DNA of 48,159 nucleotides, filler included, from Dirinaria sp. TL-2023a (Eukaryota): NCBI GenBank assembly GCA_051941275.1. It is 2 parts of 2 records of this genome, joined end to end, with 100 filler letters (N's around TTAATTAATTAA, not from the genome) between each part and the next. Parts side by side here need not be neighbours in the genome. Positions count along the whole stretch, not along the records: positions 1 to 24,035 come from JAVEBF010000193.1; 1 more part is not named here. The stretch is one strand, 5' to 3'. Positions within the stretch are counted from its first letter, which is position 1; the number at the start of each line of letters is the position of its first letter. Below are positions 1 through 48,159 of this stretch, piece by piece. The position numbers were made by a program, and so were the translations under genes. A model generated the notes under the pieces. That model was not told the DNA's origin, did no database searches, and saw nothing but the letters and a program-made list of their open reading frames with translations.

Positions 1-831
1 TGTTTTCTTTGAAAAGGTACCAAGCATGGATAATTTGACTGCGCTTTCTACACGCATTCCAAAGCAACTCGGTTGTCAAGATTAAGGGTACTCTCCCTAA
101 ACTGTTTTTAGTTTGTATTTCACGAAAAGCAGCTCTACCCTTTGTAGCAAAAACATCACATTTGAAACTTAATAATGCATTGATTACCGAATCTGCCTTT
201 CAAAGCCTGTTAAAATGAAACATGCCCCCAGTTGCGTAAGGCATATTCTCCAGTAAACAGGTTCATCTTTTGCTTTTGAGAACTTGGCCCATATATCTGT
301 AGGGTTCATCCAGGGTAGATTTATTACCATGACCGGGGGAGCCAATTGTTTACTCGATAGGCCCTCGTTGATAATCTACGTACTACTAGGTAAGCTATGA
401 AGGTTTCCAGCGGTCCAAGGGGAATTGCTAGCCATCGAGCTGTAGAATACGCCAGAATGCATCTTAAAGCGAACCAGCGAAGCACCTTTCCTACCCGCAG
501 ATGGTTACGTCATGGATCTCCTGGATCTCCCGTCTATATAGCAAGGTAACTGCGACTTTCACGGCTCGACACCATTGCAACTTCTCCCTCCACAACTTTA
601 TCGCATTCTGAGCTTCTCGGACTCAGCTTCCGTTACTGCATACGTCAGACTTTCACGTGCACTGCAATTGCCTCAATTGCTGTGTCTTCCCATCCATCTC
701 GTCCACCATGTCTGTTTCGTCTCACTTTCTCCGATCACTTCGATCAATTCAAACACCACCCGTACAAAGATTCCTAGCTCGGTCTGCTAGACCTACATTC
801 ACATCTCTATACCCCAGAAGCACGGTCCCGA

Positions 832-933
832 GTACGTATCGCTCCTTAGCATCACCGAGCGGGTGGCCATAGCTGCTGGAGAAGACCACCCCAACTTTTC
901 CGTCCTTGCCTTGCTGACAGTGTCTGCTTTCAG
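832..933 (+). other. Putative 5'-UTR intron of the SMP/LEA gene
   Basis: GTACGT donor at 832, GCTGAC branch point at 913-918, pyrimidine tract and CAG acceptor ending at 933, 20 nt before the ATG at 954. Confidence 0.6.
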
Positions 934-953
934 AATACACCGATTTCAGCACA

Positions 954-1496
954 ATGACTTCCAAACAAGCCGCTTCCGATGCTGCTTCTAAAGTCATTTC
1001 CGATACTGCCAAAGCCGAGGGTGGCCCTGCCAAAGGCTCCGCCTCCGCCCAGATGCAGTCTGAAGTTACCCGCGCCCGTAATACCGAACAAGGTGGTTCC
1101 GGTAACCTTGGTGACTCCTCCAACAAGTCTGCCGCAGGGCAGGTGATCTCGGATGTTGCCAAAGCAGAAGGCGGGACTACCAAAGGGAGCACCTCCGCCA
1201 AAATGCAGTCTGAGCTAACCAAATCTCAAAACGTTTCGACTGGTGTGGGAAGCGGCGGCGGTAATTCTGCGGTTGATCCGGCAACACAGAGCCAGATGGA
1301 TAAAGAGGCGAATTTGGCGGAGGCGCAGGATCGTGTGGTGCCAAAAATGGAGAACGACCCCGAACACGTTACGAAGGAGGACGCTAGCCTTCTACGTAGC
1401 CGCGAAACGAGAGCTCATGGAATCACAGAGAAAGGGGGAGTAGCGGCCACTGCCCAGCATCTGGTAGCTGAGAACGAGAAGAAGGGCACTGTTTAA
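954..1496 (+). CDS. SMP (seed maturation protein)/LEA-like hydrophilic stress protein, 180 aa
   Basis: Intronless ORF rich in A/G/S/K/Q with an internal repeat (VISDTAKAEGGPAKGSASAQMQSEVT / VISDVAKAEGGTTKGSTSAKMQSELT). The C-terminal VTKEDASLLRSRETRAHG..EKGGVAATAQ resembles fungal SMP-domain repeats. Confidence 0.75.
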   Translation: MTSKQAASDAASKVISDTAKAEGGPAKGSASAQMQSEVTRARNTEQGGSGNLGDSSNKSAAGQVISDVAKAEGGTTKGSTSAKMQSELTKSQNVSTGVGSGGGNSAVDPATQSQMDKEANLAEAQDRVVPKMENDPEHVTKEDASLLRSRETRAHGITEKGGVAATAQHLVAENEKKGTV

Positions 1497-4400
1497 GAAT
1501 ACGGACTATTGACTCTGTTTACAAGTGACAAGTGCTAGACTTAGTAGGAACCTGTACAATACGGTATGGCTCATTTTCTCTGTATATCGGACGCTATGGC
1601 TGACGCTGGGTAATACCTGCAGTGTGCATTATCGCTCGAGCATGAGGAAAAGCATAGATGGCATAGCGACTTTGCGGGAAAAGTTTACAACATCCTAATG
1701 TAGAATAGATTTAGATTACACTCTCACCTCAATCACAGTCGTCTCCTTGTCTTGCCATGAATACTACTCTACGCCTGAAAATCTACTACTCATATGTCTA
1801 TGGATCCGGCCGTTTCAGTTCCATGCCTTCGCCGAGTTGTTATTCCGTCAGGCGGAAAACCAAGGAAACAGTGCTCGATACGGTTTGAACTCTCGGCATT
1901 GGACTGACGTTTGGAGACGCTATTCGAGATTGCGAGCTATTTATTGGGTCTTGACCCCTACTGCACTTGGAGTATCTATGTCCTAGCATATCCATCTCGT
2001 CCGGATACCACGGCATGTTATTGAACAAAGCTGGCTACTGATGCCTAGGAATCATTGTCAGCCCAGTTGGCTTTGAAGGTTTTTACCTCGAAGAGATGCC
2101 CCGGATGAAGTTTGAGCTCGATTACAGCACGCAAAAACCAGCAACTCAGCCAGCGAGGAATTATCAAGCTGCGATTTTGATCATGCAGCTCTCTCTTCAT
2201 TCGACAACAGCCTAAAGTTCTAAACCAACAATTCAAAAGTTGACGGCCTGGTGATCACTGTCTTTAACCCTTTCCAAACCACATTTATTTACTTTGGTAG
2301 GGTTCTTTGAGCTCTGATGGCCGCCTGCGGTTAAACTTCTGGGTATTGATTCATCTCACAAATTTTACTCTCCTTCCCTCTGATAGGCTTGTTAACTGGC
2401 ATAAAAGTTAAGAAGGCTATTCAAGGTTAAAGTATTGGAACCGCAAATTTTTGACTTGCGGTCGTTCAGTATACCTCGCGAGGCCTGTTCCTATTACAAC
2501 GCTACCCGACCTAATGAGGCTCGAATTACGATAAATGGAGCTGCCGAAGGATTGATAGGATGGCGCTGGTAACAAGAAGTCTTAGCTCTGGTGTACTAAG
2601 CTTAATATGCGGGCAGGCTACAAACCAGCGCCCACTTCTGTCAAATCATGAGTCTTGTCCGCTCAATGCCCAGACTGGTACGAGTACATCCCACTTCGTC
2701 CGAGGATGGAACTAGACGCTGCATTGCTAAGACGAAGGCAACATTCATGGCTTACTCTACTGCTCCTTCCCCTAAGTGGGGCCTTTACTTGCGATCCGTG
2801 TATTTTTGGCCTGGTTCTGTTCCTCAGAAATCTAACCACCTAGTCTTTACCATTGTCCGATCCCCAATCACCCCGTTGTCGTTTTCCAATCTCTGTATTA
2901 TGCTGCTTGTCAGTATGACCGCGTACTTCAGGGTATCCTAGCGTGGTCTGCTGTGCGTACGCCAGCAGAATAGTAGAGATGCTCGGACTGCTGTCTTTCA
3001 GTCTCCTCGCGCTTGATATCTTTTGCGGTTTGCAGAGAGATATACATACTAGAAGCGCCAAGTCTCATTCACAAGTGTCTGGATTCTTCTGCAATCTAGC
3101 GTATATTTCCCTTTTCGAAACCTTCTCAGCGTGTCTACATATGTTCAATATGTCTGTTGGCAGGAGCTTCTCAATCTCGCCGCATGGATCTATGAAACCT
3201 ATTACCGAGCAGACAATCGACATCCCGGCCCGCTGTTTCAAGTCTGGCATGCATTGCATATAAACATTTCGGCTGCACGGAGCTGAATCCCGCAGAATTA
3301 TCGTACTGTACAACTTCTAGCGATCCCTGTACACGCAGAAGCGACGATTTGCTCATCGCACAGACCCGATTTCCGCAATGCCCCATTAAGTTTTCCCGGA
3401 GTCGAGTTCGTGTTTGGCTACTAACTGCTTCAAGATCATGTCTTCCGTCTTATCATGACTTTTATGCCTTCCTATCTTGCCATCACCCGTACGCGGGCAA
3501 CGGCTCCGGAACTACGCATTGGCAGGTTCGAGTCCTAATGTCGACGCTAGCGTTTTGCTACATGAGGGGAACAAGGGGCGGCGAGATTGGCCACTACGAT
3601 ACCAATACGTGCATTCTCCTCAATGCCAAAGACGCGAGTCTCAGTCAGCACGCGAGAAATTACCGTTACCATGTTGTCGGTAAGCAACTTCTTTTTGTCA
3701 TCTCCCTGATTGGAATTTTGTGGGGGGAGCTAATGTTGGTCTGGAAAGATCTCTTTAGCGAGTGCACCCGATCCCCAACCGTACCGATAGCGGGTAATCA
3801 GCTGCCAGACCGACAGTTACAGCGCCCCGGATCTCCACAGGCTTGGAACCGGAAAATGGGTCTAATGCGTTGAGAATCACCGTGGTACCGATTTGACGAT
3901 ATGCAAGGCATGACCTAATTTAGGTTCCAGCAAGACATCAAGGGTGGTATTCGTCGGTATTGCATTGGAAGGTGGATGCTCCCTTCTTCTAAGGGCGACT
4001 GCTGCCAGACCCTGTGCATGACGTACCCTTGTCTCAAAGCCCGGTATGTGTATGAGGCTAGAGCGATCTCACGATGTTGTCGATGTTGGGATACGCTTGT
4101 GATGTAGGCTTCATTGTTCCGTAGCAGGATGTTCCTCGTCGCCCGTTATAATTTGATCGTCGTATGGTATTTGCTGGTGAACCGCTACTGTCAGAATGAC
4201 GTTTAAAATAGCGGCAATTACGTGGCGGATCCCAGTATGGTTGAGGTGGTGCTCAAGTCATATTAGATGATCTTTGAGGTTTGGAATATGGGCTTCGTAG
4301 ACGAGTTCTTGCGAGTGATTTGAGACTCTATGTCCTACACTGGAGTCACGCCCAACCCAGTTGGGAATTCTTGGACGGCTGAGGGCACTGGAATTGAATG

Positions 4401-5543
4401 GCCAAGTCCACCCAATTTAGAAGAAGTCTCGCTGGGTCTTCCGGAACATAGACTACCTTTGATAATGTATTGGGTGGTTTTCTTGGGGAAGGGGGAAATC
4501 ATCGAAGGCTTTTTGAGGAGTGTGAGCAAGCGGGCTTTGGATGAATGATAGGCTATTCTGTGTAAGCAGTGGTGGGAAGGGCTGCAATAGTACTATAGGA
4601 AAACGCGTGGTGTGTGTGGAGATGAATAAAAAAGCGATGGGTTTGAGTGTGTAGTTGGAACTAGGAGATAGCAAATAATAATAGCAGGTGCTGGAGATGT
4701 GGGCCTGGCTGGAGGCATCGAACGCATGGTCGTTGCGGGACTTATCATGGCGCTGGAGGAGATGGAGACAATATTACCAGTCTCCTTGGGCCTGGTCCTG
4801 ACAGGCCTGTTTGTGTACAGAATCCTGTAAGGCAACGGCCTCTTGGGTCTCTACTGTAAGCACGGGGTGCACGGAGTCTTGAGAATACTGTTGTCGCTGC
4901 CCTGGACCAAGAGCAGTATTGTTGTTAGAGTAGTATCGCTGCTTGGGCAGTTGAATCTGAAATTTTCAGTCATCGCCGAGCCGAGATGGTAGCAAGAAAG
5001 GATGCAATGAAAACCCGAGCCCCAAAAAATCGCAAATGAATAATACAACGTAGATCCAACTTATGAGTTTTGTCTAAACTGATTAGACCACCGCATATAA
5101 AATACTAATGTGTGCTATGTATATAATCCACGGATAAGCAGACAACCGCAAGAAAGTGCCAATAAAAGTCTAACGGGAGATTCTGGTGAGATTAGGATGA
5201 AGAGTCCTCATACACTGATTTGAACAAGATGAAGGTGGTAACTTATAGGCTTAGGAAATAGCCTTGACAAAGCCTTAAGCTAGCAAACCTCAACCGGAAG
5301 CTGGTCCGAATAACGTGTAACGCTGGAACGATAAGATGTGAAATGACTCGGAGGTCTGACTAGTATATGCTAGATCCGTGGAATGGAGTAGCGGGAACCC
5401 ACACATATCAAACACTTAAACCGGCAGGATGAAGATCGAGAATTGCTGAGGCACATCAGTACAGAAGCGTAGCAAGATCTAGATCCAAAGTTTGCTCACT
5501 TGTAAGTCCAAGACAAAGATCCCCATATCTAGTGGTCCAAGCT

Positions 5544-8444
5544 TTAGAGTAGACGGTCCAGTTCTTCCTCCTCGAAAACCTCCCGCTCTTGTATGTAGGT
5601 AATAAGTCTAGGATCACAATCCTTCCTGAACTTACCATGTGTCGTAAATATGTCCGGTGCGGCGCCGTAGCGTTTGCGGCCACCAAAACGCCTCGCGATA
5701 TAGATTATTCTATCCCATTTCTTGTAAAGATCCACGTGGTAGCCCTGTTGCTCTGCACCCCGAGCGGCAATCTCCCTTCTTACGGTCTCTGTGACTAAAC
5801 GGGCAAGGTCTGGGCAGCCGTTGAAGATACCCGATCTATCAGCATTCTCTCGGCCACCGGGTCGGCTGTCAGACTGTCCAGCCACGCTACGTTGATTAGG
5901 GTAGGAGACCGGAAGATCAACGCTGACAAGCTGCAAGGGTCTTGTAGACGTCATGAGCCTAGAGTTCTTCAAGTTGGCTTGTGGCCCACTTGATGGAGGA
6001 AGTGAAGAATTTCCAGGGGAATCCTGTGACCCGATTTCCGCGGCAGGCTTAGGAGTAGGCGGGAGAGATGATAGCCCATCGCTGCTGTCAGTTCGCTCAG
6101 ACGAAGATTCCTCGACATAGGTCGCATCGTCTGTAGCCTCCACATTTTCTGTTTCGTACACGGCGTTTTCATCATCGTCGATACCCATATAAACCATGCC
6201 GGCAGGAATGTCGGACCGATTAATCAAGGCGGAAGAGGCTATTTCAGACCGTTCCAAGCGATCAACCTCCCTTGACGGCTTGCAAAACAATGTTGCTGTG
6301 GCCGATTGCTCTGCTAACGCGTGTTGATGACCGGCAAAATTAGAACCATTTACACTCTCCCTGGAAGCGGAGCCATCACTGTTCTCTGAAAGGCTCTCAG
6401 GCAACGGGCTGGAATAAGAAGAAGACGACGCAGGCTGGGTTGATGGAGGTGCCTTATCGCACTTAGCTTCCTTCGGCTTCATCTTCTTGCGGCTCTTGGG
6501 TAGTGACTTCAGATGAGGTAGCTCTTGATTTGCCGAAGTGTGCTTGCGGCCATAAAAGGTTGACGGGAAGATGCTAGACATCATGCGTTCGGTATGCCTA
6601 GGTTGAGACAACGATGACGGTGGCGATAGAGCTCCCGACATCCAGGCGCCATAGGATTCGCTACTGTCAGCTTGCAAGGCGGTAGCAGTGGCGGATGACG
6701 ATGGCAACTGAGTGCACTCGCACCCCACGGATAGATGAACCTCCCGGTCCTGAAGCATCGATACATCCCTCATTCCAGGCCTGTGATCAAATCCGCCTCG
6801 TTTCTTTGGGCTCTTTAGGCTCTGCGTATTGATCACGACATCCAAAGACTGTGCTCCTGCTACGGAAGCTGTCTGCGGTCCTGAGCCCCTCACACTAATA
6901 CCAGTGCTCGGCGAGATTGTGGGCTTACTCTGCTTTGGAACCCGAATCTCAAAGTTGGGCCGGCGGCGTTTCGACCCAAGGTACGGGTCACGAATACGAT
7001 CCTGGCCATGCTCAACACGCCTAACATCCTTTCCAGATGCCGTTTGTATGGGAGCATCTACGTCTTCTTCTGCACCTTGCTTCCTGACATGAGTTGCGTT
7101 CATGTTAGCATCCGAAGACTTCAAGGCATTAGGAGCATTTTGAGACGTAGAACTGAGACTAGTTAAGGTGGAATTCACTGGATTTTCCATCGTCCGACCA
7201 CCTATTGATGGAGCATAGGAGGCATGTCGATCACCAGCATCGACAGATTGGCTCTGGGGACTTGCTGAAGCAACGCCAGCCCCCTTTTCAGGCTTACTGC
7301 CGCTGTTTGACCTACTAATGCGGAAACGTTGTGGACGGTGGCTTTTCTTCTTGGGCATTTTTGGTGATCTGCTTGTCCACGAATGCGCATGAGTGTCCAA
7401 ATGCAAAGCTGGAATATCATTCGCTCTGACCTGTTTTGAATAGACAAGTTAGCATCGAATAATGGACTTTGTAGCTGGAATGTACGTTTCGTGGCCATGC
7501 CGCATTGACGGAGGTTTCTTGGAAGGGACCTTGCTCACCACTTGTTTGCCCTTTTGGTTAGTAAGATCAATGACATTCTTGGGAAAGTCTTCCCTCCTAT
7601 TCTGAAAGCCAATGCTGTGGTGAGGCCGTGTTGAGTCACCTCCAGGGGGGCCTGATGGACGCCTGGGCGGTGGCTCTGTGAAAGCCCTACAGCTAGGCTC
7701 TGGGAAATCTTGAGACCTGGGTCTCGGAGCGACGTAGCCGGCACGTCTTGAGAAGGGACTAAAATATTGTCCGATGCCCATATGTCTCACTACTCGAGAA
7801 AACTTCTTTTTGCCTAAGGTGACAAATAGATTGCTCATAATAGAGGAGATGTACTCATACTCGTCCACCTCTAAGACGCCCGAGATCTCTAGTCTTTCGT
7901 CTCGCAGAAATCTCTTGATTCTGCCTATGGTAGCCTTACCTTGAGGCTGTTGAGAAACAAAGCGTTCCAGCTGTTCCACAACCTGTATACTACTAGTGGG
8001 GCTGCGATTACGACGGATGACAACGTCGTCCTGTCGCTCTGCTTTTATTGGCGAGGATGCGAGTGTCGGCGACTGATCAGTCATTACTGGACTTGAAAGT
8101 TCCCTTTCACATGCTAAATCAGAGTCAGTGCTACATAGGTCTGGCAATGTGGAGGGAGCATTACCACCGGGACCCTGATGTCGTGTCTTGCGATGACTCC
8201 CATTGAGCAGATTTTCGGGCGCTGGCTGACCCTGGGTAGGAGTAGGGGATTTCTCTATGGAATGCACGGTCTTGTTTTCATTCAACGGCTGCTGTCTCCG
8301 GCCAAATGCCTGTGCTCGGGTGGGAGGAAACACGCTATTCATCGCCAGATTGACTCGCCCATTGATGGACAAAGTCTCCCCATTTCTTGCCTTGGGTGAT
8401 TTCTTCCCTCTCCATCTTTCCTTATGACCCTGTGCGGCGGACAT
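5544..8444 (-). CDS. Hypothetical low-complexity (S/P/R/K-rich) protein, ~930 aa; exons 8444-7539 and 7430-5544
   Basis: Two long ORFs (331 and 620 aa) are joined in frame by a 108-nt intron 7538-7431 (GTGAGC donor, GCTAAC branch, AAACAG acceptor). The junction reads KGKQV|VRANDIPALHLDTH. No family recognised. Confidence 0.7.
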
Positions 8445-11400
8445 GTTGGTGTTTTACTCGATAGACTTGGACCAAGCAATTGTGTCCAGCCCAAGCGCGG
8501 GTATGCCTTGTTACCCGCGGTACTATTATCCTACTTCAACTTCGAAAGAGCCTATAAATCCGGGTATTAGCACTGGTTTATTATGCTCGATGCTCGACGG
8601 ACACATACCGGCCTTCTTGACCGAGCTACGGTGAGTCGGAGCGAAATGCTGGTAGAGCAAGATTGAGAAGTAGGAAGACTAAAGATAGAGGCTCGGTAGG
8701 TGTGTAAGCACTGCTAAAAGCCTGGGGAAGACAGAGACAGTTGCAATTATGTGCAGTGTATTTTCAATGTCGGTGATGTTATGAGCAGCTGTGACGCGTC
8801 GCAAGCAGAGATTGAACGCGTTCGCGCTCGACCTTGTTGGCAGATGATGACTTGCAAAGCCTCGAGAAACTTGCGTGAAGCAGCGCAGCCTTTATTGGTG
8901 CGTGCCAGGATGCCTCCATATCATGCTGTCGATGTTATACAGACTGTGGTGCGCATATACGAGCCTGTAATGTCCTAGCGAGTGCGTCTAACGGCATTTC
9001 TATGTTGATTGACTTCTCGTGCATGCCGACCGCCATGCTTTTTGAAATTGAGCTGGTTTTTGAGGAGGCACCGGTAGATGCTGAGATACTTTCTCTGCAG
9101 TTGAAGGTAGAGGATTAGACAGTCGTGTACAATGACTCGTAGCCTCTGGTCCATCATAGCTTCTTCAATTCTCACCGGTGGGGAGGTTTTGAACGGTCAC
9201 TTTCTATCTCTTAGGCAACGTTGAGGGGTTTGCATCGAGCTTTCCATCACGAGCTTTTCCGAAGAAACATCCTTGACCTAGCAATGCAGGTACGGTACCG
9301 ACATGTCATCTGAGCACTGTGCGATTCCCATGGTTCTGGTTCCGAAGAGTGAAAGGTAACCGCTTCGAGTAAAACCTGGGGGCCGGGGCGATGCTATGAT
9401 GACGTTCTGCGGCCCGCCTGTGGGCTCCCTCTCATCCGGGCTCCGGCTGCGTTTCGTTCAATCGCTTGTGACGAATCAGATGAATGGAACTAATCACGTT
9501 CGGCTGCTACCCGAAGTCCCGATCAACTCGTACTTTTAGTAGTACATATTGCCGAAGCCTCTAAAGGTCAGGTAGCCCAGAGCTAGACTGAAACCTCTAT
9601 TTTCTGCGGCCGGGAAGCGAGCACGAGCGTAGCTGTGGCATGGCTGCGTTCGATGTTCGAATACGCATAACGAGCATCAAATTAGAATTTGATCAACCGG
9701 CTCGAAGCATCCGAATTCTGGAAGATCAGGCCCACGGATTCCAGAGAACAACATTAACAACGTACACCATTGTGTTAGCGCCATTAAGAAATAGGTCTAT
9801 GCCGAATTATTGATCAACCAACAAGCATCCAGCGCAAGCTTTGGAAGCGCATCCCAGTCGGAGGCTAGAAAACCTTGATTGTCATTGGTACGTTATCACC
9901 GCCCACTATCCTGGCCGTCTATTCTTGATGACGAAGCGATTTTGATATATGAATCTGGGGAAGTAAGCTAGATTGCGCCCCTTATTAACAAGAAATTGAA
10001 TGCTGACCATGGCATATCGATGTATTTGATGATAACAAAGCTATTTTAGGATTGCTATAAGTGTTACGGGCTTACATACGCACGAACAAGTCAAGACGCT
10101 GGACATCAAAGCGACATTCAGCACTTACACGACAAATTTGGAAGAGACCACAAGATGCTCGAGTGCGTGCAAAGGAATGATCAATACTCGGTTCTACCAT
10201 CCGAGGATCTAAACTTAACACACGCATGTGTACGCGTCCAGGAAGATAATCCGTAAATTAAGGTACGTAGCATGGTGCAATAGACATCATCAGCAGCTCC
10301 CCACCCTCTTGACCCCTTGGCTTAGCTGAAACTGAAGAGATCTAGAGACAAAGATAATTCGGAGGGAAAAACATAAACCTGGATTAGAGTCTACCAGAGA
10401 ACAAAGCAGATCACTCCTGCTTGGAGCTGTTGCAATCAGCCAAGCATAGGCCGGTGCTATCCCAGTATGCCAATTGAGCACCGCCGAGTTGCCCTTATGC
10501 ATCCAGTCCACCTGTTCTAGACTTTCTATCCTCAATGCTAGTCACGATGCCTGCACACATACTTCATCACGGGCTTTCCAGCAGAAGTTTCATTTGCCAA
10601 ATTTAAAAATAACCTCAGCTAAATCACAGGTTCAAGCAGCTCCATCTGATTGAAGGTGGATACGAACTAGCCGGGTAAAAATCAGTTCTCAAACACTAAG
10701 TAGAGGAGCCAGATTTTCAAGAATGCTTCCTGGTCACGGACAATTCTAGAATGACATAGGTTTGCAACGTTCATTCCAGTAGTCTCAGAGATATTGCTAC
10801 GGGGCATCCAGATCTTAGGTTGTATGACAATGCTCCGGATACTCAAAGAAACACATGTATTGGCTAACAAGTCCAGAATATAAAACGCTCGATATATATG
10901 CGTTTCCCCATATCGAAGCAGTGTGTCTAGCTACCTCTCTGTGGACGAAGGACCTCGCGGTGATCCCATTCTGGCTGACACGGGCTCTCAGGCCTACCAA
11001 TGCTGTCATCGAGTGGTCCTTACGCCCTTTGCTGAGACTTTTCACGACATCTCTAGCGATGTCGCGAAATTCAGGTCATCAAAGCCTTTAGTATACAATA
11101 AGTAACCTCATAGAGGCAATCCTTTAGGTCTGATAGAGTATGCAGTGGTGCCAAGCATCCCTTACACAAGTACTCAGCACCTAGATTATTACCACGCATC
11201 TATATCCTCAAACTATATACATCTTTAATTTCTAACTCATATCATCTGGTTATTCGCCGCGCGTAGACGTTGTTACTAGGAGGAATTTTCTCTGCAAAAT
11301 TAAAGAACACAGGCTTCCGGAAAGCGCCTGCACGTCGAAATTAGTCCCACTATGTAACTTTTAAATGCCAGTACGCAGATCAGGCATCGCCAGGTGCCGT

Positions 11401-14400
11401 AATTATTTCACATTGGCATGGGTTTCGCTGATCAATGCTAATCATGTTGCGTACACATTTGCTTCATCACTCCACTACGTCGCAGGATATTTCAACTCGA
11501 AGTTCTGTTGATGCCTCAGTGAGATGAGCGTTGGTAAAGTGATATGGATTGGATTTTGGGTCTCGTCGGCGCAAAAGGGGACTATCTAGTGCCAAGTGAA
11601 AATTGCCTTGAACTATGCAGCGTCTAGCGCCAACAGCTCCCAAAAACACGAGCACTATGGCTAAAGACGGTCGAGGTTGTTCGACGAGCAGCACAAAGGA
11701 CTCGGTAGCAAACGAGCCAAGCAGCATGCCAGAGGACTCTTGCACTGCAAGAACAGCCTAATAAGTGAGAACTACTAAGCAGACACCACATAAAATCGTT
11801 GTAAAATAAATGAAAACCACAAAACGAAAACCACGTAACAAATAGTAAGAAAATACGTCCCAAGAATCGTGTGATGTGGCCAGGACTTGCTCCACGTCGC
11901 GGTCAACATTACTGATAAGCATCGAATTCCCACGGAGCTAGTGTGCGAATATCTTCATCAGAGGGGCCCCGCAAATGTATCTGTTGCGGCATCGAGTCCA
12001 AAGAACTAACCGGAGTATTAGCCAACTCTGCAGCTCATGAAGATTTTGATATCATGACGACATGTTGCTGCGAGAAGGGCATACGCGATAGTTGAAAAAG
12101 CGTACCTCAGGTGGTGCAGAGAGCGCTTCAAACAGATACCTCAATGCTCTGACCGAACATACACAGTCACATATTGCTGCAATAGGGATAACAGCGCGTT
12201 CAAGCCGTGGGTCGATCTTGACGCCCGGGGTTGAAGTTCCAATTGTGCGGCAGAAGCTTAATCGAGGCTATGGTCACCTGCCATAGTGTGAAAGCCTTCG
12301 ATGCCACATCGGCGAGTGAGTATGTTTTTCCCTAATGCGCAAGAAGCCGGCGAATGTCAAAGGGGAAGGCAGCGTGTGTCTTGGTCTCGTGCCTATTGTT
12401 TGCATGCGATCTGCTAAGTAATCGCATCAGGTTTCCCTTTGTGATACGGATTCTTTCCAGGGTACTCGTCTCGCCGTGTCATCTCCTAATGCCGGCGATA
12501 ATGCGGTTTAAAATCGCGTCTGAAACCACCTCTAGGTGCCTGCTATAGTATCCCGGGTCAACGTGGTGTGATCTTACATCTACTGGGTAGGAAACAGTTG
12601 TCTTCCCTCGCACCTTGCTGGTACCTCATGCCGCTGACTTTGGAGGCATGCTCCGCAGATTATCGGCCCATTCAGTGTTTGGCGCTGGCTTTATTAGGTC
12701 TGATGTCCCCCCTAATCACAGACAGATACGCAGATCTCTCTTCGCCATGCATGCTTGCTCTTCCTTCGTCAGGTAAGGAGTGAGCATTGATGGAAGATGA
12801 TCAACGACTTCATCGCTCGTTGCATGAACATCTCTGTCTACCTTAGCAATTTGTAACAAGTTCTGCATTTGGCTAATAGGCAATCAGGTTTATCAAGAAG
12901 CCATGTTTGCACCATATTGTGTTGCAGCCAGAACCTATTGGGGTGCCACTTCTGTGTCGTAGGCTAGCGGAAGTCGTGTCTCTCTGAGAAAGTTTCATCT
13001 CGTCACATCTAGTAGGTACTGCTTGTTCATACCTATAGTTTCATATTTCTGGCGAGCGATACCACCTGCTCTTAGTGCCGTCGGATTGTGAGCCTGGTTT
13101 CGTTTCTTAAGGGAGAACTTGTCTCTACGAGCGCTGAAGTTTATTGTCAAACCGTCCAGTCAAAGATAACACAGTGTTTGCTAGTTTACGTAGGCCCAAA
13201 AAGCATAGGAACCCATCCAACCGAGACGAATAGCTACTACCACCACCTATATTCTACATAGAGGAGACTTGCCTGCGTCCGCAAATCGTATGAGGACTAT
13301 CATGTGATTGGTCTCAAGTATAACAAGTGCATTTTTTCAAACTGGATGGCAAGAGTAGAGGCGTTATTGTATTCCAAGAAAATTATGCCAGAAGCATGTA
13401 CGGAGCTGTGTAATCATGGCCGCTGGAAGCAGATCAGAATGAGATACTCATGCAGTATCGCTGACAGTAAGCACTACAGAAATGCCAGTGGGTTATGTCA
13501 GAAGAAACCGAGCTCTGGCGTCCCCACGTAGTTGCAGCTGCCGTTTGGAGGAGTCCCATAGAAGATGTTCCTCTTGATGATATCGTGTAATGTTCTTCCT
13601 TTTCCATTCCTGCAAAGCAACTATCATTGCAGGTATGCGTCTATGAGACCATGGTTGTCACCAGTGCGCATGGTCTTAGCGGTTAGCTACCTGATTTTGT
13701 GATCATCTGCCTCAAGGCCCCAACTCAAAATACCGATTGGCCTCTTCTTGATTAATCACTAGGAGACTGATATTATTTAAGTAGAGAAACCCAATGAATG
13801 CCCTAATGTCACCGATCGACAATGAATACATCCATGGTGGGTGTACTTAGTGTCAGCCATTGCAGTCTGAATACTTCCGAGGGTTTATGTTTCCCCCTGT
13901 CTCAAATATCAATATATTCTGTCTTTTTTATGGTATTCTTCCCATATAGATTGATCATAGTTGAGCTATCGATATATACACTGTATCTAATGTGAAGTAT
14001 GAGAAGCAGGGTATGACATCGCGAAACAGTTTGCACCGTACACGGCGCTCGCTGTGGATCTTTGAACCAAACTGGCAAAGAAGTGACCGTAGTGGAAAGA
14101 CGAGTAGTTCGTGATAGCAAAACCGCTTTCTGTAGATCCAAGCAAGGTTTTAAGCGAACGATTACGTGGGTAGGTGACACGATACGGGCAAGCCGCATTT
14201 GATCGATCTAGTATCGTCGTTTATTTCAAGCGACCCTGCAAAATCGACCACCGAATCGATAGTGCAAGCGTTTTCGAGCGTTCGACACTGAGTCTTAGGT
14301 TTCGCAATGCTGGAACCAGCACCTGTTCCTTTCTTCGTCTTATACTTGCGTAGGCCAGTGGGTTCACTCCAAGCGATATAGTTCTTTTTGAGTTGAGTGC

Positions 14401-15547
14401 TTTTGCACAAGTGTGAAACTGAAACGGCGTTATAAACTGCTCGAGGTATGATCGCTGAGAGAGGTTCTGAGAGGTTGCTTCGGCATAGAGATTCGACGCA
14501 GACTGCGAAGCTGTGATCGACAAGACGTAATTTTCTGAGAGCTTAGGTGTAAGTTTTCCAAGATTGTTGAGATGGGAAGGTATTGTACTACGTATATCGA
14601 TGTGGGAACACTACAAGAAGAAATGACTGAAAGTAGAACTATTGCAAGCTGACAAGAAACAGTGGACTACCTAGAGCGGATATTGAGAGCATATGTAATG
14701 ATATTGGAGCATGGTGGCTTGGTACGAGAATACTAGTCATAAGGGAGGAATTTCCACGAGTACTGAAAACACCATTGTCAGATTTCGTAGGCCAACAAGT
14801 CAATTGCACCTCTGTATGTGTATGTTGCATGTAATTGTCTAAAGTCTACGGAAAAGCATATGTGGGTACTATTTACCCTTAGAGGTGTTGAGGTGAGGTT
14901 GACTAGTCGAGAAGCTAGACCGTTTTGGTCAACCTATCTAACTGAAATGTTGTTGGGGGTGTTGAGGATGCGGTTTTACAACGATTCTCAGGCACTAGTA
15001 ATCTAGGCGTCGGACCAGATTATGTTCATCTGCCTCGGTGAAGCACCCTAAGATTGCTGCTCTGAGTCTATAATTCTGTACCATAGGTATAATTCGGTTT
15101 TTAAAAATCTTCAATTGTTGAGCACAGGCGATCCACACCATGACTCAAGGTCGGCAATAATGGCTCAAAGTTTGAACACAAGCCTATCTAGGAAGGGAAC
15201 ATAACCATATTTAAACCCTACCCCTAGCTGTGGACCGCTTCTGTTCATCCTAGCCAACGTTGCAGAGTCATCATTGAATTATCTTCCCTCTAAATCCTCA
15301 TTTCGACTGAGCATTATAAACTCTGGAGACAGCTCTCTTGCATAAATTTGGCACGAAGTTGAGATACCAAATATTCTGTGAAGAAGCTGGTGGGTCATTT
15401 ATTCTCTTATATATCTCTACTACCTTGAATCATGGCACATTAATAGATATATTCGACTGCTTTCACCAGACATTACGCGGTCAAACTACCTAGCTGCTCG
15501 CAGCACTGTTTACTAACCAACTCGCTCAGCTACATCGCACTATCACC

Positions 15548-16336
15548 ATGCACTTTCGTAACGCTGTTGTCGGTCTCGTTGTTACCTCGGTCGTTGTCGC
15601 ATCCCCCTTTCGTCCTCCCCCAACCGCCGACCAAAACCCTGCTTGCGCTCATGGTACCGCACCATGCTTCGGCCCTGGCCCTATCCTCCCACGCTCGGAC
15701 CCTTATGAGCATACATTGAGGGGAGAACTTTCGACGACGGAGAGTGACCGCGAGAAACCAAAGCACGAAAAAATGATATTCACAAGTCTAAGTGACGTTC
15801 CATTGGACTCATTCGAGCTTCCTAGCGCTAGCGAGAGACGCGGTGCTTCATCTCAAAAGTCAGCGCCCAGGATCTCCCGAGATCTCGAGCACATGAAAGA
15901 CACATCACGCTTGGAGCGAAGGGTTAAGCAAGATGGGCAAGCACAGCAGGTCCAGCGAGCATTGGATCAGGTAGATGGATATTTATCTGGAGACGAGGGC
16001 AAGAAGACGCAAAACTTAACTAAGATTGCCCTCGATGGAGCCAATAATCCCAGATCAGAGACCGGTGAACCTGCTACCGCCATTCATCGCAACATTCTCG
16101 AGCTGAACAAGCACAATGCGGACCCTGAAGCTCTTCAGAAAGAGCAGCTCACTCGACGTCATCTCCTCGAGGACCGATATGAACGCCACCCGCGTCTCGA
16201 TCATAGAGAAAAAGCTACAGGTGCCAAAAGCGAGACCGCAACCCATATTAGAGAAGAGATCAACACTCCAAGCGAAAGCGTCGGCACATCCCACGCCCCA
16301 GTCAACAATGGGCACACACTTCAACGTCCGTCATAA
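15548..16336 (+). CDS. Predicted secreted protein, 262 aa (effector-like orphan)
   Basis: ATG in CACC context. Hydrophobic signal peptide MHFRNAVVGLVVTSVVVA-SP, then a hydrophilic body with dibasic RR sites (SERR, LERR, LTRR). Confidence 0.7.
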   Translation: MHFRNAVVGLVVTSVVVASPFRPPPTADQNPACAHGTAPCFGPGPILPRSDPYEHTLRGELSTTESDREKPKHEKMIFTSLSDVPLDSFELPSASERRGASSQKSAPRISRDLEHMKDTSRLERRVKQDGQAQQVQRALDQVDGYLSGDEGKKTQNLTKIALDGANNPRSETGEPATAIHRNILELNKHNADPEALQKEQLTRRHLLEDRYERHPRLDHREKATGAKSETATHIREEINTPSESVGTSHAPVNNGHTLQRPS

Positions 16337-17870
16337 GCCGTCACACAACGCACTCTAAAGCCAGGCAGGGTCAGCTATCACAGAGACCATCCTAAGACAA
16401 AGTGAAAAGAATAGGAGGAGGAAGGAAAACCAGGTTATCATGGGCATATTATTTGGGGCTGCTTAGATCAATACTTGGATTATTTGAAGTAGTTTTGTTA
16501 TCGGCTCGCTGCAGATTGAATATACTAGAGTCATAATGAGTCAATCCGGAAGCAGCCGGAGTATCTATGGTTGGATTCGTTTACAAAGTCATTCTCTTTC
16601 TCTGTTTCTTTGCGATTTGATTTTGTTCGGTCAGCGCTATTAATACAAACTATTTCTTGACACGCTTACGTGTGCTACTCCCTTAACAAAAGGCACAAAC
16701 TGGACTGACAGAGGTCAACAAAATCAAAGGGAAGGTAAAGGACATTAAATTTTAAAATTTTAAAACAAGGCGATAAGAGTACGACGCCTCTGCTGCATTG
16801 CGCTGTTAGGAAGTAGACGGGACAAGTGCTTAGATGCTAGAGCTTATCGATATCGCTAGAGACTATCAAGCATCATTTCAGAGCCTCTAGCTTGTTGACG
16901 AGGTTTTCTAGCATCAATTGGTGACTCGAAACAGGCTACAGGGGATCCCCGATATTGTTGAGAACCGAGCGCCGTATGCCCAGAACCTAGACCTAGCTAG
17001 GCTCATCCGGCGCAATCTTTTCGTCGTTTTGCCCCACGGCTAGGGGTTGCGCTAGCCAATCGAGATGTCCGTTGAAACTTGATACGGTGTGTTGCACCTA
17101 CCGATGAGAACGTAATCAGTCAGGCCTCGATGAGGCGAAGAGTCCGCAAGAAGAATCGGTACCTTCTCTGTTTTACTTAGCCTGGACGTGGAACTTCTTC
17201 TCCTTGGATCAATCAATACATTATTGTTACTCGAAAAAATTTCTATTAGTTCAAAATGATATTCTGTATCAGAACATGTGGTTCCTTCTACTCAACTCCT
17301 CGTCGCAGCGATTCCATCACGAGGTTGAACTGACGTTTAATACAAAGGCTTACTAGTTTCGAAAAATACATTGTTGTTGGGCATGATGAATGCCCGGTCA
17401 GCGGAGGCCGGGCACAGGTCAACCGGCGTCTGCTGTGTACGTACCTTGCTTTATTAGACTTAGCGGCTTATCCGAGGACGCAATGAGACTCCTGCCGCCT
17501 TCTCTTCCAACCCCACCCAACTCCCTTTCTTCCTTACAAAAGGTAACCACACACATGATAGTAATATCGGTGATTGATTGACTCACCTACTGCCCCAACA
17601 ATAAATAGCTCGGTTGGTGAGCGCATCATTCTCGAGTAGTACAGGATAAATCCCCAAGGCTCTCTTTATAGTAGTAAGTGTCATTTAAACCCCACCTCCG
17701 ACTGAGCCTCTCAGCTTTATTTACATGGAATCTTACCCTGGGATGATAGTACCTCTCAGCCGGCTCCACTATAGATTTTCGTCAGCAAGATCGCTGTTCA
17801 TACCATCAAACTTACTTTGAGGATTGTTATTTCTATATCCTACAAACTCTGCTCACTTAGCGGTCTTCAA

Positions 17871-18218
17871 ATGCATTTCTCCGCTTTCGCTACCATTGCT
17901 TTGCTCTTGCTTCCGGGCGCCCTTGCTGTTCCAATATCTGATCGCGGTCACGAGCGTCAAGAAGACCCCCGAGTGACAGAGCAAAGCATGCGCGGTCATT
18001 CGATTGATAGAATCGATCATGGCTTATACCAAACGAGAAGAATGCCTGTCGGCAGAACATGGAAAAGATACGATAAAAGAGACGATGTATGGGGAGTAGG
18101 CCCAAAGTTGACACAGTGGGAAGAGGAGGCAGCAAAGGCGGCAAAAGCACTCATACATGTCAATGCAATAATCGCCAAATACCATAAAGAACTCAACGAC
18201 ACAAGTCTGAATGCTTAG
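17871..18218 (+). CDS. Predicted small secreted protein, 115 aa (possibly truncated by a premature stop)
   Basis: Signal peptide MHFSAFATIALLLLPGALA-VP and Kex2-like sites (TRR, WKR, DKR). The frame stays open for 41 more codons after the TAG. Confidence 0.65.
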   Translation: MHFSAFATIALLLLPGALAVPISDRGHERQEDPRVTEQSMRGHSIDRIDHGLYQTRRMPVGRTWKRYDKRDDVWGVGPKLTQWEEEAAKAAKALIHVNAIIAKYHKELNDTSLNA

Positions 18219-20233
18219 TCCTTCGAAAGAGCCATAGTAAAGGTGAGCAGGACTACTTCATCTCTTGAAAAGGAAGCTAAAAAGATAGCACTAGATCGCA
18301 AATTTCCAAACCGGACACTATTCGAAGACATCTCGTGGATGTGAGGCGCGAGGGTTCCGGGAAACCATACACATCCAGCGACCGGCAGAAATTTGAAACA
18401 CTTTCAGAAACATGAGAAACACCGAGACCAAAGCAATCAAGGCCGTGGCCCAAGCGGGAAGATGTCAGATGTAATGCCGGATAATCACGAGAGTATGCGA
18501 AGGTTCCTGAGAAATGTGCGATGCTTCCAGTCTCTACTTTGTGAGTGAACATGAGAAAGGGTTTGCACCGAGTTTTACCTTAAAGATAGACTCACTCGTC
18601 AATCCGTTCAAATCAATATTAGCGAAGTGAAATTTTCAAGATGATGATAAGCTCGAAACTCTTGAATTTGAAGCCTTGGTCATGGCCATACCAATAATCC
18701 AGTCTCGGAATACAGCAGGCGTACAAGATCGGTAAAGAGGCTTTCATAGTCGCTAAGGCGACGCGAATAGGCCGCCAGGATGTCGCACGTTATGAAAGGT
18801 ATCTGTTACATTGGCAGATGTGACGAAAGCTCTCTAAGAGTATAGTCAGGAATAGATGGAAGCTGATATGGTCGTAGAGGACCTAACGCTGGCAAAGGAG
18901 ATCGCCGATCAACATGTTCATAAAGGGTACCCATCTCAGAACTTAAATCTGAGTATGGAGAAAGATGTGGAACATTTCGTGCGTAAATGATTTTGATATA
19001 TAAGCTAATCTGACTTTCCCCCATTTTTAAGATTATCTGAGATACCATCGGACTATTCGAGCCTAAATGTGCAACCAACATACCAACGATGGAGTCGATG
19101 TCCGTTCATGAAATGAGCTCGTAAAGCTCGCAGTGGACCTAGGATTAGCGTTCTAATATTCGACCCCGTTGGAAGGAGCCTCGTGAGCGAGTGCTTTCGA
19201 TAACTTACTGGATTTGAATTGCTGTGAGTTATATGCTGCTTTGGACTTAGCTGGTACCAGAGGCCATCCTATATAAGCAGATTCTGGCGCAGAAGTATCG
19301 CTCTCAGCGCCAGCGGCTCCCTCTGCCTGTGCGGTCGATACTTGGAGTAACCCGATGGGTTATGAGGTGATAGCTTGGATGAGTCTTGTTCATTAGGAAG
19401 CGTTCGCATCTAATTTCCCTGGCCAAATGTTTACACAACGAATGCTGTTCACGAAGCTACCCGGAATGCGAGGTCAAGTGCTTAACGCGGGTTTTGATTC
19501 GCAAACCTCTCTTTCTTCTTCGCGAAGTGTATTATTACCTAATCTAGTTGGCACTTCAATGCGAACACTTTTTTAAAAAACACTAGGTTACCTAAGCCAT
19601 TCCCGTGACGTAAAGGAGATGCTCATGGGATATTATATGCTCCTACAGGCACTTCGTCGAGAATACTGTCAAGTATACTGCGATCTTCATCGCCAAAGCT
19701 GCTGAGCGTATTGGGAAGGTCCACGCATGCTGCTAATTGCACGTAGCAATTCTATGCTTCTATGCTCCTAAGTCGGATAATTGGGTAGAAACGACTACGT
19801 ACGTATCAAATGCACACCTGAGGTGACATCGATGACCCCTTTGAGCTGATAAGGATCTTCAGAAAGTGTTACCTTGTCCGGTTAGGTGCTCGAGTGTTTG
19901 AAGTGTCCTGCGGGGACAGTGAGTCTGCTATAATGACAGTTCAGCTGATCGAACCACTCTCGCAGAGGCGTGCACTCTGCACGCCGGTGCTTGCGTCAGC
20001 CAACACAAGAACCAACGACATTCGCAAGCAATCCCGAGCAACTCTGAGCATGTGCAGTTTCTCAAGGGAACACTGCTCGAAGAGCAACACTTGCGCTCAC
20101 CCATTTAAATGGATCTCTTACGTTTCACACACCTAACTTGCTTTCGTCTTTCTAACCTAAGAAGTGAATTATGAGTAGCTAAAATTCCTCGGTCAGTCTT
20201 CTGTCATTCGGTGAGATCTTTTTCGAGCTCGCT

Positions 20234-21200
20234 ATGAAAAGGACGCTCAATCCGGGCTTTACGTAACAACTCGAAAAAGACCTCGGTTCGACAAGTAGCA
20301 GTTCAAGTCACAAAGTCTCGACCTTATCATTAAAGAAAAACTTGTGGAAAGGCATGCCGAAATGGAGTTGAAGTATTGCAGCAGACACTGGCGGGACTGA
20401 CAAAGGAGCGAAGGAATCGAAAGAGCGAGAACGAGGAACTTAGGAGCAACTCAAGGGTCTAAGCAAGCTAAACAACAAGCTTCAGGAGAGTCGACCAGCG
20501 ACAGTCCGAAGGAACTGTGAAGTTCAATACAACGGCGGTCACGATGACGACAAAGAAGCCCCGACAGACCCTCGAGAACGCATAAATCAAGTCTATAGAG
20601 ATCATCAAAACGATAAATTAGAGCTCTAAAACCCTCGATACGCTCGACCCAAGGATGTGAAGGTTTATTGCGGAGCATCGCACAAATGGAAAACTAGTTG
20701 CATGGCTTCAGAGTCCAAAGTTTGCTGAATACTGAGCCGACTTCACAACAGAGACTTCTAGATCAAATACGCCCGAGATCTCTGCGGCGAACAAATCAGC
20801 GTTCCCCGCCATTGAACGTCGCGCAGATGTGAATGAACTTAAGGGTTACAGAACACTGGAAGAAATCCTTCAGGATTTGAAAACAAGCTTCGATCTTCGG
20901 GACAGAAAGGCGATAGCTTTGAGCGAGATAAGACATTCATGATTTCGAATGAGAGTTTAAATATTTACCGAGACTTACGATGAGTTCACTACTCGACTGA
21001 GCAGTACATTTTCATTTCTTGAATTCAATAACTACATAAAGAAACGAATTCTCAAGAACACACTGACGAAATCGCTCTATCAGAAGATTAACAAACTACT
21101 CGATACAATAACATAGGACGAGATTCTGGCGCTCAATGAGACGAATTTTCATCTAAACTCGACAAAGAGTTCAGAAATGACTCCGACATGAAAAAAAGTC
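20234..21200 (+). mobile_element. Degenerate retrotransposon gag-like relic
   Basis: Stop-interrupted translation GYRTLEEILQDLKTSFDLRDRKAIALSEIRHS*FRMRV*IFTETYDEFTTRLSS resembles Ty3/gypsy capsid (L..F..R..A..f.m..E.f..F..R). It abuts LTR-like sequences. Boundaries are approximate. Confidence 0.5.
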
Positions 21201-21249
21201 ATTTTCAGGGGCAAGTGCAATCCCTAATACGCGAACGAATTGATGGACT

Positions 21250-21411
21250 TGTCACAGATCCAGAGCGATAGTGTTAGAGCTCCCTTGAAGGCACATCCAG
21301 AGCACTAGCGAACGCGATCTCTCCATAAGCCTCGTATTTATGTATCTTAATTCTGCATAGCTGGAATTCTTGTCGATATCGTACCTATATATGCAGCTCT
21401 GATCTCTGACA
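21250..21411. mobile_element. Short TG...CA element with ~16-bp terminal inverted repeats (solo LTR or MITE), 162 bp
   Basis: Left end TGTCACAGATCCAGAGC versus reverse complement of right end TGTCAGAGATCAGAGC (one mismatch, one indel). Flanks GGACT/GAAAT match only partly. Confidence 0.55.
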
Positions 21412-21734
21412 GAAATGTAAGAATGCTATTAAGATCTAATGTCTATCTCGAATTAAGTCTCAACCTTGACCTACTGAACCGTTCTGAGAAGCAAGGAGAT
21501 CTAAACTGTCTAAGTAGATGCTCGAAATCGAAATCAAACAAATCTAAATCGTCTAACCGACTCTCAGCTTCCTCCGCCCATTACAGCATATCTCGCAGTT
21601 TCAACCGAAGAGGTCTATTCAGTGAACATCAAAGCCCGCCCCTCATCTCGCAATCTCCACCCACTACCGCCAACGATCAAGTCGTCCATGTCTGGTTAGT
21701 GTACTCATAGGGAATAAGTAGGACAGGGGATTTG

Positions 21735-21959
21735 TGTCACGGTTTCACATTAGTTACCCGGGTCAAGTGTTTACACTATGAATGTTGTTCACCTCGCTAC
21801 CCGGCATAGGAGGTTAGGTACTTAAACCGGGTCGAGGTTCACAAATCTCTTTCTTTTTTTCTTTCTTCTTTGCGAATTGTCTTGTTATCTAATCTAGTTA
21901 GTATATCAATGTCAACACTTTTTCAAGAACACTACCTTATCTAAATCACTCTCGTGACA
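21735..21959 (+). mobile_element. LTR, 225 bp (TGTCACG...CGTGACA)
   Basis: Perfect 7-bp terminal inverted repeat. Preceded by a purine-rich tract (AGGGAATAAGTAGGACAGGGGA) and followed 36 nt later by the gag ATG. Confidence 0.7.
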
Positions 21960-22766
21960 TTACAATTCGCCGACCCTTATTACAATTACATCATCATGTC
22001 TGACGATACTCCTCATCACAATCCTCCTCGAGGCTTCGTTCGCTTCAACGATAGAGAGGACTTATCTAAGCTTCATCGCTTCAATAACTCGAACGAACTC
22101 AAAACTGCAATGATTCAAGACTTCAACGCGTACATTAAGTTGATCGACGTCTTGATGTTTAATGTCAACGAAATGATCACTCATTTCTCTGCAATGATTG
22201 ACGACTTCAATCATCGCATGAAAATCAAGAATGAGCTTTTGCAAAACATTCAAGCTCAACATGTTGTCGATCAGAACTTCAAACACAAACGTAACGTCAA
22301 TCATCTCGATCTCGATAAATTCGATGAAATCAAGCGGAGTGAGCTACGCTCGTTCATCTTCGTCTGTCGAACTAAGCTTGAACGCAATCAAGATCACTTC
22401 GTTGAAATCATCTTCGAAGCAATTCTTCGAAATAGAACTCTCTATTTGAACTCACGATTATTCGATTCTGCGGCTGAACAAGCTCTCTCTGTCGTCGAAA
22501 AAGACTCATTTACTCACGAAATATCGATGATCAATAGCCTCGAAAATTTTTATTTTTGATTGAAAAACACTTTCGGTGATCTCGATCGAACTCGAACTGC
22601 TCAAACGAAGATCAAGAATTTGCGACAAGATAATCGCTCATACACTAAATATCTTATCGATTTTCAAAAACACATAATCGACACGAGCTATGATCAGATG
22701 ATTATCAAATTAGTTTTCATCGATGATCTCTCGATAAAATTTCAGAATGCTTTAGTCTTTAATTTC

Positions 22767-23176
22767 TGTAACAGTGGTACCTGATACATTGGTATATATT
22801 GACCAATGCAGGCTAGCGCCGCTTGGCCGCCGGAGGTGCCCAGAGGCAATCCCTTGGGGTCTGAAGCATGGCTAGCGTCGCCTAGGACTTAGCGTCGGAA
22901 GGTTGAATCCCGAGGCTGACTAGGAGCCAGTGAGCGGTTGACGCTTATGGAGCATTGTGCCTACGAGCGCTCGTGACCCGCCAGCGCGGGGCTCGTCATG
23001 GTGGGGCAATGTTAACGCTCGCGGTTAAGTATAGGGGACCACCCACCCTTTCAGGAGGTTCTCAGTGATTAGTTCTAGCAGGAACTACAGTACCAGGTAG
23101 CCATATAATCTATTACACTGCCACGTCTTTCACATAAGTACTACGCCGGCGGGTAACCGGCGCATACGACCTTACA
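22767..23176. mobile_element. Solo LTR (410 bp) nested in gag
   Basis: TGTAA...TTACA termini and a perfect 5-bp target-site duplication ATTTC (22762-22766 / 23177-23181). It is GC-rich compared with the host element, and its removal restores the gag frame (VFNF|AESTF). Confidence 0.9.
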
Positions 23177-23516
23177 ATTTCGCTGAGTCTACATTCTCTT
23201 TTCAACAATTTCAGCAAAAATGTAATCGACTTGAAAATCGTTTGAAAACAATCGTCGAGAATTCTTGTTATCAGAACTCGTTTCAGTCAAACAAACGCTC
23301 ATTCTCAACGCTCAATACTTTTACTGCGAACATTAAATCTAATGTCGCTGTCTCTGTTTACACTAAAGTCATCTTCATCACTACTGAGAGAGATAATGTT
23401 ATGAATCTCTCAGTCGATAAAACTCGACGATCTCTAACGAACGCAGAGAAGATCGTCAATCGAAAATATCGTCAAGAGAACAATCTCTGTCTATATTGCG
23501 ACGACTCTAATCGTCA

Positions 23517-23733
23517 TGTAGACGACTTGATAGGATTTATATGGGTTTGGTCTATATTTGCGGAGGTCTGCCATATTAGGCATAGCGTCGGCACTAGGCC
23601 CGCTATACCCGTCAACACCGACCTAGGTACTTATACCTGGTCGGTCCTCCTAGATAGTTTCTCCATCCATCCATCTTATTATCATCATATTTTGCCCATA
23701 GGCCATTTTCCAGGCGATTGCCTTCTTTTTTCA
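23517..23733. mobile_element. Second nested insertion (217 bp, TG...CA) splitting the gag zinc knuckle
   Basis: Abrupt return of CC/GG dinucleotides, TG/CA ends, and flanks CGTCA/TATCA (possible TSD with two transitions). Insert plus TSD is 222 nt, so the frame is kept. Confidence 0.55.
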
Positions 23734-23849
23734 TATCACGACTGTCTCAAAATTCGTAAAATCAGTGTTCGAGCGATCTTCATTGAAATTACTTCAACTG
23801 AATTCTTCGAAAACGTTTCTGACACTTCTTCCGCTTTCGATAATGATGC

Positions 23850-23888
23850 GAAAAAAGTATAGTCTCTGAGCATAGTCGCGCTCAGAGA
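23850..23888 (+). promoter_or_regulatory. gag-pol -1 ribosomal frameshift signal (slippery site plus hairpin)
   Basis: G AAA AAA immediately before the gag stop (GTA TAG), then a perfect 9-bp stem TCTCTGAGC-8 nt loop-GCTCAGAGA (23863-23888). The -1 frame is stop-free to the gap. Confidence 0.65.
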
Positions 23889-24035
23889 TCAATCAAAAAT
23901 AAACTCAAAATTTCTAACACAGTCATTAAAAATTCGAACGAACAAACTCTAAAAGATTTATTTATGCATGTATTGATAAACGATAACATGTCTAAAATCG
24001 TTCACGATAAACTGTTCATTCTTTTTAAGATTTTA

Positions 24036-24135
24036 NNNNNNNNNNNNNNNNNNNNNNNNNNNNNNNNNNNNNNNNNNNNTTAATTAATTAANNNNNNNNN
24101 NNNNNNNNNNNNNNNNNNNNNNNNNNNNNNNNNNN
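24036..24135. other. Artificial scaffold/contig linker (assembly gap)
   Basis: 44 N + TTAATTAATTAA (stops in all six frames) + 44 N = exactly 100 nt. Confidence 0.95.
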
Positions 24136-24137
24136 GG

Positions 24138-24329
24138 GGTGGGAATAGGGGGAAGGCAGCGAAGAAAGTTTATAAAGGCGGGAGCGAGCCGAATCGGTAT
24201 GCGATTAGGCCTGGGTATAGGTGGGATGGGGTGGATCGCGGGAATGGGTTTGAGAAGACGTGGTTTCAGAGCCGGAACCGGACGGCGAGGAATCGTGAGT
24301 TGGAGTATGCGTGGCAGATGGATGAATAA
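24138..24329 (+). CDS. BUD13: Pre-mRNA splicing factor Bud13/Cwc26 (RES complex), C-terminal fragment; 5' part lost in the gap
   Basis: A frame not in the ORF track reads [63 protein letters not shown], which contains the diagnostic Bud13 NRY.I.PG.RWDGVDR.NGFE motif. Confidence 0.9.
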
Positions 24330-24598
24330 GTTGGGGCGTTTTTTGGGATGGAAAGAATGGGGAATTGCATGGCGATGGCGTTTCTGGAGTGGAGCTGGGT
24401 CACAGAGGGGAGCATAGCATTCATGGCGATACAGCCTTTCAAAATGTAGAGTATGGAATAATATAGATACCCCGCTGTAAAGCTGCAACTCAGTCCAAAG
24501 TTACAGAATCAATGCTTATTGGACGAAGATATTGCTCCCTGTTTACGACTCCCAAACTATCGCTGCTCACCATCACCCTCAATCATCGAAGCAAGGAA

Positions 24599-26931
24599 TT
24601 ACTGCGACTTCTTCCCTTCCACAGGCGCCATCCTCTCAATCAACCCCGCCGCCACCTTGGCACTCTCCTGCCATCCCTGCTGATGCTTCCAGAACCTATC
24701 CTGAGGGCCCATCGTATTCAACGTACTCATTCGAGCATCCTCTTCGAGGCTCTTGCGCGTAATCTTTTCGTCCGTGGGCAAGGGTGGCAACTCTGTGACT
24801 TCGTCGCCAAAGTTTTCTTGCAGGTACCGCTTCCGCACCATAAAGCGTTCTGCGCGCTCTTTCTGCACGCCTGGAGAATCGATCTTCGAGATTGCAAGGC
24901 GTACGCCCATGCGCACAAGAAGGTATGTGTGTTCCGAGAAGAAAACTGTCAGAAGAAGCGCCCAGCCTTTGATAGTGCCTGGTGTCCCGTCTGGTCCTAG
25001 GCCGTCGTTGCTGAAGAGGTAAACGAGTGCTGCGCTAGTAATACTACCGAGCCAAGATAGGAAGCTCAGACTATCAAGCCACGGTCCAATACTGTCGGCC
25101 CGGAGCGGTGTGGGCCGTTGCATCTCGACGCAGATCTTGACGGCATCAGAGCGTAGCTCGATCCAGTTGTTGACGATGAATGACACAGGGACAAGGGGCC
25201 AGACAGCCGAGAAGAGAGCGAGGTAGCCGAATTGGATTACCATCTCTCTCAGGTCGGTGGTCACGTCGTAGACATCGAGTTCGGCTTCATTGCGTACACG
25301 AGTGAGGAATTCGGCCTCCTCAGGACTATCTTGAATGGTAGATCCTGGGGAAGCGCCACCTTTCTTCGCAGCACGCTCCGTTTTGACCTCCTGGTATTTT
25401 CGGAAACCTCGACGTTTGACGTAGGGTACGATGGTTTCCATAGCGAAGTTAATGATTTGGGCAGTGACGGTGAAATATATCACCTGTTGCCGAAGTCTCG
25501 ACGGATTGATTGCGAAGCCTGCCTGCGGCGTTGCGAGCTGTGTCTCATTCTCCGCAAAGGGTCTAGCTGTCAGGCTAAAGACATCGAGGTACGGCACTAT
25601 CAGGCTACCGAAAGGAACATAGACAAATGCAGTTAGAAAAACAGGGAGATAGGACGTGATGAAATTGAGGATGAAGACTTTTTGAGTCATCGCGGATTCG
25701 TAGCCCTCTTTGGTTTCGTAATTCTCGAAATCGTTTAACCTCGTGGCGATACCAGTAAGGAGAGCCGTCAGTGTCGGGACCAGAGCTGTGAGAAGACCTG
25801 TGGGAAGGAAAACCTATTCCAATCAATCCTACTATCCTAGCTCTAATAATACGGAGAGAGACTCACTAATACACTCTGCAGAGGGCCCTTGTACACTTCT
25901 GAGAGGAAGATTTCAATGCCGAAGCAGGTAGCTATCAGTGTTCCCAAAGCTAGACTCGCTAATATGGCGAACGGAATCTGCAAAGCCTGTCGGGCTAATC
26001 GCTTTGTTTCTGGAAAGATTCGAACGATCTCCCCAGTAACAGGATCCTTAACTTCCTTTTCGTGCTGAAAATCTTTTCTCTTCTCCGAAATGGCAGAGAC
26101 GCCCTTCACGTCCCAACGGAACCCAAGATCTACCTCTTGCCGTTTCCAATACTCTACGAAGGTAATACACCAGAGGCCGTTAAGTATGGCGTATATGGGA
26201 GAGAAATGGCCGAGCAGCACCCATGCAGCAAAGCCAAAACCCCCAAGGGGTACAAGGAAAGCGAAGTAGGACTGTGTAAAGGCAAAGTAGAAAGCAACCT
26301 GTGTCCCTGTCAATTCCGAGCATTCTTACCAAAACCTTTGTAAAGCTACCTTTTCGCCAAAGCGGTTCCTAATGTCGTCCAAATCTTCAGCCTTCAAGAA
26401 CGTCATTGTGCTCCAGTGCTTGATCCATTCCTTGTTAAACTTGTGATCGTGCAAGGGAAATATGGATTCCACATTCTTGAATGGTTCTTCCTTGGGTATG
26501 ATTCCAGCGCCGCCTTCTTCTCTCGGATTTGTGATCATCTGGTAGACTATTCGGTATCGTTCAGCTTCCGTCAATTGCTGACTGCTAAGAGAATTCTGAA
26601 CTTCTTTGTCTGGCTGAGCGGCTCGAACTCCTTGAAGCCAGTCTCTGACTCTGCGATTGCTTTAGAGGGAGTTATCAGCATAAGCAGAATATACTTACCG
26701 AGATCTGTAGACATGGTGACTTAAAACCTTGTCCGAACCTATTTTCGCAAACACCAATAGAGCGCAATTATCGCCATTGCGGACTTCAATTTGGAGACCG
26801 ACTCGGGCCAAAGCTTGTACAAGTCTTGCGAAGTCTTCCCTGGCTTCCGCTTTGCTGGTGTCTGTGAATCTGTAGGTTATTACATAGTCGACGTCAAAAT
26901 TAGCATGGAGTGGATTGATATGTTGAGCCAT
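24599..26931 (-). CDS. Anoctamin/TMEM16 (Ist2-like) Ca2+-activated scramblase/channel, ~726 aa; exons 26931-26699, 26650-26350, 26298-25867, 25813-24599
   Basis: Motifs FPLHD, IRNRFGEKVAFYFAF, EYWKRQE, DLREMVIQFGY, NNWIELRSDAVKI, RADSIGPW. Three GT-AG introns give a continuous frame of 2181 nt. Confidence 0.93.
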
Positions 26932-27338
26932 GGAGGCAGTGTGCTCCTTGGTAGTAATCGACGAGGCTTTACTATCATCAAGTGTACTCCAATGATCTCT
27001 TGCCTTGCAAAGGCAGGACAAAAGACTGCAAGTGAAAAGGCGAGAACGCTCGGAATATAATGACCAAGGATACCAAGAATCGCGACTTCATCAAAGTGCT
27101 CTAGAAACTTGGCACGCGTCCGTCAGTCTACGAAACGTCATCATGCATTTGGCGAGGAAGACCCTGCCGAAGTGCTCATATCATCAGCCCTAAAAAGGCA
27201 TCTTGGTAAGGTACCTTCAAGGCTGGTTTAGGGTTTGGCCTTAGGATGGCTACAATACCTACCTTAGATACCTGAGGCAAGATTTGGATTTAGAGCTTCT
27301 CGTCTCTCTATCCCTTAGTCTGAAATATCAGTCCTACG

Positions 27339-27902
27339 ATGCCGCGTTCCGATGAGGCTGAGTGGTGGTTCAATGCGGTCTACGAAGCTGTTCAAGAAAT
27401 TCCACATGGGCACTGTACCAGCTACGGGCATATAGCTCGTCTACTTGGCCGACGTGAGTCATCTCCTAGAACTACCTCAGACATCAATCTCTGAACTAAC
27501 AGGTGCGAAGCGGAATGTCCAAGGTATGCCAAATCTACCTAGACGCCTCCAAATCCAAAAATAAAATGGCCCAGACAGGTCGGCGTTGCATTGAAGCACC
27601 TCCCTACGTACTCTGAAGACGTGGAACCTTACTTCCATGACGGCAACGTGCCATGGCAGAGGGTTGTGAACGCCAAAGGCATTATATCGCCACGGTACGT
27701 GCGATGAATCTCAAGATGTGACAAAATCATCTTACAGGTTTATCGCAGAGGTCCTGGAGGTGCTGCCCGACAAGCTGTCGCTCTGCGTCAGGAAGGGGTC
27801 ACGGTTGAGGACGGGAGTCTTGGAGAGCTACGGATCGATTTTGCGACGTATGGGTGGTTTCCCAGCCATCTGCCAAGCGAAGGCCCGAATGGCGATGGAT
27901 AA
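27339..27902 (+). CDS. ATL1: Alkyltransferase-like protein (ATL, MGMT family), 133 aa; exons 27339-27453, 27511-27523, 27575-27694, 27749-27902
   Basis: Spliced translation MPRSDEAEWWFNAVYEAVQEIPHGHCTSYGHIARLLGRPECPRQVGVALKHLP...NVPWQRVVNAKGIISPRGPGGAARQAVALRQEGV...YGWFPS. It has the SYGHIA and RQVG motifs, and PWQRV in place of the catalytic PCHRV. Confidence 0.9.
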
Positions 27903-28563
27903 GACCATATGGATGAGGATTTGAAATGAAGTTCTGGATCAGTTCAAGTGTCATCGGTCATTATTGCGAGCTCAGGCTTGCATTGATGTAGGATGCAAGA
28001 TCGCTTATCGGCCATAGCGATCTGCATCTGCATGATGCCGGATGAGATGGCACCGCACACCATCTCGAAGTCGACATCATCAGCCACGTGGCCGTCCTAT
28101 CTACCTTTCTTCGATGTTTGGGAATACAATTTTGACGTTTAAAACGGCGGCCGAAGGAGGAACATAAGCAATTGAGCAAACACAGGCAAAGTCAGCCTGT
28201 ATACGCATTGGTGTAATTAGGAGACAAAGAATTTATGACCCAGTATCCTGGATTCCTTGTCCAGCGAAATCTATTGTGCCTGCCAAGTCGATAGGCACGT
28301 TCATGCGAAAACAGGGTGCGCGGTAGTGGAGGTAATCCGAAAGACTTGTGCTCTAGGTCATCCATTGGCACTTGAGGATGGAAAATGCAGGTAAAGACTG
28401 CAAGTCGGGAGTATCAAATGTACTCCAAACACAGATGATGCTATTATCCCAGCGCTAAGACTTGCTGCGCTGTACTGAAACGCCCATACCCAGTGCTCGA
28501 TCCTATCGCCGCCAAATACCGTCGAGCACCCAGAACTCTTAAGGCGAATGCAGCGCCCCACCA

Positions 28564-29120
28564 TTATACCCACTCGAAGTCATCCTCGTCGGCGACGTAG
28601 CCCTCCTGGTGGTCTTCTTTCTCGACCCCAACTACCTCATACTCGTTCTTGACAAGTTTCTCGGTTTCCTTAGTCTCGAACTTCTCTACAGCCTTGGCAA
28701 GCGCCATACTCAAGATCTGGCCACCCTGAGAAGGCCCCCGCGGAGCATCATAGGAGTAGAGGATATCAGCATCAGGCTCTGGTGCAGTCGAAGCGTCTTT
28801 CACGTCTTCGTCGGTAGAAGAGTCGGAAGTGAAAATGTCGGCATCGAGGTTAAGTCCATGGCGACGCTTGGAGGAGGCGCCATGGGCATCCATGCGCTCG
28901 CGGCGGGTGGCGGAGAGCAGACTACGCGTGGCAATGTAAGCAAATAGATGGTAAGACGGAGTCTGCTTGCGGCCTACACTGGAGCCGGACGTCTGCCGGG
29001 ATGGCCAGGAGTAGCGAAAGCCTCGCCCAAGGCCCACTTGTGACGGTGGTTGAGCTCACGCTTGCGGTCCTGGACGAGCTTGCAATCCTTCACTGCATCG
29101 TTGAGGCTGTGGTCAGACAT
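28564..29120 (-). CDS. Conserved fungal hypothetical protein, 166 aa; exons 29120-28978 and 28921-28564
   Basis: ATG 29120 (MSDHSLNDAVKDCK...) joined by a 56-nt GTAGGC...TAG intron to an ORF containing PDADILYSYDAPRGPSQGGQILSMALAKAVEKFETKETEKLVKNEYEV, a motif I recall from Pezizomycotina hypothetical proteins. Confidence 0.75.
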
Positions 29121-31798
29121 AATGTTTCGTCTTCTGCAACGATGAGGTCGGATAAAGAGTTAAGAGAGAAGGGTAAGTGCTTGGAATCTGTTGTCAGTGT
29201 AGAAGTGAAAGTCTTGCTCGCAGAGAAAACACAGTTGAAAGGCAGAAACGAGGAGAAGATAAGGTAACTTGGAGGATGGCACAAGACGATGCAATGAAGA
29301 TGAAGTATGATGAGACCGACACGTGGTTCGGAGGCGGGTGGCTTAAATGGATGAAGGGGTCTTTGTTGGTATCACGCGTTGAGTCACCCGGAAACAAAGA
29401 GGATGAGCAATACAGCAGGTAGCAATGAGTAGGTGCTAGGCAAGTAGGTGCTAATCAAAGTAGGGTCGGCTGTGATGGTCGAGAAAGATACCTTATGAGA
29501 CAATGGAAGCTAGGATGGTCTGGGATGCAATAGCTGATAGCTCGAGCGCTTCGAGCTTTCCCGTATTAAGAGTCATACAAAGTGGGGATGATAAGGTAAG
29601 GAAGCCACATGAACCTTGCACAGCGCTTGCTAATGCTGCCTCTCCGTATTGGCGAATAGGTAAGGTACTCTTTGCAGTCCTCGACCTCAGCGCACACGGC
29701 TTGGATGAAGCACCCATGTCGGCGACTCACATGACGAGAAGTTGTATGACCACTGATGTTGGAGAGGAGATCAACGTGTGATGAAGAACAGGTGTTCGTC
29801 TGGATGACGGAATGAATCTTCCGGAGCAGGCGCTTGGCGAGGGGCCGCCTGCATGATCGTCGAGTCTATACCCGATCAAGGTTCCACCCATCAAATTGTT
29901 GGGTGTCTAAACCTCAGCCCGGGTGGAAATTTTGTACTTGACAGTGATCATTCAAAATATGAGAACATGGACCTATGGCTAGAAGCAAAGGCTCGATTAT
30001 CGGATATTCAGTCGCTGGATCACTCTGCTATCACAGATTCATTGAGAAGAGCTCAGGCCATCGCTTATCGCCGACGTCCCACCTACCTTCACCACGTCTC
30101 ATTCCTTATCTGGACTACACGGGTCGATATCATAGGCTGTGCTTGAACGAGGTTCAAGAGTAGGCGACGACAATTTAGCACCTATTACGGACGCCGTCGT
30201 TCCAGATCAGCACCCAATTTCTGCTTGACAAACCATGCTATTGTTCGTAGGTTATGGTCCAGCCAACGAGTTGCTCTTCATGAGCTTCAGCTCACGTAAA
30301 AATCCCCGTACCAATTATTCGACGGGCCAATAATGAGACATATGTGCGATTGCAAGGACATGTCATGCTGCTCAAGTCATCCCGCAACGCCCTTTCCTAA
30401 GCTCCCTACATGTATCCAACCCCCGCGGAGTGTGTTGGGCCTAAGCTATTATTCCCATTGATAGCATATCATTTATCCCTCTGTCCTTCACCGGTAGCAG
30501 ATAGCTAGCCACCCACCGCATGAGGCATGTTTTTCCGTGCTGATGATGGATTTGACAAGAGATCTATTGCAACATGAGGAGGTAATATATATTGCCAGAC
30601 TGGTGGCCTCTCATATGAGCGATTTCGGGTGTGCAAGTTCCAGATTTTCGAGGATCGCTTACCTATTCCGAATGCGAATCTTAATGGAGCAGAGCGCAGA
30701 AGTATTAAGGTAAAGCGAATGGAAGATAGAGCGTTCCTTTCGTCGTGGCCTCCCACCAGATTATTCTTCGTGGAACGCTTGTATGTGCGTTCTCATGAAG
30801 TCTTCCATTTCTGTGTCTTCTTTGAATACCGGACGCTATGTGCCAAATTCGTGGTCGTAATGAGCATAGAAGGAGCATGCGTAAAAAATGAAGGACTCGT
30901 CAGTCACTCGACCTACTGATGCATCCCTAAACCTCAGACACCTGGTATCAGACAAGTTCCGATCTGCTGATTCCCCGCCTCTAAGGGTCCTAGCAATTTG
31001 GAAATGGACTTTTCATAAGTTCTAACACTGAGGTTTGATAGCTCCTGACTTGGTCTTGGGGAAATCTCGTCCAGCTGTAACACAAGCTTTACGCTGTGGC
31101 ATGGAATTCCTTCCAGTTGTCTGTCCATCATCATGAGGTAGGTTTGCCTGAAATATAGCGCAGGAAAAGCCTTACTTACCAGTCGTCCACTAGCCTTTGC
31201 TGTGTAGCTCGACAAGCCGAGCGAAAAAGAATTGGGCGTCTAGAAGCTCCACCAATATATCATGAAACGAATACAGAACGAGATGGATGTCAGCGCCTGA
31301 AACATCTGTGATCTCATGAAATAGGAGACGGTGTGAAGCAGATACTACATTACGAGTTTCTCTCATGCATTTAAATTCTCATTTATCGCTCCCTTTCCCC
31401 GCCGATAGATCAATAAACTCACACTGACTGAGACAGGACTTATCGAATAAAATTCAAGCCTTGCCCTGGGAGATTATGGTTTTCCGAATAAATCTATTTT
31501 TGCGTGATAAGGAGTCGCGCAGTCCTTGTGCAGTAGCTAGCTAGCACGATAGTTAGCAACACTCTTACAATTAGTGGGCAGACTGTCTTCTAGAGTCCCT
31601 TCAAAGAGTGGTAACATACCGCGAGGTATTTCTTAAGAAAGAGCAGACCCACACATGCCATCACGTGCACATTGATCATCTGGATTGAGCTGTCACTCCA
31701 AACCCAAATCCGCTCATAGTCACAACATAGCGACTACTATTCTAATAGATAGCTATTCATGCCTAGTATCACCAGAACTTTCATGAAGAGTATGAGAT

Positions 31799-31824
31799 AA
31801 AAAAAAAAAAAAAAAAAAAAAAAA
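31799..31824 (+). repeat. Poly(A) run of ~26 nt (T tract directly 3' of the tRNA-like element on the minus strand; possible Pol III terminator)
   Basis: Seen directly in the sequence. Confidence 0.8.
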
Positions 31825-31899
31825 GGAAGCCTGGGGAATCGAACCCCAGCCCAATTCGTCAAGTGCAAGGAGTCATCCGACCCACTAGCCGATATCCCC
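31825..31899 (-). pseudogene. Degenerate tRNA-like element (Ala-TGC-like) with Pol III A/B boxes
   Basis: Minus strand GGGGATATCGGCTAGTGG...CTTGCAC...CTGGGGTTCGATTCCCCAGGCTTCC: perfect T-arm/B box and an A-box-like TCGGCTAGTGG, but mismatched acceptor, D and anticodon stems. Directly followed by a T tract. Confidence 0.55.
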
Positions 31900-33709
31900 G
31901 AGAGGATAGACTAACCCGCTGTTCGACAATTAGATGCGGTTCTCGTACACCTTCGGAATGGACCGTGTTTAATCTAGACCACGGACTCAGGGTTGAAATA
32001 TGCCAGTTCAATTTTAATATATCAACATTTGAAAAAAAGCAATGGTGTTGTCAAAACTGTCAAATTCCTCCCTCAAGATATAAGGTAACTTAATTGGGTT
32101 TCATGTTACCTTACCTTACCCAAGGCTTTGTATTGCATTATTGTTCTTTGAAGTTATTCGCTCCCCTTTTGTACGGCTTTTTCACAACTTCCACTCTCCA
32201 ACCCCCCTTTTTCTTCAACATTGAAATAACGGGATCTATTACATTCCTACTTCCCCTTTCCACTCCACGCTCCACACCTCTCCCCCGCCTTCCTGATTTC
32301 TACAATGACAACGTCACAAGCTCCACTTTCGCCACTCGCAAGGGGGCCAAATATTCAAATCAAATCCATCCAACTTGTCCAGTAGATCCCATCTACCTGC
32401 CTAGAAAGAGAATCAGTCAAATGCAATTCCTTTAAAAAAGAAAACGTCTTCTCTACAAACCAGCACCTAACTCCAGCAATCCCCCCCCCCCCCGGGGGCC
32501 CCAAAAAAGGGGTGTCGGTGGATTCCCAAGCAAAAAGTAAGCATGTACAAACAAAGAAAAGATAATTCATGCATTGCATTTTCCTCTCTTCTACACCAGA
32601 TCTCTCATTTTAAATTTTGAGCTTCGCGCGGCTCTTTTAAGATGGAATTTTTTCCTTTCTTTTGAGGTTTTCAAGGTCTACCTATAGAGTGGAAAGAAGC
32701 GGCGGCGGCAGACATAGTAGGGTAATGAGTATGGCCGCTTTATTTTTTGGTGCGTAGATACTGTCTTCTTGAAACATGGTTCTGGGAAATGCGGGCAAAT
32801 ATTAAAAGTGTCAGCTCACCACACCGTGAGGATCAACAGATATGTAATTTTTGAATCTACTTACGGGGGAAAGAAGTTTGGGCCCGTTTAGGGAAATTGT
32901 ATGCCACGCATAGATGTATCGTTTAACGATTGGAATTGCCGGGGAAGGGAAGGATATCATGGATATCCAAAAACAGAACGGCCATGGTCATAGGGACTCG
33001 GCACTTGGTGAGGCTGTCAGGAGGAGTAGTCTCCAGATCTTGGATTATTATGTTTGAGTTGAGGAGAACGTAGATTTGTTCATTTGACAAATATGGCCAT
33101 GTCTCATATCCAGTATCGGACGCTCGATACCTCCTACAGTTCCAATCCTTCTCGATAGCTGGTGCGGTGCTTGTTATCGCTAGCTATACGTACTCCGATA
33201 AGAAAGAGATTACTATGTTTGATTAGGTTTCAGAGAGGTAGGAAAGGGTGAGAATGCAAGCATTGCTGCAGAGGCAGATGGCAAATGCTGTCTAGAGTGG
33301 TACGAGAAAGAAGAAGGTTTCACTGAAGCAAAGTGATATGAAGACGTGGATTGAAGTTGGTACAAAGTCAAAGAAGCTAGATACAGGACCGTGTTTCCAC
33401 CCTGCTTGTGCATGTCGCTTGCGCTCGAAACCTTATCGCGTTCGCAGTTTTGTATCGGCAGGCGGAGATGACATAGAGTGCATACCGCACATCGACATGG
33501 TGATGCAACGCTTCTTATCGCAGGCAGAGGGGCTGCTGTAAAAGACCTAACTTGTACTGGAACGCCTTGAAAAAAAAAAGTCTTCTAGAAATACACTTTG
33601 TTTGTTGGACAGCCGAATTCGATACTGGGCTTGGATGAGGTAAGATCTTTGCTTCGTACTTGCAGCCGTTGATAGCATAGGCGCGAGGCATTGCATGAGA
33701 TCTAACACG

Positions 33710-35728
33710 TTAGACGCCCACACTGTTGACGGTCACGCCGCTATTGCTCCGCAGAGTCTTCCTCACCACCGCGACGATGACGCGTGCCGGTTTCCTAGAG
33801 GTGTCGAAAGAAAGCCCATATTTTACCTGAGACAGAGTGTGTATCTGCGCCGGCTTTTGTAGCTCGTTCCTTAGGTAGTCGTTCAATTTTGCTAGGGGCC
33901 CATACAGAGCCTTTTCACCGCAGGCTGTACTTTCACAATGGTCGTACAGAGCGCTGAGGTGCGTGAACAATTTCGAGCATTCTGGGCACTTCAGAGTGTA
34001 TGGATAGTCATTCGTGCAGCTTTGGTTCTCGTAGTGCCGGGTGATGTCGGCTTCGCTCAAAAAGATCTGCTTACATACTGGACAGCGCCAAGTATTGCGA
34101 CTAGGAACTATGTAAGCGGAGCGAACCACACTGGGTGGTGCTCCAGCTCTGAGCCAGGGCTCATGTTCTTTCAAAATGTACGTGTCCGCCGTAGGGCACT
34201 GGGTAGCCAGGGAGTTGATATGTTGACTCCCAGCACCTGAGATGCATTTTTCGCCCTCAATATGTTGTAACATGGCTGACATCTTTTCGAAATCTTGACA
34301 TGCACAGGCGAAGCAGGAGACAGGATATTCGTTGAGAGTTCGAGTCTGCTGGTAGCTTGTTAGTGATGGTGAGATATCTGTAGTCTAATGATAGCTTACT
34401 TGTCCAACTCCTTTAGAGTCGTTGCTTAGAGGTCGGTGATCCTTCATGTGTGCTTGAGATGTTGCCATGTGTTCCTTCAGCTGGTCGCTGTTGGCGAAGG
34501 TAATCTGACAGAGTACACACTTGATTACTGGGTGCTTGGCCTGAGTGTGCTGGTGAACCATAAGCTAACCAGTACACAATGCTCTTGTGAAAATCTGCTT
34601 ACTGCTTGGAGATCAGTCAAAGACGAGAAATCTTGCTGACAAGCGTGGCAGTAGGTATGGATGTGCGCGATATGTTGAGTAAAATGTGCAATCAACTCAT
34701 CCCTGATCCCGAAAACCAGTCTGCAGCGCTCGCACACATGATGCTTGTCGGGTGTATCTTTTTGGTGAGACCATTTTGCGGTAGCACTCTCGAAGAGGAT
34801 CTCACAGATGTCATCATAGGTAGCTTCGTGGATGGCACTTCTCCAATGAGCTTTCAAAGCTGCCTCATCATTGTAGATATCACTACATTGTGAGCATTTG
34901 AATTGAGGATGCCGAGCCCGATTGTGCTATTTTAAGTCAGTACTTGCATGTTATTCGAGATACATCTCGTACTTGTTTAAGCTCCCATGCGGTGCCGAAA
35001 TCTTCTCTGCATGTATTGCAGTATGTGTCTTTATGCTCTTCGGACATTGCGTAGTGATCATGCAGCCTCTCTGCAGTGGGGTAGTCGTGGAAACAGAGAT
35101 AGCATATATGATGTTTCTGTGGTGTTGCTCTTACATGGAGGGTTTTCTCGGCAACAGTTTCGAAAAGAATATCGCAGAAAGAGTCGTACAGTTCTTTATG
35201 TGACGAGTCCGTCTTTAGATGTCGGATTAAACTTTCTCGATTTTGAAACTTCATGTTGCAGCTTCTGCAGCCATCTGATACAGCTTCCCCCTGCCCATTT
35301 GAGTATGATTGAGGAGTTGCTACAGTATTCCTGTTTGGACACAAACGAGCAAGATGGCCTGATTTTCCGCAGAGATGGCAACGTAAAGAAGGGCCAGTCG
35401 AAGACTGCACAGATGGTCTCTGACTTGATTCGCCTCTAGCGCTTGCTGTAAAACCACCATCTCGCTGTTTATTTACATCGCTGCGATGAAAACTACTGTA
35501 GGTGAGATGTGAATGAAGGGCTTCTTGCGACACAAAGTCTCTATCACATAATTTGCAGTAAAAATGTCCGGGTGAATTGATTAGATGGTTTCGTAAAGCC
35601 GATGCTGATTGAAATTGACGATCACAGGGAATACACACATTGGGCCCTTGTTGTACTTGCTCATGAGCTGAGTTCTACCAAGCTTGGGTCACAAGCTTGA
35701 AAGACTTACCAGAACGACGAGCAGACAT
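33710..35728 (-). CDS. Multi-C2H2 zinc-finger protein with a CCHC zinc knuckle, ~608 aa; exons 35728-35710, 35667-34973, 34926-34603, 34549-34400, 34348-33710
   Basis: Many CxxC...H...H units (CIPCDRQF..LRNHL..H, CKLCDRDF..LHSHL..H, CPVCKQIF..ITRH, CPECSKLF..LYDHCE) plus CHLCGKSGHLARLC. Four GT-AG introns give an open frame of 1827 nt. The first exon is least certain. Confidence 0.85.
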
Positions 35729-37208
35729 CTCCGAACAGACCAAGTTTCAAGCGCTGTTGAAATGATCTACTCAGGAAGACGTTTGCCTGGAAAATGATAC
35801 CTCGATGCACTCAAAGACTTAGCCTCTAATGACAGTCAATTCTTGACTTCTAGGTGATGATACAGACTTACTATGATTGTCACTTACAAGGAGGTGTCTT
35901 CTCAAGAGAGATGAAAATACGGGTGTGTCAACTGAATTCTAGATGCACGTACGATGTCGATCATTCTCAGCACGATGGCGGATGTTGAGATAGTGCTGTG
36001 CAAGAAGTTGATTTTCAAGAATGCTTGAAGCCATGAAAGAGTGTAGCAGAGAGGGAGGTAAAGACTTATTCGCGTCTGTTTATGTTCAGTCAGAGACGCG
36101 CCAAACTTCGCTTAAGAATCAGAGACATTCGATCTTTATCAGTACTAATTTTCAACACTAAGCAACATGCAGATTCTTGATCTATCAAGGCTCGTTCAAA
36201 CGCAGCATATATCATGGCGATAAATAACAATATTGAGAAATCCTTAGATAAGGACAAGCAAGGTCAATTGCTTGGGTGGCATCGTATTCTATGGTCATAA
36301 AAACTCAATGAGAGTGCGGGCTTACGATACACACTTACTGTAACTGCAGCAGATAATTAAACACTACAGCAGGAAGCTTAACGCCTCCTATATCTGCTAT
36401 CTACCATGTAGATCATCAAGCTCTACTTGTTAACGGCTTTTTCTCGAGCATTTTGAGTTGCATGTGCAGTACTTTGACCAATCAAACTTGAAATTTCAAA
36501 ACCACTGCCTGGCTTTCCTCCATTTGATTTTGGATAGACAAGAATATCGTGTTCGCTCGAATTTCCATCCGGAAATTCTATCTGGGTTCATAGCCAAAGT
36601 TTGTTGGTACAGTATTCGCATCGTGAAGCGTAATCCTCTGTGATCATAAATTAGCCAGACCTTCTTCCGCTAGAGCTATTTGCTGGACTAAAGGCGGCTA
36701 ACTATGTTAGCTTGTCTTGCCTGAGGGGCGAGCCTGCAGACGAGCTGTGACCGCTGCAGGATATTAAGCAGAAATGATTGTGTGGAATTGAAAACCTATG
36801 CTTAGTAGTCCCCCAGACCAGCCCTCACCAAGCACTTACTTGTTGCATAGCACCCTTTCTGACTAGTGGAGCATAATCCTTTTTAAGGTCATTGAATAGG
36901 ATGAATATATTCTGCGACACTTTAGCAAGGTGATCGAGACTCTGTGGACGGGCCTTGCGTCCCTATTTGAAATTGGTCGGTCAGACAGCTATCGCTAGAT
37001 ACTATGAGAACAGAGTAGAAAGATATTGGATAGCTGGACTCGACGTCTCGAACAAGGAGCAGAGGAGTCCAAATCTAGAAACATAGCATTCTTATCAATG
37101 ATCCCAAATTCATTCCTGAATCACGACCGCATCCAAGTCAATGTAGAAAATCGTCAAGGTATCCTTTTGTCGGTATCCCACTGCATTACCGAATCAATGA
37201 GGTGTGAT

Positions 37209-38435
37209 CTATGCCCCCACAGCTTGTAAAGATTTCACAGTTTCAACGACGCTTTCAGGCAAGCTTCTGAATTTGATACCGAGAATCTCTTTGGTCCTGG
37301 AATTGTCATACTTGTAAACGCCTGTACCAACAAGTCAATATTATTGCCATGCAGAAGATGAAGTCTTTATTTGCCTACCTTCTTCGGGATATTCGCCACC
37401 ATTGGTCTCTTCGGTAGGAAGCTTTGGCGTGAGATCCGGGAATGCATCACGAATGATATCTACAATCTCCCTGTTGCTATAGTGTCCGGCAGTCACGAAG
37501 AATCGTTTACCACCAGCCTCAGGAATTTCTGCGGCTCTAACGTGCGCCAGTGCTAGGTCGCGGACATCTGCCCAGATGAAGGTTACTGTCGGAGGAATTT
37601 CGTCCTTGGCTTTTCCCAACATGATGTCGCGAATACGCAGGTTCGACGTATTGAGTGCATCAAGATTATTCAGATAATGTACTATAGGACCCATCACGAG
37701 GGGAGGGTTACACTATGCGCGTTAGCGTGGAGGTCTTTTTCTATCTCTTCGAAGATCTTACTGTGACAAGATCAAAATTCGGTTTCTCATTCAGTACGAA
37801 GTCCCATGCCGCCTTTTCAGCAAGTGTCTTGCTTGCACGGTAACCGTTTGATGGGTCTTGGATTGCCTCTTCTTCAGTGATAGGGTCCCAGTCCTCTTCA
37901 GTATACACATGGCCAGGCCATGTACCTTTCCAAGGATTGATGATAGCTGCAAAAGAGCTCGTTATGACCTGGACAGGTCAGATTGGTATCGTCGCATTTA
38001 TGACAGATACAGGCTTACTACTCGAGTAACTGTAGGAGCGCTTTTCTTAATTGCTTTGAGAATACCGGTGGTTCCAATAATAGCCGGGTCAAGAAATTGT
38101 GTTTTCACATCTGTAACGTTGTAGTGAAAGGGTGAGGCAGTATGGATGACTTTCTCAAATGGTGGGTCAGATTTGACTGCTTCATCAAATGCGCCCTCTT
38201 TTGCAATATCTTCGACAATGGCGAAGTCTAGCCTGTCTTTCGGAGTATTTGCATGGGCATTTGCTATAGCCTTAGCTTTTCCCTCCGACCGAACTGTTGT
38301 CACCACCGAGTGGCCTTCACTCAGCAGTAAGTCCAGGATATGGGCAGCTATGAAGCCAGAGCCTCCTGGAATGCGTTAGCAGCACGATATAGTCAATAAT
38401 TGCCAAACATTACCGGTCAGGAGTATGCGACCCAT
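37209..38435 (-). CDS. NADPH-dependent aldehyde/methylglyoxal reductase (GRE2/ARI1-like extended SDR), 340 aa, 5 exons
   Basis: TGGSGFIAAH Rossmann motif, VIHTASPF, VITSSFAAI, YRASK catalytic motif, DVRDLALAH. Introns 38413-38366, 38018-37969, 37761-37713 and 37378-37322 give 1023 nt. Confidence 0.92.
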
Positions 38436-38860
38436 GGTGTTATTCGACCCTAAAAACCTAATGTAACCCGTTTCCGGTGGACCAAATTAACTACGAGACT
38501 GCGAGGAGTTTTGTTGAATATTGAACGGGTAATGAATTACTATGGCAAGGGAATATCCAAGGGATGCATGTTTCTTTTAAGTACTTCAGGTCATATTCCT
38601 CCCTCATGACGTTATTGCTTTGGATCATATCACCGTTATCTCCGGCGGAGAATGGGGACGGAGCTGAACGGTGACAGGATTTAAGAACGAAGAACATGTT
38701 CTGGCCACGGACCGGATGTTAATAAGGGATTGTGGGGACAACTTGAAGTCAGAACAGTGTGCATACTTGTTGGGGGTAGAAGTTAGCCTGCAGTCCTATG
38801 TAACATGTGCAGAAGGCAGTTCTGTCAGTTCAATTGACTTCCAACAGAAGGCTGATCAGT

Positions 38861-39827
38861 CTAGCTTTGCTCCCTGTCATAAGTGGGAAGCGTTATACCG
38901 TGTAGACCTTTGTACGCAGCTGGCTGGGGCTCGAACCACCCCTCAAGGACCGCAGGGTCGGTGATGTTGTAGATTTCTACACCTAATGGGCGACAACAAT
39001 CGAGCATTTCGTCCTGCGCCTCTTGGTTCTTGTTCCAGCCCCATCGCGAGAGGTCGCCACCCGGACAGGTTGATAAAGCGCATAGGATATCTGTTTCCGC
39101 GAAAAACTCGAAATAGTCCTTTGTTGTGGCTGGACAAGGCTCCATGAAGTATTCCCCATTTTGGTTAAGTCCAGTTACTTGGAAGACGTTCAAGACATCG
39201 TGCACGTCGCTTTCCCAAAGGCCGAAAGGCATGATGGCGCGTGTTAGGTTTGAGTGGCAATGGTAATCGAAACCCTCTCCTGTAAGCATTTGATTGACGT
39301 ATGGATCGCAACGGGTGCCTATTGCATGTGAGAAGCCAAAGAATCTTATGGCAGCAGGACGTATTGACCTAGGAGATCATGGACTCTCCCGCCAACCCTA
39401 TCTACACCGTAATTGGACAAAGAGTCGGCGGTGATGGTGACTAATGGTCTCAAGTAAGGAAGACAAGACCATAGTCTATCGAAAGTCGTTACATGCGAAC
39501 GGTGGAGTTGCCTTTACATGTCAGCATCGATGTTTACGGAGGCAGGATTGCAAACCTTGTGCGAGCCGCCCAAAAGCGCTCCCGCGGGTTATGTAAGTGC
39601 CAGAGGTTGAGGTCTCCAACTTGAGGCCCAAAAGGGGTTGTCAATCTGCAAATGCTGCCCTTATGTACGATCCACGCTCGACCAGATCTTATTGGCACAA
39701 GGAATGATTCAATTAGCTCTCTCTCCGCAGTATCTGCGATTCTTGTATACAGCGTTCGATCCGCGTGCAATGGTGACCCATGTGATGCTTGATATGCGGG
39801 GGCTGGTGGATGCAATGTATCAACCAT
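38861..39827 (-). CDS. DUF1989 / urea carboxylase-associated family protein, 290 aa; exons 39827-39556, 39511-39369, 39318-38861
   Basis: Motifs GPQVGDLN.W, RERFWAARTRQLH, DRLWSCLPYLRP, HDLLGTRCDPY, HCHSNL, DVHDVLNVFQVTG, ALSTCPGGDLS, CCRPLGVE. Confidence 0.88.
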
Positions 39828-40597
39828 CCTACAATCAAATTTCAGGATTGTAAGCCCGAAGATGTAGAGCACAAGTGGCCTCAGGGACGTCGACTGCATG
39901 AAGCTCACCTGCTACAGCTAGGCTATGTAGACTGGACGAGTGTGATCTCGCCTAGTTTCACGGTTCGTAACAATAATTTGGGCCGCTTGTTGTTGCAAAA
40001 AGTTTATATATCTTTGCGCTCTGACGATCTGCCAACAAATAGAAGAAAAGCCAAATATATTCTGAGCTCGTTACAGTTAATGACCCTTGATGTTGATCTT
40101 AGAGCATTGCCGATGCTCTGAAGATCTCCTGACGCACGACGTAATGGCAGTTGATGACTTATCCCTCACTAACAAGCTCTTAGCCTCCTGACAGTACATG
40201 CCAGCATCTGCCTCAAGAGAGTATTCTCTTCTCGGTCAAGTCAAACCCTGGTTTTAGAGCTATTAGTAAACTTCAAAAATTCGGTTGGGGGAATACACCA
40301 AAAGCAGATTTGCTTTACAAAAAAGGGGTACGGAGGTACATAGCGGCTCTGTACTGAGTATTTTACAAGGATTACTGAGGTGAAATCCGAGAAGTCCGAT
40401 TTGCTGCGGTTTATATTCGGATAATCTTTTAGTGTTGTCGATCTCCCGATGATCGACTCACAGTTCTTGGCACCATGTCACTCAGCTCACATGCCGAGCA
40501 GAACAGTAACCCCTCTGACTGTAGAAGCAGCAGTTCCAGCACAGAACGAGACACAGATCATAATACAGACCAATCTCGGGTCGGAGATGCTTTAGAC

Positions 40598-43500
40598 ATG
40601 TCGGTACAAGGCTCTGATGCCTTGTTACGGACGTTCCAAGAGCTCAAACAAGCCAAGAATCAGGACCTGCGAAATCGAGCTTCATTAGAGCTCAACAGCC
40701 TGATTGCGACAGCCTCGAGAGGTAAGGTCATAAGCCTCTACCCTGGGCATCGCTAATTTTGTGTATAGAGCTACCCGCAGAGAGGTTTCAGGAATATTAT
40801 GCGACAGTCAATCATAGAATCGCTCAGCTTGTGGTAGCGAGCAACGATGTTAATGAAAAAATCGGAGGTATTCTCGCGGTCGAAGCTCTGATACGGTTCG
40901 ATGGCGATGATGCCGCACAGAAGACTGCGCGTCTTCTGGGTTTCCTCCGCGCTGCGCTACGAAGTAATGATAACACCGTGCTCATGTACGCCGCTCGCGC
41001 GCTCGGGCATCTTGCAGTGCCCGGCGGAGCCCTCACGGCTGAGCTTGTTGAAAGTGAGGTCAAGTCAGCGTTGGAATGGCTACAATCAGATCGGCAAGAG
41101 AGCCGAAGGTTCGCAGCTGTGCTCTGCGTGAACGAGCTTGCAAAGAATTCTCCGACTCTCCTGTACGCCTTTGTGCCCCAAATCCTTGACTGCATCTGGG
41201 TTGCCCTTCGCGATCCGAAGGTCTTAATTCGTGAAACTGCAGCGGAGGCGGTCGGCTCTTGCTTCGATATTATCTCAGCTCGCGACGCCGCCTTGAGACA
41301 GCAATGGTTCTCGAGAATGTACGATGAGACCATTCAAGGCTTCAAGAACGCCGCCAACATTGAGTACGTTCATGGCTCGTTACTAACGATGAAGGAACTT
41401 CTTCTCAAGGGCGGTATGTTCATGCATGAGCACTACAAGACCGCTTGTGAAGTGTGCTTGCGTTTGAGGGACCATCGAGAACCTCGGATTCGATCACAGA
41501 TTGTGATGTTGATCCCAATCCTTGCCGGCTATGCTCCTTCAGAATTTGCCGCGACGAATCTTCACAATTTCATGATTTATCTGCAAGGTCAATTGAAGAA
41601 AGACAAAGAACGCAATGCGGCCTTTATTGCCATTGGCAAGGTAGCCAACGCGGTTGGTAGTGCTATTGCCTCGTACCTTGATGGAATTATCGTCTTCGTC
41701 CGCGAAGGCCTTAGTGTCAAAGCGTGAGTAACTCCCATCAGTATAATTTCATTGCATGAATAACGTTATGCAGGCGAAACCGGATGGGCACAGATGAAGG
41801 ACCTGTCTTTCGCTGCATCAGCATGCTGTCCATTGCCGTTGGTCAGACTTTGAGCAAATACATGGAAGCACTCATGGATCCTATATTCGCTTGCGGTCTA
41901 AGCGAATCTCTAACACAAGCGCTTGTGGACATGGCTCACTATATTCCACCCATCAAGCCAATGGTCCAGGAGAAGCTCCTCAACCTCCTCAGTTTGGTCC
42001 TTTCTGGTCGTCCCTTCAAACCTTTGGGGTGCCCTAGCAATAAGCTCCCAGCATTGCCAGCATTTGCTAAAGACTTCAATCTTCAAGTATCTGAACACAA
42101 AGACTCGGAAATAGCTTTAGCGTTGAATACGCTCGGAACCTTTGATTTTGCCGGTAAGATTGAGCCTCCAGCACATTGAATTCCGTGTTCGATTTTTATG
42201 GGTACTAAACTGGCTTAATCATGTAGGACATGTATTAAACGAGTTCGTCCGAGATGTCGCAATCCGCTACGTGGACAATAACAATCCGGAGATACGAAAA
42301 GCAGCGGCACTGACCTGCTGTCAGCTATACATTCGAGACCCTATTATACATCAGACAAGCTTTCATGCCATCCGAGTAGTAGTCGAGGTCATTGAACGCC
42401 TACTCACGGTTGGAGTTGCCGATCCAGATCCAGATATCCGAAAGACGGTCCTGTTGTCACTAGATTCGAAGTTCGACCGCCACCTTGCCAAACCAGAGAA
42501 CGTACGGTCTATATTCCTTGCGATCAATGATGGAGATTTTGAGGTCCGACAGGCGGCGATGATGATCATTGGGAGATTGACCGGTGTCAACCCAGCATAT
42601 GTCTTCCCGCCTTTACGAAAACTGCTTGTCAATTTGATGACCGGCATCAAATCTTCCAAAGATCCAAGGCATGAGGAAGAGGGTGCAAGGTTGATCAGCC
42701 TCTTCGTCGCCAATGCCTCGCAGATAGTCAAGCCTTACGTGGATCCTCTAGTCAGGACACTGCTACCAAAAGCTACCGATCCCAATGTTGGGGTAGCTGC
42801 AACGACCTTGCAAGCGATCGGGGAGCTGGCTACTGTTGGAGGGACGGACCTGCTTCCTTACATACCGAAGCTGATGCCCACAATAATAGAAGCTTTGCAA
42901 GATCTCAGCTCGCAATCCAAGCGTGATGCAGCGCTACACACTCTTGGTCAGCTCGCGAGCAGCTCTGGGTACGTTATACAGCCTTACTTGGATTATCCGC
43001 ACCTGCTGGATATCTTGGTCAACATCACGAAAACAGAGCAGCAAGGCTCTCTGAGAAAAGAGACCATCAAGCTACTCGGGATTCTTGGAGCCCTCGATCC
43101 CTACAAGCATCAACAGATAATGGAGGCCTTCCCGGATCCTGGCCTACAGAATGAAGCTCAACCCGTTTCAGACGTTGCGATACTCATGTCTGGTCTTACA
43201 CCGGATCATGAGGACTATTACCCGACCGTGGTTATGAACACCTTAATGCAGACTGTCCTCAAGGATACGTCTCTATCGCAGTATCATTCTGCAGTTATAG
43301 AAGCCATTGTCACTATTTTCAAAACTCTAGGCCTAAAATGTGTTCCATTCTTGGGCCAAATCATCCCGAGCTTCATCACAGTCATACGTAGTGCGCCACC
43401 GACACGGCTCGAGTTGTATTTCAATCAGCTAGCTATACTGGTTTCTATCGTTCGTCAGCATATCCGACCCTACACCAAACAGCTGATTGACCTCGTCAAA

Positions 43501-46500
43501 GAGTATTGGTCAACGTCTCCTCAGATACAAGCGACCGTTCTGTCACTAGTCGAAGCTCTATCAAGATCTCTTGAGGGCGAGTTTGCAGGCTTCATTGCCC
43601 AGATATTGCCTCTTATGCTCTCTGTACTGGAAAAAGATAGTAACGTTCGTCGCGCCCCTTCGGAGAAAGTTCTGCATGCAATTCTTGTATTTGAACAAGG
43701 CGCGGAATACTATATGCATTTGATCATTCCAACGCTGGTACGCATGTTCCAGAAGTCGGCCAATCCTGTCAGCATTCGCCGAGCGGCGATCGATACCATT
43801 GGTAAAATCACTCGGGAAGTAAATATCACGGACTATACATCAATGCTGGTGCACAGCTTGGGTGATATTCTAAACGGCAAGGAGCAGCCTCTCAAGACAG
43901 CGGCTCTTGACTGTATCCAGGCTCTGATCTTCCAACTCGGCCACGAATACCTCCTGTTCAATAGTACAATTAAGAAAATCCTCGTCGCTAACCACATACC
44001 ACACCATAACTATGACCTCTTAGTCTCCAAGCTGCAGAAAGGGGATGACCTCCCTCAAGACTTAAGCCCAAACACCCACTACGGCGGGCTAGGAGATGAT
44101 TCGTCGTATGCGAACATAGACCAAAAGAAGTTGCCAGTCAATCAAGAACACCTGAAAAACGCGTGGGAAGCTTCACAGAAATCAACTCGCGAGGATTGGC
44201 AAGAATGGATGCGACGCTTCAGCGTCGAGCTTCTGAAGGAATCCCCGTCGCATGCCCTTCGCGCCTGTGCCGGCTTGGCTGGTGTCTATCAGCCGCTCGC
44301 TAAGGATCTGTTCAACGCGGCTTTCGTATCATGCTGGACAGAGCTCTATGAGCAGTATCAAGAAGACCTAATCCATTCTCTCGAAAATGCCTTGACATCG
44401 GCCCTTATTCCTCCAGAGATCCTACAGATTCTTCTCAACCTCGCAGAATTCATGGAGCACGATGACAAGGCTCTCCCGGTCGATATTCGAACGCTTGGTG
44501 TTTATGCAGCCAGATGCCACGCTTATGCGAAAGCGTTGCATTACAAAGAACTGGAGTTTGAAGAGAAGAAAACGCCGGGCACTGTAGAGGCGCTGATCTA
44601 CATAAACAACCAGCTGCAGCAAGGTGACGCCGCTGTAGGCATTCTGCGCAATGCACAGAAATATCGTGACATAGAACTGAAAGAGACCTGGTTCGAAAAA
44701 TTACAACGCTGGGATGAGGCTTTGCAAGCATACCAGAAGAGGGAGCGCGAGGACCCAAGATCGTTTGAAATCACCAAGGGTAAGATGCGGTGCTTCCACG
44801 CTCTTGGAGAGTGGGAGCTTCTTTCAAACCTCGCGGAAGAGAAGTGGAGCCTAGCCACCCTCGAGCACCGACGTGCCATTGCTCCTTTAGCTACCGCTGC
44901 TGCATGGGGCTTGGGCCAATGGGAGCTGATGGATAACTACCTTGATGCGATGAAGTCTCTATCGCCGGATCGGTCGTTCTTTGGAGCGATCCTAGCGATC
45001 CACCGTAATCACTTCGATCGAGCTGCTGAGCACATTGAGAAAGCTAGGGAGGGGCTTGACACCGAACTCGGCGCACTTCTTGGGGAATCATACAATCGTG
45101 CATACGGCGTCATTGTCCGTGTGCAAATGCTCGCAGAACTTGAGGAGGTTATTACGTATAAGAAGAGCGACGGGAATCCGATCAAGCAAGCGACCATGCA
45201 AGAGACATGGACTCGAAGGCTTTTAGGTTGCCAACGCAATGTAGAAGTGTGGCAGCGGATGCTCAAGGTTCGGAGTCTTGTCGTCCCTCCGAAGGATAAT
45301 ATCAAGATGTGGATCAAGTTCGCCAATCTGTGCAGAAAATCCGGTCGCATCGGCCTCGCAGAAAAGACACTTAGTGAGCTTCAGAGGGTCAGTTCTGGCT
45401 TGGACAGCAGCGATCCACTAGAAGGAGCTTCCGGTGTTCCCGAAGTGCTCTACGCGCAATTGAAATACCAGTGGTCCACCGGCCAGCAAGAAACTTCTTT
45501 AACAAGGTTAGGAGAATTCACCACGAAGCTTTCGGAGCAACTTGCCATGTATAGCGCCCACCAGCGTGAGCCACCTGTGACACTGCATGGCATGCCCTCC
45601 ATGGATACGCCTTTAGTTCAGTACGGCAACATCTCCAGTGGCCTGCCTCCATCTCCGCAGAAAAAGACAGATCCTCAAAATATTAAGATGCTTCTTGCGA
45701 AATGTTACCTCAAGCAGGGCGAATGGATAACCACCCTCAAGCACGGAGACTGGGAGTCGGAGCATGTTCACGATATTATTCAATCTTATGCGCATGCAAC
45801 GACCTATAACCCCGGTTGGTACAAGGCATGGCATGCATGGGCGTTGGCGAACTTCGAGGTAGTGACAGCAATCACCTCGCAGGCGAATAGAGAAATAGCA
45901 ATCCTACCACAGGCAGTCATTACGGATCATGTAGTCCCGGCCATACGCGGATTCTTCCGGTCTATCTCACTTTCCTCCAGCAGCTCCCTACAAGATACGC
46001 TACGGTTACTTACTTTATGGTTTGCCCATGGTGGAGATCACGAAGTCAGTGCAGCTGTGACAGAAGGTTTTCAAAGCGTCAGCGTTGATACATGGCTCGA
46101 AGTCATTCCACAATTGATCGCTCGTATCAACCAGCCCAACTCTCGTGTTCGACAGTCCATCCATCGACTTCTTGCTGAAGTTGGAAAGGCACACCCACAG
46201 GCTTTGGTTTATCCTCTCACGGTCGCTATCAAATCAACTGTGCCGAAACGCTCTGCATCGGCCATGCAGATTCTGGAAAGCATGAAGACACATAGTGCCG
46301 AGCTCGTTGAACAGGCGGAGCTTGTTAGCAAAGAGCTGATTCGAGTAGCTGTACTATGGCATGAGCAATGGCATGAAGGCTTGGAAGAAGCCTCGAGACT
46401 GTAAGTCAAAACGCCCTGTTTACGATTTGAGTTTCTAGATCAGAAGGCTTACTGAGTCAGGTATTTTGGTGACCACGATATCGAGGGCATGTTTGCGACG

Positions 46501-48156
46501 TTGGAGCCATTGCATGACTTGCTCAACAGGGTAAGCCTCAAAGAACCCAAGCACTCACTAGAAGCTCAAACTTCGCAGGGCTCCCATACGCTTCGCGAAA
46601 TCTCCTTTATGCAAGCGTTCGGCCGCGATCTTCACGAAGCGCATGAGTGGTGTGAGACGTATCGCACTACGCAGGAAATCGGCGATTTGAACCAGGCTTG
46701 GGATCTTTACTATTCTGTGTTCCGAAGAATTGCTCGACAATTACAGCACCTGATGCAGCTGGAGCTGACCTACGTATCACCCAAGCTTAAAGAAGCCAAG
46801 AACCTTGCACTGGCTGTACCGGGGACCTATCAGAGTGGCAAGCCAGTCATCCGGATCATGAGCTTCGACCATATCTTCACCGTTATCCCATCCAAGCAAC
46901 GTCCTCGCAAGATGACCTTGCGTGGCAGTGACGGCGTACCCTACACCTACGCTCTCAAAGGCCACGAAGACATCCGGCAAGACGAACGCGTAATGCAGCT
47001 CTTCGGTCTCGTAAACACCCTCTTAAACAACGACAGCGAATCCTTCAAGCGGCACCTGAACATCCAGCAATTCCCCGCCATCCCGCTCTCGACGCAATCC
47101 GGCCTGCTGGGATGGGTTCCGAACAGCGACACGCTGCACAACCTGATCAAAGATTACCGCGAAAAGCGGCGCATCCTGCTCAACATCGAACACCGGATCA
47201 TGCTGCAGATGGCACCGGACTACGACAACCTGACGCTGATGCAAAAAGTCGAAGTCTTCTCCTACGCCATGGACAACACAACGGGGAAAGACCTGTACCG
47301 GGTGCTCTGGCTGAAATCCAAGTCGTCCGAATCCTGGCTCGAGCGACGCACAAACTACACGCGGTCCCTGGCCGTGATGTCGATGGTGGGCTACATCCTG
47401 GGGCTCGGCGACCGGCACCCATCGAACCTAATGCTCGACCGCATCACGGGCAAAATCGTCCACATCGATTTCGGGGACTGCTTCGAAGTGGCCATGGCGC
47501 GGGAGAAGTACCCGGAACGGGTCCCGTTCCGCCTGACGCGCATGCTGACCTTCGCGATGGAAGTGTCCAACATCGACGGCAGCTACAAGCTCAGCTGCGA
47601 AGCCGTCATGCGCGTGATCCGCGAGAACAAAGAATCGCTCATGGCCGTCCTCGAAGCCTTCATCCACGACCCGTTGCTCAACTGGCGCCTCGGACGGAAA
47701 GATTCCCCGCCCGAACCCTCCTTCCCCAGCGAACGCCGCCAGAGCATCATCGGCGACCTCCCAGACCCCCAAACTACTCAACCCCAACTCGCAACCCAGC
47801 AGCAACAACAACAACAACAACAAAGAACCATCAGCGGCTCCTCGGCTTCTATCCGCAGCAGCGGCCGCAGGACATCATCCGCCGTAGGAGTCGAAAACAA
47901 CATGAACAACAACAGCAGCGGGGTCCTGCTGGACCCGCAGCAGCAGCAGGCTGGTGCCGGTGCCGCCGACGCGAAAGAAATCCAGAACGAGCAGGCGGTC
48001 AAGGTGCTCGCGCGCGTCAAGGAGAAGCTGCACGGGCGCGATTTCGGCGGGAAGGAGGACCTCGACGTCGAGCGGCAGGTCGCCAAACTCATTGCCCAAG
48101 CCACGAATGTCGAGAACTTGTGCCAGCATTATATCGGCTGGTGCAGTTTCTGGTGA
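40598..48156 (+). CDS. TOR: TOR serine/threonine kinase (PIKK family), ~2426 aa; exons 40598-40721, 40769-41723, 41774-42153, 42227-46400, 46461-46530, 46579-48156
   Basis: HEAT repeats, FAT domain (ALHYKELEF), FRB ([18 protein letters not shown]), kinase ([33 protein letters not shown]) and FATC ([14 protein letters not shown]). Five GT-AG introns give 7281 nt in frame. Confidence 0.98.
47797..47823 (+). repeat. CAG/CAA trinucleotide repeat encoding poly-Q within TOR
   Basis: CAG CAG CAA CAA CAA CAA CAA CAA CAA (Q9) between the kinase and FATC regions. Confidence 0.85.
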
Positions 48157-48159
48157 AAG

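Follow-up and report, generated by a model that had tools for sequence, protein, structure and literature searches.

Apparent near-saturated CpC-to-TpC hypermutation on both strands of a Ty3/gypsy-type gag region in the lichen fungus Dirinaria sp. TL-2023a

What process could remove nearly all CC and GG dinucleotides from a transposon gene and still leave its reading frame open? The question is raised by a locus in a 48,159-nt stretch of DNA from Dirinaria sp. TL-2023a (assembly GCA_051941275.1), hereafter the window. The initial annotation proposed that positions 21996–24035 carry a non-canonical RIP-like hypermutation, and listed three tracts (~1.3 kb) with only five CC/GG dinucleotides. Our dinucleotide count gave identical figures in all three: one CC and three GG in 22081–22766, none of either in 23182–23516, and one CC and no GG in 23734–24035. 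The total of five (2 CC, 3 GG) in 1323 bp compares with 86.1 expected from the base composition of the tracts (Poisson P = 1.7e-30) and with 141 if the density found elsewhere in the window applied. While the coordinates counted in the annotation hold, the depletion itself extends further, beginning at about 22051 and preceded by a partly depleted zone (21851–22050, CC+GG observed/expected ratio, o/e, 0.50). Sliding windows of 300 bp contain 0–5 CC+GG each within the tracts; outside the transposon nest none of 856 such windows has fewer than nine (median 31). The annotation had suggested comparing repeats with genes; single-copy genes in the window have normal CC+GG o/e (0.84 for TOR, 0.92 for anoctamin; range 0.84–0.92), against the 5 observed for 86 expected in the tracts. 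Within this window the signature is confined to transposon sequence.

The neighbours of the remaining cytosines and guanines give the signature its shape. Among 284 cytosines in the tracts the 3′ neighbour is T in 104 cases, A in 95, G in 83 and C in only 2; the 5′ neighbour of G is C in 83 cases, T in 63, A in 56 and G in 4. TC+GA is enriched (o/e 1.75 vs 0.99 for CT+AG), CpG is over-represented (o/e 1.97 vs 0.89 elsewhere in the window), and GC content shows a modest drop (0.36 vs 0.48). TpA is under-represented, with a TA/AT ratio of 0.49, and (CA+TG)/(AC+GT) equals 1.19. RIP is called at TpA/ApT of at least 0.89 and (CpA+TpG)/(ApC+GpT) of at most 1.03 (thresholds as quoted in PMC3897900); both values thus fall on the ‘not RIP’ side, and the standard indices overlook the signature, as the annotation had anticipated.

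The affected element is a transposon copy truncated by the end of its contig. Only its 5′ LTR (TG...CA, 21700–21965; this and the following features of the element are on the + strand) is present. It is followed by gag, and the contig ends ~170 bp past gag, leaving pol outside. The element breaks off at 24035 because the window consists of two contigs joined by an artificial, non-biological linker (24036–24135, N44 - TTAATTAATTAA - N44). The first ~150 bp of the LTR have normal CC/GG (21700–21850, o/e 1.38) and its last ~115 bp are CC/GG-poor. The first part of gag (21996–22766) opens with ATG at 21996, has a single in-frame TGA at 22557, remains open to 22766, and is saturated from about 22051. 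A solo LTR of 410 bp (TG...CA, 22767–23176), unmutated (22777–23176: GC 0.555, CC+GG o/e 1.04), was inserted here, as indicated by the 5-bp target duplication ATTTC at 22762–22766 and 23177–23181. The second part of gag (23182–23527) runs to a CCHC zinc knuckle, within which lies another unmutated, LTR-like insertion of 211 bp (TG...CA, 23528–23738, CC+GG o/e 1.50) with the 5-bp duplication CGACT at 23523–23527 and 23739–23743 and weak similarity to other LTRs. The CC/GG-poor tracts stop within a few bases of both insertions. The end of gag (23739–23862, also CC/GG-poor) contains the last knuckle Cys, an acidic tail and the TAG stop at 23860; the distance from knuckle to gag end is similar in intact relatives. 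The CC/GG-free sequence 23863–24035, cut by the contig end, is presumed to be the start of pol, and no search assigned an identity to it.

Assignment of the element depends on gag. In a comparison with a profile built from 68 intact relatives, each with at least 4% Pro and at least 3% Gly, the first part matched positions 22–248 (E 1e-43) and the second part positions 253–350 (E 1.2e-14); the 410-bp solo LTR falls in the gap between these two matches. The Pfam family Retrotrans_gag matched the window gag below its cut-off (E 5.7e-4). Among four intact relatives scanned in Pfam, P0010 exceeded the cut-off for Retrotrans_gag and Ty3_capsid and P0012 for Retrotrans_gag only, while Retrotrans_gag stayed below cut-off in P0006 and P0013. 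The ESM Atlas returned only ‘retrotransposon gag’. The knuckle has the spacing CX2CX4(H->R)X4C and reads CLYCDDSN, where relatives have CLYCGGxG. Judged from sequence, Retrotrans_gag or Ty3 capsid fold with a CCHC knuckle identifies the element as a probable Ty3/gypsy LTR retrotransposon; the label ‘gypsy’ given in the annotation stands through gag only, by Retrotrans_gag in the window and by Ty3_capsid in one of the four relatives.

Is the lack of CC and GG a product of mutation, and in which direction? We compared window codons with conserved columns of the profile. All 12 consensus-Pro columns have lost Pro, the window codons being CTC (four), TCT (four), GTT (two), AAC and TAC; of eight consensus-Gly columns one is kept, five have become GAN, and AGN does not occur. 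Arg is kept in 8 of 12 columns, always as CGN, and Gln in 4 of 6, always as CAA. Pro and Gly columns taken together are kept in 1 of 20 cases vs 53 of 83 other conserved columns (Fisher P = 1.3e-6). In former Pro columns TCT is present and CTT, CTA and CTG are absent; since TCT derives from CCT, the mutation falls on the 5′ C of CpC. Loss of Pro and Gly with retention of CGN-Arg and CAA-Gln likewise indicates that the 5′ C of CpC changed to T on both strands (CC to TC and GG to GA), almost to saturation. This direction is well supported, although its polarity is read from protein relatives that are only 27–37% identical. Residues 28–201 of ORF 21954..22559 contain no Pro, Gly or Trp, as first annotated, and the back-mutations proposed then agree with intact relatives, whose corresponding sites are HPDPDKFxG, MDLS and CLYCGGxGH; the closest relatives (P0006, P0007 and P0011) have Trp at the column of the TGA at 22557, as expected for a former TGG. 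No TAA or TAG stop interrupts gag. The ~424 gag codons contain no frameshift and no stop besides the former Trp codon, which favours a fast and specific process over slow decay.

The same state recurs elsewhere. Among 124 related gag ORFs in public data, Pro+Gly does not exceed 1% in 22, including P0004, which is named as coming from the same Dirinaria MAG, and ORFs free of Pro and Gly were also found in independent public assemblies. In these P/G-free ORFs none of 128 aligned consensus Pro and none of 90 consensus Gly positions are kept; Arg is kept in 8 of 12 and 82 of 126 positions in two groups and in 12 of 30 in a third. The TGA of the window falls in a Trp column, and both P0004 and P0005 terminate at precisely this column. 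P0011 has lost most Pro and retains some Gly (1.0% Pro, 1.7% Gly). In the window itself, a separate tract of other, unclassified sequence (20901–21200, no strand assigned) is alike, with five CC/GG (o/e 0.25) and TC+GA o/e of 1.71; a weak gag-profile match covers 20841–21089 (i-E 0.0033). A Pfam scan of eight ORFs in 19.3–21.7 kb found no family in seven, and only sub-cut-off matches to TSC22 and DUF2205 in the eighth (20334–20462); a scan of 25 additional ORFs revealed no further transposons in the window. With 21700–24035 as query, blastn and tblastx searches of the window gave a sole match, the LTR-like pair 19403–19609 / 21744–21958, whose members are 73% identical. Its 52 mixed differences include 15 C to T (6 of 15 at CpC) and 6 G to A (none after G), and the pair is too diverged for a RIPCAL-style test. 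Alignments of the gag families that carry the mutations, used to scan metagenome, genome and viral contigs, yielded no confirmed DNA locus of another copy.

Which known system could leave such a trace? A context set by the +1 base together with action on both strands is the format of RIP, and CpC->TpC / GpG->GpA is one of the four formal classes in Table 1 of RIPCAL (PMC2621366). In Neurospora RIP is limited to duplicated sequence, sparing single-copy DNA, and takes place before meiosis. The locus resembles the RID- and DIM-2-dependent RIP of Neurospora and other Pezizomycotina in several respects: changes are C:G to T:A only and occur on two strands (with relatives standing in for a parental copy), the context is the 3′ base, and the mutated sequence is confined to a transposon, with sharp edges and later insertions spared, in an ascomycete class where RIP has been reported. 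It differs from Neurospora RIP in that the context is CpC, not CpA, with CpA and CpG untouched (Gln CAA, Arg CGN); there is no TpA gain, the GC drop is modest, almost no new stops appear, and specificity looks near-absolute, beyond a mere preference. Neurospora RIP uses CpC less than any other context. Other RIP-like mutation outside CpA is described, as summarised in PMC4014442 and PMC2621366, at CpG or TpCpG in transposons of basidiomycetes (Microbotryum, Pucciniomycotina) and as a CpG bias in Rhizoctonia. The likeness lies in repeat-associated C-to-T change away from CpA; CpG, however, is depleted there and about 2-fold over-represented in our tracts, and TCG is the substrate of TpCpG mutation but a product (from CCG) in Dirinaria.

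RIP and homologues of RID and DIM-2 have been reported in other lichen-forming Lecanoromycetes, in papers on Cladonia rangiformis (PMC12542154) and Xanthoria (bioRxiv 10.1101/2025.11.25.690456). RIP in the lichen fungi studied so far is ordinary and AT-rich (GC 10–20% in Cladonia, according to the former), and a survey that screened 1,239 fungal genomes in a pattern-agnostic way concluded that a CpA preference is common to RIP-like defences (PMC12543289). Both count against a CpC-directed RIP, which for Dirinaria therefore requires either a changed specificity or a second system. Our literature search, which did not reach the RIP-context survey of Clutterbuck 2011, returned no report of CpC-dominant RIP, and none of the fungal genome-defence signatures it turned up shares this pattern. 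In PMC4014442 CpC appears as an entry of a SNP-spacing table with no CpC bias claimed; the abbreviation stands for Chromosomal Passenger Complex in PMC11185503 and for an author's initials in PMC11105155.

The best explanation, which in our judgement has an even chance of being right, is a repeat-directed, RIP-like defence specific for CpC and not for CpA. The signature with its direction and two-strand symmetry, its confinement to transposon sequence within the window and its return in other gag ORFs are observed; we infer the repeat dependence, the enzyme and when in the life cycle it acts. The Ty3/gypsy-type copy would have been inactivated by enzymatic C-to-T hypermutation targeting C before another C (GpG to GpA as seen from the other strand) on both strands, near completion, with cytosines in CpA, CpG and CpT spared. 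Codons for Pro (CCN) and Gly (GGN) would be destroyed and Trp (TGG) turned into TGA; as almost no other stops would arise, long ORFs would remain open. The putative machinery would be a homology-directed defence acting on duplicated DNA during the sexual cycle, with a cytosine methyltransferase or deaminase that reads the +1 base as Neurospora RIP does and prefers C over A. Counted against this CpC-directed RIP are the solo LTRs (410 and 211 bp) and, in the LTR of the element itself, the first ~150 bp, all unmutated, as well as the mixed differences of the LTR pair; the solo LTRs may be younger arrivals, or may be too short for recognition. A broader proposal, which we put forward tentatively at slightly under an even chance, is that a repeat-directed defence near-absolute for the 5′ C of CpC operates in lichen-forming fungi of the Dirinaria lineage and in the organisms that host at least three further P/G-free gag families from public metagenomes, its enzyme being a candidate methyltransferase or deaminase of new specificity.

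The two-strand symmetry and the confinement to transposons would be explained as well as by RIP if the process were directed to heterochromatin or transposons without homology, through a CpC-preferring methyltransferase followed by deamination of 5mC or through a deaminase recruited by small RNAs or chromatin marks. Such a process would not require a partner copy, and our search of the window revealed none. The solo LTRs inside the mutated tract are nevertheless untouched though they share its chromatin, and we know of no CpC-specific eukaryotic methylation system; we consider this process unlikely, even though PMC5889660 proposes a role in conflicts with viruses and transposons for another deaminase clade expanded in fungi. 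The CpC saturation, in gag codons free of frameshifts and extra stops, argues against slow spontaneous deamination.

Somewhat more doubtful still is that an APOBEC3-like single-strand cytosine deaminase edited cDNA during reverse transcription, the window holding the integrated edited copy. APOBEC3G acts solely on the minus strand, where its target is the 3′ C of CC, so that GG becomes AG on the plus strand. The locus has in common with it the CC dinucleotide, retroelement victims and conversion of Trp TGG to a stop; all targets identified so far are retroelement gag, and the retention of some Gly in at least one relative, P0011, hints at one-strand events. Depletion is absent in the 5′ part of the LTR, partial to about 22050 and then complete, loosely like the editing gradients of retroviral cDNA. 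Yet cDNA editing marks essentially one strand, and here CC->TC and GG->GA lie on the same strand, both near exhaustion. APOBECs use the −1 base as context, whereas here the 5′ C is mutated and the +1 base decides (TC+GA, not CT+AG, is enriched; TCT occurs, never CTT). Conversion of nearly 100% of sites in a single reverse-transcription event is implausible, and AID/APOBEC-like deaminases were apparently lost in fungi (PMC5889660). The annotation's view that neither CpA-type RIP nor APOBEC3G-type editing fits is borne out. UV damage (which would deplete TC, enriched here), bisulfite-like or sequencing artefacts (not limited to C before C) and RNA editing of the template (which would mark one strand only) were considered and rejected. 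A last alternative is that no hypermutation took place and that the scarcity of CC and GG either is native to an unusual or horizontally acquired element family or arose as an artefact of assembly or sequencing. In its favour, a single DNA copy was seen, and it lies where a contig of a metagenome-assembled genome ends. We regard this as highly improbable: a gag without Pro, Gly and Trp cannot be a functional state, the 68 intact relatives conserve the very columns altered here, the boundaries coincide with insertions bearing target duplications, and the independent assemblies repeat the state. We know of no chemistry whose action is restricted to a C that precedes another C.

RIP is usually recognised by its CpA->TpA products and by AT-rich isochores, and its definition often rests on them. 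If the CpC-specific, RIP-like defence is real, it kills transposon proteins through the loss of all Pro, Gly and Trp codons and produces neither AT-rich DNA nor numerous stops; it would therefore escape all RIP indices and screens based on GC. A saturating CpC variant would show that the context specificity of RIP-type defence can flip, and genomes scored ‘RIP-free’ by TpA/ApT indices might still mutate their repeats; the simple index (CC+GG)/(TC+GA), already defined by RIPCAL, would find such cases. An enzyme with so sharply defined a dinucleotide specificity could inform how RID-type proteins read their targets and might have potential as a tool.

P/G-free ORFs annotated as hypothetical proteins in lichen MAGs should be flagged as dead transposon genes. 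A process specific to retroelements is compatible with all identified targets being gag. The P0008 family is without Pro and Gly and retains Trp, which plain GG->GA change does not predict, unless TGA codons were called as Trp by the gene caller.

The three tracts of the truncated gypsy-type element, 22081–22766, 23182–23516 and 23734–24035, contain two CC and three GG dinucleotides in 1323 bp, exactly the five counted in the initial annotation; the tracts' own base composition predicts 86.1 (Poisson P 1.7e-30), and the CC+GG density elsewhere in the window would give 141. The depletion is real and far beyond chance. Of the tracts' cytosines 2/284 have a C on the 3′ side and of their guanines 4/206 have a G on the 5′ side; TC+GA reaches 1.75 times expectation, CT+AG 0.99, and the observed/expected (o/e) ratio of CpG is 1.97 vs 0.89 elsewhere in the window. 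The drop in GC content is modest (from 0.48 to 0.36). Sliding 300-bp windows hold 0–5 CC+GG inside the tracts; outside the transposon nest none of 856 falls below 9 and the median is 31. The depletion was also sought in single-copy genes of the window, where CC+GG o/e proved normal (TOR 0.84, anoctamin 0.92). As had been predicted, standard RIP indices miss the signature: TA/AT (0.49) and (CA+TG)/(AC+GT) (1.19) lie on the ‘no RIP’ side of the thresholds quoted in PMC3897900. The index (CpC+GpG)/(TpC+GpA), defined in the RIPCAL paper (PMC2621366), is 0.019 in the tracts vs 0.764 elsewhere in the window.

A HMMER search of 1.84 billion representative sequences with the window's gag (the TGA read through) produced 112 matches, most of them gag proteins of ∼400 aa with 4–12% Pro and 3–8% Gly. 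Intact relatives carry the motifs HPDPDKFxG, FGDPD, MDLS and CLYCGGxGH. Among four of them scanned against Pfam, P0010 scored above the cut-off for Retrotrans_gag and Ty3_capsid and P0012 for Retrotrans_gag only, while the Retrotrans_gag matches of P0006 and P0013 were below it. From the 109 proteins P0006–P0114 we kept 68 for a profile (250–599 aa, at least 4% Pro and at least 3% Gly) and dropped 41; columns with at least 50% consensus were compared with the window's codons. None of 12 consensus Pro columns is kept, the codons being CTC (four), TCT (four), GTT (two), AAC and TAC, with no CTT, CTA or CTG; Gly is kept in one of eight columns, with GAN in five and AGN in none. Other residues fared better: 8/12 for Arg (all CGN), 4/6 for Gln (all CAA) and 12/19 for Leu (8 CTN, 4 TTR). 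In total, Pro and Gly are kept in 1/20 columns vs 53/83 for other conserved columns (Fisher P 1.3e-6). Since TCT derives from CCT, CTC from CCC and GAN from GGN, the mutated base is the C directly followed by another C; where A, G or T came next, cytosines stayed intact. On the evidence of this alignment, the depletion is mutation, with a direction readable from the intact relatives. The proposed change of the 5′ C of CpC to T (GG to GA on the other strand) is thus borne out at the codon level, as is the proposed TGG to TGA at 22557: this sole internal stop falls on a column with Trp in the closest relatives. The ∼424 gag codons contain no other stop and no frameshift, because GG to GA makes a stop only from TGG. 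This suggests that few further mutations accumulated and that the process was fast and specific, unlike slow decay.

The element starts with an LTR with TG...CA ends (21700–21965, plus strand), followed in one frame by the first part of gag (21996–22766, plus), with its ATG at 21996. A 410-bp solo LTR (22767–23176, plus; TG...CA, 5-bp duplication ATTTC) is inserted in gag, which resumes from 23182 (plus). A second solo LTR of 211 bp (23528–23738, plus; TG...CA, duplication CGACT) sits within the CCHC knuckle, and gag ends with a TAG stop at 23860 (plus). Target duplications included, the insertions span 22762–23181 and 23523–23743. Against the profile of 68 intact relatives, the gag parts match positions 22–248 (E 1e-43) and 253–350 (E 1.2e-14), so the first insertion splits gag cleanly. 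CC+GG o/e is normal or high in both insertions (1.04 in the first, on 22777–23176, and 1.50 in the second), and at their borders the CC/GG map jumps from ∼0 to ∼8–12 per 50 bp. Both solo LTRs probably entered gag after the mutation, as later retrotransposon activity escaping the process. On the left the boundary is more gradual: the LTR has normal CC/GG content over its first 150 bp (o/e 1.38), 21851–22050 is half depleted (0.50) and saturation starts from ∼22051.

The LTR has an LTR-like counterpart at 19403–19609. This pair (19403–19609 and 21744–21958, 73% identical) is the sole internal repeat and is too diverged for comparison of mutation contexts; CC/GG has largely gone from the final ∼110 bp of the downstream copy and is retained in the upstream one. 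Five scans of sequence collections yielded no DNA of further copies. A separate depleted tract at 20901–21200 (o/e 0.25, TC+GA 1.71) is unclassified sequence with a weak match to the gag profile. A weaker CC/GG-poor, TC/GA-rich tract occupies unclassified sequence at 21301–21550, upstream of the element. Normal stretches separate these upstream tracts, making the nest a patchwork of converted and unconverted segments.

By protein comparison, the signature is no one-off. Among 124 related gag ORFs (P0004–P0114 and P0235–P0247), 22 have at most 1% Pro+Gly. One of these Pro/Gly-poor ORFs, P0004, is labelled in its record as a protein from another contig of the same Dirinaria MAG and is 55% identical to the window's gag; P0004 and another relative, P0005, terminate exactly at the Trp column occupied by the window's TGA. 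Across copies, HPDPD has its two Pro replaced by L/L, L/F, S/S and F-or-S/S, and the motif's Gly column reads E, D, E and D; such different transition products at the same codons indicate independent hits. Three Pro/Gly-free groups keep Pro at 0/12, 0/99 and 0/17 consensus columns, Gly at 0/7, 0/69 and 0/14, and Arg at 8/12, 82/126 and 12/30. Changes of Ala to Val/Ile, Thr to Ile, Ser to Phe, Asp to Asn and Glu to Lys are frequent in the Pro/Gly-free ORFs, as CC to TC and GG to GA predict. The P0008 family from ENA (P0008, P0019 and P0235–P0247; 15 members, 82–93% mutual identity) is a poor simple fit: it has no Pro and Gly, yet retains Trp at conserved places. Gene calling that decodes TGA as W may account for these residues. 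Most Pro but not all Gly are gone from the gag relative P0011 (1.0% Pro, 1.7% Gly), and P0065, P0079 and P0101 have 0% Pro and 3.8–8.6% Gly; to judge from composition, the four look like one-strand, partly mutated copies such as single RIP rounds give.

Homology-directed, RIP-like defence with CpC specificity is our best hypothesis, held with about even confidence. The signature itself follows the RIP format, with transitions only, both strands hit, a context set by the +1 base, confinement to transposon sequence with sharp edges, and later insertions spared. Methylation or deamination directed to transposons or heterochromatin independently of homology is an unlikely source. Still less probable is cDNA editing during retrotransposition. 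It would agree with affected sequences seen so far being gag only, with depletion growing from the LTR inwards and with the uneven loss of Pro and Gly in P0011; however, both strands are saturated, the context is +1, and AID/APOBEC-like deaminases were apparently lost in fungi (PMC5889660). Native composition or artefact is very improbable.

The preferred RIP-like process shares its format (transitions, two strands, +1 context) with Neurospora-type RIP, but the CpC context is the opposite of the canonical one. In Neurospora, CpC is the least used context. CpC to TpC/GpG to GpA is among the four classes of RIP that RIPCAL formally allows for, and the biases reported there are CpA, CpG and CpT (PMC2621366); RIP-like mutation in basidiomycetes targets CpG or TpCpG (PMC4014442), whereas CpG is enriched in our tracts; and a k-mer survey that presupposed no pattern, restricted to scaffolds above 50 kb of 1,239 fungal genomes, concluded that a CpA preference is common to RIP-like defences (PMC12543289). 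Full-text literature searches, thin in subscription journals, turned up no fungus described with repeat mutation dominated by CpC. Apparently, this is RIP-like hypermutation with a new, near-absolute dinucleotide specificity. RIP together with RID and DIM-2 homologues has been reported for two further lichen-forming Lecanoromycetes, Cladonia rangiformis (PMC12542154) and Xanthoria (bioRxiv 10.1101/2025.11.25.690456).

The element is truncated at 24035, the very end of a lichen-fungus MAG contig. The window is two MAG contigs end to end, and therefore no inference is made across the artificial joint at 24036–24135 (44 N, TTAATTAATTAA, 44 N), a six-frame-stop linker. The 24024 bp 3′ of it include an intron-split anoctamin-family channel gene (24602–27087, minus strand), a cluster of C2H2 zinc-finger ORFs (33713–35674, minus) and ORFs of 322, 1420 and 555 aa (40726–48156, plus), which, recognized by eye, we take to be TOR kinase; all have normal dinucleotide content. 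The anoctamin ORF 24602–25690 is 100% identical to Q9191_002087, a hypothetical protein of the Dirinaria sp. TL-2023a MAG, and its next-best matches (75–80% identity) are nearly all from lichen-forming Lecanoromycetes.
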